Below are positions 1-24,000 of a DNA stretch of 24,000 nt, one piece after another. The stretch comes from an uncultured Candidatus Saccharibacteria bacterium (lineage in GTDB: Bacteria; Patescibacteriota; Minisyncoccia; Phycocordibacterales; UBA2100). Within the stretch, counting starts at the first letter, position 1, and every line of letters starts with the position of its first letter. The translations under genes were made by a program, and so were the position numbers. The stretch spans positions 20,607-44,606 of the forward strand of contig CAYIJV010000001.1 of assembly GCA_964363895.1 (NCBI GenBank). Reading direction: 5' to 3'. A model generated the notes under the pieces. That model searched no databases and was not told the origin of the DNA. It saw nothing but the letters and a program-made list of their open reading frames with translations.

Positions 1-2
1 AC

Positions 3-413
3 GGCCACTACCATGTGGGCGATTTGGACGAAACGTATTGGCTTGTGCATGGTGTGGGTATCGCGTTGCTGCAGAAAATGGTGGTGGATAATGGCGCGCC
101 ACAGCCGGACAGGATCGAGGAATTCAAAGCGATTTCCATCAAAGCGGGGGATTCTGTGTATATGCCGCCTGGTTACGGCCATCTTGTCGTAAACACCGGC
201 GCAGAGTGGCTTGTGACTGCGGATAACAGCCCCATTCTGGGGACAGGCGATTCCGCTTCAATGCCTGGACATGCCGATTATGAAGCTGTTAAAAAGATGC
301 GCGGTTTTGCGTACTACGTCGTTGAAAAGAACGGCACACCCACGCTTGTCCCGAACACGCTTTATAAAGAGGTTAGAAAAACCGATTTCGGCGGTATCGC
401 TTTTATGAGCTGA
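3..413 (+). CDS. Glucose-6-phosphate isomerase, cupin type (N-terminus cut by window edge)
   Basis: The frame is open from base 3 (GHYHVGDLDETYW...), so the listed GTG at 15 is internal. Cupin PGI metal-binding motifs GHYH and PPGYGHLVVNTG are present. Stop TGA at 411-413. Confidence 0.75.
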   Translation, partial: GHYHVGDLDETYWLVHGVGIALLQKMVVDNGAPQPDRIEEFKAISIKAGDSVYMPPGYGHLVVNTGAEWLVTADNSPILGTGDSASMPGHADYEAVKKMRGFAYYVVEKNGTPTLVPNTLYKEVRKTDFGGIAFMS

Positions 414-417
414 TATA

Positions 418-435
418 CAACAATGTACATTGTTG
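418..435. promoter_or_regulatory. 18-bp perfect palindrome CAACAATGTACATTGTTG covering the kinase start codon
   Basis: All 9 pairs checked base by base. The ATG at 423-425 lies inside the left arm. Confidence 0.35.
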
Positions 436-1214
436 CAGATATTGGTGGGACGAATATGCGCGTCGCCGCGGCTTCGGCGGACTCGTTGGGTGAAATAAAA
501 AAAGTCCCGACGCCAAGAGATCCGTTGGAAGGAATTGCAAAGTTTGTTGAATTAGCACGCGAGTGCGCGCGCGGAGAGAAAATCACTGCAGTTACAGGTT
601 GTGTTGCGGGAAGCGTGAGCAACTCTGGTGAGATATCAGAAGCACGTAATTTGCGCGCGTGGGAAGGGATGAATATTGTGCAAAAACTCTCGGAAGTCTT
701 CGGCGTTTCTGTACGCATGGTCAATGATGCGGCGCTCGCGGGCTTGGGAGAAGCGTACGCGGGAGCGGGAAGAGGAGCGACGGCACTTGCGTACGTCACT
801 GTTTCGACGGGCGTTGGAGGAGGGTGGATAGTTGACGGAAGAATCGCTGCCGCTGGCGGTGTCGCTAGCATCAAAGTAAATGGCACTGACCTTGAGGACA
901 TTGTTTCGGGGACAGCTGTAACAAAGAAATTTGGCATTCACCCTAAAGATCTTGATTCAGTGGAGGAGCGAAATAAACTTGCGGACATACTTGCAGAAGG
1001 ACTTCGTGTAGTAACCGAGCGATGGTCGCCAGACACTATTGTGCTCGGAGGTTCAATGATAGTCGGCGTAAATCCCATTCCAATTTCGCGCGTCCAAGAA
1101 TCGCTCAACAAACTTCTCGCAATGTATCCGAGACCTCCGTTCATAAAAATGGCAGAGCTCGGGGACAATGGCGGTCTCTGGGGCGGACTCGCTCTCCTCA
1201 AGCAGAGGATATAG
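423..1214 (+). CDS. ROK/ASKHA-superfamily sugar kinase (putative glucokinase)
   Basis: N-terminal phosphate-1 motif MYIVADIGGTNMRVA, a DAALAGLGE motif and a GVGGG motif. It sits next to PGI. It is short (263 aa) and I saw no clear ROK Cys zinc motif. Confidence 0.7.
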   Translation: MYIVADIGGTNMRVAAASADSLGEIKKVPTPRDPLEGIAKFVELARECARGEKITAVTGCVAGSVSNSGEISEARNLRAWEGMNIVQKLSEVFGVSVRMVNDAALAGLGEAYAGAGRGATALAYVTVSTGVGGGWIVDGRIAAAGGVASIKVNGTDLEDIVSGTAVTKKFGIHPKDLDSVEERNKLADILAEGLRVVTERWSPDTIVLGGSMIVGVNPIPISRVQESLNKLLAMYPRPPFIKMAELGDNGGLWGGLALLKQRI

Positions 1215-1815
1215 TCTTTTTTCTCTGCTTTAGAAACTCTAGCACCAGCGGTATACACGTTGCGATGATAATGAGGATGATGATAGGAGTCAGGAATCTC
1301 TCGATGCCGGGGATTTTCCCTCCCAGATAGTAGCCAATGAAGGTAACACCCGACGCCCAGGCCAAAGCGCCCATGATGTTGTAGATAAGGAATGTTCGAT
1401 ACCTCATACGAACGATGCCTGCGACGATGGGTGTAAAAGTGCGTACGATGGGTACGAAACGCGCTAGTACTATGGCTAGAAAACCGTGCCGCTCATAGAA
1501 TACTTTTGCCTGTTCCAGATGTTCGTGATGGAAAAATCGAGAATCGGGACGCAAGAAAAGCCGTACACCGACTTTTGCACCAAACCAATAGCCTACGTTG
1601 TCACCGAGAATTGCCGCAATTGTGAGAAGCGGAATAAGAATCCACACGTTGAAAAATCCTTGAGATGCGAGCAATCCCGCAGTGAATAGCATCGAAGCTC
1701 CTGGGAGGAAGAAGCCGAAGAAAACTCCGGATTCGAGGAAGACCGTCGCAAAGAGGCCGGGGTAGCCGACGAATTGGATAATGGCAGTCAAAGAAAACTC
1801 GGGCATTCGAGGCAT
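1198..1815 (-). CDS. DedA/SNARE-associated family membrane protein
   Basis: Typical DedA strings FLESGVFFGFFLPG and ARFVPIVRTFTPIVAG, with multiple hydrophobic spans. Its 3' end overlaps the convergent kinase gene by 17 nt. Confidence 0.85.
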   Translation of the reverse strand: MPRMPEFSLTAIIQFVGYPGLFATVFLESGVFFGFFLPGASMLFTAGLLASQGFFNVWILIPLLTIAAILGDNVGYWFGAKVGVRLFLRPDSRFFHHEHLEQAKVFYERHGFLAIVLARFVPIVRTFTPIVAGIVRMRYRTFLIYNIMGALAWASGVTFIGYYLGGKIPGIERFLTPIIILIIIATCIPLVLEFLKQRKKTISSA

Positions 1816-1842
1816 TATAACGCATCTGTGCCCAAAATTATT

Positions 1843-1863
1843 TCGTTCGGTCTAGACGAACGA
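1843..1863 (-). terminator. Possible terminator hairpin at the glyA 3' end
   Basis: TCGTTCG (1843-1849) pairs with CGAACGA (1857-1863). On the minus strand it is followed by AAATAATTTTG. It spans the glyA stop codon. Confidence 0.35.
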
Positions 1864-3117
1864 TTCAGGAACAGGAAACCTTGCGCACATCGTCCGTATT
1901 TCCTCCCGAACGGCGGAGAGCTTTTTTGTATCGCTCTTATTCTTCATTACATCTACCATGAGCTCGGCGACGCGCGCACTTTCTTTTTCGGTGAATTTCC
2001 GTGTCGTGATAGCTGGCGTGCCGAAGCGGATGCCAGAAGGGTCCATCGGCTTGCGTGTGTCATCGGCGATTGAGTTTTTGTTCAAAGTGATACCCGCATG
2101 GTCGAGCAGCGTTTCCGCCTCATGTCCGGAAATGCCAAGCGAGCCGAAAACATCGGCGAGGAGCAGGTGGTTGCTGGTGCCGCCAGTGAGCAGGCGGATA
2201 TTGTTTTCCAGGAACACTTTTTCCATTGCCTTTGCATTTTTCAGGATTTGATGCGCATAGGTTTTAAATGACGGCATGAGCGCCTCGCCGAACGCGACTG
2301 CTTTTGCGGCGATGTTGTTCATGTGTGGTCCTCCCTGAAGACCCGGGAAGACCATCTTATCTATCTTTTTGCCGACCTCCTCGCTTTCGCGAGTCAGAAT
2401 GAGGCCCCCGCGTGGACCGCGAAGGGTCTTGTGAGTGGTCGAGGTCATCACGTCGAACCCGAAATCAAATGGACTTTTCACCGCCTTACCTGCAATCAAT
2501 CCTGCGATATGTGCAATGTCCATGACAGCGTATGCACCAACTTCGCGAGCTATTTCGACGAATTTTGCATAATTCAATTCACGGGGATACGCGGAAAATC
2601 CTGCGAGCACGATCTTAGGCTTTTCCTTTTGCGCGACTGTACGCATCTCATCGTAATCGATCTCCCCTGTGTTCGGGTCTTTCATCTTATAGCGCACGAA
2701 GTTGAAGATCTTTGTGAGATAGGTGACAGGATGCCCGTGTGTGAGGTGGCCGCCATGCGAGAGATCCATTCCGAGGACCGTGTCGCCTGGCTCAAGAAGA
2801 GCGAAGTACATCGCGATATTTGCGTTTGCGCCACCGAGAGTCTGTACATTGGCATATTTGCAATTAAAAAGTTTCTTCGCGCGTTCGATTGCGAGTATTT
2901 CCACTGCGTCTGTATACGTCTGTCCACCGTAGTAGCGTTTTCCGGGATACCCTTCGGAATATTTGTTGGTCAGACATGAGCCATTAGCCTCACGTACGGC
3001 GCGAGATACATAATTTTCGGAGGGAATCAATTCGAGCCCTTCTGATTCGCGCTTCTCTTCGCCTTCGAGAGCGTCGAATATTTCTTGGTCTTGTTTTTGC
3101 ACATGTGAATAATCCAT
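1852..3117 (-). CDS. glyA: Serine hydroxymethyltransferase
   Basis: Full-length 421 aa with the SHMT hallmarks LELIPSENY, YSEGYPGKRYYGG and the PLP-lysine motif TSTTHKTLRGPRGG. Confidence 0.95.
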   Translation of the reverse strand: MDYSHVQKQDQEIFDALEGEEKRESEGLELIPSENYVSRAVREANGSCLTNKYSEGYPGKRYYGGQTYTDAVEILAIERAKKLFNCKYANVQTLGGANANIAMYFALLEPGDTVLGMDLSHGGHLTHGHPVTYLTKIFNFVRYKMKDPNTGEIDYDEMRTVAQKEKPKIVLAGFSAYPRELNYAKFVEIAREVGAYAVMDIAHIAGLIAGKAVKSPFDFGFDVMTSTTHKTLRGPRGGLILTRESEEVGKKIDKMVFPGLQGGPHMNNIAAKAVAFGEALMPSFKTYAHQILKNAKAMEKVFLENNIRLLTGGTSNHLLLADVFGSLGISGHEAETLLDHAGITLNKNSIADDTRKPMDPSGIRFGTPAITTRKFTEKESARVAELMVDVMKNKSDTKKLSAVREEIRTMCARFPVPESFV

Positions 3118-3169
3118 AGGGAGGATTTAGAAAGAATAATAATGGGATATTGTGTAGCTAAATCATATA

Positions 3170-3787
3170 TTAGTTAGATAGTACCGATTGTACGGCATTC
3201 TCCACCTGCGTCCAGACCTCTACAAGCGGTTTATCTGCATCGATAATCATGGGCGTCCCAAATTCTGCAATGTGCTTTTTATATCCCTCGCGCACGCGAA
3301 TATGGAAATCGAGTTCCTCGTTGTCGAATCTAGTCGGCTCATCAGGGCGCGAGCGGGCACGCGCGATGCCGATCTCTGGCGTGACGTCGAGCAGTATACA
3401 CGCATCGGGTATATACCCCTTAAGCATAGAATCCGAAACTGCACGATAGAGTGGTAAGAGTTCGGGTCGTTGTCGTCCATAAATCTGGTAAGCGATGGAT
3501 GAAAGCGCAAAACGATTTGAAACGACGATCTTGCCCGAATCAAGCGCTGGTTTGATTATTTCCGCGATCATTTGTGCGCGTCCGGCAAGAAATAATAATA
3601 GTTCGCTACGCACATCAATGCCTTTTGTCTTGTCTGACATGAGGAGTTCGCGAATTTCCTCGCCAAGTCTCGTACCTCCGGGATCTTGGGTGTATACAAA
3701 ATCTGGATATGCTTTTTTGAGTCGCTCGACGATTGTCGTTTTACCCGACCCTTCGCCACCCTCGAATACAATGAATTTTCCGCGCAT
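3170..3787 (-). CDS. tmk: Thymidylate (dTMP) kinase
   Basis: P-loop FIVFEGGEGSGKTT, a DRF-like NRFALSSIAYQ motif, and a lid region RSRPDEPTRFD. The gene starts 4 nt after the upstream deaminase stop. Confidence 0.9.
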   Translation of the reverse strand: MRGKFIVFEGGEGSGKTTIVERLKKAYPDFVYTQDPGGTRLGEEIRELLMSDKTKGIDVRSELLLFLAGRAQMIAEIIKPALDSGKIVVSNRFALSSIAYQIYGRQRPELLPLYRAVSDSMLKGYIPDACILLDVTPEIGIARARSRPDEPTRFDNEELDFHIRVREGYKKHIAEFGTPMIIDADKPLVEVWTQVENAVQSVLSN

Positions 3788-3790
3788 GTT

Positions 3791-4288
3791 TTATTCTACA
3801 TCGGCAAACTGCCTGCCGATAACATTGCCATGGTGCGCTTTGTTGAAAAGTCTTTCACTGCCTTCAAGGAGGTAGACGTTTTCGATGCCTGACTCGATGA
3901 TCGCATTCCAACATGGCGCGCACGCCCACCAATGCCCCCAGAGATAGAGATCGGCACCCACAGTGTCGTGGCCGTTTTTCATTGCATCGGCAATTGCACG
4001 CGGCTCGCTATGGTTTTTTGGATGGCAACCTTCACACAATTCGTAGCCGTGTCCGGTCGGGATCCCGCGCTTCACGCGCTCGCAGCCGTGCTCGGTATGA
4101 TAATTGCTTCCGTTGGCCCCGCGCCCGATCACCTCGCCGCCTCTCACAACTACGGATCCTGTTTTGACCACATCATCGAGCGAATGGAGTTTCGCATATT
4201 CCCGCGCCTCTTGTATGAAAGGATTGTGCGCATCGACGTAGCGCATGATGCGGCCAGTCGGGATGTAAGGATAGTCAATAGACAACAT
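3791..4288 (-). CDS. Deoxycytidylate (dCMP) deaminase, CMP/dCMP deaminase zinc-binding family
   Basis: Zinc motifs HSE (NHSEPRAI) and CAPC (WACAPCWNAI), plus an extra CEGC/H cluster as in dCMP deaminases. VVRGGEVIGRGANG core. Confidence 0.8.
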   Translation of the reverse strand: MLSIDYPYIPTGRIMRYVDAHNPFIQEAREYAKLHSLDDVVKTGSVVVRGGEVIGRGANGSNYHTEHGCERVKRGIPTGHGYELCEGCHPKNHSEPRAIADAMKNGHDTVGADLYLWGHWWACAPCWNAIIESGIENVYLLEGSERLFNKAHHGNVIGRQFADVE

Positions 4289-4331
4289 AGCGCCAATGTA
4301 CCATGCCTTCGACTAGATTCTTTCTGATAGG

Positions 4332-4337
4332 TATAAT
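4332..4337 (+). promoter_or_regulatory. TATAAT -10 box 6 nt upstream of the thyA-family ATG (leaderless-type promoter)
   Basis: A consensus TATAAT at 4332-4337 with the ATG at 4344 and no SD between them. The 55-nt divergent intergenic region is shared with the dCMP deaminase operon. Confidence 0.4.
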
Positions 4338-4343
4338 CGCTCC

Positions 4344-5180
4344 ATGACCCGCTTTGACGAGATATATCAAGGATTGCTCGGACAGATCTTCGAGCGGGGT
4401 GTACGGGAGAAAAATGAGCGCACCGGTCATGAGGTCATGGCCATTCCGGGACTTCACTTCTCACTCGATGTGGAGAAAGAAGGTTTTCCGCTTCTTACAT
4501 TGCGCAAAATTCCGGTCAAAATGTTCGTAGCCGAGCAAGTGTGGTTTATTGCCGGAGTTAGAAAGCCTGCCGATTTTTTGCGCGACTACACAAAGATTTG
4601 GGACAGCTTCACGAACCCCGCCGATGTCGTCACCGTGGCGTATGGCTATCGGTGGCGGAAACATTTCGGGAGAGACCAGATCAAACTCCTCATAGATCTC
4701 TTGAAAAAAGAACCAAGTTCGCGGCATGGTGTTGTCGTTACATGGGACCCTGCTTCGGATGGTTTGGGTGTCACAAAAAAGAAGAACGTGCCGTGTCCGT
4801 ACACGTTTACCGTCAATATAATCGGAGGCAGATTGAATTTGCATAACGTTGTCCGTTCCAATGACATGGTCTTGGGTTTCCCGTCGGATGTCGCCGGATT
4901 CGCCTTGTTACAGACTATTCTGGCACAGAAGCTGAATGTCGGGGTGGGCGTGTACTCACATTCCATCTCGAATGCGCACATCTATGACAATCAATACGAT
5001 GCGGTGAAGGAACTACTACAGCGCGAGAATACTCATGTGCCTATACGCATAACACTCCCTAAGAGCTCTTTTGAAAGGGCGGAAAAAAAGGACCACAAAT
5101 TGGTCGACGAGATTGTTTCTCAATTTACGTTACAATACCAACCACAACCCGCAATTACCGGCCTCTCAATTGTCCTGTAG
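4344..5180 (+). CDS. thyA: Thymidylate synthase (ThyA) family protein, atypical: Asp at the Asn177-equivalent position
   Basis: Aligns without gaps to the ThyA core: ERTG, AEQVWF, YGYRWR, catalytic Cys in VPCPY (codon 4794-4796), RSNDMVLGFPSDVAGFALL, AHIYDNQ. Asp182 (GAT, 4887-4889) replaces the conserved Asn. Confidence 0.85.
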   Translation: MTRFDEIYQGLLGQIFERGVREKNERTGHEVMAIPGLHFSLDVEKEGFPLLTLRKIPVKMFVAEQVWFIAGVRKPADFLRDYTKIWDSFTNPADVVTVAYGYRWRKHFGRDQIKLLIDLLKKEPSSRHGVVVTWDPASDGLGVTKKKNVPCPYTFTVNIIGGRLNLHNVVRSNDMVLGFPSDVAGFALLQTILAQKLNVGVGVYSHSISNAHIYDNQYDAVKELLQRENTHVPIRITLPKSSFERAEKKDHKLVDEIVSQFTLQYQPQPAITGLSIVL

Positions 5181-5189
5181 AATATCGCC

Positions 5190-5825
5190 ATGGCAATTCT
5201 TACAAAGAAGGAAATACTCGATCGCGTAAAAAGCGGGAATATCGCGTTCTACCCAGGTCTCGACCGCTTCCAATTACAGATGCATGCTGTCGATCTTCGC
5301 CTTGGCTTTACTTTTCTCATTCCAAAGGTCTGGAAGATGACATCAAAGGGGCGACAGGCGCTCTCGATCGATCCCCTGAAGGATCATGGACCGGAGTATT
5401 TTGATGTTATTGAGCTTGAGCAAGGGCAGTGTTTTGAATTGTTGCCGCAGGAGTACGTGCTGGTCTCGACATTCGAGACGATCAAGGTGCCAAATGACTT
5501 GATGGCGGTCTTGTACCCGCGCTCATCGGTGAATCGTAAGGGGCTTTCCGTCGACCTGACAGGCATCATCGATTCCGGCTACGAGGGACCGCTCACGCTT
5601 CCTATACGCAACAACACGCGCTCGCAAACTATCCAGTTGCACCCGGGCGAAAGATTTTGTCAGATCGTCTTTGAGGAGCTGAAACACAAAATCGAACCGC
5701 AAAAAAGTCGCTGGCATCAGAAAGATGTGGTGGAGAAGGGGAAGAAGGAGAAATCAGCCGAAATGAAACTCGTGTTTAGCGGCGATCTCAAAAAATTAAA
5801 GTCTGATTTTTCGGCTCTCGAATAA
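5190..5825 (+). CDS. dcd: dCTP deaminase/dUTPase-superfamily protein (Dcd-like; deaminase Glu not conserved)
   Basis: Dcd-type N-terminus (ILTKKEILDRV...VDLRLG), PRSSVNRKGL, GIIDSGYEGPLTLPIRN. Pro138 (CCT, 5601-5603) occupies the column of the catalytic Glu of E. coli Dcd and M. jannaschii DCD-DUT. Lys-rich C-terminal tail. Confidence 0.65.
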   Translation: MAILTKKEILDRVKSGNIAFYPGLDRFQLQMHAVDLRLGFTFLIPKVWKMTSKGRQALSIDPLKDHGPEYFDVIELEQGQCFELLPQEYVLVSTFETIKVPNDLMAVLYPRSSVNRKGLSVDLTGIIDSGYEGPLTLPIRNNTRSQTIQLHPGERFCQIVFEELKHKIEPQKSRWHQKDVVEKGKKEKSAEMKLVFSGDLKKLKSDFSALE

Positions 5826-5827
5826 CC

Positions 5828-6346
5828 ATGGCCGCTCGAATCTGTGCCGTTGTTGCCATCGGGAAGAATAGAGAACTCGGCAAAGACGGAAAATTGCTCT
5901 GGCGCATTCCTGATGATCTAAGGCGCTTTAAACGATTAACTCTCGGATACCCGATAATTTTAGGCCGCAAGACATTTGAATCAATCGTCGAATATCTGGG
6001 TAAACCTCTGCCGGAGAGAACGAATATAGTGGTTTCTCGCAAAGGACCGTCCTTTGTAGATTCCCAAGGACGGTCCTTTGCAAACGTTGTTGTCGCCTCT
6101 TCGCTCGAAGAGGCAATCGCAAGCGCGAGGGAACTCAACTCCGAAGAAATTCACATTGGTGGCGGTGCTGAAATTTACAAACAAGCTCTATCATATATAG
6201 ACAAGCTGTATCTCACGCTTATAGACGATAAAAAGGATGCGGACACCTTCTTCCCGCCGTATGAAGATCAATTCACAAAGAAAGTATTTGAAGAATCGCA
6301 CGAATGGAATGGCATTAAATATCGGTGGGTGGATTTAGAGCGTTAG
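5828..6346 (+). CDS. folA: Dihydrofolate reductase
   Basis: VVAIGKNRELGKDGKLLWRIPDDLRRFKRLTLGYPIILGRKTFESI and IGGGAEIY motifs. The start lies 2 nt after the upstream stop. Confidence 0.9.
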   Translation: MAARICAVVAIGKNRELGKDGKLLWRIPDDLRRFKRLTLGYPIILGRKTFESIVEYLGKPLPERTNIVVSRKGPSFVDSQGRSFANVVVASSLEEAIASARELNSEEIHIGGGAEIYKQALSYIDKLYLTLIDDKKDADTFFPPYEDQFTKKVFEESHEWNGIKYRWVDLER

Positions 6347-7374
6347 TGCGACATGCTCTTCAGGACTTTGAGGTACAAATTCTCGACGATTTTTTGCTGT
6401 GCTTTGCCGGTTTTTACGTAGTGATCCAAGCCAGGCGCCGCATTGATCTCGATGACCCAATATTGGGCGGGCTTATTGGTGATACTTCCTTCTATCATAA
6501 GGTCAACGCCGCAAAGTCGCAGGCCCATATCTTTTGTCAGCTTGACAGCGATGTTCTTAAATTCCGGATGGATTTCTTTTGTCACATCGATCGAATCGCC
6601 GCCGGAGGATAGATTTGCGTTGTCTAAGAGATACACACGCTCTCCTCGAACGGGGACGGAGCGCATGTTCATTTTTTTGCGTTTCAACTTGTTGGCAATA
6701 CGCGGATCATCAATCTTTATTTGCGTGTCACGGCTCGAGGCAAGAAATTCGCGTGCCTTTTTTGTGAGTAGCTGTCGGACAGTTGAACGTCCATTGCCTG
6801 CGACATTTAATGGTATTCGCTCATACGCGGAAATCACCGCCTTATCCAAAACTACAATCCGATAATCTCTTCCGTGCACAGGCTTCTGAATCAAGGCGAT
6901 CTTATCGTTTCGAAATATATATTTCATCGCGCGCAAAAACTCTTGTTTGTTGTGTACGAGCGAGATGCCAACGCCCTGGCTTCCGCTATTTGGCTTCATA
7001 ATGACGGGGAAGCCGAGTTTTTTCGCATAGCGATATCCAGCATCTATGTTGCGATATGAACCGATCGTTTTACACCACTCGTCTGAAAAGAATGCTTTGC
7101 CGGGAATGGTCGGGTATCCCATGCGGCGCATGAAAAAGGTTGCATAGTCTTTGTCTTTCGAAATGTCCGCCGATCCGACAGGGTTGAGATCGACGGTGTT
7201 GTAACGGAAGTAGCGATGTATGCCGGCCTTACCCGCTTTTGCTGGGTAACGGATCTGGCCCGCAATCTGCCAATTCGGCTCCAGTGTTACTCGCGCACCA
7301 ATGCGGGTGGCGAGTCTTTTGAGCATTTTCGCAAGGACGAGGCGTTCGGGTTTTCTCTTCATGTGCGGTATCAT
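6343..7374 (-). CDS. ATP-grasp ligase related to the cyanophycin synthetase / GshF ATP-grasp domain (stand-alone)
   Basis: FPVIMKPNSGSQGVGISLV, DYRIVVLDKAVISAYERIPLNVAGNGRSTV, NLSSGGDSIDVTKEIHPEF and VIEINAAPGL resemble CphA G-domain strings (recalled). No Mur-ligase-like domain follows. An alternative start is at 7362. Confidence 0.7.
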   Translation of the reverse strand: MIPHMKRKPERLVLAKMLKRLATRIGARVTLEPNWQIAGQIRYPAKAGKAGIHRYFRYNTVDLNPVGSADISKDKDYATFFMRRMGYPTIPGKAFFSDEWCKTIGSYRNIDAGYRYAKKLGFPVIMKPNSGSQGVGISLVHNKQEFLRAMKYIFRNDKIALIQKPVHGRDYRIVVLDKAVISAYERIPLNVAGNGRSTVRQLLTKKAREFLASSRDTQIKIDDPRIANKLKRKKMNMRSVPVRGERVYLLDNANLSSGGDSIDVTKEIHPEFKNIAVKLTKDMGLRLCGVDLMIEGSITNKPAQYWVIEINAAPGLDHYVKTGKAQQKIVENLYLKVLKSMSH

Positions 7375-7398
7375 GGCACAATCTATTCAATGAGACTC

Positions 7399-7426
7399 TT
7401 GACATTTAGCATGAAGGTAGTATCGT
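7399..7426 (+). promoter_or_regulatory. Candidate sigma70-type promoter for purL (near-leaderless)
   Basis: TTGACA at 7399-7404, a 16-nt spacer, then TATCGT at 7421-7426 (or TAGTAT at 7418-7423). The ATG at 7432 lies 5-8 nt downstream and has no good SD. Confidence 0.3.
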
Positions 7427-7431
7427 GAACC

Positions 7432-10419
7432 ATGGTAAATCGAATTGCAGTCTCCACAAAGATATCCGACGCGCGAGCGCAAAGTTATCTCCACACTTTG
7501 CAAACAAGGTTTCCTGAAAGCGGCTTGAAGGCCGCTTCTCTCGTACAGGTGTATACCGTTGATGCGAAACTTTCGGCCGCTGAACTAGATACTGCCGCGC
7601 AACGTCTCACGAATCAGATCACGGAAATGTACTCCACGGAAGATGTACCGACTCCGGTGTTGTACGCATACGCGATAGAAATCGGGTTTTTGCCCGGTGT
7701 AACCGATAATGTCGGAAAGACAGCGCGGCAAACGATCGAGGATTGTTTGGATCGCTCACTCAAAGAAGGTGAGGATGTTTATTCTTCAAAGACTCTTTTC
7801 CTCGATGGAGCAATTACCGCTCGCGATGTAGCAACAATGGCACATGAACTCCACAACCCGCTCATCGAGCGGGCTTCTGTCTTTTCTAAAGCGGAGAGTG
7901 GAGGAGATTTTCCGATCGTAGTTCCGAAAGTGTCTCTGATGAAAGTCGTCGGGACGGATGAAGTCGATCTCGGTGTAAGCGATGCGGAACTTCTAAAAAT
8001 TGGAAAAGAGGGAATTGCGGACAAATGCCTGCCTGCCGGTAGGCAGGGCACGCGCCGGGGTCCTCTCTCACTTTCTCTGCGCGCTCTCAAAATAATCCGT
8101 GGCCACTTCGAGAAAGTTGGTCGGAACCCTACAGACGTAGAATTGGAATCATTGGCACAGACGTGGTCTGAGCATTGCAAGCACACGATCTTTGCTGATC
8201 CGTTGGATGAGGTCAAAGAAGGGATCTATCGTCGTTACATCAAGGGGGCGACAAAAAGAATCCGAAAACAAAAGGGCAAGAAAGATTTCTGCGTTTCCGT
8301 ATTTAAAGATAATTCTGGCGCGATCGCATTCGATAAAGAATATCTCATTACGCATAAAGTGGAGACACATAATTCTCCATCGGCACTTGATCCGTTCGGA
8401 GGGTCAGTCACTGCGATCGTCGGGGTCAATCGGGATTGTCTGGGCTTTGGGCTTGGTGCGAAGCCGATAGCAAATACATACGGATTTTTCGTAGCAAGCC
8501 CAGAAGACCGGAGAGAATTCTTCCGTGATAAAAAGAAAAAGCAACAGCTCCTGCCCGCGCGAAGAATTCTTGAAGGTGTTATTCACGGCATCAACGCTGG
8601 CGGAAATGAAAGCGGTATCCCGACGTCCTTGGGATTTGTGGCGGTAGATCCGAGCTTCCGCGGGAAGCCGCTGGTCTTTGGCGGGACCGTCGGCCTCATT
8701 CCCCGTAGCGGAAGAAGTTCGCTACGGGGCAAGCCTCGCAATCTTCACGAGAAGTGTGCCGAGCCGGGAGATTACATCGTGATGATAGGCGGTCGTGTCG
8801 GACTCGACGGCATTCATGGTGCGACGTTCTCTTCCGAATCGCTTGCCTCGGGAAGCCCTGCGACAGCGGTGCAAATTGGCGATCCAATTACACAAAAGAA
8901 ACTCTCTGACGCGCTTATTCGCGAAGCGCGCGACAAGGGATTGTACTCGAGCATAACCGACAACGGCGCTGGCGGACTTTCGGGTTCGGTAGGGGAGATG
9001 GCAAAAGAGAGCGGAGGATGTGAAGTAGATTTGGATACAGTCCCGCTAAAATACCCGGGGCTCGCTCCGTGGCAGATTTGGCTTTCGGAATCGCAAGAGC
9101 GCATGACGTTGTCTGTGCCAAAAAAGAATTGGACAGCACTTAAGAAAATCTTTGACCGACATGATGTGGAGGCTACAAAGATCGGAACATTCACGAATTC
9201 AGGCAAATGTGTTGTTCGTGCAAAAGGGCATGTCGTGATGGACGTGGAGCTCGCATTTCTCCACGATGGTCGCCCAATCGAAAAACAAAAGACTAAAAAA
9301 GTTACCCATGTTTTTCCCGAAGTATCGAATCGGGCGCGAAATATAGAATTGGGCCAATTGATGCTTGATGTCTTGGCACGACCGAATGTCGGTTCGATCT
9401 CCTTCATTTCAGAGCAATATGATCATGAAGTTCAGGGGACATCTGTCACGAAACCGCTCCATGGTAGGGGGCGTGTAAACGCGGACTCTGCAGTTCTGCA
9501 GCCTGTACCCAGTTCTTCTCGCGGCATCGTTCTTTCATACGGGTATTGTCCGTGGTATTCGCAGATTGATACCTACGCAATGGCTGCTGCGTCCATCGAT
9601 ACTGCCGTTCGTAACGCGATTTGCGCAGGAGCTTCCCGCGATTATCTCGCTATTCTGGATAACTTTTGCTGGTCATCTTCGGAGAAGCAAGAGCGATTGT
9701 GGGAGCTGAAACAGGCAGCAAAAGCGTGCTACGACATCGCGACTGCATACGGCACGCCGTTTATTTCGGGCAAGGATAGTATGTTCAATGATTTCCGCGG
9801 ATACACAGAAAAAGGCGAATCTGTGCATATAGCGGCTCTCCCCACGCTTCTCGTTTCCGCAATCGGTGTTATTCCAGATGTTTCAAAAGCAATAACTCTT
9901 GATTTCAAGCGCGCGGGCGATTTTGTGTATCTTATCGGAGAAACACATGACGAGCTTGGCGGATCGGAATACTACGCTCTCGCTAATCAAATCGGTAAAG
10001 AAGCTCCTGTCGTTAATGCAAAAAAGAACGCAAAGGCATACGATGCACTCGCTAAAACTATTCAAGACGAGCTCGTTGTTTCCGCTATTGGAGTAGGAAG
10101 GGGGGGTCTTGCCGTGGCACTCGCGAAATCGGCAATCGCGGGCCAGCTCGGCGCGAGTTTGGACTTACGAAGTCTGAAGGGGGGCGCGAAGGAGGCTGAT
10201 GCAATACTGTTTTCTGAAAGTCAGGGACGCATGCTGGTCTCGGTGAGGCGATCGGCTCAGAAGTACTTTGAGAAAACGTTTAAAGGTATTCCTCTCGCGA
10301 ACATTGGAGAAGTGACGCAATCGGCATCAGTATCGATTTTGCTGCCGAACACAAAGCTCGAAATCTCCCTCTCCGCGCTTACAGATTCGTATCGGTCGTT
10401 CTTTAAAAACTGGTCATAA
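7432..10419 (+). CDS. purL: Phosphoribosylformylglycinamidine synthase subunit PurL with fused tandem PurS-like N-terminal region
   Basis: PurL core motifs AQTWSEHCKH, VETHNSPSALDPFGG, GRVGLDGIHGATFSS, DNGAGGLSGSVGEMA, SESQERM. At 995 aa it is longer than the roughly 740-aa small PurL. The first ~165 aa contain two PurS-like repeats ending in RLTNQITEMY and ELHNPLIERA. Confidence 0.9.
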   Translation: MVNRIAVSTKISDARAQSYLHTLQTRFPESGLKAASLVQVYTVDAKLSAAELDTAAQRLTNQITEMYSTEDVPTPVLYAYAIEIGFLPGVTDNVGKTARQTIEDCLDRSLKEGEDVYSSKTLFLDGAITARDVATMAHELHNPLIERASVFSKAESGGDFPIVVPKVSLMKVVGTDEVDLGVSDAELLKIGKEGIADKCLPAGRQGTRRGPLSLSLRALKIIRGHFEKVGRNPTDVELESLAQTWSEHCKHTIFADPLDEVKEGIYRRYIKGATKRIRKQKGKKDFCVSVFKDNSGAIAFDKEYLITHKVETHNSPSALDPFGGSVTAIVGVNRDCLGFGLGAKPIANTYGFFVASPEDRREFFRDKKKKQQLLPARRILEGVIHGINAGGNESGIPTSLGFVAVDPSFRGKPLVFGGTVGLIPRSGRSSLRGKPRNLHEKCAEPGDYIVMIGGRVGLDGIHGATFSSESLASGSPATAVQIGDPITQKKLSDALIREARDKGLYSSITDNGAGGLSGSVGEMAKESGGCEVDLDTVPLKYPGLAPWQIWLSESQERMTLSVPKKNWTALKKIFDRHDVEATKIGTFTNSGKCVVRAKGHVVMDVELAFLHDGRPIEKQKTKKVTHVFPEVSNRARNIELGQLMLDVLARPNVGSISFISEQYDHEVQGTSVTKPLHGRGRVNADSAVLQPVPSSSRGIVLSYGYCPWYSQIDTYAMAAASIDTAVRNAICAGASRDYLAILDNFCWSSSEKQERLWELKQAAKACYDIATAYGTPFISGKDSMFNDFRGYTEKGESVHIAALPTLLVSAIGVIPDVSKAITLDFKRAGDFVYLIGETHDELGGSEYYALANQIGKEAPVVNAKKNAKAYDALAKTIQDELVVSAIGVGRGGLAVALAKSAIAGQLGASLDLRSLKGGAKEADAILFSESQGRMLVSVRRSAQKYFEKTFKGIPLANIGEVTQSASVSILLPNTKLEISLSALTDSYRSFFKNWS
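8027..8050. repeat. GC-rich hairpin element copy A (GCCTGCCTGC-cggt-AGGCAGGGCA), in frame within purL
   Basis: A 7-bp stem, 8028-8034 pairing with 8041-8047. Both 10-mers recur in the same order at 14256-14277 in purB. Encodes CLPAGRQG. Confidence 0.6.
8701..8729. repeat. Perfect 10-bp-stem hairpin (CCCCGTAGCG-n9-CGCTACGGGG), in frame within purL
   Basis: Arms 8701-8710 and 8720-8729 are exact reverse complements. It encodes PRSGRSSLRG in a loop that is about 9-10 aa longer than in B. subtilis PurL (recalled). Confidence 0.55.
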
Positions 10420-10423
10420 CAAT

Positions 10424-10741
10424 ATGGAAAATCTCGAACGATCCAAGAATATCTCAACTCGCGTTGCAGAGGCTCGAGGAAGGCTCTTAAAAGATCTTGA
10501 TGAAAGAAATATGGATGGCGCCTGGATGGAGGCTATGGAAGCAATTGCCGTCTACGGGATGAACATGGAGAAAAAGTATCAGAACGCAAAGAAATTGTTG
10601 GCGTATCACGTGCTTATCGGGAGCACAGTACCTGATGGCGCCGCCGGTATGACTGATGAGGACTTTGAAGGCGATGATTCAATGCTTGTGTTCCTGAAGA
10701 ATCTTCGATCCCGGCTTCTTGGATCGCCGGATACTCTATGA
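10424..10741 (+). CDS. Hypothetical protein (105 aa), translationally coupled between purL and purQ
   Basis: The ORF starts 4 nt after the purL stop and its stop overlaps the purQ ATG (ATGA at 10738-10741). Acidic and helical-looking. No PurS motif recognised. Confidence 0.5.
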   Translation: MENLERSKNISTRVAEARGRLLKDLDERNMDGAWMEAMEAIAVYGMNMEKKYQNAKKLLAYHVLIGSTVPDGAAGMTDEDFEGDDSMLVFLKNLRSRLLGSPDTL

Positions 10742-11514
10742 AAAGGCCTCATGTCATAATTTTCTCCGGCCATGGTCTCAATACCGAGGATGAGACCAAG
10801 ACAGCGTTTGAGTCGGTCGGCGCAACAGCCGATATTATTCACATCAACGACATAATCGCCAGACCGGCGATTCTTGATACGGCGCAGATCATTGTATTTC
10901 CGGGCGGATTTTCGTACGGGGATGACACCGGTTCGGGGAAGGCATATGGCAATCGAGTAAAACAGCATCTTGGTGGTGCAATAGAGAAATTCCTTGCGCG
11001 CGACACGCTGATGGTAGGTATCTGTAATGGTTTTCAAATCATTACGAGCGCGGGAATTTTGCCGGGTGCTCTCATCGCAAATGATTCGGCCCGCTATTCA
11101 TGTAGATGGGTGGATCTGGAGGTAAAGAACGACAGCCCGTGGCTCAAGGGAATAAAGACGATGTCTGTGCCCATTGCACACGGGGAGGGGAAATATTATG
11201 CGCCACATGAGACACTCGAAGTTCTAAAAAAAGAGAACGCGATTGCTCTGCGGTATGTCGAAGGTGAGACCTCGAAACACTTCGATATGCCGGCAAATCC
11301 AAATGGTTCGCTCCAAAATATTGCGGGCATTACCGGATACAACGGACGTGTATTGGGGCTTATGCCTCATCCTGAACGCGCCGTACGCTTCATTCAATTA
11401 CCTCACTGGACCCACCAGCGTGAGGAGTATGTGCGGCAAGGCCGGGCCTTGCCGTCAGAAGGGTCGGGGCTTCAGTTATTCAAAAATGCGGTACACTACT
11501 TTCATGATAAATAA
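10738..11514 (+). CDS. purQ: Phosphoribosylformylglycinamidine synthase, glutaminase subunit PurQ
   Basis: Class-I amidotransferase triad context: GICNGFQ (Cys nucleophile), MPHPER. Confidence 0.9.
   Translation: MKRPHVIIFSGHGLNTEDETKTAFESVGATADIIHINDIIARPAILDTAQIIVFPGGFSYGDDTGSGKAYGNRVKQHLGGAIEKFLARDTLMVGICNGFQIITSAGILPGALIANDSARYSCRWVDLEVKNDSPWLKGIKTMSVPIAHGEGKYYAPHETLEVLKKENAIALRYVEGETSKHFDMPANPNGSLQNIAGITGYNGRVLGLMPHPERAVRFIQLPHWTHQREEYVRQGRALPSEGSGLQLFKNAVHYFHDK
11435..11453. repeat. 19-nt perfect palindrome GGCAAGGCC-g-GGCCTTGCC inside purQ
   Basis: Exact 9-bp arms. It encodes RQGRALP near the PurQ C-terminus. Confidence 0.5.
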
Positions 11515-12034
11515 AACATTTGTCGGTATTCTCATGGGCTCGGATTCGGATTTACCGATTATGCAGGATGCGGCCAAAGTGCTGGAGGAACTTGGGATAG
11601 GTTGCGAAGTCCATACACTCTCTGCTCACCGTACGCCTGAAGCCGTTGTTGAGTATGTGAAAAAGGGCGAGTCGAGTGGTTACAAAATGTTCATCTGCGG
11701 CGCCGGAGGCGCCGCGCACCTTGCAGGAGTCGTCGCGGCGCATACCTCGCTTCCTGTTATTGGTGTTCCTATTATGAACAAAACCACGCAGGGAGTTGAC
11801 GCCCTATTTTCGACCGTACAAATGCCGCCAGGCATTCCCGTAGCGACCGTTGCGATTAATGGCGCAAAAAATGCCGGCATTCTTGCCGCGCAAATTATTG
11901 GATCAGGGGACGCGGATATTAGGGCTAAAGTTTCTGCATATAAGGCAAAAATGTCCGCGGATGTGCTAATGAAAGACGAGAAACTTCAGGAAAAAGGCTT
12001 TAAGAAATATCTCGAAGAGAAAGGTTTGATATGA
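11504..12034 (+). CDS. purE: N5-carboxyaminoimidazole ribonucleotide mutase / AIR carboxylase PurE
   Basis: [17 protein letters not shown] and [14 protein letters not shown] motifs. I chose the ATG at 11504 (an 11-nt overlap with purQ) rather than the listed 11243, which runs through purQ in another frame. Confidence 0.9.
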
Positions 12035-13071
12035 GTAAAAGACTTTCTTATAAACGATCCGGCGTAGACATAGATAATGCCAACGAGACTAAGCGCCAGA
12101 TGGGGAAGTTTTTAAAAAACAGCAACGTGCGCGTACTTAACAAAATAGGAGCCTTTGCCACTTTGTTTGATGGCGCTTTCCCAGAATACAAACACCCCGT
12201 ACTTGTTCTTAAGACAGAAGAGCCGGGAACGAAACAGAAGCTTGCGCTTCAGCACAATAGCGTTGAAACGATTTGCTACGATCTCGTGAACCATCTTATC
12301 AACGACGCCATCGTAATGGGCGCAAAGCCGCTCTCTGTGCAAGATTGTATCGTGTGCGGAAAAATGGAAAAAGAAACCATTCTGAAGATCGTCTCTGCAC
12401 TTTCTTTAGCGTGCAAGGAAAACGACTGCATATTAACGGGAGGCGAGACTTCCGAGCAGCCGGGAGTCGTTCCTGCGGGGACATATATTCTGACCGCGAG
12501 CATTGTGGGGGTGGTGGATAAGGAACATATTATTGATGGATCGAAAATAAAATCCGGAGACACCGTTCTTGCTCTCGCATCGAGCGGAGTACATACCAAC
12601 GGGTTTTCGTTAATTCGTAAAATAATGGAGGAGTCACCCGGTATCCTGAAAGAGGAGATTGGCGGACAGCCGTTCATTACAAGCATACTTACGCCCCATC
12701 GCTGTTATTACAATTGCTTGAGAGATCTATTCGGAAAAGAAGAACTAGCGGGCTTAGCCCATATTACTGGAGGAGGAATACAGGAAAATCTAAATCGAAT
12801 ATTACCCGATACTCTGAATGCCGAAATACATCTGGAAAAAATAAGGATCCTGCCAATTTTCAAAACACTCAAACAATTCGGCGCTCTTGAAGATGCCGAC
12901 ATGTTACGGACCTTTAATATGGGAGTGGGTATGACAGCCGTTATAAAACAGGCATTTACGGAAGAGGCTATTGCGCACTTCAAACAGTTCGACATCGCCG
13001 CCTACCCGATAGGGGTTATCACAAAAGGCAATAAGCAGGTAGATTTTATCGGGGAGCTACAATGGGAATAG
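12031..13071 (+). CDS. purM: Phosphoribosylformylglycinamidine cyclo-ligase (AIR synthetase)
   Basis: YKRSGVDID, DLVNHLINDAIVMGAKPL, GGETSEQPG and SSGVHTNGFSLIRK motifs. A 4-nt ATGA overlap with purE. Confidence 0.9.
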   Translation: MSKRLSYKRSGVDIDNANETKRQMGKFLKNSNVRVLNKIGAFATLFDGAFPEYKHPVLVLKTEEPGTKQKLALQHNSVETICYDLVNHLINDAIVMGAKPLSVQDCIVCGKMEKETILKIVSALSLACKENDCILTGGETSEQPGVVPAGTYILTASIVGVVDKEHIIDGSKIKSGDTVLALASSGVHTNGFSLIRKIMEESPGILKEEIGGQPFITSILTPHRCYYNCLRDLFGKEELAGLAHITGGGIQENLNRILPDTLNAEIHLEKIRILPIFKTLKQFGALEDADMLRTFNMGVGMTAVIKQAFTEEAIAHFKQFDIAAYPIGVITKGNKQVDFIGELQWE

Positions 13072-13074
13072 ATT

Positions 13075-14007
13075 ATGGATATATTGAAAGAAACTGATTT
13101 CAATTTTCTCGGCCCTAAGAAAACGGGCAAGGTGCGGGATATCTATACGCAAAAAGATCGGCTCATTCTCGTTACGACCGACCGGCACTCTTCTTTCGAC
13201 CGCATCATTGCGCATATTCCATGGAAAGGGCAGGTGTTGAATCAGATCAGTGCGTTTTGGTTTGAACAGACCAAAGACATTGTTCCGAATCATGTGCTTG
13301 CGGTACCTGATCCGAATGTGACGGTGGGCAAAAAGTGCACTATGGTGCCTGTCGAGGCGGTAGTGCGAGGATATCTTACCGGAGTGACAGACACAGCTAT
13401 CTGGACACGGTATTCTGCAGGGAAACGGGATTTTGGTGATGTTGTTCTATCTGATGGCATGAAGAAGAATCAGAAATTACCACACCCTGTTTTTGATCCC
13501 ACGACAAAAGAAGACACGCACGATCGTTCTCTTACGCCGGAACAAATGATTTCCGAAGGATTTATTACCAGTGAATTATTCCAAGAGGTAAAAAAGACCG
13601 CTCTGGCGATCTTCGTACGTGGGCAGGAACTTGCCGCGAAAAGCGGACTCATTTTGGTGGATACAAAATATGAGTTTGGTACAGACGAAAATGGCAGACT
13701 TGTCTTGATCGATGAGATACACACTCCGGATTCATCACGATTCTGGCAGATTGATTCGTACGAGACGCGGTTTGCGGAGGGAGAGGAGCCGCAATATTTC
13801 GATAAGGAATTTCTCCGGCTGTGGTTTAAGGAAAACTGTGATCCATATAAAGATGCGACTCTTCCCGAAGCACCTCCAGAGCTTGTGGAGGAGCTCTCGC
13901 GTCGGTATATTCAGATGTATGAGCAAATCACCGGAAAGAAATTTATACCCGGCGAGACCCCAGTCATTCCGCGCATCGAGCGTAATTTAAGATTATATGC
14001 CGTTTGA
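13075..14007 (+). CDS. purC: SAICAR synthetase (long, Ade1-like form)
   Basis: GKVRDIY, TDRHSSFD, LILVDTKYEFG and IDEIHTPDSSRFW motifs. Confidence 0.9.
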   Translation: MDILKETDFNFLGPKKTGKVRDIYTQKDRLILVTTDRHSSFDRIIAHIPWKGQVLNQISAFWFEQTKDIVPNHVLAVPDPNVTVGKKCTMVPVEAVVRGYLTGVTDTAIWTRYSAGKRDFGDVVLSDGMKKNQKLPHPVFDPTTKEDTHDRSLTPEQMISEGFITSELFQEVKKTALAIFVRGQELAAKSGLILVDTKYEFGTDENGRLVLIDEIHTPDSSRFWQIDSYETRFAEGEEPQYFDKEFLRLWFKENCDPYKDATLPEAPPELVEELSRRYIQMYEQITGKKFIPGETPVIPRIERNLRLYAV

Positions 14008-15421
14008 CCCGCTCACCGCAATAAGTTCTGTTGATGGACGATATCGAGACGTTTCCGCGGCGCTTCTCGAATATTTCAGCGAATACGCACTGATGCGCAA
14101 GCGCATCACCGTTGAGTGCAAATACCTTATAGCACTCTCGGAATGTCCGGAAAGCGGCATTCGTGCTCTGACTACCGAGGAGAAGAAATCTTTGCGTGAA
14201 CTTTCGAAGATCTCGATAGAGGAAGCGGGAATTATCAAGAAAATCGAGAAGGAAGGCCTGCCTGCGCAGGCAGGGCAGGCAGGGTATGAAGGAATTCCAG
14301 CGACGAATCACGATGTAAAGGCGATTGAATACTTTATAAAAGGAAAAATGGCCGGAACTTCACTTAAAGATGTTGCCGAATGGGTGCATTTTGCACTTAC
14401 GTCGGAGGATGTAAACAGCATCGCGCACGGATTCACCTTACGTTCGTCACTTGAGCATATCATCCTACCGGCTATCGAAGAGATCCGAGCACACCTTGAC
14501 GCTCTCGCTAAAGAACATGCAAGTACTCCCATGCTCGCGCGCACGCATGGACAACCGGCATCTCCTACGACCTTTGGCAAGGAGATGCGGGTGTTTGAAG
14601 CGCGCATTGCGCGGCAGTTGGAACAACTCAAAGCTACCAGCATTCTTGTGAAGTTTGCGGGCGCTACGGGGAATTACAACGCGCATGTCGCTGCGGCCCC
14701 AAAAGTAGATTGGCCCGCTTTTGCAAAGAAATTCATAAATAGTTTGAATGATGGCCATGCCGTCCCGATAGAATTGAATGAAGTCACAACACAGATCGAG
14801 CCGCATGATACGTATGCGGAACTCTTCGACAATCTTCGCCGCATCAACACTATTCTCATCGATTTCTCGGAAGATATGTGGCGCTACATAAGCGACGGAT
14901 GGGTAACGCAAAAACCGAAAGAGGGAGAGGTGGGGTCTTCGGCAATGCCGCACAAGGTGAACCCGATTGATTTTGAAAACGCCGAAGGGAATTTTGGAGT
15001 TGCAAACGCACTCTTCGAACACTTTTCGCGCAAGCTTCCAATATCACGCCTCCAGCGCGACCTCTCGGATTCGACGGTTGAGCGCACGTTCGGTACCGCT
15101 TTCGCTCATTCACTCATTGCGTACAAATCACTTTTACGCGGTTTAGGCAAGATAAACGTAAATGCGGGAGCGATGCTCGCGGAACTCCAAGCGCATCCCG
15201 AGGTACTCGCCGAAGCAATTCAGACTGTTCTACGACGCGAGGGCATTTCGGTGCCGTACGAACAGTTAAAAACGCTTACGCGAGGGAAGCAAGTGACGCT
15301 AGAAGATTTCGCAATATTTATAGACACTCTTGCAGTGGATGAAAAAGTAAAAAAACGCCTTAAGGCACTTCGGCCGGAGAATTATATCGGCCTTGCAAGA
15401 GAGATCGCCCGCAATGGTTGA
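13997..15421 (+). CDS. purB: Adenylosuccinate lyase (E. coli-type long form)
   Basis: SSVDGRYRD, TNHDVKAIEYF, HFALTSEDVN, RTHGQPASPTTFGKE, and the signature GSSAMPHKVNPIDFEN. An 11-nt overlap with purC. Confidence 0.92.
   Translation: MPFDPLTAISSVDGRYRDVSAALLEYFSEYALMRKRITVECKYLIALSECPESGIRALTTEEKKSLRELSKISIEEAGIIKKIEKEGLPAQAGQAGYEGIPATNHDVKAIEYFIKGKMAGTSLKDVAEWVHFALTSEDVNSIAHGFTLRSSLEHIILPAIEEIRAHLDALAKEHASTPMLARTHGQPASPTTFGKEMRVFEARIARQLEQLKATSILVKFAGATGNYNAHVAAAPKVDWPAFAKKFINSLNDGHAVPIELNEVTTQIEPHDTYAELFDNLRRINTILIDFSEDMWRYISDGWVTQKPKEGEVGSSAMPHKVNPIDFENAEGNFGVANALFEHFSRKLPISRLQRDLSDSTVERTFGTAFAHSLIAYKSLLRGLGKINVNAGAMLAELQAHPEVLAEAIQTVLRREGISVPYEQLKTLTRGKQVTLEDFAIFIDTLAVDEKVKKRLKALRPENYIGLAREIARNG
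14256..14284. repeat. GC-rich hairpin element copy B (GCCTGCCTGC-gc-AGGCAGGGCA + GGCAGGG), in frame within purB
   Basis: Contains the 18-nt perfect palindrome CCTGCCTGCGCAGGCAGG (14257-14274). It shares both 10-mers with the purL copy and encodes GLPAQAGQAG. Confidence 0.6.
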
Positions 15422-15430
15422 GAGTCTTGT

Positions 15431-15667
15431 ATGAAAGAATTTGAACGTTTTCAGAAGTCGGTTCAAGGAGAGAATATACCAGAGCAGGTTAATAGGGCCC
15501 TCGGAATGATTGCAGAACTCAGGGGGCGGCTTATGCCAACAGGCAACGTCGGAGATGAATCGGACAAATTGGCCCAGATAGAAGCGGATTTGAGGGCTGG
15601 GAAATTAAAACCAAATCAGGCGGTCGAAAGGGCCAGAGCTATGTTGGACAGTAGAAACGAGCCCTAG
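15431..15667 (+). CDS. Hypothetical small protein (78 aa) at the end of the pur operon
   Basis: An ORF 9 nt downstream of purB on the same strand. Helical and charged. No recognisable family. Confidence 0.4.
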   Translation: MKEFERFQKSVQGENIPEQVNRALGMIAELRGRLMPTGNVGDESDKLAQIEADLRAGKLKPNQAVERARAMLDSRNEP

Positions 15668-15670
15668 TCG

Positions 15671-16453
15671 TTATTGTTTCAATCCAAGCCCCGTGCGGAT
15701 GAGGTACCAATTGATGCCTATGAGCGCGGCGATCATCGCGGTGAGGACCGTGAATGAGATCCAGAGGGAAACATCCGCAATGCCGAGGAAGCCGTAGCGG
15801 AAGCCGTTGATGAGGTAGAAAATAGGATTTACATAGGTCACGTATTGGGCAAGCTGGGGAAGTGAGTGGACGGAGTAGAATACGCCGCCGAGATATACCA
15901 AGGGCGTGAGGACGAAGGTGGGGACGATATTGACACCGTCGAGAGATTTTGCGTAGACGCCATTTACTAGACCTGCGAGCGCGAAGACGAGCGCGGTTAA
16001 GGTCGCAAAAAGAAAGATGATGGCGGCGTTGAATAGGGAGAGGTGAAGTCCGGTGAAGAATATTGATATGAGAAGCACGAGCGTGCCGACGAGCATGCCG
16101 CGAAGGATGCCCCCCGAGATAAATCCTGCGATAAGAAGCCACGGCGGCGTGGGGGAGACGAGTATTTCATCGATACCGCGGAAAAAGAATTTGGATTGGA
16201 AGAATGTGAAGGAGGTATTGGAATAGGCGTTGGTAACTATGGCGAGCATGACGAGGCCGGGTACGACGAAGCTCATGTAATCCACGCCCTGCATTTCTCC
16301 GATGCGCGAGCCGAGGACAGTGCCGAAGATGAGAAAGTAGAGGCACGAGGTGATGACACTCGGCAGAAATGTCTGCACCCAGATACGGAACATGCGCACC
16401 ACATCCTTGCGTAGCATGGTGTAGAACGAGGTCCATTTTTGATATGGTGTCAT
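15671..16453 (-). CDS. ABC-2 type transporter permease
   Basis: About six hydrophobic spans in 260 aa, directly downstream of an ABC ATPase. ABC-2 style organisation. Confidence 0.8.
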   Translation of the reverse strand: MTPYQKWTSFYTMLRKDVVRMFRIWVQTFLPSVITSCLYFLIFGTVLGSRIGEMQGVDYMSFVVPGLVMLAIVTNAYSNTSFTFFQSKFFFRGIDEILVSPTPPWLLIAGFISGGILRGMLVGTLVLLISIFFTGLHLSLFNAAIIFLFATLTALVFALAGLVNGVYAKSLDGVNIVPTFVLTPLVYLGGVFYSVHSLPQLAQYVTYVNPIFYLINGFRYGFLGIADVSLWISFTVLTAMIAALIGINWYLIRTGLGLKQ

Positions 16454-16522
16454 AGTGTGCGCTCGACGGCGGTGTATCGCCGCGCTCGCTTTGAGTTGTC
16501 AAATGATAAAAGCATATCTTGT

Positions 16523-17287
16523 TTATTTTTCCGAGGTGAGTTTGAGAAATACCTCTTCGAGTCTTCCGCCGCGATAGTCTCCTTTACCCGCCTCCGCGTC
16601 ATGATGTTTGGCAAGGACATCTGCCATCGATCCTTGTTCGACTATCTCTCCTTTGTTGATGATGGCGACATGCTTGCAAAGTTGTTCCGCTTCTTCGAGA
16701 TAGTGCGTGGTTAGAAGTATCGTAAGACCGTTTTTGCTCAAACCAGTGAGATAGTCCCACATACTGCGCCGAAGCTCGACGTCTACTCCCGCGGTCGGCT
16801 CGTCGAGAATGAGAAAGCGCGGTTCGTTCACGAGCGCGCGGGCTATCATGAGGCGGCGCTTCATGCCGCCCGAAAGTGTCATGGCGTTCTCGTTCATCTT
16901 TTCACCCAATCCTAGGTCGGTAAGAAGTTTCTTTGCGCGAGGGATTGCGACAGAGCGCGGGATACCGTAATAGCCAGCCTGATTGACGACTATGTTGAGA
17001 GTCTTTTCAAACGGATTGAAGTTGACCTCTTGCCCCACGAGCCCTATCTGCATCTTCGCGAGCTCTGTTTCTTTGTCTATATCGTGCCCAAAGACCGAGA
17101 CACTCCCGCTCGTCTTGTTCACAAGGCCCGTGGTGATGCCGATGATGGTCGTCTTGCCTGCGCCATTGGGCCCGAGAAGCGCGAAAAAATCGCCTTCGGG
17201 AATCTCGAGTGAGACGCCCTTCAAGGCAACGACGCCGTTGCTGTACGTCTTTTTTAGGTCTTGTATTCTAAGCGCTGGGGCCGACAT
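16523..17287 (-). CDS. ABC transporter ATP-binding protein
   Basis: Walker A GPNGAGKTT, signature LSGGMKRRL, Walker B FLILDEPTAGVD. I chose the start MSAPALRIQDL (ATG at 17285-17287), 1 nt after the upstream stop. The listed longer ORF overlaps the HAD gene. Confidence 0.9.
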   Translation of the reverse strand: MSAPALRIQDLKKTYSNGVVALKGVSLEIPEGDFFALLGPNGAGKTTIIGITTGLVNKTSGSVSVFGHDIDKETELAKMQIGLVGQEVNFNPFEKTLNIVVNQAGYYGIPRSVAIPRAKKLLTDLGLGEKMNENAMTLSGGMKRRLMIARALVNEPRFLILDEPTAGVDVELRRSMWDYLTGLSKNGLTILLTTHYLEEAEQLCKHVAIINKGEIVEQGSMADVLAKHHDAEAGKGDYRGGRLEEVFLKLTSEK

Positions 17288-17288
17288 A

Positions 17289-18020
17289 TTATGAAGATCG
17301 TAAAATATTCTCAAGATAAGAATACGTTTCGCGATAGTCCGCAACGGCTTTTGTAGGTATGACACCGATCACCGTCTCGTCGTTACCGCCGGGGAAAAGG
17401 GCGTCGCCTACATATATGCAATCATTCTTGTCCCAATGCATTGCATCAATGAATGCCGACACGTTGTAGCCCTTGTTCTTTCCGAACTCGAAAAAATCCA
17501 AATTCGTGGTTCCGCCGATACGAACTTCTGCGTTCGCTTTTTCGAGCACTTTTACATCATCCGCTAGATCTTCAAGTAGTTTTTGACGTTTTGCATGATC
17601 GGGATCGAACGCATCCTTGATGACTTTGTTCTCGTGGTGGCCGATGAGTGAAAAGGCTATTTGTGAATCACGGTCTTCAATAATGTCGTTCTCATCACTG
17701 ACCGTGTAGTTCAGATGCGCGCGAGCTTTCGAGATGAATGCAAGTATCGCGTTCCTTTGTCCGCTAGAGAGCGAGCGGTTCCAAAATATCCGGCCATCCC
17801 GTGTTTCCGCGAAGTTGCCGTTTTGTCCCAAAATATGATAGCAACCGGCGAGTTCTGGTCGTAAATGTTTCCGTATATCTTTTTCGCCGTGGCCGGACAC
17901 GACGATGACATCGGCGCGCTCACTCAATTGCTTCAGGATCGGAACGTGGCCTGGCTCGATAAGCGACTTACTCGGAGTGAGCGTGTTGTCGAGATCGAAA
18001 AAGAAATGTTTGGGGATCAT
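17289..18020 (-). CDS. HAD-IIB hydrolase, phosphomannomutase-like
   Basis: HAD motif I FFFDLDNTLTPS (resembling eukaryotic-type PMM DVDGTLT), GGTTNLDFFEFGKNKG, and motif IV YVGDALFPGGND. Start at MIPKHFFFD (18018-18020). Confidence 0.7.
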   Translation of the reverse strand: MIPKHFFFDLDNTLTPSKSLIEPGHVPILKQLSERADVIVVSGHGEKDIRKHLRPELAGCYHILGQNGNFAETRDGRIFWNRSLSSGQRNAILAFISKARAHLNYTVSDENDIIEDRDSQIAFSLIGHHENKVIKDAFDPDHAKRQKLLEDLADDVKVLEKANAEVRIGGTTNLDFFEFGKNKGYNVSAFIDAMHWDKNDCIYVGDALFPGGNDETVIGVIPTKAVADYRETYSYLENILRSS

Positions 18021-18034
18021 ATCTTTGAGATAGT

Positions 18035-18613
18035 TCAAGAAATCTTTCTTTCCCAGTATTCTGCAGAAGCGCTCACATAATCCGCGACCCTGCGCTCTGT
18101 GGCCGCCGCAAAGCGAGTAACGAGGACCTCGCGTTCGCTTTCCGGAGCGCCATGCTTTATCCATGTTTCTACGAGTGCGATTTGGGATGGGTCGGAAAGT
18201 GCGAGGCGGCGGCCTTTGGCCGCCGCGCGCAGAATGGTGGGCCCGCCGATATCGGTCTTCTCAATGACGTCTGCGGGAGTTGCCGATGGGTCGGCTATTG
18301 TTTTTAGAAGAGGGTAGAGTGTTATATATACAAGGTCAATCGGCTCTATATTCAGGCGTTTTAGCTCTGCGAAGTCATCGGGAGTTTCAGCAAGAAGCCC
18401 TGCGTGAATTTCGCGCGAGAGTGTCACGACACGATGTCCGAGGATGGGAGGCCCCACGATCTCGGCTACATCGCGACAGGCGACCTTGTTGTCGTTCAGA
18501 TACTTTGCAGTGCCTGCAGAGCCCAAAAGTGTCCATCCATTTTCACTCAATAATTTTCCAAGCCGTATAAGCTCCTCACCTTTCTCATGCGATGCTAGGA
18601 GGGCTGTTTTCAT
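18035..18613 (-). CDS. purH: IMP cyclohydrolase, stand-alone MGS-like domain (PurH N-terminal domain homologue)
   Basis: ALLASHEKGE, GSAGTAKYL, GHRVVTLSREIHAGLL, LVYITLYP and DIGGPTILRAAAKG match the PurH IMPCH domain. At 192 aa it has no AICAR transformylase domain. Confidence 0.75.
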   Translation of the reverse strand: MKTALLASHEKGEELIRLGKLLSENGWTLLGSAGTAKYLNDNKVACRDVAEIVGPPILGHRVVTLSREIHAGLLAETPDDFAELKRLNIEPIDLVYITLYPLLKTIADPSATPADVIEKTDIGGPTILRAAAKGRRLALSDPSQIALVETWIKHGAPESEREVLVTRFAAATERRVADYVSASAEYWERKIS

Positions 18614-18658
18614 GGCCGAATTGTAGCAGGAGGATAGATTTCCCCAAAATGAAGATTT

Positions 18659-19246
18659 ATGCGATTATCTCTGTATATGAGTTCTGATACGTATGAGCAG
18701 TTGCAAGAAAAACACCGAGAGCTTGAGAATAATCTTAGAGCCGCTCGTCAGATTTCCCGCAATACCATATATCGAATCGTATTGCTTTCAGCGGGAATAG
18801 TTGGCTTTTCGGTATCCTTGTTTTCCATACCAGCCCTACAACAAAGTCTCGACTTAAACATCATAAAATATTCCTGGTACGCTTTTCTTGTCGTTATTAT
18901 TTTTGGCATACTTACACTTTTAGCGGAGGGACGCATACGTTTCGCAACTGCTTGGAAGAGTAATCAAATCAGTCTCTGGGTCGATAAATTGAGCGACTAT
19001 AGTGCTCGGCATCAGGTTTATGCAACGCTTATTGTGGCTTGGTCGCTTTTTTATCCGGCAAATCTAACTTTCAATAAAATAAAAGCAGAACAGGAAAGAG
19101 CGAAATTTGAGCAAACTGTAAATGGTCTGGTTGTGCATCGATTAGCAAGGTTAGGCTTAGCTCTTGCAGTTGTTGAGAATTTTATATTTGCAGCTTTCGT
19201 TATCGGACTTGTTCTTCTGGTGCTCTCATTTGTATTTCCCGCGTAA
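18659..19246 (+). CDS. Hypothetical integral membrane protein (about 4 TM)
   Basis: The ORF lies in the lower-GC stretch. An N-terminal charged helix is followed by hydrophobic spans (IVLLSAGIVGFSVSLFSI, AFLVVIIFGILTLL, LALAVVENFIFAAFVIGLVLLVLSF). An alternative start is at 18677. Confidence 0.5.
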   Translation: MRLSLYMSSDTYEQLQEKHRELENNLRAARQISRNTIYRIVLLSAGIVGFSVSLFSIPALQQSLDLNIIKYSWYAFLVVIIFGILTLLAEGRIRFATAWKSNQISLWVDKLSDYSARHQVYATLIVAWSLFYPANLTFNKIKAEQERAKFEQTVNGLVVHRLARLGLALAVVENFIFAAFVIGLVLLVLSFVFPA

Positions 19247-19259
19247 ATCCATATAAAAT

Positions 19260-19535
19260 ATGACCGACTCCAAAAAATCAATAGAAGAACAATATAATTT
19301 TACAGATGCTGAGAAAGACCTAGTTAGACGTTCGGCAAAGGGGAATATTATGGCCACGTACGAAGCCCAAACTCAAGCCTCAATCATATTAGCTAGAAGT
19401 ATTCAAAGGGCGGAAAGTTCAAACTCTCGTTTATCCTTTTGGCTTACAATCTTCACTGGAATTATAGCGTTGGCTGCTCTTCTTCCGTTCGTGCCCACTT
19501 TATTGATTTTTTTGGACAGCATCGTGAAGCAGTGA
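19260..19535 (+). CDS. Hypothetical small membrane-anchored protein (91 aa)
   Basis: A soluble N-terminal ~55 aa followed by a C-terminal hydrophobic span FWLTIFTGIIALAALLPFVPTLLIFL. Same strand as the upstream gene and 13 nt after it. Confidence 0.45.
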   Translation: MTDSKKSIEEQYNFTDAEKDLVRRSAKGNIMATYEAQTQASIILARSIQRAESSNSRLSFWLTIFTGIIALAALLPFVPTLLIFLDSIVKQ

Positions 19536-19583
19536 AGGCTAGTAATCCTTGCTACTTGGGTCGTCTAACGGACTATTCTGAGT

Positions 19584-19656
19584 TTACTTTGACGACGAAT
19601 CTCGTTTCAGGGTCTTGAACGCTTCCTCGACGGTCGTCATGAATTGCGCGAGGAAG
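19584..19656. repeat. Duplicated element, copy 1 (upstream of the zeta-like kinase gene)
   Basis: Collinear with 20613-20688 at a constant 1029-nt offset. Hand-counted identity is 52/65 over 19584-19648, with a 30-nt core (19619-19648) identical at 29/30. It contains CTTCCTCG...CGAGGAAG followed by ATGATG. Confidence 0.7.
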
Positions 19657-19690
19657 ATGATGGTTTGTGAGTGGGGTAGAATAGTCTTAC

Positions 19691-20389
19691 ATGAATCTTG
19701 ATGAACAAAAGATTTCCGACAATGCTTTTCAGTATGTAAAAAGTCATTCTGACGAGATAATTCGGAAATTTGCGGGTCAATCTGTTCTGGTAGCGACACC
19801 CGTCTCACTTTTCATGGCCGGTTCTCCTGGCGCTGGTAAGACGGAAGTGTCGAAAGGCTTAATGCGTCAATTTGACACGGTTCCGGTTCGCATCGACGCA
19901 GACGAGATACGCGCACTTTGCCTAGGATATACGGGTGCCAACGCGCATCTATTTCAAAAGGCTGCGACCAAGGGAGTGCATATACTATATGACTACGCAC
20001 TGCATGAAAAACTTCACCTCATTCTAGATGGAACGTTTGCGTACAGCGATTCGATTAAGAATATTCAACGATCGTTAGATTATGCAAGAAAAGCTGAATT
20101 ATGGTTTGTCTATCAGGACCCCATAAGGGCGTGGGAATTCACAAAGGCTCGTGAGGCACTTGAAGCACGCCATGTTTCAAAAGACGTGTTCATCAGGACA
20201 TTTCTGATGGCAAAAGAAAATACTAAACAAGCAAAAATGCACTTCCGTACTTCATTAACCCTCAATCTGCTTATCAAGAATATGGATAATACCGACGGGA
20301 GGATGCAACTTAATATTCAACACGACCAACTTGACCCATATATAGGACACAGCTATACTGCAGAAGATCTCGACGGGATACTCCTATGA
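19691..20389 (+). CDS. Zeta-toxin-family P-loop kinase
   Basis: Walker A MAGSPGAGKTEVSK, RIDADEIR and LILDGTF match Zeta_toxin/AAA-kinase family motifs. 232 aa. Confidence 0.7.
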   Translation: MNLDEQKISDNAFQYVKSHSDEIIRKFAGQSVLVATPVSLFMAGSPGAGKTEVSKGLMRQFDTVPVRIDADEIRALCLGYTGANAHLFQKAATKGVHILYDYALHEKLHLILDGTFAYSDSIKNIQRSLDYARKAELWFVYQDPIRAWEFTKAREALEARHVSKDVFIRTFLMAKENTKQAKMHFRTSLTLNLLIKNMDNTDGRMQLNIQHDQLDPYIGHSYTAEDLDGILL

Positions 20390-20574
20390 CAGATTTTATA
20401 TTGAAAATACTGGGTTTTGCCAAGGGGATTCCTGAGAAAAAGGACGACTTTTCGCATTTCTTTCTTGAGGCTAAGTCGAACGAAAAAGCGAAAGTCATTC
20501 GCCAAGTATTAAAGGAAGCCACAGCCGAGCAGGAAACATTGTTAAAGAAGTATCGGGAGATGGAGGCAGCTTAA
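20386..20574 (+). CDS. Hypothetical 62-aa protein translationally coupled to the zeta-like kinase (possible cognate antitoxin or partner)
   Basis: ATGA overlap at 20386-20389. Lys/Glu-rich and helical-looking. No recognised family. Confidence 0.4.
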   Translation: MTDFILKILGFAKGIPEKKDDFSHFFLEAKSNEKAKVIRQVLKEATAEQETLLKKYREMEAA

Positions 20575-20612
20575 CTTTAGGAAAACAGAGTTAGGTACTA
20601 CTTGTTTCAGGG

Positions 20613-20688
20613 TTACTTGACCGCCGAGTCTCTCTTTAGCGTTCTGGACGCTTCCTCGACGGTCATCATGAATTGCGGAGAGGAAAGG
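20613..20688. repeat. Duplicated element, copy 2 (upstream of the cytidylyltransferase gene)
   Basis: See copy 1. Core at 20648-20677. It ends in GGAGAGGAAAGG, 6 nt before the ATG at 20695. Confidence 0.7.
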
Positions 20689-20694
20689 CATGGT

Positions 20695-21147
20695 ATGCTG
20701 GCTTTCATTATGCGCGATGGCAAAAAGGTAGGCATTACGGCGGGCGCCTTCGATTTGTGCCACGCAGGGCACATGCTTATGTTTAAAGAAGCTAAGACGG
20801 TGTGTGATTACCTTATTGTTGCTCTTCACTCCGATCCCGCGATTGACAGACCCGATATTAAAAATAAGCCGATCATGTCTATCGAAGAGCGGAAAACTAT
20901 TCTTGAGAGCATCAAATACATTGATGAGATTCTTTTGTATGACACAGAAGCGGATTTATTTAAAATACTTAGCGAGAACAAACTCAATATAGATATCCGC
21001 ATTTTAGGTGCCGAATATAAAAATAAGTCATTCACCGGCCGCGATCTTCCTCTGCCGGTATATTTCAACTCCCGCGATCACGGCTATTCCACGACCGAAT
21101 TGCGGAAGAGGGTGTACGAAGCCGAGGTACGAAAGAATGGTTCCTAA
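20695..21147 (+). CDS. Cytidylyltransferase-family protein (glycerol-3-phosphate cytidylyltransferase TagD-like)
   Basis: GITAGAFDLCHAGHMLMFKEAK (HxGH motif), YLIVALHSD and GYSTTELRKRV resemble TagD. I prefer the start at 20695 (SD-like GGAGAGGAAAGG upstream); 20710 is also possible. The listed start at 20602 adds a repeat-derived extension. Confidence 0.8.
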   Translation: MLAFIMRDGKKVGITAGAFDLCHAGHMLMFKEAKTVCDYLIVALHSDPAIDRPDIKNKPIMSIEERKTILESIKYIDEILLYDTEADLFKILSENKLNIDIRILGAEYKNKSFTGRDLPLPVYFNSRDHGYSTTELRKRVYEAEVRKNGS

Positions 21148-21342
21148 ATGGCCCTGTTGTGACATGCGAATAGGAAAGTGGATAACGCACTGGCGCGCTC
21201 CATCAAGCGGTACATACTGTGGGAGTACAACCTAGGCTAAACCCTAAAGCAAATCGAAGATTTGCTCGGGTCGCCCGTCCGCCCTAGGCGGACTAGGGGG
21301 TCGAGTTTACCAGCCAATTTCTCTTCAAAATACCAAAATACT

Positions 21343-21582
21343 ATGAAAAATATGCACATGGTAAGCTGGATTCTCATCGTCGTCGGCGCTCTTAACTGGG
21401 GTCTCGTCGGTCTTGGAGGATTCCTGGGCGGTAATTGGAATGTCGTCAATTTGATTCTTGGGTCATGGCCAGCGGTTGAGGGGCTTGTCTATGTTCTTGT
21501 CGGTCTCTCGGCGGTCTACGAAGTGGTGAATCACAAGAAGGGTTGCAAGGAGTGCGGTTCTGATTCTGGTACTGCGATGTAG
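21343..21582 (+). CDS. DUF378-family small membrane protein
   Basis: MKNMHMVSWILIVVGALNWGLVGLGGF...NLV is the typical DUF378 two-TM signature. The start was moved to the ATG at 21343. Confidence 0.75.
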   Translation: MKNMHMVSWILIVVGALNWGLVGLGGFLGGNWNVVNLILGSWPAVEGLVYVLVGLSAVYEVVNHKKGCKECGSDSGTAM

Positions 21583-21604
21583 TTGTTTCCGTTTGATATA
21601 AGGG

Positions 21605-21640
21605 GGGCCGCCGCGTCAGACACGGCGGCCCGTTTGCGTT
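21605..21640 (+). terminator. Rho-independent terminator after the DUF378 gene
   Basis: GGGCCGCCG (21605-21613) pairs with CGGCGGCCC (21623-21631) and is followed by GTTTGCGTT. Confidence 0.6.
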
Positions 21641-21663
21641 AGACAATAGGGGATATGGCGCTA

Positions 21664-21743
21664 TTTACGGGGGTAGGGTAGAGGTACACCCCGTAAGATA
21701 GCGAGCTTGCGAGCTCTATCTCACGGGGTATACTTACGGGCAT
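21664..21743 (+). promoter_or_regulatory. Array of four CTNACGGGG-type motifs with alternative hairpins upstream of the SWIB gene
   Basis: Motifs are tttacggggg (21664-21673), caccccgtaag (inverted, 21687-21697), ctcacggggt (21720-21729) and cttacgggc (21733-21741). Hairpin 21665-21672/21689-21696 competes with the long hairpin 21688-21701/21716-21729. Confidence 0.45.
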
Positions 21744-21761
21744 ATTAGTAATCAATTATTT

Positions 21762-22019
21762 ATGGTTAGAAAAGCAAATCCAGCCCTATTAAAACCGATG
21801 AATCTATCTGCCGACCTTGAGGCTGTTGTAGGGAAGGGGCCTATGTCACGCGGCCAAGTCGTCAAACAGATCTGGGTGTATATCAAGAAACATAACCTTC
21901 AGAACCCGCAAAATAAGCGAAATATCTTGGCAGACGACAAGTTGAAGGTGATTTTTGGGGGGAAAGGCGAGGTTACGATGTTCGAGATGACGAAGCTCGT
22001 CTCGGGCCACCTGAAATAA
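21762..22019 (+). CDS. SWIB/MDM2 domain protein
   Basis: LSADLEAVVG...MSRGQVVKQIWVYIKKHNLQNPQNKRNILADDKLKVIFG...MFEMTKLVSGHL matches the SWIB domain consensus along its whole length. Confidence 0.8.
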   Translation: MVRKANPALLKPMNLSADLEAVVGKGPMSRGQVVKQIWVYIKKHNLQNPQNKRNILADDKLKVIFGGKGEVTMFEMTKLVSGHLK

Positions 22020-22044
22020 ATCAGAAGAACTTCAGAACGACACA

Positions 22045-22121
22045 AGAGAGGCCGCACATAGTGCGACCGAGCGGCGAGCGAGGAAGTACTGAGGCCAGCA
22101 GGCCGAATGTGCGGCCTCTCT
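22045..22121. terminator. 15-bp perfect inverted repeat with a 47-nt spacer between convergent genes (probable composite bidirectional terminator)
   Basis: AGAGAGGCCGCACAT (22045-22059) and ATGTGCGGCCTCTCT (22107-22121). An inner hairpin GGCCGCAC-ata-GTGCGACC lies at 22050-22068. Confidence 0.45.
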
Positions 22122-22125
22122 CATT

Positions 22126-22812
22126 TCACTTTCCCATGCGCCGCTCCCGTGCGGCATACTCAAGGAGGACTGATTCAAGGTCAGCTTTGGTGAATGCGGG
22201 CCAGTATGTTTTCAAGAAGAATAATTCACTATACGCGCCTTGCCACAGAAGGAAATTGGAGAGCCGCTGTTCAGCACCCGTCCGAATGATGAGATCTGGA
22301 TCGGGCATACCTCTAGTCCACAAGTGCTTCGAGAGCGATTCTTCCGTCAGAGCTTCGTTGGATTTCACAGCGGCTTGTGCGGCATGCACGATTTCCGCTC
22401 TGCCGCCGTATGAAACACATATCCACACCGTAAATGCGGGATCACTGGGGTTTTTTTCTTCGACCTTACGCATCGCGTCCTGAAGTGTCTCTGAGAAGCG
22501 TTCTCTCTGACCGACAAAGCGCACCGCAATTCCTTCTTTCGAGAATTTCGCCAAACGTTCTCGTGCTAGAGACTCAAAAATCTTCATGAGATAAGAGACT
22601 TCCTCCTTCGATCGATTCCAATTCTCTGTCGAAAAGGCGTACATAACCATGTGTCGAATACCCATGTCGCGGGCCGCACGGACTATCGGTTCTGTGTTAT
22701 CCATTCCTCTTTGATGACCTTCAAATGATGGAAGTCCTCTCTCCTTTGCCCATCTGCGATTGCCGTCAAGTATGATACCGATGCATGCAGGAACGTTTCG
22801 CGTGTCGTTCAT
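22126..22812 (-). CDS. uppS: Undecaprenyl-diphosphate synthase (cis-isoprenyl transferase)
   Basis: GIILDGNRRWAKERGL, YAFSTENWNRSKEEV, IRTGAEQRLSNFLLWQGAYSELFF. Confidence 0.92.
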   Translation of the reverse strand: MNDTRNVPACIGIILDGNRRWAKERGLPSFEGHQRGMDNTEPIVRAARDMGIRHMVMYAFSTENWNRSKEEVSYLMKIFESLARERLAKFSKEGIAVRFVGQRERFSETLQDAMRKVEEKNPSDPAFTVWICVSYGGRAEIVHAAQAAVKSNEALTEESLSKHLWTRGMPDPDLIIRTGAEQRLSNFLLWQGAYSELFFLKTYWPAFTKADLESVLLEYAARERRMGK

Positions 22813-22821
22813 AATTCAAAG

Positions 22822-23094
22822 TTAGTAGACAATGTTGAAATCGTCAAATTTCTTTTCCGGAGTACGCCACTCTCTTTCGACCAAATCTACGCGCGATAAA
22901 AGCGATCCATGATGTAGTGATTCAAGCAATTTCTCGACAGCGCTCTTTTCTCCTTGCGCGACAACCTCTACCGTTCCGTCGGAGCGATTCTGAACAAATC
23001 CCTTAATGCCAAGTTTGCGCGCCGTGCGCTGTGCGAAGTCTCGAAACATAACCAGCTGTACGCGTCCATGTACAATTGCGCGAAGTTCGATCAT
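22822..23094 (-). CDS. acyP: Acylphosphatase
   Basis: IVHGRVQLVMFRDFAQRTARKLGIKGFVQNRSDGTVEVVAQG is the acylphosphatase signature. I chose the start at MIELRAIV (ATG at 23092-23094). The listed longer ORF runs into the idi start region. Confidence 0.8.
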   Translation of the reverse strand: MIELRAIVHGRVQLVMFRDFAQRTARKLGIKGFVQNRSDGTVEVVAQGEKSAVEKLLESLHHGSLLSRVDLVEREWRTPEKKFDDFNIVY

Positions 23095-23140
23095 CGTGCG
23101 ATAGTAGCATGATGTCGGGCACCTATAATATATAAAAAAC

Positions 23141-23710
23141 ATGATCGCCCTATCTGCGGAAGAAGTGGTGCTAGTGGATGAGGATAACCGCGTACTCGGC
23201 ACAATGCCGAAGTCTTTGGTGCACACGGGAACAACGCCGCTCCATCGTGGTTTCTCTCTTTTCCTTTTTGACCGCAAAGGTCGCCTCTTATTACAGCAGA
23301 GAAGTCATACGAAAAAAACCTGGCCGCTGGTCTGGTCTAATAGTATTTGCGGCCATCCCGCGCTCCATGAATCGAATATCGATGCCGCAAAGCGCCGACT
23401 CGGTCTTGAGCTTGGAATGAGCGCAACGCATATTGAAGAGGTTGCGCCGTATCGGTATACGTTTGTGCGCCAAGGCGTGATGGAAAATGAAATTTGTCCG
23501 ATACTCGTCGGATTTACAGATGAGGAACCGAAGCAAAATCCGGAAGAAGTCGAAGCAACGCGATGGATTGAATGGTCCGAATTTTTGCAAGAAATCGAGA
23601 CGCGGTCGGGTTTTTATTCAGAATGGTGCGAAGAAGAGGTGCGCATTCTAGAGAGCCATCCCGGTTTTAAGAAAATGTTCGCCGATCGTGAGAAGTATTT
23701 CGAAGCTTAA
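23141..23710 (+). CDS. idi: Isopentenyl-diphosphate delta-isomerase, type 1 (Nudix)
   Basis: LVDEDNRVLG, LHRGFSLFLFD, LLLQQRSHTKKTWPLVWSNSICGHP and the ENEICPILVG pattern of IDI-1. TATAAT at 23124-23129 upstream. Confidence 0.85.
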   Translation: MIALSAEEVVLVDEDNRVLGTMPKSLVHTGTTPLHRGFSLFLFDRKGRLLLQQRSHTKKTWPLVWSNSICGHPALHESNIDAAKRRLGLELGMSATHIEEVAPYRYTFVRQGVMENEICPILVGFTDEEPKQNPEEVEATRWIEWSEFLQEIETRSGFYSEWCEEEVRILESHPGFKKMFADREKYFEA

Positions 23711-23733
23711 CAACATACAAAAAAGATGTAGTT

Positions 23734-23761
23734 GGGGGCCGCACTGTGCAGTGCGGCCCCC
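23734..23761. terminator. Bidirectional terminator hairpin between idi and the convergent ORF
   Basis: GGGGGCCGCACT (23734-23745), loop GTGC, AGTGCGGCCCCC (23750-23761). A/T-run ACAAAAAAGATG lies on the left flank. The last base pairs overlap the minus-strand stop codon. Confidence 0.55.
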
Positions 23762-24000
23762 TAAGTGGCGGGAACAGCTTGCGCCGACTCCGCGAAGTAC
23801 TCGTTTGCAGGAGTGTGGTCGGTTACCCGCCTCCTTTCACTGAAAAAGACCCAAAGGTTCTCGAGCCTACTTTCCGGCACGTAGGTTTCCCAGGTTTTTC
23901 CGAAAGGCATGTGGGTAACAATGACGTCTCCCTCAAGCAATTCGCAGGTTTCGGCTCGTACTGCAGGATCCATAAGAGCACCTGGGCGGAATTCGGACAT
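23761..24000 (-). CDS. Hypothetical protein (ATG abuts the window end; may be 5'-partial)
   Basis: Only an open frame with flank-typical composition. No family recognised. Confidence 0.3.
   Translation of the reverse strand: MSEFRPGALMDPAVRAETCELLEGDVIVTHMPFGKTWETYVPESRLENLWVFFSERRRVTDHTPANEYFAESAQAVPAT

Follow-up and report, generated by a model that had tools for sequence, protein, structure and literature searches.

A putative dUMP-independent thymidylate gene cluster on the chromosome of an uncultured patescibacterium

In this study, we analyzed a window of 24,000 nucleotides, i.e. the whole stretch of DNA under investigation, from the genome of an uncultured Patescibacteria bacterium (662 kb, 93% complete). 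Within the window, two divergently oriented groups of genes comprise the following features:

1198-1815, minus strand: membrane protein of the dedA family, encoded at the end of the minus-strand operon (PF09335 VTT domain, 78 bits)
1852-3117, minus strand: glyA, serine hydroxymethyltransferase (SHMT; PF00464, 490 bits; NF000586, 554 bits, cut-off 335)
3170-3787, minus strand: tmk, dTMP kinase (TIGR00041, 148.6 bits, cut-off 83)
3791-4288, minus strand: CDA-fold (dCMP-deaminase-like) zinc deaminase (PF00383, 44 bits, cut-off 25)
4289-4343, no strand: divergent intergenic region of 55 nt; promoter-like site on the plus strand (4309-4337)
4344-5180, plus strand: ThyA-like protein (PF00303, 181 bits)
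5190-5825, plus strand: Dcd-like protein of the Dcd/dUTPase fold (PF22769, 119 bits)
5828-6346, plus strand: folA, dihydrofolate reductase (DHFR; PF00186, DHFR_1, 146 bits)

The seven genes, the 55-nt spacer and the residues Asp182 (ThyA-like) and Pro138 (Dcd-like) of the original prediction were all re-found, although the range given there (1852-6346) omits dedA, which its text names. The dedA product scored 164 bits with the DedA model PRK10847, which is below the model cut-off, and dedA is probably not part of the thymidylate pathway. The spacer had been taken for a divergent promoter region. On the plus strand, a sigma-70-like site (TCGACT-17-TATAAT, 10 of 12 consensus positions matched) was found, while no minus-strand consensus promoter was picked up in 4289-4343. 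The stop codon of the deaminase gene and the start codon of tmk are separated by 3 nt.

The ThyA-like protein carries Asp182 (GAT, 4887-4889) at the position of E. coli Asn177, and its Cys151-Pro152 within VPCPY (Cys codon 4794-4796) corresponds to E. coli Cys146-His147. In HMMER alignments to solved structures, Asp182 falls on the Asn of the thymidylate synthase (TS) motif FNIAS and Pro152 on the His of PCH. The E. coli Asn177 and His147 positions are the two that set TS homologues modifying cytosine apart from canonical enzymes (PMC8670742), and changing the Asn to Asp, according to mutagenesis cited there, makes TS a dCMP methylase. Asp177 (E. coli numbering) occurs in all 120 of the closest homologues (74-100% identity) and Pro147 in 118 of them; among 142 aligned cluster representatives of at least 200 aa, 123 have Asp177 and 17 Asn. 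The remaining catalytic residues are all retained, the TS-type C-terminal tail is conserved up to the final residue, and the position of E. coli Leu143 is Asn, not Asp. Xp12-type phage ThyA homologues are the nearest annotated relatives (33-37% identity, E 1e-41 to 1e-48), with the best solved canonical TS at E 1e-31. Identity amounts to 35% with the Xp12 enzyme, 28% with E. coli TS and 22% with T4 dCMP hydroxymethylase (gp42; E 7e-10), so that by sequence the closest characterised relative is the Xp12 ThyA homologue. This homologue and five of seven metavirome Asp177 homologues were reported to produce 5-methyl-dCMP (5mdCMP; bioRxiv 10.1101/2024.12.05.627091). We therefore propose that the ThyA-like protein may be a dCMP C5-methyltransferase yielding dihydrofolate (DHF). 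Counting against this reading, the Asp-ThyAs of the CPR group in a subclade of their own rather than together with Xp12, in a tree with unresolved backbone.

In the Dcd-like protein, Pro138 (CCT, 5601-5603) aligns with the catalytic Glu in the TLE motif of dCTP deaminases (HMMER alignments to solved structures; TLPIRN with TLELFN), and nearly every member of the subfamily has Pro in place of this Glu. Since the Asp and Pro of ThyA and the Pro of Dcd are conserved across the closest homologues and the Dcd-like subfamily, respectively, they are not due to chance. The Asp of the IID motif common to dUTPases is retained, and motif 3 is dUTPase-like (IDSGYEG). From these residues we propose a putative dCTP diphosphatase, possibly also acting on dUTP, which would supply dCMP; the protein could also be a plain dUTPase, which would count against the proposed pathway.

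The deaminase has the zinc motifs HSE and C-A-P-C as well as additional conserved Cys/His residues. Its AF2 model (pLDDT 87.8) has T4 dCMP deaminase (1vq2; E 3.4e-7, TM ~0.5) as top fold match, while its score with the ComEB equivalog model is 28 bits against a cut-off of 219. It is weakly dCMP-deaminase-like (PDB phmmer E ~0.007), which counts against the proposed pathway, as does its lack of BLAST similarity with the deaminase of Xp12 (E 0.22). dCMP deaminases have been reported to accept 5mdCMP (PMC12088426). Characterised phage module deaminases use 5mdCTP, not 5mdCMP (bioRxiv 10.1101/2024.12.05.627091; PMC12088426), which also counts against our reading. Because of the operon link to tmk, we propose that the enzyme would act at the monophosphate level and convert 5mdCMP to dTMP.

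Genome-wide, the ThyA-like protein is the sole PF00303 match, the Dcd-like gene the sole member of the dUTPase superfamily and the deaminase the only one of the CDA type. Searches of the same genome for a second ThyA, ThyX, another dUTPase-fold gene or another CDA-fold deaminase, for thymidine kinase (TK) or dNK for thymidine salvage, and for Cmk or a C5 DNA methylase found none; as the genome is only 93% complete, these absences are not proof. That dut, thyX and canonical thyA were not found agrees with what had been predicted, and the cluster is apparently the housekeeping route by which this patescibacterium makes thymidylate de novo, and its sole one. The ribonucleotide reductase domains match the triphosphate-reducing class II type. 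Elsewhere in the genome lies a small MazG-like gene, an observation that counts against our reading.

Within the genus, 21 syntenic loci were compared, including those of 11 re-fetched Asn-ThyA species (13 Asn-ThyA species overall). Ten loci contain the deaminase gene divergent from Asp-ThyA and Pro-Dcd (state B), and the other 11 have Asn-ThyA and Glu-Dcd at exactly the same position (state A). The deaminase gene adjoins Asp-ThyA in all ten carriers, and a stand-alone deaminase was found in none of the 13 Asn-ThyA species. The tmk and folA genes do not follow the swap: both are equally conserved in the two states and interleaved in trees (tmk product 59-75% identical across relatives of both states), which argues for an unchanged end product, dTMP. 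dedA is syntenic and folA present at the locus in both states, and glyA and folA occupy the same locus in relatives with canonical ThyA. Within the folate cycle of GlyA, ThyA and FolA proposed originally, glyA and folA thus reflect inherited synteny and are not independent evidence. The canonical ThyA/Dcd (or Dcd:Dut)/FolA pathway of sister species shares the flanks (rok, dedA, glyA, tmk ... folA, ATP-grasp, purL), the folds, the net conversion of dCTP to dTMP and DHF recycling. It differs from the cluster described here, which has Asp for Asn177 and Pro for His147 in ThyA, Pro for the catalytic Glu of Dcd, an additional deaminase gene, and a proposed order of methylation before deamination without dUTP or dUMP as intermediate.

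For the phylum, a sample of 401 genomes was used, with the own genome included in the counts. Of these, 19 genomes have Asp-ThyA, 16 have a deaminase of the cluster type and 15 have Pro-Dcd; the full triad is present in 13 genomes from at least ten families. Together with the ten of ten genus carriers, this bears out the expected co-occurrence of the triad. ThyX is present in one of the 19 Asp-ThyA genomes versus 162 of 401 overall, and a second ThyA in none of the 19. Two observations count against our reading: the Dcd-like gene is absent from five Asp-ThyA genomes, all of one family, and in one relative (G408) a Tmk-ThyX fusion lies directly beside the same triad, so that Asp-ThyA can coexist with a dUMP-dependent synthase. 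In another genome (G204), Pro-Dcd is paired with a canonical dCMP deaminase.

A likeness to T4-style gene sets had been suggested, but phage Xp12, whose DNA contains 100% 5-methylcytosine (5mC; PMC7653180), offers the closer precedent. Xp12-type modules comprise a MazG/PRA-PH pyrophosphatase, an Asp177 ThyA homologue acting as dCMP methyltransferase, a 5mC-selective CDA-fold deaminase and DHFR (bioRxiv 10.1101/2024.12.05.627091; Kuo, Chow and Lin 1982 and Wang and Ehrlich 1982, as cited in PMC12088426). In Xp12, PaMx74 and RcSimone-Hastad, genes for an NTP pyrophosphatase, Asp-ThyA, a deaminase and DHFR are clustered, with DHFR adjoining Asp-ThyA in each; the module also occurs on metavirome contigs, and natural fusions join Asp-ThyA to the deaminase or to PRA-PH. 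Both systems have four equal functions side by side, a ThyA homologue with Asp177, Pro147, YGYRWR.HFGRDQ, WDPA.DGLG and KNVPCP, and deamination of 5-methyl-dC nucleotides to thymidine nucleotides bypassing dUMP, which is proposed for the patescibacterium. Unlike the phage module, the patescibacterial version is a housekeeping cluster on the chromosome, occupies a conserved locus and includes the sole thymidylate synthase that the genome search turned up. Its putative pyrophosphatase has the Dcd/dUTPase fold, its deaminase belongs to a separate divergent subfamily with a proposed monophosphate substrate, and its ThyA homologue falls into a separate subclade with a full TS-type tail. Moreover, 5mC substitution is a feature of Xp12 DNA, whereas for the patescibacterial DNA it would be hypothetical. 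In the T4 set (gp56 dCTPase, gp42, cd, frd, gp1), too, a dCTPase supplies a ThyA homologue that modifies dCMP and has Asp at the specificity position. However, gp42 lacks the C-terminal tail and releases THF, not DHF (PMC6400193), the phage has an additional canonical TS of its own, and gp56 and gp1 are without homologues in the cluster.

On balance, we slightly favor the order dCTP, dCMP, 5mdCMP, dTMP, dTDP, for which every substrate assignment in the cluster was inferred by us, those of the Dcd-like substrate and of the deaminase level (mono- versus triphosphate) being the weakest. The class II reductase would probably yield dCTP, which the Dcd-fold protein, having lost the deaminase Glu and kept the IID Asp, would split into dCMP and PPi. 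The ThyA homologue would convert dCMP and methylene-THF to 5mdCMP and DHF, the co-inherited deaminase 5mdCMP to dTMP, and Tmk dTMP to dTDP, with FolA recycling DHF and GlyA regenerating 5,10-methylene-THF.

The identical gene set is also compatible with the ordinary reaction order, in which the Dcd-like protein supplies dCMP (or dUMP from dUTP), the deaminase converts dCMP to dUMP and ThyA methylates dUMP despite Asp177, the cassette being a phage-derived or divergent replacement with unchanged chemistry. The ThyA-like protein passes the TIGR03284 'thymidylate synthase' model (129.6 bits, cut-off 108.35), the reductase probably also yields dUTP, so that dUMP may be present in the cell, dUMP is presumably made in G408, which retains ThyX beside the same deaminase and Dcd-like genes, and G204 combines Pro-Dcd with a canonical dCMP deaminase. 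We nevertheless consider this order unlikely: Asp177 with a non-His residue at 147 is the signature published for cytosine (PMC8670742), none of the 120 closest homologues deviates from Asp177, tested relatives produce 5mdCMP (bioRxiv 10.1101/2024.12.05.627091), and the joint switch of ThyA type, Dcd Glu and deaminase subfamily is left unexplained. Quite unlikely as well is an Xp12-like triphosphate route, in which 5mdCMP becomes 5mdCTP, enters the chromosome and is partly deaminated to dTTP, with the Dcd-like protein clearing dCTP like phage dCTPases. The four functions correspond to the Xp12 module, the module deaminases that have been characterised act specifically on triphosphates, the search of the own genome yielded no C5 DNA methyltransferase, and GC3 is slightly lower in state-B (0.585) than in state-A loci (0.648), with widely overlapping ranges. 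Against it, neither Cmk nor an alternative candidate 5mdCMP kinase was found in the own genome, the deaminase is unrelated to that of Xp12 at BLAST level, and the cassette, at a housekeeping locus, takes the place of an ordinary thyA-dcd pair. Furthermore, Tmk, which would be dispensable if dTTP came directly from 5mdCTP, is kept directly after the deaminase and has not diverged between states.

Formation of 5-hydroxymethyl-dCMP by a gp42-type hydroxymethylase, with which the ThyA homologue shares Asp at the specificity position, is highly improbable. dCMP hydroxymethylase is without the TS tail (PMC6400193), which is kept here together with Asn instead of the signature Asp at the Leu143 position; identity is higher to the Xp12 homologue, reported to make 5mdCMP, and to E. 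coli TS than to gp42; DHFR is at the locus in all sufficiently long state-B contigs; and the cell would be without any thymidylate route. The original preference for a methylase is supported by these points.

Our literature search found no paper reporting a methylate-then-deaminate thymidylate route in cells. The favored reading suggests that this patescibacterium probably makes thymidylate without dUMP, and that thymine may arise via a cytosine nucleotide methylated first and deaminated after, as described until now only in phages.

The cluster is organised as two divergent operons, as seen from the ORF listing and family scans of the window, and belongs to an assembly of 662 kb in 44 contigs that is 93% complete. 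By the names of its closest protein homologues, the genome falls in Candidatus Kaiserbacteria / Paceibacterota (Patescibacteria). It comprises the following features.

1198-1815, minus strand, dedA
1852-3117, minus strand, glyA
3170-3787, minus strand, tmk, starting 3 nt past the deaminase stop
3791-4288, minus strand, CDA-fold deaminase
4289-4343, divergent spacer of 55 nt
4344-5180, plus strand, ThyA homologue
5190-5825, plus strand, Dcd-fold protein
5828-6346, plus strand, folA

The measured length of the spacer agrees with the 55-nt divergent region of the original prediction, and a single promoter-like site was found in it, on the plus strand (TCGACT-17-TATAAT, 4309-4337). The two residues on which that prediction was built, Asp182 of the ThyA homologue and Pro138 of the Dcd-like protein, were both recovered in structure alignments and in the codons.

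The ThyA homologue (PF00303, 181 bits) has the thymidylate synthase (TS) fold with its catalytic set. In HMMER alignments with solved thymidylate synthases, Asp182 (GAT, 4887-4889) falls on the Asn of 'FNIAS', which is Asn177 in E. coli (Ec) numbering, and Pro152 on the His of 'PCH', Ec His147. The canonical dUMP-reading pair Asn177/His147, which contacts uracil at O4 and N3-H, is therefore absent. R21, E58, W80, Y94, R126, C146, R166, S167, D169, H207 and Y209 are kept, R127 is replaced by His, and W83 and L143 are replaced by Phe and Asn, both of which also occur in the homologue of the Xanthomonas phage Xp12. The C-terminus QYQPQPAITGLSIVL agrees with the TS tail GYDPHPGIKAPVAI. Among the 120 closest homologues, all have Asp177, 118 have Pro147 and nearly all end in '(I/V)VL'. 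The conserved TS-type tail and the adjacent DHFR gene are the sequence features that bear on reductive methylation with release of DHF. The protein passed TIGR03284 and scored far under the cut-offs of five PRK01827 equivalog models and of PRK13821. Its identity was ~35% to the Xp12 homologue (E 3e-43), 28% to E. coli TS (E 3e-34) and 22% to T4 gp42 (E 7e-10).

In the structure of T4 dCMP hydroxymethylase the C-terminal tail is missing, Ec Leu143 is replaced by Asp and Ec Trp83 by Val; these features set hydration apart from hydride transfer as in TS (PMC6400193). Assignment to this type was rejected, given the tail, the Asn and Phe at the Leu143 and Trp83 positions, and the low identity to gp42. 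In a metavirome study, 177 and 147 were the columns that best separated ThyA homologues of cytosine-modified contigs from those of unmodified contigs (PMC8670742), and mutagenesis of Asn177 or Asn229 to Asp turns TS into a dCMP methylase, as cited in the same paper.

To place the protein, 1.84 billion cluster representatives were searched exhaustively. From the best 150 matches returned, the 138 of at least 200 aa were aligned with the window protein, E. coli ThyA, T4 gp42 and Xp12. Of these 142 sequences, 97 carried Pro147/Asp177, 26 had Asp177 with another residue at 147, and 17, including E. coli ThyA, had Asn177. In a ThyA tree of 147 rows, the canonical His/Asn proteins formed one well-supported, starred clade with the window protein outside it, the patescibacterial Asp-type proteins grouped together and apart from the Xp12/PaMx74/RcSimone-Hastad clade, and T4 gp42 was a very long branch. 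Since the backbone is weak, we restrict the claim to membership and name no donor: by sequence, the window protein is a member of an Asp177 radiation, and descent from phages is not claimed. Natural fusions of the Asp-type protein were also seen among the cluster representatives, namely with a CDA deaminase (P0141), with a PRA-PH/MazG pyrophosphatase (P0185) and with an HNH endonuclease domain (P0146).

Where dCTP deaminases have 'TLELFN', the Dcd-like protein has 'TLPIRN' in the alignment, so that the catalytic Glu138 (E. coli numbering), which together with Ser111 and Arg115 defines these enzymes, is replaced by Pro138 (CCT, 5601-5603). Ser and Arg are both still present in 'RSSVNR', as is Asp in 'IID'. 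Despite Pro138, TIGR02274 was passed (110.6, cut-off 92.8), and family models would thus mis-name the protein. An 'IIDSGYEG' resembling motif 3 of trimeric dUTPases is present, their Gly-rich motif 5 was not found at the C-terminus …KGKKEKSAEMKLVFSGDLKKLKSDFSALE, and dut models gave 45-48 bits against cut-offs of 102-130. As a side observation, the Asp of 'SVDLTG' (5490-5500) was aligned by MAFFT with Asn84 of E. coli dUTPase, a uracil-reading residue, in a column of D, N or E beside a gap; it could be a second Asn-to-Asp switch from uracil to cytosine, and is offered as a lead only.

The deaminase scored above the cut-off of PF00383 (44 bits) and reached 28 bits with the ComEB equivalog, for which 219 are required. 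Its zinc ligands, HSE and C-x-x-C (CAPC), are invariant, additional Cys and His residues are conserved, and 'GANG' stands where dCMP deaminases have the allosteric GYNG. The protein belongs to a distinct family of 1254 well-conserved homologues, which are named 'deaminase' or 'deoxycytidylate deaminase' in their sources. Solved dCMP deaminases were matched only at E ~0.007, and BLAST detected no similarity to the Xp12 deaminase. By fold, the AlphaFold model (pLDDT 87.8) came closest to T4 dCMP deaminase (E 3.4e-7, TM ~0.5), with RibD, the cyanophage and PBCV-1 dCMP deaminases, and TadA close behind. The label 'dCMP-deaminase-like' is reasonable for it.

In keeping with a route independent of dUMP, as first proposed, the genome contained one PF00303 match, no ThyX, the Dcd-like gene as its one dUTPase-superfamily member and the cluster gene as its one CDA-fold deaminase. 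Thymidine kinase, deoxynucleoside kinase, Cmk-type cytidylate kinase and C5 DNA methyltransferase were not found either, absences that at 93% completeness are strong hints and not proof; Cmk (PF02224) was matched in all 14 control genomes. UDG and a small MazG-like gene are encoded elsewhere. The domains recognised in the ribonucleotide reductase are RNR_Alpha and the B12-RNR insertion, which presumably mark a monomeric class II enzyme acting on nucleoside triphosphates, and with such an enzyme deoxycytidine nucleotides would arise as dCTP.

Comparison within the genus revealed that the central genes are exchanged as a set. Of 24 other species, 22 have one ThyA, which is of the Asp type in nine (74-85% identical to that of the window) and of the canonical His/Asn type in 13 (26-32%). 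Synteny was compared for 20 re-fetched loci and the window. All share the flanks rok, dedA, glyA, (tmk) and folA, (ATP-grasp), purL, and the core between them occurs in two forms. State B (n=10, window included) consists of the deaminase, the Asp-type ThyA and the Dcd-like protein with Pro at the catalytic position, the deaminase being adjacent in 10/10. State A (n=11) has an Asn-type ThyA beside a Dcd that keeps Glu ('ITFEITN' or 'WTMEITN'). No stand-alone CDA deaminase was found in the 13 state-A species of the genus, and a CDA-domain protein of ~400 aa is present in both states. Relative to the Tmk of the window, identities were 61-75% among state-B and 59-72% among state-A loci. The three genes therefore switch as a unit and Tmk does not, an argument for dTMP as the common product of the two cassettes. 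To count the swaps, trees were built of PurL, Tmk, FolA and DedA; states A and B interleave in them, at weak resolution, and the starred branches force only one or two changes. A prophage or phage island was rejected in view of the chromosomal synteny conserved over the 21 loci.

Further variation was observed at these loci. glyA (1852-3117 in the window; loci L158-L176) occurs in two forms, ~45% or 75-92% identical to that of the window, which vary independently of the cassette state, and one genome (G006) has two glyA-like genes side by side; from the glyA forms, the locus looks like a gene-replacement hotspot. An ATP-grasp ligase gene (6343-7374, minus strand) runs towards folA, overlapping it by 4 nt, and keeps its synteny in most relatives of both states; its best partial matches, all far under cut-offs, are cyanophycin synthetase and GshAB-type domains. 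In eight state-A genomes (G002, G005, G008, G014-G016, G019 and G020; loci L167, L169, L170 and L172-L176), the Glu-type Dcd reads 'GIINPGH', with Asn replacing the Asp of 'ID.G', and a separate dUTPase was not detected in these genomes.

The distribution beyond the genus was analysed in 401 evenly sampled Patescibacteria genomes, own genome counted. The Asp-type ThyA (at least 41% identity) was present in 19, the Pro-type Dcd subfamily (at least 44%) in 15 and the cluster-type deaminase in 16. Co-occurrence of the three genes, the check proposed at the outset, was borne out: all three were found in 13 genomes from at least 10 families, mostly within ~2 kb. The Glu position is Pro in all members of the Pro-type subfamily but one, which has Ser, and Dcd proteins outside it keep Glu across the phylum. 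ThyX occurs in 162 of the 401 genomes but in only one of the 19 with Asp-type ThyA, none of which has a second ThyA match, so the Asp-type enzyme fills the slot of sole thymidylate synthase. The five Asp-type genomes missing the Pro-type Dcd belong to one family.

Three genomes showed deviating arrangements. G408, the only sampled Asp-type genome with ThyX, has directly beside the triad, immediately following the cluster-type deaminase, a gene for a 786-aa fusion protein (L178:607-2967, G408:C1), in which dTMP kinase at the N-terminus is joined to a tandem-duplicated ThyX-like domain with RHR motif. G313, without a cluster-type deaminase, has after thyA(Asp), DHFR and dcd(Pro) a 351-aa, weak and partial TS-like protein (PF00303, 21.9 bits, under cut-off; L103:2142-3197). 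In G204 (97% complete), the Pro-type Dcd gene overlaps that of a canonical ComEB-like dCMP deaminase (81 bits; L098:1050-2139), and neither ThyA (window protein as query, E<=1e-10) nor ThyX (Pfam family) was found.

A precedent exists in phages. In a tblastn search of 50,697 phage records with the ThyA homologue, the top matches were Xp12 and its relatives Mallos, PaMx74, Donnerlittchen, RcSimone-Hastad and others. Xp12, PaMx74 and RcSimone-Hastad share the order MazG/PRA-PH pyrophosphatase, ThyA homologue (VPCP…GLPYDV), 'dCMP deaminase' and DHFR. Xp12 DNA contains 100% 5-methylcytosine by LC-MS (PMC7653180). In a 2024 preprint, the Xp12 homologue and five of seven metavirome Asp177 homologues are reported to make 5mdCMP in E. 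coli; linked deaminases were 5mC-selective, the one studied in detail taking 5mdCTP and not 5mdCMP, and it was proposed that these phages derive dTTP from 5mdCTP and need no dUMP-dependent synthase (bioRxiv 10.1101/2024.12.05.627091). The idea dates to Kuo, Chow and Lin 1982 and Wang and Ehrlich 1982, as cited in PMC12088426, and 5-methyl-dCMP is accepted by dCMP deaminases (PMC12088426). The cluster of the window differs from the Xp12-type module in being chromosomal, between rok/dedA and purL with synteny conserved across the genus, and in having a Dcd-fold instead of a MazG pyrophosphatase candidate and a deaminase of a different subfamily. Full-text literature searches returned no description of such a route in a cellular organism.

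We propose the route dCTP to dCMP to 5-methyl-dCMP to dTMP to dTDP, and judge it somewhat probable. The Pro-type Dcd would act as diphosphatase on dCTP, the Asp-type ThyA would methylate dCMP to 5-methyl-dCMP and DHF, deamination would yield dTMP for phosphorylation by Tmk to dTDP, and FolA and GlyA would close the folate cycle. Methylation of dCMP is the best-supported step of this prediction. The first and third steps are suggested by the co-inheritance of the genes, the loss of the Dcd Glu, the junction of deaminase and tmk in one operon, the lack of change in Tmk and the report that dCMP deaminases accept 5-methyl-dCMP. If the Asp-type enzyme still used dUMP, the steps would follow their ordinary order, as the Tmk-ThyX fusion of G408 and the canonical dCMP deaminase of G204 would favour; the concerted switch of three genes and the published specificity rule speak against this order, which we consider unlikely.

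The phage precedent also lends itself to a triphosphate route as in Xp12, with any incorporation of 5-methylcytosine into the chromosome. We consider this distinctly unlikely: the genome yielded no candidate 5mdCMP kinase, it keeps an unchanged Tmk, and the locus has a housekeeping character. GC, GC3 and CpG of state A and state B loci were compared as a proxy for 5-methylcytosine hypermutation; GC3 was 0.585 in state B and 0.648 in state A, with overlapping ranges. That 5-methyl-dCMP is also phosphorylated and the chromosome built with 5-methylcytosine replacing cytosine or alongside it, as in Xp12, is very improbable; if true, pre-replicative base replacement across a whole genome would be seen for the first time in a cellular organism. 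Hydroxymethylation by the ThyA homologue, contradicted by its C-terminal tail and signature residues, is scarcely credible.

Because both proteins pass curated cut-offs, annotation pipelines call them 'thymidylate synthase' and 'dCTP deaminase', names that are probably incorrect in both cases and would lead metabolic reconstructions of CPR bacteria astray. Both the chemistry and the module are already familiar from phages. What would be new is the cellular, housekeeping and apparently exclusive use of the route, with a Dcd-fold pyrophosphatase replacing MazG and a deaminase of a different subfamily. Accounts of de novo thymidylate synthesis in cells usually treat dUMP as its obligate precursor, and the side product dUTP explains the need for dUTPase and uracil repair. 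If the proposed route is correct, a free-standing lineage of cells in which methylation of dCMP precedes deamination would be an exception to this description, with the Asp-type ThyA present in ~5% of Patescibacteria genomes of the even sample. A route known only from 5-methylcytosine phages could then be housekeeping metabolism, and the genus would be a natural example of thymidylate cassettes that come in two interchangeable forms.

Follow-up and report, generated by a model that had tools for sequence, protein, structure and literature searches.

To our knowledge, only two routes to thymidylate exist in cells, through ThyA or through ThyX, with dUMP as the methylated substrate in each. The ThyA fold also serves enzymes with cytosine nucleotide substrates: T4 gp42 dCMP hydroxymethylase, the MilA/BcmA CMP hydroxymethylases, the 5-hydroxy-dCMP synthases of the RB69 gp48 type and the dCMP methylases of XP12-type phages. 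All of these carry Asp at the column where E. coli ThyA has the pyrimidine-specifying Asn177. Asn229Asp mutants of thymidylate synthase retain some dUMP activity. PDB entry 1NJC is the L. casei N229D enzyme bound to dCMP, and references in PMC8670742 bear out the statement of a preliminary description of the present locus that exchanging this Asn for Asp turns ThyA into a dCMP methylase. In phages, residues 177 and 147 are those most associated with cytosine-modified DNA, 147 being the second most discriminating (PMC8670742). The XP12 enzyme and five of seven in-cis metavirome D177 enzymes of the XP12 type make 5-methyl-dC in vivo; the deaminases beside these enzymes are 5mC-selective and have been proposed as suppliers of thymidine nucleotides (bioRxiv 10.1101/2024.12.05.627091). 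A dCMP deaminase of the ordinary type also takes 5-methyl-dCMP (PMC12088426). In Xanthomonas phage XP12, Pseudomonas phage PaMx74 and Rhodobacter phage RcSimone-Hastad the gene order is pyrophosphatase (HAD or MazG), thymidylate synthase (TS) homologue, deaminase and dihydrofolate reductase (DHFR).

The window (the whole 24,000-nucleotide stretch that was analysed) contains a ThyA-fold gene at 4344..5180 on the + strand, which is predicted from its Pfam match, structural model, residue signature and clade to encode a dCMP C5-methyltransferase of the XP12 type. The 278-aa product matched PF00303 (Thymidylat_synt) over residues 7-255 at 3.7e-53, and its AlphaFold2 model (pLDDT 93.5, pTM 0.92) aligned with ThyA structures in Foldseek at TM 0.81-0.85, the top matches being methylating TS enzymes. 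Cys146, Glu58, Tyr94, Arg21/Arg126/Arg166, Ser167, Asp169, His207 and Tyr209 (E. coli numbering) are all kept. These catalytic and phosphate-binding residues were invariant in 81 orthologues, apart from Tyr209, which is Trp in five; because they are invariant while the codons vary synonymously, the enzyme is under selection. As had been described, this is the sole ThyA-family gene in the window, which gave one TS match and zero ThyX-like matches, and neither the window nor ~1 Mb of related flanking sequence yielded a second TS or a ThyX.

The motifs ERTG, AEQVWF, YGYRWR, VPCPY and RSNDMVLGFPSD were each recovered from the translation, and the catalytic Cys had been placed correctly at 4794-4796 (TGT, Cys151). 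The codons TGT CCG (4794..4799, +) encode Cys151 and Pro152, at the E. coli Cys146 and His147 columns, and CGG CAT (4722..4727, +) encodes Arg127 and His128, at the Arg126 and Arg127 columns. The reported changes of His147 to Pro and Arg127 to His were thus read directly from codons 4797-4799 and 4725-4727 (CAT). Pro occupied the 147 column in 80 of the 81 orthologues, and the Arg127 column held His in 74 and Gln in 7. At the Leu143 column the codon AAC (4785..4787, +) gives Asn148; Asn is found here in XP12-type methylases and Asp or Glu in hydroxymethylases (PMC13326640). The preliminary description had the protein aligning to E. coli ThyA without gaps across the catalytic core. This holds inside the motifs but not over the whole core, where a 5-residue deletion follows YGYRWR and a 3-4-residue insertion ('DGLG') precedes the catalytic Cys; both indels are common to the XP12 clade.

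The residue on which the earlier argument turned is encoded by GAT at 4887..4889 (+), read as Asp182 at the Asn177 column. That placement was upheld by five independent HMMER pairwise alignments to solved ThyA chains, which agreed without gaps and set GFPSDVAGFALL on 'G(V/L)PFNIASYALL', and by MAFFT alignments with E. coli ThyA (reference sequence identical to PDB 1AOB), which placed Asp182 identically. Asp was present at this column in 81/81 orthologues (codons GAT in 44 and GAC in 37) and in 120/120 close database homologues; Asp182 is neither chance nor a sequence error. Among 138 cluster representatives at 50% identity, 121 had Asp and 16 had Asn at 177. Asn177 went with His147 (a Cys being the single exception), and Asp177 mostly with Pro, Val, Leu or Ile.

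At residues 143/147/169/177 the query reads N/P/D/D, as do the XP12, PaMx74 and RcSimone-Hastad enzymes, compared with L/H/D/N in ThyA and D/T/D/D in T4 dCMP hydroxymethylase; the XP12 sequence itself reads 'KNVPCP...LPYDVMG'. The phylogeny proposed as a check grouped the query with the XP12-type dCMP methylases, apart from the Asn-type ThyA enzymes. In this neighbor-joining distance tree, drawn without bootstrap, the common-ancestor clade of the query and XP12 comprised 120 leaves, all with Asp177 and including the PaMx74 and RcSimone-Hastad enzymes, and the Asn177 enzymes formed a separate clade of 19 leaves. Identity to the XP12-type phage enzymes was 33-37% over the full length (~35% to the tested XP12 enzyme), and these dCMP methylases are the true nearest known relatives. 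ThyA of E. coli and L. casei (EC 2.1.1.45) has in common with the query the fold, the catalytic and phosphate residues, the C-terminal tail and the coupling to DHFR and serine hydroxymethyltransferase (SHMT). It differs in carrying Asn177, His147, Leu143 and Arg127 where the query has Asp, Pro, Asn and His, in its identity of 29%, and in its separate clade.

The gene is chromosomal in a member of the Patescibacteria (Kaiserbacteria-like), and relatives were detected in at least 219 species genomes by a genome scan built on 10 sequences. The host lineage is one of tiny groundwater bacteria. Around the TS gene lies a conserved set composed of glyA, tmk, a dCMP-deaminase-family gene, a Dcd-like gene and folA. 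In a census of 80 Patescibacteria species genomes, the deaminase gene was adjacent to the TS gene in 78 and the Dcd-like gene downstream in 74, with SHMT present in 61, DHFR in 52 and Tmk in 31. The reverse census, taken from the Dcd-like gene, found the TS gene at 51/52 loci and the deaminase gene at 50/52. Synteny of the module with glyA, tmk, folA and a pur operon extended over dozens of species-level genomes in several Patescibacteria classes.

The glyA gene (1852..3117, - strand; PF00464, 5e-147) encodes SHMT, the source of methylene-tetrahydrofolate (CH2-THF). The folA gene for DHFR (5828..6346, +; PF00186, 9.3e-43) lay within 8 kb of the TS gene in the 52 genomes counted above. The product of tmk (3170..3787, -) scored 148.6 bits against TIGR00041 (cut-off 83.25), matched E. 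coli Tmk (4TMK) at 1e-34 and keeps the LFxAxR base-binding motif; it is a standard dTMP kinase, which fits dTMP as the end product of the module.

The Dcd-like gene (5190..5825, +; 211 aa; PF22769, 2.4e-34) is a candidate dCTP pyrophosphatase that would release dCMP. It resembles Dcd and the bifunctional Dcd-dUTPases in its TIGR02274 score (110.6 bits), in its RSS..R and IDxG(Y/F/W)xG motifs and in having Dcd among PDB entries as its best matches. Compared with Dcd, however, its C-terminal arm is swapped for a Lys/Glu-rich tail, its motif 3 is dUTPase-like (IIDSGYEG), and the column of the catalytic Glu138 of E. coli Dcd (reference checked against 1XS1) holds Pro138 (codon 5601-5603). Pro stood at this column in 73/73 orthologues and in 78/80 metagenome copies. 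Archaeal-virus and rudivirus Dcd homologues retain the Glu. Because Glu138 is replaced by Pro, the known mechanism of dCTP deamination is closed to this protein. When the Dcd-like alignment was used as a search profile, every match was an almost identical Patescibacteria protein annotated as dCTP deaminase; a profile scan of viral contigs was empty, and viral relatives surfaced only at two TS-centred loci (L088 and L092). The AlphaFold2 model of this protein (22 close homologues aligned) had a pLDDT of 40 and was unusable.

The remaining partner (3791..4288, -; 165 aa; PF00383, 1.9e-11) is transcribed divergently from the TS gene and is the candidate deaminase for conversion of 5-methyl-dCMP to dTMP. 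The best PDB matches of its profile were dCMP deaminases, namely 4p9c (1.6e-9), 2hvv (7.5e-9), 1vq2 and 2w4l. The zinc ligands H93-x-E95 and C123-x-x-C126 (PCxxC) and a second His/Cys cluster are invariant, and the allosteric motif G(Y/W)N(A/G) here reads GANG. No match to this protein came up in a tblastn search of 50,697 phage genomes; the protein is therefore not close to the XP12 deaminase, and 5mC selectivity could not be read from its sequence. The activity of 5mC deaminases is described as polyphyletic in the deaminase preprint, which contains no structural explanation of 5mC selectivity.

The window and the XP12-type phages thus have side by side a pyrophosphatase (a predicted role in the window), a TS homologue of the same fold, signature, indels and all-Asp clade, a deaminase of the CDA family and DHFR. 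They differ in several ways. The XP12-type modules belong to lytic phages, whereas the module in the window is chromosomal and syntenic across a bacterial radiation. The pyrophosphatase position is filled by MazG or HAD in the phages and, as we read it, by the Glu-less Dcd-like protein in the window; the deaminase of the window is of a different, distant subfamily and divergently transcribed; and the set in the window also includes tmk and glyA. The likely output is dTMP in the window and 5mC-substituted DNA in the phages. Related arrangements were seen on other contigs. On two phage-like contigs (L088 and L092) all three genes have homologues, the Pro-type Dcd-like gene included, and D177 TS domains occur fused to a deaminase (P0138) and to a PRA-PH/MazG-like domain (P0182). 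The nearest TS relatives outside Patescibacteria lie on viral contigs, at 47-52% identity. Some phage D177 TS genes adjoin canonical dUTPases (L091, L093).

The reading that we favor is that the TS homologue is probably a folate-dependent C5-methyltransferase of the XP12 type acting on dCMP rather than dUMP, at the center of a module for dTMP. The cytosine-nucleotide substrate suggested in the preliminary description, predicted from signature and homology, is supported by all the comparative evidence gathered. We infer as follows what each enzyme consumes and produces, in which order the steps run and whether a mono- or a triphosphate is deaminated. By homology to ThyA, Cys151 would attack C6 of the pyrimidine, the methylene group of CH2-THF would move to C5, and hydride transfer from the cofactor would yield 5-methyl-dCMP and dihydrofolate (DHF). 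Asp182, in place of the Asn that reads uracil, would read N3/N4 of cytosine, and Pro152 would remove the His that touches uracil O4 via water. In the route as a whole, the Glu-less Dcd-like protein would convert dCTP to dCMP, the TS homologue would methylate dCMP with CH2-THF from SHMT and with DHF recycled by DHFR, the adjacent deaminase would convert 5-methyl-dCMP to dTMP, and Tmk would phosphorylate dTMP to dTDP. The usual three chemical steps would be reordered, and no uracil deoxynucleotide would arise. The order may differ from this proposal, since the only purified 5mC-selective phage deaminase requires triphosphates (bioRxiv 10.1101/2024.12.05.627091).

The fold, catalytic residues, signature, clade, module conservation, loss of the Dcd Glu, fusions and phage parallels are computational observations. 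The main competing reading, a textbook pathway, would make the enzyme an ordinary dUMP thymidylate synthase despite Asp182 (with a protonated Asp, for example), the deaminase a source of dUMP from dCMP and the Dcd-like protein a dUTPase on a Dcd scaffold that converts dUTP to dUMP, with ThyA, DHFR, SHMT and Tmk acting as usual. Family-level names fit every gene in this way, the TS score exceeded the cut-off of the NCBIfam thymidylate synthase equivalog TIGR03284 (129.6 versus 108.35), and both the databases and a paper on Patescibacteria (PMC12455944) call the gene ThyA. Its housekeeping surroundings, its standing as the only TS seen, the dUTPase-like IIDSGYEG and the canonical dUTPases beside some phage D177 TS genes agree with such a pathway as well. 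We nevertheless regard it as unlikely, because the characterized natural Asp177 enzymes (T4 dCMP hydroxymethylase, MilA, XP12 and the RB69 type) all use cytosine nucleotides, none being known to act on dUMP, and because the change of Asn to Asp by itself makes ThyA a dCMP methylase. All four signature residues, both indels and membership of the clade are shared with the tested XP12 enzyme, and His147, with its water-mediated contact to uracil O4, is lost too. The score also fell widely short of the five PRK01827-type ThyA equivalog cut-offs (NF002497/6/5/9/8), at 147 bits versus 327 for example.

If the enzyme does methylate dCMP, the product could also or mainly be phosphorylated and enter DNA, as in XP12-type phages, so that 5mC replaces C in the chromosome and the deaminase diverts part of it to thymine nucleotides. 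The gene set is functionally that of phages with 5mC for C, homologous three-gene modules lie on phage-like contigs, and such phages exclude C with a dCTP-destroying enzyme. This outcome has a slim chance in our estimate: no 5-methyl-dCMP kinase is evident, the linked kinase being a standard Tmk with the thymine-binding Phe/Arg motif; the deaminase profile is nearest to monophosphate dCMP deaminases; and a cell, unlike a lytic phage, faces deamination of 5mC to T genome-wide. Base modification itself cannot be read from sequence. The preliminary description had left hydroxymethylation beside methylation, and a dCMP hydroxymethylase or other C5 modifier resembling T4 gp42, MilA or the RB69 5-hydroxy-dCMP synthase would agree with Asp177 and with the RSNDxxxGFxxD string, which is present in T4 gp42 also. 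The T4 string given there was accurate, the T4 gp42 sequence containing RSNDVVFGFRND matching T4 records at 100%. The relationship evidence, however, points to the XP12 type, and with 26% identity the likeness to T4 is therefore at the motif level only. T4 gp42 (246 aa) has Asp143, Thr147 and Lys at Arg21 and lacks the C-terminal tail, and its chemistry adds water rather than hydride, so that no DHF is formed. Hydroxymethylases of the T4 and MilA types carry Asp or Glu at 143, and 5-hydroxy-dCMP synthases Asn at 169 (PMC13326640); the query has Asn and Asp, its Asp174 at the 169 column being invariant in orthologues, whereas the RB69 type has Glu143 and Asn169. The ribose preference of MilA requires Ala at Ser167 and Lys at Arg126 (PMC5175136), but the query has Ser172 and Arg127 at these columns, as deoxyribose-type enzymes do. 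Its C-terminal tail YQPQPAITGLSIVL aligns with E. coli YDPHPGIKAPVAI, with YxPxPxI..(I/L) kept as in ThyA. The linkage to folA and glyA implies folate oxidation, that is, production of DHF, the Foldseek matches named above were to methylating enzymes, and no glycosyltransferase or other downstream modification gene was found near the TS gene. Asn143, the retained tail and the folA/glyA linkage pick methyl over hydroxymethyl as the predicted product, and hydroxymethylation or a related modification is very improbable. Hardly credible, finally, is a prophage or a recently transferred phage cassette outside host metabolism. The viral position of the nearest non-Patescibacteria relatives and the frequent mobility of TS genes (an HNH-TS fusion, for instance) would suit it. 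The synteny, however, is constant over several classes and dozens of species-level genomes, protein identities (67-85%) track host divergence, and the window contained no phage structural or integrase genes and no tRNA.

The dCMP-methylase reading, if true, would mean that a major bacterial radiation methylates dCMP and deaminates it afterwards, a route so far proposed only for phages with 5mC for C; no description of such a module or of a dCMP-methylase route in cells was found in the literature. Uracil would be gone from DNA precursor metabolism as dUMP and dUTP, which would bear on how tiny genomes dispense with some uracil-sanitizing functions. The names 'thymidylate synthase' and 'dCTP deaminase' would be wrong for thousands of database entries. 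For biotechnology, the module would offer dCMP methylases and 5mC deaminases of cellular origin together with a new pyrophosphatase derived from Dcd, and it would connect Patescibacteria with their phages at the level of nucleotide metabolism. It is a long shot that a whole Patescibacteria branch (Kaiser-, Adler-, Nomura- and Taylorbacteria with their relatives) lacks dUMP-dependent thymidylate synthesis and makes all of its thymine via 5-methyl-dCMP. The strongest form of that proposal adds nucleotide-level 5mC in the chromosome, as in XP12-like phages, and would, if true, describe the first cell with pre-replicative, genome-wide base substitution.

The deaminase and TS genes diverge from a 55-bp intergenic region that contains a promoter-like site, TCGACT-17-TATAAT (4309..4337, +), which matches the consensus at only 10/12 positions, such sites being no commoner in the region than in shuffles. 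The deaminase subfamily is not exclusive to D177 TS contexts: a 44%-identical deaminase is encoded at a viral locus (L175) with no TS within 5 kb.

The only thymidylate synthase (TS) gene in the window (4344..5180, + strand) encodes a 278-aa protein that matched the Pfam family Thymidylat_synt (3.7e-53), and its top solved relatives were ThyA enzymes (e.g. 6AUJ at 1e-31). A confident AlphaFold2 model (pLDDT 93.5, pTM 0.92) superposed on ThyA structures with TM 0.81-0.85. HMMER placed GFPSDVAGFALL without gaps on G(V/L)PFNIASYALL in five pairwise comparisons with solved chains, so Asp182 (GAT, 4887-4889) was assigned to the column of E. coli Asn177. MAFFT alignments with E. coli ThyA (sequence identical to PDB 1AOB) and T4 gp42 dCMP hydroxymethylase (identical to T4 records) gave the same placement. 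The preliminary description had put Asp at this column, Pro at His147 and His at Arg127, and the alignments concurred, with Pro152 and His128 at the latter two. Its ungapped alignment to E. coli ThyA was sound around the Asp182 motif but failed over the core, where five residues are deleted after YGYRWR and DGLG is inserted before the catalytic Cys. Cys146 corresponds to Cys151 and Leu143 to Asn148, while Arg21, Glu58, Tyr94, Arg126, Arg166, Ser167, Asp169, His207 and Tyr209 (E. coli positions) are unchanged. The ThyA C-terminal tail is kept (YQPQPAITGLSIVL vs YDPHPGIKAPVAI), whereas T4 gp42 lacks it.

Among phages, the query was nearest to the Pseudomonas PaMx74 group and to Xanthomonas phage XP12 and its kin, with full-length identities of 33-37%; in these phages cytosine is replaced by 5-methylcytosine. 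At positions 143/147/169/177 the query reads N/P/D/D, as do XP12, PaMx74 and RcSimone-Hastad; E. coli ThyA reads L/H/D/N and the T4 enzyme D/T/D/D. In a neighbor-joining tree, the query and XP12 fell inside a 120-leaf clade with Asp in every leaf, and the Asn enzymes formed a distinct 19-leaf clade. Residues 177 and 147 are the two most strongly associated with cytosine-modified phage DNA (PMC8670742), and the XP12 enzyme and 5/7 metavirome Asp177 enzymes made 5-methyl-dC in vivo (bioRxiv 10.1101/2024.12.05.627091). Hydroxymethylation or another chemistry is unlikely: residue 143 is acidic in hydroxymethylases and bulky hydrophobic in methylating ThyA, and 5-hydroxy-dCMP synthases are marked by Asn at 169 (PMC13326640). 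The query also carries the deoxyribose-type pair Ser167 and Arg126, and the ribose preference of MilA requires Ala167 and Lys126 (PMC5175136). Taken together, the residue pattern and signature, phage kinship, published data, tree and tail point to dCMP as the substrate and a methyl product, and we consider it highly probable that the TS is a dCMP methylase. The cytosine nucleotide proposed as substrate in the preliminary description thus fits both the XP12-like signature and the all-Asp clade, with methylation favored over the hydroxymethylation it had also allowed.

Asp occupied the 177 column in all 120 close database homologues and in 81/81 genome-derived orthologues (codons GAT 44, GAC 37). 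The remaining catalytic residues were likewise fixed across the 81 orthologues with synonymous codon variation, which argues for a working TS that selection maintains in its Asp form. Among representatives of 50%-identity clusters, a full HMMER search retrieved 138 long relatives, 121 with Asp and 16 with Asn at this column. All but one of the Asn-type representatives also had His147; the partner of Asp177 was mostly Pro, Val, Leu or Ile. On one Kaiserbacteria contig (L047, 4688-5564) the TS was broken into two tblastn pieces by a frameshift or assembly error, and a second contig of that assembly (L014) held an intact copy.

The window is cellular; among its housekeeping genes are glycolytic ones, a purine operon and those for UppS and an ABC transporter, and it contains no tRNA or phage genes. 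Neither a second TS nor a ThyX-like gene was found in the window or in about 1 Mb of flanking sequence from related loci. The identical TS protein was present on Hainich groundwater contigs, and homologues were labelled Kaiserbacteria, Paceibacterota or Parcubacteria. Around the TS lie glyA (SHMT, 1852-3117, −), tmk (3170-3787, −), a dCMP-deaminase-family gene (3791-4288, −), a Dcd-like gene (5190-5825, +) and folA (DHFR, 5828-6346, +). TS relatives were found in at least 219 genomes when one genome per GTDB species was scanned, and the best 80 were Patescibacteria without exception, including a complete 859-kb Kaiserbacteria chromosome. In these 80, the deaminase gene was directly upstream of and divergent from the TS in 78 and the Dcd-like gene directly downstream in 74; SHMT, DHFR and Tmk were around the TS in 61, 52 and 31, respectively. 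Starting instead from the Dcd-like gene on metagenome contigs, the TS was found in 51 and the deaminase in 50 of the 52 loci with sufficient upstream sequence; a single locus (L169) had the Dcd-like gene elsewhere. A prophage origin of the module is contradicted by synteny over many species.

No other gene of the module is as well conserved as the Dcd-like gene, which reaches 94% identity. Its product scored as a dCTP deaminase (TIGR02274), the database name of its subfamily throughout. At the column of catalytic Glu138 of E. coli Dcd (sequence verified against 1XS1), which is the conserved Glu of the B. halodurans and M. tuberculosis enzymes, it has Pro, as did 73/73 orthologues and 78/80 metagenome copies. 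Glu is kept in archaeal-virus Dcd homologues and a rudivirus 'putative dUTPase'. Pro-type proteins also share a dUTPase-like IIDSGYEG motif and a Lys/Glu-rich tail in place of the Dcd/dUTPase C-terminal arm, and by these features are a distinct subfamily; members are encoded at 5190-5825 in the window, 11335-11973 of L088 and 8485-8964 of L092. Because Glu138 is replaced by Pro, the protein would be unable to deaminate dCTP by the known mechanism, which leaves nucleotide pyrophosphatase activity as the simplest candidate function.

The deaminase keeps the zinc ligands HxE and CxxC, has a second His/Cys cluster, and was nearest by profile to the solved dCMP deaminases 4p9c, 2hvv, 1vq2 and 2w4l. 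A tblastn search of 50,697 phage genomes found no close phage relative. A conventional dCMP deaminase accepts 5-methyl-dCMP, and the allosteric G(Y/W)N(A/G) motif of these enzymes binds dCTP and dTTP (PMC12088426). Residues 57-60 at this motif are GANG, so regulation by dCTP/dTTP may be lost or altered. On two viral contigs (L175, 3013-5453, and L176), a 44%-identical deaminase relative was beside a SAM synthetase and an N6/N4 DNA methylase, with no TS within 5 kb.

In the pathway we propose, the Dcd-like pyrophosphatase would hydrolyze dCTP to dCMP, the TS would convert dCMP to 5-methyl-dCMP and DHF, with SHMT and DHFR closing the folate cycle, and the deaminase would convert 5-methyl-dCMP to dTMP for phosphorylation to dTDP by Tmk, a dTMP kinase of the standard type in which the base-binding Phe/Arg motif is present. 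The order would be hydrolyze, methylate, deaminate, with chemistry equal to the Dcd/Dut/ThyA route and no uracil deoxynucleotide. All module genes also fit the textbook dUMP pathway by name, so an Asp-tolerant dUMP synthase is conceivable, though we regard it as rather improbable; a dUMP-making deaminase would be harmful beside a dUMP-blind TS, so a deaminase role downstream of the TS is the coherent reading. Incorporation of 5-methylcytosine into the chromosome, as a further fate of the product, would be compatible with the sequence but appears improbable. We judge the whole methylate-then-deaminate pathway somewhat likely as drawn. A phage deaminase has been proposed to draw thymine nucleotides from the 5-methylcytosine pool, citing old XP12 labelling data, and the sole purified phage 5mC deaminase works on triphosphates (bioRxiv 10.1101/2024.12.05.627091), so the order of steps may differ.

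XP12, PaMx74 and RcSimone-Hastad each have adjacent genes for a HAD or MazG-type pyrophosphatase, an Asp-type TS, a dCMP-deaminase-family protein and DHFR. Natural fusions in the Asp clade (database proteins P0138, P0182 and P0143) joined a deaminase domain to TS (P0138), a PRA-PH/MazG-like domain to TS (P0182) and, further, an HNH endonuclease to TS. The P0138 gene lies on a phage-like contig and adjoins a Dcd-like gene whose product is 42% identical to that of the window and likewise has Pro. The IMG/VR contig L092 carries homologues of the TS, the deaminase and a Pro-type Dcd-like gene, and the TS of L091, a clear phage, is 52% identical to the query. The enzyme type is already known from phages; what differs from the phage case is its conservation across a bacterial radiation as part of a chromosomal module that includes a Glu-less Dcd-derived partner. 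This module was not described in the searchable literature, where the Patescibacteria TS gene is handled as an ordinary thyA. Viral contig L093 (4628-6819) encodes consecutively a dUTPase, a dCMP deaminase, a P-loop dNMP-kinase-like protein and an Asp-type TS, the order expected of a phage that would build 5mC into its DNA.

Between folA and purL lies an ATP-grasp ligase gene (6343-7374, −), in an equivalent position in 17/80 related genomes. Its top matches were the ligase halves of cyanophycin synthetase and GshAB, with weaker matches to the RimK, MptN and CofF glutamate ligases; the product may attach glutamate to folate or to some other cofactor. Patescibacteria are usually described as biosynthesis-poor; the window carries an almost complete operon for de novo purine synthesis (purL, purS, purQ, purE, purM, purC, purB; 7432-15421, +). 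A Zeta-toxin-family kinase gene (PF06414, 3e-28) is at 19691-20389 (+).

Follow-up and report, generated by a model that had tools for sequence, protein, structure and literature searches.

Two genes of the window (the whole stretch of 24,000 nucleotides analysed here) carry the same short hairpin. Their ORFs are identified as purL by the AIRS, AIRS_C and FGAR-AT linker domains and as purB by the Lyase_1/ASL_C domains (Table 1). The purL ORF contains GCCTGCCTGC-cggt-AGGCAGGGCA at 8027-8050, and the purB ORF contains GCCTGCCTGC-gc-AGGCAGGGCA at 14256-14277, followed by GGCAGG. An earlier note had claimed that the two genes share a hairpin core at these places and read it in the same frame, and both observations hold. 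The matches are exact, the gapped pattern of two 10-mers occurs in exactly two places of the window and in none of 100 dinucleotide-preserving shuffles, and both left arms are read xxC-CTG-CCT-GCx, giving CLPA in purL (CLPAGRQG) and GLPA in purB (GLPAQAGQAG). All coordinates are window positions, genes were called as stop-to-stop ORFs with homology, and all the data are metagenome-assembled genomes.

Table 1. Host genes and element copies in the window
Feature	Positions	Strand	Basis
purL-like host gene, 995 aa, FGAM synthase II type	7432..10419	+	ORF and translation; Pfam AIRS, AIRS_C, FGAR-AT_linker
21 nt TGC CTG CCT GCC GGT AGG CAG, read CLPAGRQ	8026..8046	+	PurL alignment, codon view
purL element copy, 20-nt sibling form CCTGCCTGCCGGTAGGCAGG, 7-8 bp stem	8028..8047	.	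Sequence match
purB host gene, adenylosuccinate lyase, 474 aa	13997..15421	+	Pfam Lyase_1/ASL_C; PDB match 4nsl, E=1e-128
purB copy, canonical 18-bp perfect palindrome CCTGCCTGCGCAGGCAGG	14257..14274	.	Sequence match; empty site in congeners
Extra right-arm half copy GCAGGCAGG, adds QAG	14275..14283	+	Compared with fills in L012, L016 and L010
Predicted LPAQAG junction peptide, EGLPAQAGQAGYEGIPATNHDVK

A family of palindromes in coding sequence

The most over-represented 12- and 14-mers of the 662-kb genome come from the 18-mer, which has about 10 copies; the arm GCCTGCCTGC is found 15 times. Eleven strict copies can be counted, on either strand and all within ORFs of 252-996 aa, and all 11 open in the LP(A/T/V) frame, the 18-nt forms being read through as LPAQAG. 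Their hosts include rnc, valS, dnaG, uvrA, an ftsQ-like gene, a PBP1A gene, an SBP gene, purL, and purB. These further copies, about 10 of them in other genes and in the same frame, and orthologues lacking the exact 18 nt, bear out the idea of a miniature palindromic element that colonises genes in frame. We give a probability of about 0.8 to the reading that the hairpins of purL and purB both belong to one family of very small, GC-rich palindromic insertion elements, with a core of 18 bp (CCTGCCTGCGCAGGCAGG) and a sibling of 20 bp (CCTGCCTGCC-GG(C/T)AGGCAGG). A full-length parent element with CCTGCCTGC...GCAGGCAGG ends was not found in the genome, where single arms are scattered and unpaired.

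The purL copy belongs to the 20-nt sibling subfamily, has the centre CCGG(T), and lies at a site with a predicted RNA fold of -13.8 kcal/mol. At 8026-8046, the single GAY (Asp) codon of the orthologues is replaced by 21 nt, a net gain of 18 nt and 6 aa. The segment is confined to this genome, as 29 of 30 congeneric PurL orthologues lack these residues in both the alignment and the codon view.

In purB, the copy reads C-CTG-CCT-GCG-CAG-GCA-GG, that is (G)LPAQAG, and splits a Gly codon between its second and third bases. The site is empty, with the codons GAR-GGN-TAY, in 26 of the 30 congeners, so that the residues are not ancestral in either protein. It is filled in the other four by 18 (L012 and L016), 27, or 36 nt (L010, a nested fill). 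The half copy that follows the palindrome in this genome, and in this genome alone, is a tandem duplication of the 9-nt arm. Each of the four carriers is sister to an empty gene, the tree implies four changes, and their grouping in one clade is rejected (AU test, p ~1e-129 to 2e-129). Independent fills of this codon have occurred several times, though precise loss instead of repeated gain could account for some of what is seen in purB. The insert lies in a loop, apparently a tolerant site, that the solved PurB structures do not have, and across congeners the codons of the fills are identical while the flanking synonymous sites vary.

These data bear on three other accounts of the shared sequence. 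The first takes it as ancestral, or as a match of the two genes due to chance or composition, and has in its favour only that short GC-rich repeats can arise randomly. It is extremely improbable given the absence of the pair of matches from the shuffles, the segment missing from orthologues, a reversed-sequence control with no hit in more than 440 genomes, and insert codons that stay identical next to differing synonymous sites. The second holds LPAQAG to be a peptide motif of convergent origin, selected for its function in the protein, and the motif is indeed found in many proteins and in loops. However, the nucleotides are identical at every synonymous position and form a perfect palindrome, and spacers, tRNA fragments, and MITE-like repeats contain the element as well. 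The host proteins, some cytoplasmic and some in the membrane, are unrelated to each other, and most relatives lack the element. This account is very unlikely. Finally, palindromes can cause assembly or library artefacts such as adapters or chimeras, and the genomes are all metagenome-assembled. Yet many studies, with assemblies made independently, show the same clean in-frame insertion, there are variants with point mutations or nesting, and species share some of the orthologous sites. An artefact is scarcely credible.

Insertion and distribution

Comparison of filled and empty sites shows that the element enters DNA as a clean block, with neither target duplication nor loss of flanking bases. 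In all such pairs the 18 nt are simply added, every flanking base is kept, and no target-site duplication is seen. At least 12 insertions in relatives correspond to exact 6-aa gaps in the orthologues of this genome, and deleting the 18 nt gives back the orthologous codon (CG^C versus CGC, GA^C versus GAC, GG^T versus GGT). The landing point is usually between a purine and a pyrimidine. In the genes of this genus, a codon xR^Y is split after its second base, which preserves the original residue (as xRC) and adds Leu-Pro-Ala-Gln-Ala-Gly to it. The inserts lie beside conserved motifs, e.g., TNHDVKA, ERLEFLGD, and WCISRQ..GH.IP, and nested copies are present in L010, L051, and L075. Hairpin loops were considered as the target and rejected as a general rule, because in most copies (59 of the 68 genic ones and 43 of the 49 non-genic ones) the flanks lengthen the palindrome by only 0-1 bp.

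The element hits many unrelated genes and spacers, varies in presence among close relatives, and is patchy over distant lineages of Patescibacteria. The canonical form is found in 12 of the 24 congeners (1-10 copies each) and in 10 of 401 genomes across the phylum, most of these with 2-15 copies; the maximum in other genomes is about 20. The exact 18-mer occurs in over 113 stretches, most of which come from a range of CPR classes. Of 41 related genomes, 16 contain the exact 20-mer CCTGCCTGCCGGTAGGCAGG and its perfectly palindromic form CCTGCCTGCCGGCAGGCAGG, again with no hit for the reversed control. In families outside the genus, the majority of copies are intergenic or in 5′ leaders; in G115, G140, and G309 they are mostly intergenic. 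The 18-mer is also carried by 25 viral contigs, mostly from phages of 58-67% GC with intergenic copies, and a search of these contigs for a clue to the enzyme gave none. An Rfam scan of six recurrent non-coding contexts returned only tRNAs.

Reading frame and translation

There are 162 distinct exact copies, and those in dominant ORFs of at least 250 aa are distributed among the three frames as 56:9:4, several of the off-frame ones being in 5′ leaders. When the flanks are modelled from the non-genic copies, the expected shares of the frames are 0.29, 0.38, and 0.33, which rules out target preference as the cause of the bias. Hence, we infer that selection on the peptide is the best explanation of the constant frame. 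Insertion itself would be blind to frame, and selection would purge the frames encoding PACAGR and xCLRRQx, which contain Cys and the rare AGG codon, as well as any copy that falls outside a tolerant surface loop. Cys makes up 0.92% of the residues, less than any other amino acid, and AGG accounts for 3.7 per thousand codons.

The constraints on frame and length suggest that the insert is translated. Programmed bypass or another form of non-translation was considered and rejected: the flanking codons offer no match for take-off and landing, and all insert lengths are multiples of three. The insert would have no function for the host, and therefore would be selfish or neutral DNA that is nevertheless translated.

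Candidate partners and known systems

A trans-acting enzyme that recognises the hairpin would copy the element to new sites. The best candidate may be a small stand-alone GIY-YIG nuclease cassette at tRNA genes, the 5′ flank of which repeatedly carries a copy, with a RAYT-type HUH transposase as the second.

A small GIY-YIG ORF has a copy upstream of it, at a distance of 17-180 nt, in G013, L141, L150, L219, L151, G140, G115, G309, G006 (twice), and G037 (twice). Eight of these 12 copies are inside an orphan 5′ fragment of tRNA-Gln, tRNA-Leu, tRNA-Ser, or a tRNA-like sequence, and in six of the eight the intact tRNA comes after the nuclease gene. Such an arrangement, with the nuclease between an element-interrupted tRNA fragment and an intact tRNA, invites comparison with the cassettes of free-standing GIY-YIG homing endonucleases, where the nuclease gene adjoins its conserved target gene and the carrier's own site is resistant. 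Among 41 genomes, five adjacencies were seen for about 0.1 expected by chance (our own estimate). However, the adjacent nucleases belong to at least two subfamilies. The two small GIY-YIG genes of this genome have different hairpins upstream, and therefore the adjacency could reflect no more than a preference of the element for such leaders. Within the genus, the number of GIY-YIG genes shows only a weak correlation with that of the copies, and most copies have neither a nuclease nor a transposase gene nearby.

This association admits two related proposals. The bolder is that the palindrome, a small Slx1/YhbQ-like GIY-YIG gene, and the orphan tRNA 5′ fragment form a new mobile module, in which the nuclease, not a transposase, would spread or seed the hairpin, and the copies in essential genes would mark and then protect cut sites; we regard it as a tentative and rather doubtful possibility. 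The other is that copies are scars, or "vaccinations", at cuts of a homing-type GIY-YIG nuclease, the palindrome filling the break and then blocking re-cleavage. This would explain both the repeated hits on the same codon and the choice of hosts, i.e., conserved essential genes and tRNA fragments. It agrees with the four separate fills of the purB codon, with inserts next to conserved motifs in essential genes, with the tRNA 5′ fragments of four types broken by a copy right upstream of GIY-YIG genes, and with GIY-YIG ORFs 0.4-0.9 kb from genic copies in L081, L125, L086, and L044. But it leaves the origin of a constant 18-nt filler unexplained, no GIY-YIG gene adjoins purB or purL in any of the 30 congeners examined for each, a nuclease gene is absent from the 2-4 kb around most copies, and in other families the copies lie mostly between genes or in 5′ leaders. 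We consider it unlikely.

The second candidate partner leads to the repetitive extragenic palindromes (REPs), described as imperfect palindromes of 20-40 bp with a GTAG/CGTC tag, mostly extragenic, in hundreds of copies, and with a cognate RAYT adjoining (PMC3733652, PMC3116915). Intragenic REPs, translated and in replication or repair genes, are documented (Di Nocera et al. 2013, PMC3733652), often in uvrA, uvrB, and recB (PMC3733652), and the present hosts include uvrA and dnaG. If the element were a REP/REPIN moved as a single-stranded hairpin by a RAYT (HUH/Y1 tyrosine transposase), its genic copies would be intragenic REPs of the kind described in other phyla. The two share short GC-rich hairpins, strain patchiness, lack of target duplication, and some copies in replication or repair genes. 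Clean hairpin insertion without target duplication resembles IS200/IS605-type chemistry, and 22 of the 24 congeners have Y1_Tnp genes (~230 aa), as many as 10 in one genome, each flanked by hairpins of its own. However, none of 37 Y1_Tnp neighbourhoods from 14 genomes has even a 9-nt arm beside the gene, one copy being 1.3 kb off, and a RAYT association is ruled out for all 37. Y1 counts do not follow copy number, and G140, a 100% complete genome with 11 copies, has no Y1_Tnp match. Furthermore, the GTAG/CGTC tag is absent from CCTGCCTGCGCAGGCAGG and its flanks, which show only R...Y, and the T-variant of the 20-mer has GTAG in its centre, not at its foot. REPs are mostly extragenic and numerous, whereas this element has at most ~20 copies per genome, is mostly genic in the genus (all ~10 copies in this genome), and flanks none of the RAYT-like genes examined. 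We consider a REP origin quite improbable. Compared with a REPtron (a RAYT gene flanked by its own REPs), the present nuclease gene also adjoins a copy of a dispersed hairpin, but it is a small GIY-YIG (Slx1/YhbQ-like), not an HUH protein, and the copy is on the 5′ side only, usually in an orphan tRNA 5′ fragment. As for MITEs, which derive from DDE transposons and have terminal inverted repeats and a target-site duplication, the two arms of 9-10 nt might be taken for inverted repeats that abut, but none of the copies has a duplication at its flanks.

Among other known repeats, the closest in behaviour are the Rickettsia palindromic elements (RPEs), which Ogata and colleagues reportedly described in 2000 as palindromic repeats inserted in frame in protein-coding genes, including essential ones, where they are translated as added loop residues and regarded as selfish DNA. 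The analogy with RPEs drawn in the earlier note stands for behaviour, since both are palindromic, in frame, selfish-looking, absent from orthologues, and variably present among relatives. It fails for membership: RPEs are ~100-150 bp long and restricted to Rickettsia, this element is a perfect palindrome of 18-20 bp identical across distant lineages of Patescibacteria, and the sequences are probably unrelated. PMC3733652 and PMC10969869 also cite RPEs.

The small dispersed repeats (SDRs) of heterocystous cyanobacteria, which Elhai and colleagues are said to have reported in 2008, are mobile-like repeats of ~20-30 nt in families SDR1-7. They resemble the present element in being very small, inside genes, and nested in other repeats, but they differ in phylum and sequence and are not known to show a single-frame coding pattern of the LPAQAG type or a link with GIY-YIG/tRNA cassettes. 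The GC clusters of yeast mitochondrial DNA and the "byp" elements of Magnusiomyces are short GC-rich palindromic mobile clusters that also land in the coding sequence of a compact genome. They are organellar and longer, and the ribosome skips byp elements, whereas here the lengths, all multiples of three, and the frame filter imply translation. A literature search found no paper with the sequence of the element or with LPAQAG, and topic searches gave only REPs, RPEs, MITEs, and organelle repeats.

If confirmed, the element would rank with the smallest known DNA units that spread, both inside a genome and from one genome to another, and would do so inside essential genes of bacteria whose genomes are the most reduced. 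It would offer a simple system for hairpin copying, with one 18-bp sequence, clean insertion, and a one-base target rule, and it would show selection shaping the survivors, with one of three frames dominant. The GIY-YIG cassettes at tRNA genes suggest a testable and so far undescribed partnership between nuclease and hairpin; if the module exists, no smaller mobile DNA driven by a nuclease would be known, and it would amount to a natural "vaccination", in frame, against a homing nuclease. In the alignment and modelling of CPR proteins, one should expect lineage-specific LPAQAG loops, not functional motifs, and the element would also be convenient for tracing recent gene flow between CPR lineages.

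Copies of the element in this genome

The earlier note described a hairpin core common to purL and purB, read in the same frame in both, as a match beyond chance. Both sites are found again (table). The left arm reads xxC-CTG-CCT-GCx in each gene, the gapped pattern has these two matches only in the window, and none of 100 dinucleotide-preserving shuffles reproduces it; the hairpin feature is real. The Pfam domains of the two ORFs identify them as purL and purB. The window corresponds to C1:20607-44606 of the genome.

Element copies, host genes and other repeats (window positions unless a contig is named)
Feature	Position	Description
purL ORF	7432-10419	995 aa; Pfam AIRS, AIRS_C, FGAR-AT linker
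purL site	8027-8050	GCCTGCCTGCcggtAGGCAGGGCA
purL copy	8028-8047	20-nt form CCTGCCTGCCGGTAGGCAGG
Second purL hairpin	8701-8729	CCCCGTAGCG...CGCTACGGGG, coding PRSGRSSLRG
Perfect GC-rich hairpin in coding sequence	11435-11453	GGCAAGGCCGGGCCTTGCC
purB ORF	13997-15421	474 aa; Pfam Lyase_1, ASL_C
purB site	14256-14277	GCCTGCCTGCgcAGGCAGGGCA, then GGCAGG
purB copy	14257-14274	canonical 18-mer
purB extra right arm	14275-14283	duplicated
Perfect GC-rich hairpin in coding sequence	18206-18226	GGCGGCGGCCTTTGGCCGCCGC
Short repeated motif	~21718 (C1:42324)	(A)GTATACCCCGTGAGATA
Repeat of ~50 nt	22093-22106 (C1:42699)	GCGACCGAGCG.CGAGCGAGGAAGT.CTGAGGCCAGCAGGCCGAATGT
30-nt family, outside the window	G000:C5:33423, C9:27659, C10:22514, C13:730, C23:5143	TCCGCCnnnGGCGGATCCGCCnnnGGCGGA

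Counted genome-wide, as the earlier note proposed (662,363 bp, 44 contigs, 49.7% GC), GCCTGCCTGC occurs 15 times against about one expected, and CCTGCCTGCGCA and CCTGCCTGCGCAGG rank top among all 12- and 14-mers in an unbiased k-mer count. The family unit is CCTGCCTGCGCAGGCAGG, a perfect 18-bp palindrome. Strict copies, defined as CCTGCC-N2-10-GGCAGG on either strand, number 11; all lie within ORFs of 252-996 aa and open in one common frame relative to the gene. The 18-nt forms translate straight through as LPAQAG (variants LPTQAG and LPVQAG), and the longer forms as LPAGRQG and similar peptides. The host genes are those of RNase III, ValRS, DnaG, UvrA, an FtsQ-like protein, PBP1A, a solute-binding protein, PurL, and PurB. 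The 20-mer CCTGCCTGCCGGTAGGCAGG and the perfect 20-bp palindrome CCTGCCTGCCGGCAGGCAGG, present in 16 of 41 related genomes (reversed control 0), are a propagating sibling subfamily of the 18-mer.

This genome also contains a second in-frame palindromic family, the 30-nt unit, translated as (S)A.GGSASGG and also found in L104 and L107 (purL). Four of its five copies here are within ORFs 138 aa or longer, and the C23 copy (783-aa ORF) occupies the same protein loop as the LPAQAG copy of the comparison genome G013. PurL of G011 and of G042 has an SSGGGSASGG insert. Compared with most congeners, the PurL loop PRSGRSSLRG has 6 extra residues. Different inserts occupy it in other congeners (SPAGSRG, RLPRSDLGR, and others), which makes it an apparent hotspot of hairpin insertion. 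The ~50-nt repeat occurs seven times in the genome, three copies adjoining runs of N (assembly gaps), and the short motif eight times, at times as an inverted pair.

Filled and empty sites

Alignment of orthologues, the other check proposed, finds the PurB fill polymorphic: the site is empty (GAR-GGN-TAY) in 26 of 30 congeners and filled in four, always at the bond GG^N. G060 has an 18-nt fill, and G048 one of equal length with a single substitution; the fill of this genome measures 27 nt, and that of G017, in which a second, diverged copy is nested at the centre, 36 nt. The resulting loop, just ahead of TNHDVKA, is wholly absent from solved PurB structures. The PurL segment is present in this genome only among the 30, with 21 nt in place of one GAY codon (net +18 nt).

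The same holds beyond these two genes. When the host ORFs of 58 element copies from relatives are searched against this genome, at least 12 copies give clean filled-versus-empty pairs with an exact gap of 6 aa; two sites among the 58 are common to more than one species. Excising the 18 nt gives back the orthologous codon (CG^C versus CGC, GA^C versus GAC, GG^T versus GGT, TT^C versus TTT); hence, there is neither target duplication nor loss of flanking bases at these pairs. The block is inserted between codon positions 2 and 3. Among genic copies the preceding base is a purine in 88% and the following base a pyrimidine in 80%, so the original residue is retained as xRC, and LPAQA plus GGY (Gly) are added. 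The anatomy of the element and its insertion polymorphism are established, and the idea of an in-frame palindromic insertion element was right in kind, given the empty purB and purL orthologues and the genome-wide family.

In a PurB tree made without the insert columns, no carrier groups with another carrier; all four are placed with empty genes, two of them as sisters of an empty gene (support 100/100). The pattern needs four changes, and a tree constrained to unite the carriers is worse by 216 log-likelihood units (AU p=2e-129); a single ancient insertion is less likely. The carriers differ at flanking synonymous sites, but their inserts are identical at 17-18 of 18 positions, which favours this codon being a preferred site that was hit repeatedly and fairly recently. 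Precise loss of the palindrome may contribute to the pattern.

Reading frame and selection

The distinct exact copies number 162. Where they lie in a dominant ORF 250 aa or longer, they are read in the frames LPAQAG, PACAGR, and xCLRRQx in the proportion 56:9:4, and homology-verified frames are LPAQAG every time. Several off-frame copies precede the first ATG, in the 5′ leader; a few others (L157, L165, L192, and L210 among them) do lie inside the gene, and insertion is thus not frame-locked. A perfect palindrome cannot sense gene direction. Target preference is rejected as the source of the bias, since a model of the flanks of non-genic copies gives expected frame shares of 0.29, 0.38, and 0.33 for the coding sequence of this genome. 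The PACAGR and xCLRRQx frames each introduce TGC (Cys, the rarest residue, 0.92%) and AGG (3.7 per thousand codons); the LPAQAG frame has ordinary codons and loop-friendly residues. Inserts in genes are 18, 27, or 36 nt long, all multiples of three. Together, the frame skew, the flank model, the codon content, and the lengths in threes indicate that the inserts are probably translated and that selection acts on the resulting peptide; the selective filter, like the anatomy and the polymorphism, is a solid result.

Distribution and candidate mobilisers

When up to one mismatch is allowed, the 18-mer turns up in 12 of 24 genomes of the genus (1-10 copies per genome; reversed control 0 everywhere) and in two of 16 other families of the order (reversed control 0). 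The exact 18-mer is present in 10 of 401 genomes sampled evenly across the phylum, most of the 10 having several copies (2-15), and in at least 113 stretches in a scan of one genome per prokaryotic species. Among the matches listed, the majority are from many CPR classes (WWE3, Microgenomates and Paceibacterota groups, Saccharibacteria, Dojkabacteria, and others) and a few from Bacteroidota MAGs, where copies are intergenic. This patchy, bloom-like pattern is that of a horizontally moving element and not one that vertically inherited sequence or a host-wide mechanism would yield. Most copies in three distant bloom genomes (G115, G140, G309) lie between genes, occupy 5′ leaders, or are nested within larger hairpin repeats.

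A Sphingobacteriales MAG (L146, L128, L182, L188, L194) and a Saprospiraceae MAG (L120, L156) have several exact copies in non-coding contexts, and a few Bacteroidota copies slightly lengthen the palindrome (e.g., GTGTTA-18mer-TAACAC in L188), so these copies look REP-like, not genic. In G004 (L069, L071, L073, L074, L075), the 18-mer is the first of three internal hairpins of a composite non-coding MITE-like repeat of ~230 nt with inverted ends ATTCAGC.ATTCCCAG...CTGGGAAT..TGAAT; one copy has a nested double palindrome. On a phage contig (L266, 60% GC), 18-mers at 5704-5721 and 6360-6377 flank a 208-aa gene located directly after a portal-like gene, and likewise in L267. Both L266 copies are within a longer inverted repeat, CGCGAAACA-18mer-TGTTTCGCG, and the L266/L267 copies are thus intergenic hairpins.

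Small GIY-YIG nuclease genes are candidate partners of the element. An 18- or 20-mer is 17-180 nt upstream of a small (~85-110 aa) GIY-YIG ORF in 12 cases: G013 (L061), L141, L150, L219, L151, G140 (L292), G115 (L293), G309 (L294), G006 (L348, L349), and G037 (L350, L351). Eight of these copies break an orphan tRNA 5′ fragment (Gln, Leu twice, Ser) or a tRNA-like one near the D-loop, and in six of the eight an intact tRNA gene follows the nuclease gene. Among 41 genomes with ~100 small GIY-YIG genes and ~120 element sites, there are five adjacencies versus ~0.1 by chance (our estimate). G140 has one small GIY-YIG gene only, with an element copy 20 nt upstream. The link is real. The hairpin may be acted on by the nuclease; it may instead benefit the cassette, e.g., by insulating or stabilising the cassette transcript; or GIY-YIG leaders may simply be favoured targets. 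The adjoining nucleases fall into two or more subfamilies, and there is no nuclease gene near the majority of genic copies. This genome has two small GIY-YIG genes, both with other hairpins upstream and one abutting a contig end; its tRNA-Gln is not assembled.

At L061, L141, L150, L219, L151, L292, and L348-L350, the small GIY-YIG genes are just 5′ of an intact tRNA (Gln, Leu, Ser), with an orphan copy of its first 10-25 nt ahead, in what looks like a tRNA-targeting nuclease cassette across distant CPR lineages. At L296, such a gene directly follows tRNA-Gln and the palindrome is absent.

In behaviour, the element resembles mitochondrial GC clusters and the cyanobacterial SDRs reportedly treated by Elhai in 2008. 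No paper with the 18-mer sequence or "LPAQAG" was found in the literature searched, and the element appears to be undescribed. It also behaves like Rickettsia palindromic elements, to which the earlier note had likened it, and like the intragenic REPs described by Di Nocera et al. (PMC3733652), but it is a member of neither by their defining features, as its size differs, it has no tag and no cognate RAYT, and its host range is unrelated.

RAYT-type Y1 genes (HUH/Y1 transposases; ORFs of ~230 aa) are present in 22 of 24 congeners, with up to 10 per genome. Most of those examined (G000:C5:16703-17386; L237-L254) are directly flanked, several on both sides, by a distinct 13-37-nt hairpin, such as ATACAATGAGGTGACACCTCATTGTAT or TATATCAAGGCG(A/T)CGCCT. 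No element arm is beside a Y1 gene in the 37 neighbourhoods examined; G140, 100% complete with 11 element copies, has no Y1 gene; and the canonical 18-mer carries neither of the REP tags (GTAG, CGTC). By these features, the element falls outside the REP/RAYT systems. A single-strand, hairpin-reading mechanism is a reasonable model for its movement.

Follow-up and report, generated by a model that had tools for sequence, protein, structure and literature searches.

Genomic islands and integrative elements are found at the 3′ ends of tRNA and tmRNA genes, and CIMEs are cis-mobilizable elements that carry no integrase and are flanked by att sites. Integron arrays, another well-known arrangement, are built around an IntI-type integrase with an adjacent attI, and their cassettes are separated by imperfect palindromes of the attC type; toxin-antitoxin cassettes are common in such arrays. 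For a protein-coding target, the passage of PMC6379469 that cites Hill et al. 1989 relates that prophage e14, located at the icd gene of E. coli, supplies the 3′ end of the gene, and that a 163-bp icd′ pseudogene remains.

The locus described here consists of two diverged copies of a short element that flank a kinase gene in an uncultured groundwater CPR bacterium. Our best explanation overall, which we consider highly probable, is that the two copies are what is left of the 3′ end of an SPFH/Band_7 (stomatin-like) gene and no longer function, and that the kinase module between them was acquired horizontally. As far as the cited passage describes it, the icd′ pseudogene (icdC; e14/phage 21, E. 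coli K-12) offers a close parallel, in that foreign DNA lies inside the last codons of a conserved protein gene, the insert appears to supply a substitute 3′ end, and the displaced tail persists as an orphan, a short direct repeat whose differences are synonymous or conservative. Unlike e14/icd as portrayed there, the inserts at the present locus are cassettes of 0.1-1 kb with no integrase and no phage genes, the target gene has since been deleted so that two orphans are left, and site-specific recombination is putative. With the tRNA and tmRNA islands and the CIMEs, the locus shares a conserved gene end as landing site, direct repeats of the 3′ part that flank the insert, and the possibility of tandem accretion of several elements; however, the target here is a protein-coding SPFH gene, no cognate integrase was identified near it, and beyond a 30-nt core the repeats differ strongly. 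Features of this kind are known; what is new is the particular case, with its target gene and lineage.

A repeat search of the window, i.e., the whole 24,000-nucleotide stretch of DNA that was analyzed, confirmed that positions 19584-19648 and 20613-20677 form a 65-nt direct repeat with 52 of 65 positions identical (80%) and a spacing of 1029. The 30-nt core that the first-pass annotation had singled out is equally real: positions 19619..19648 and 20648-20677 agree at 29 of 30 nucleotides, and the core occurs exactly twice in the window, where 100 shuffles led to an expectation of zero. If a 1-nt gap is allowed, the similarity reaches ~19665 and ~20694, which is further right than had been noticed before, and the repeated unit is therefore ~85 nt long. 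The 13 differences between the two 65-nt copies are split 6/4/3 across the codon positions, a skew that is not significant. The repeat search found no inverted repeat inside the element, and neither palindromy of the core nor a dif-like symmetry was seen on inspection. Six contigs of this population, each from a different assembly of Hainich groundwater, showed the same arrangement with 99.6-100% identity across the locus, which rules out an assembly artifact. It had been proposed to look for more copies, and these were indeed plentiful in relatives of the same genus; in the genome itself (an assembly of 662 kb in 44 contigs, 93% complete), there were none beyond the two.

The relatives also revealed what the element is. 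When 151 genomes of the family were searched at the DNA level, it turned up in many members of the same genus, and when about 20 of these congeners (designated here by G numbers) were aligned with their flanks, the similarity passed the right end of the window copies, with third-position variation that followed the minus strand. The minus-strand ORF that holds the element in the congeners encodes an SPFH/Band_7 protein of ~255 amino acids (PF01145, 4.2e-38 in G068), and in ~50 same-genus genomes the element sequence is the 3′ end of this minus-strand gene, which closes with STIIFPAQFMTTVEEAFKTLKRDSSSK and the stop codon; the C-terminus of the protein in relatives reads EKNSTIIFPAQFMTTVEEAFKTLKRDSSSK, and is also given as LQLRTLQTMAEIATEKNSTIIFPAQFMTTVEEAFKTLKRDSSSK. 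Since the similarity continues into the conserved minus-strand Band_7 ORF, the element corresponds to the SPFH stop codon and the last codons before it. Relic copy 1 (19581..19665, minus strand) comprises the stop codon at 19584-19586 and 26 codons (TIIFLAQFMTTVEEAFKTLKRDSSSK), and breaks off at ~19665, at the beginning of the kinase module. It scored 82.7 bits over model positions 4-88 of R1, a sequence-only model of the SPFH tail that was run on 116 genomes of the genus and on the retrieved regions, and it agrees at 25 of 26 residues with the C-terminal end of the Band_7 protein that is intact in G068. Relic copy 2 (20610..20694, minus strand), which reads PQFMMTVEEASRTLKRDSAVK up to the stop codon and ends ~15 nt before the start of the cytidylyltransferase gene, scored 60.1 bits over model positions 4-84; it is more decayed than copy 1, and a 1-nt indel near 20677/20678 throws its upstream TIIFPA codons out of frame.

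The remainder of the SPFH gene is gone from this genome. By tblastx, the gene order in congeners was found to be an MGS-like gene (minus), a variable stretch and the SPFH gene (minus), the last of which diverges from the cytidylyltransferase (plus) and DUF378 (plus) genes; the MGS-SPFH-cytidylyltransferase synteny was seen in at least 8 congeners (G068, G084, G028, G031, G071, G100, G102 and G080). The window retains the MGS-like gene, the cytidylyltransferase and DUF378 as anchors, and lacks the SPFH body. No match to Band_7 (PF01145) was obtained anywhere in this 93% complete assembly, and the gene is present in 92 of the 115 congeners. The MGS-like domain gene (18035..18613, minus strand; Pfam MGS), for which tblastx showed synteny in G068, G084, G071 and G100, is the conserved left-hand anchor of the variable region of the relatives. 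The hypervariable stretch between this gene and the relic is occupied by two strain-specific plus-strand ORFs of 195 and 91 amino acids (18659..19535), located left of relic copy 1 and without a Pfam match, the former of which had no homolog in any of the 115 congeners. On the other side lies the cytidylyltransferase-like gene (20710..21147, plus strand; Pfam CTP_transf_like), which is the conserved right neighbor of the SPFH gene in relatives. Its nucleotide homology to G068 and the other relatives starts exactly at the ATG at 20710, and the native intergenic region between the SPFH and cytidylyltransferase genes has therefore been lost here. An earlier placement of the cytidylyltransferase start directly after GGAGAGGAAAGG is most likely mistaken, as the homology in all relatives begins at the same ATG. 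It was also considered whether copy 2 could be an in-frame N-terminal extension of the cytidylyltransferase, but this was rejected, as all relatives start at the methionine of MRDGKK/MKDGKK.

Frame-matched homology to the Band_7 C-terminus, the syntenic place, and the absence or disablement of the rest of the gene are thus found together at this locus, and the sequence comparisons leave little doubt that the element represents SPFH gene relics. Like ordinary gene remnants in reduced genomes, the relic is a truncated piece, frameshifted in copy 2, of a gene that is intact at the syntenic place in relatives; unlike them, it is duplicated, its copies are as diverged as the orthologs of different species, and its length class recurs across genomes. 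Today the element most likely does nothing. This origin bears on what had been supposed from the two copies alone. A conserved plus-strand frame is excluded, because in relatives the segment belongs to a minus-strand open frame of at least 250 codons, and it is incidental that the plus frame of copy 2 is in frame with the cytidylyltransferase. The proposal of a minus-strand peptide was correct as to strand, frame and synonymous bias, but not as to an independent gene of 18 amino acids, since the peptide is the tail of the ~255-aa protein. It could still be argued that the two 18-aa minus-strand ORFs (MTTVEEAFKTLKRDSSSK and MMTVEEASRTLKRDSAVK) were exapted from the SPFH tail and are now kept as genes by selection. 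Indeed, both are intact from ATG to stop, which also counts against our best explanation, the copy 1 peptide is identical to that of the G068 orphan tail despite 8 nucleotide differences, and the methionine is retained in all orphans. Nonetheless, the synonymous bias would be just as well accounted for if the copies had diverged within working full-length genes before they were orphaned, the stop codon is lost in the G037 orphan, and the G084 copies keep only the four residues M(T/P)TV before unrelated sequence begins. Moreover, there is no promoter consensus in or next to the element and no SD-like motif visible upstream on the minus strand, and transcription would run antisense into the ends of the preceding plus-strand genes. 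Overall, we regard the existence of such peptide genes as very improbable.

Similar considerations apply to the suggestion that the element is a plus-strand 5′ leader or regulatory RNA shared by the two downstream genes, or a promoter or operator reused for both, for which an SD-sequestering hairpin had been proposed. Both copies do lie directly upstream of plus-strand genes, CTTCCTCG of copy 1 can pair with CGAGGAAG in an arrangement that appears in the MFE fold, and in G029 and G000 a -10-like box follows within 3-12 nt after the orphan. The hairpin was, however, not borne out by covariation: across 22 homologous sequences, 55.7% of the cells pair, as compared with 58-64% in slid controls, and one of the proposed pairs never forms in any of the 22. 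Neither copy has a predicted fold that exceeds its shuffles in stability (z = -0.07 for copy 1, z = -1.58 for copy 2), and the two copies fold differently. An Rfam scan of positions 18500-22000 at E <= 1 gave no match, and a scan for promoter and terminator consensus sequences found nothing within the elements and no promoter next to them on either strand. A distance of 35 nt separates the supposed SD from the kinase ATG downstream of it, the -10 region upstream of the kinase is common to the kinase module of G108, which has no element, and the sequence in relatives is coding on the opposite strand. The purine runs that had been read as ‘SD’ are degenerate SPFH codons for I-I-F-P-A. A leader or operator function is accordingly extremely improbable, and present regulatory or coding functions, taken in total, are unlikely. 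An apparent shared riboregulator or conserved micro-peptide is thereby recognized as a pair of gene relics, and a false lead is removed. It is to be noted for annotation in general that synonymous-biased divergence between two short repeats is no proof of current gene status.

What separates the two copies is an accessory plus-strand module (19664..20574). It contains a -10-like TAGAAT (19677-19682) placed 8 nt before the kinase ATG, a Zeta_toxin-family kinase (19691-20389; Pfam Zeta_toxin, 3e-28), and a translationally coupled ORF of 62 amino acids (20386-20574) that overlaps the kinase stop codon (ATGA). The kinase had been thought to begin with the ATGATG at 19657; its start is at 19691. 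Homology to the kinase module of G108 begins at 19664 and the SPFH homology of copy 1 ends at 19665, so that the two boundaries coincide. The kinase was found in only 10 of the 115 congeners, at other genomic places, and a homolog of the 62-aa ORF accompanies it in at least four of these genomes (G108, G132, G041 and G045); because of this co-conservation, the kinase and the ORF downstream of it are taken as a genuine two-gene module. No core was detected next to the kinase modules of ten other genomes (all E > 0.2), so that the module does not always travel with the core.

Divergence of the two tails was measured by Nei-Gojobori counts of synonymous and non-synonymous differences in the minus frame. 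Copy 1 and copy 2 differ by 6.8 synonymous and 7.2 non-synonymous changes (pS 0.48, pN 0.15; pN/pS 0.31), and copy 1 and the G068 orphan by 8 synonymous and 0 non-synonymous changes. The orphan and resident tails within G068, G049 and G128 had pS values of 0.52, 0.53 and 0.92, respectively, with lower pN. In nucleotide identity, copy 2 is no closer to copy 1 (53/70) than to the tails of other species (51-52/70). Together with the synonymous bias, this means that the two copies were coding while they diverged, and that they are roughly as far apart as the orthologs of different species, which argues against recent in-place duplication as well as against long neutral decay, and fits a history in which one copy arrived from another lineage. 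The duplication would thus not have come from recent local copying. The simplest mechanism would be that the gene end was duplicated in tandem, locally and only once, in the distant past, and that both copies then decayed neutrally without any foreign DNA being involved, and it would be in keeping with the end of both window copies at the same model column (~88) and with the lack of a significant codon-position skew among their 13 differences. Neutral decay, however, predicts an excess of non-synonymous changes, which is contrary to the pN/pS of 0.31 between the copies and of 0 between copy 1 and the G068 orphan; furthermore, the insert is an accessory module that is found elsewhere in other genomes, and the inserts differ between genomes. 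We therefore consider tandem duplication improbable. As a separate observation, the 10-mer GTTTCAGGGT occurs inside copy 1 (19604-19613) and again just left of copy 2 (20603-20612), and the left flank of copy 2 (TTGTTTCAGGGTTA) matches that of the G068 orphan (TTGTTTTAGGGTTTA); these shared sequences hint at mosaic recombination among tail copies.

Truncated orphan tails were found beside unrelated small cassettes in at least six congeners. All orphans are shorter than 93 nt, out of a gene of ~780 nt, and they stop between model columns 63 and 88; the ~30-nt core is the one stretch that every congener fragment contains. In G068, the orphan is followed by ~420 nt and then the intact gene, and in G128 by ~105 nt and the intact gene. 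G049 has an orphan, a one-gene cassette with promoter-like and terminator-like sequences, and then a tail, at which the contig ends. In G084, three core-only copies lie between small cassettes upstream of the intact gene; G029 and G037 have lone orphans, the G037 fragment ending at CAT, and in G077 a contig break falls inside the tail. The cassette inserts are mutually unrelated, except for a 67-aa cassette that stands beside an orphan in both G037 and G084, and in most congeners the site looks empty, with one tail only. The best reading of these sequences is that the locus is an insertion hotspot at which related bacteria may have repeatedly gained small cassettes, and the recurrence of truncated SPFH tails beside unrelated cassettes indeed points to a defined site of this kind. 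Orphans are rare outside this genome group, which counts against our best explanation: a survey of 80 SPFH loci from JGI metagenomes yielded one weak second match only. This match was rejected as an orphan, being a 2-kb indel with a divergent SPFH paralog.

Some features of the individual loci may be recorded here. The metagenomic contigs WNFO01001485.1 and WNFN01018456.1, which are 98-99% identical, differ by a segment of ~2 kb (contig region 4786-6781 of WNFN01018456.1) located right after the SPFH stop codon, and this presence/absence segment carries a second, divergent SPFH-like gene. In G084:C85, a unit of ~50 nt (ATGTCTCTAATTCGCGCGAATA(A/G)GCGAATAG, leading to the SPFH core) is found at 600-680 and 1060-1128, on both sides of a cassette with genes for a 67-aa protein and for a small membrane peptide, and what adjoins the SPFH core there is sequence other than the SPFH tail. 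In G068:C19 (918-1478), a HicA-toxin gene (PF07927, 1.3e-07) follows a 106-aa ORF without a family match; both lie within the variable region, immediately to the left of the orphan SPFH tail. With HicA in G068 and the zeta-like kinase in the present genome, toxin-antitoxin-like modules seem to gather at the locus.

The history that we propose starts with the entry of a small cassette at the highly conserved end of the SPFH gene. The cassette would have brought along a second, foreign copy of the tail, so that the SPFH gene was kept intact, and the displaced original tail would have remained as an orphan. The body of the SPFH gene and its promoter region would then have been lost in a later deletion that reached as far as the cytidylyltransferase core promoter. 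We give about an even chance to an imported surrogate tail at an insertion hotspot, which is the best-supported account of the duplication. G068 and G128, and probably G049, the contig of which ends at this point, show the e14-like layout of orphan tail, cassette and intact gene, each with an insert unrelated to the others. In the present genome, direct repeats of the target 3′ end do flank a foreign kinase module, but neither copy is continuous with an intact gene, as one copy is in G068, G128 and probably G049. As both copies are truncated and no intact gene is left, an e14-like history requires a second event, namely a deletion. The left end of this deletion and the orphan boundary share one model column (~88), which speaks against insertion followed by deletion and would call for either a coincidence of breakpoints or a recombination-prone junction. 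No integrase or recombinase domain (PF00589 or PF00239) was found in the window, which holds only housekeeping genes by the integrase search, or on the orphan contigs of five congeners; elsewhere in the genome there is one tyrosine recombinase (contig C8), and no serine recombinase was found. It is to be noted that the orphan-bearing genomes are related, and their events may not be independent. The locus records that an uncultured groundwater CPR bacterium has lost a near-universal SPFH scaffold gene, has acquired a zeta-kinase module, and has had the region upstream of its cytidylyltransferase gene rewired.

A more specific proposal is that the core is the attachment site of mini-cassettes that have no integrase of their own and each carry a copy of the SPFH tail or core, the two window copies being attL/attR-like scars of a cassette array. 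Mobilization could occur in trans by a chromosomal recombinase, or excised circles could integrate by a RecA-mediated, Campbell-type event. Several features would agree with this proposal, namely, the short length of all orphans and the clustering of their ends, the restriction of what they share to the ~30-nt core, even in the three core-only copies of G084, and the occurrence of the same 67-aa cassette beside an orphan in G037 and G084 among inserts that are otherwise unrelated between genomes. Orphans also diverge from the resident tail as much as the tails of other species do, and the core overlies the window of highest synonymous conservation in the SPFH gene (codon-pair identity of 0.665, gene mean 0.518), although this conservation is marginal (permutation P ~0.05) and is used as a hint only. 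Against the proposal, no recombinase is linked to the cassettes, the junction positions are clustered but not identical, neither a circular form nor an empty-site polymorphism was seen, the kinase modules of other genomes have no adjacent core, and the genomes are related, so that their insertions may not have been separate events. On balance, we hold the attachment-site proposal to be possible, but tentative. An active site-specific system, in which the ~30-nt stretch in the last SPFH codons (GACGGTCGTCATGAATTGCGCGGGGAAGA) would be the landing site for integrase-less cassettes of one or two genes in this Patescibacteria genus, is possible, though less likely than not.

The arrangement resembles integron arrays in that small, mostly single-gene cassettes, either promoter-poor or self-promoted, are collected at one locus and separated by a recurring sequence that looks like a recombination site. 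It differs from integrons in that no IntI or attI adjoins the array, what recurs is part of a coding gene and not an attC hairpin, and the arrays consist of only one to three units. If the proposal were true, cassettes encoding toxin-antitoxin-like modules and small membrane proteins would move between species and stack in short arrays, as an integron- or CIME-like system of very small genomes, driven in trans by the one Xer-type recombinase or else by excised circles that recombine through homology. How ultra-small, recombinase-poor genomes gain accessory genes is poorly understood, and the locus offers a sequence-defined site for its study.

Lastly, two minor observations on the genes of the locus may be added. 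The MGS-like gene was called as two pieces (140 and 50 amino acids) in a low-coverage contig of ERZ1292621 (2345-2923), which is probably due to a sequencing frameshift or a strain variant. Many genes of the locus have a -10-like hexamer (TAGAAT, TACAAT, TATAAT, TACTAT or TATTCT) 7-8 nt before their ATG, without a Shine-Dalgarno sequence. The same layout also precedes the cassette genes of G132, G029 and G037/G084, as well as the cytidylyltransferase of relatives (G068:C19, about 2800-2820). The position of its hexamer suggests that the kinase has a -10 box of its own and a leaderless-type start, and the wider recurrence of the layout suggests that leaderless or near-leaderless mRNAs may be common in the genus; such starts would explain the rarity of Shine-Dalgarno sequences that the first-pass annotation had noticed.
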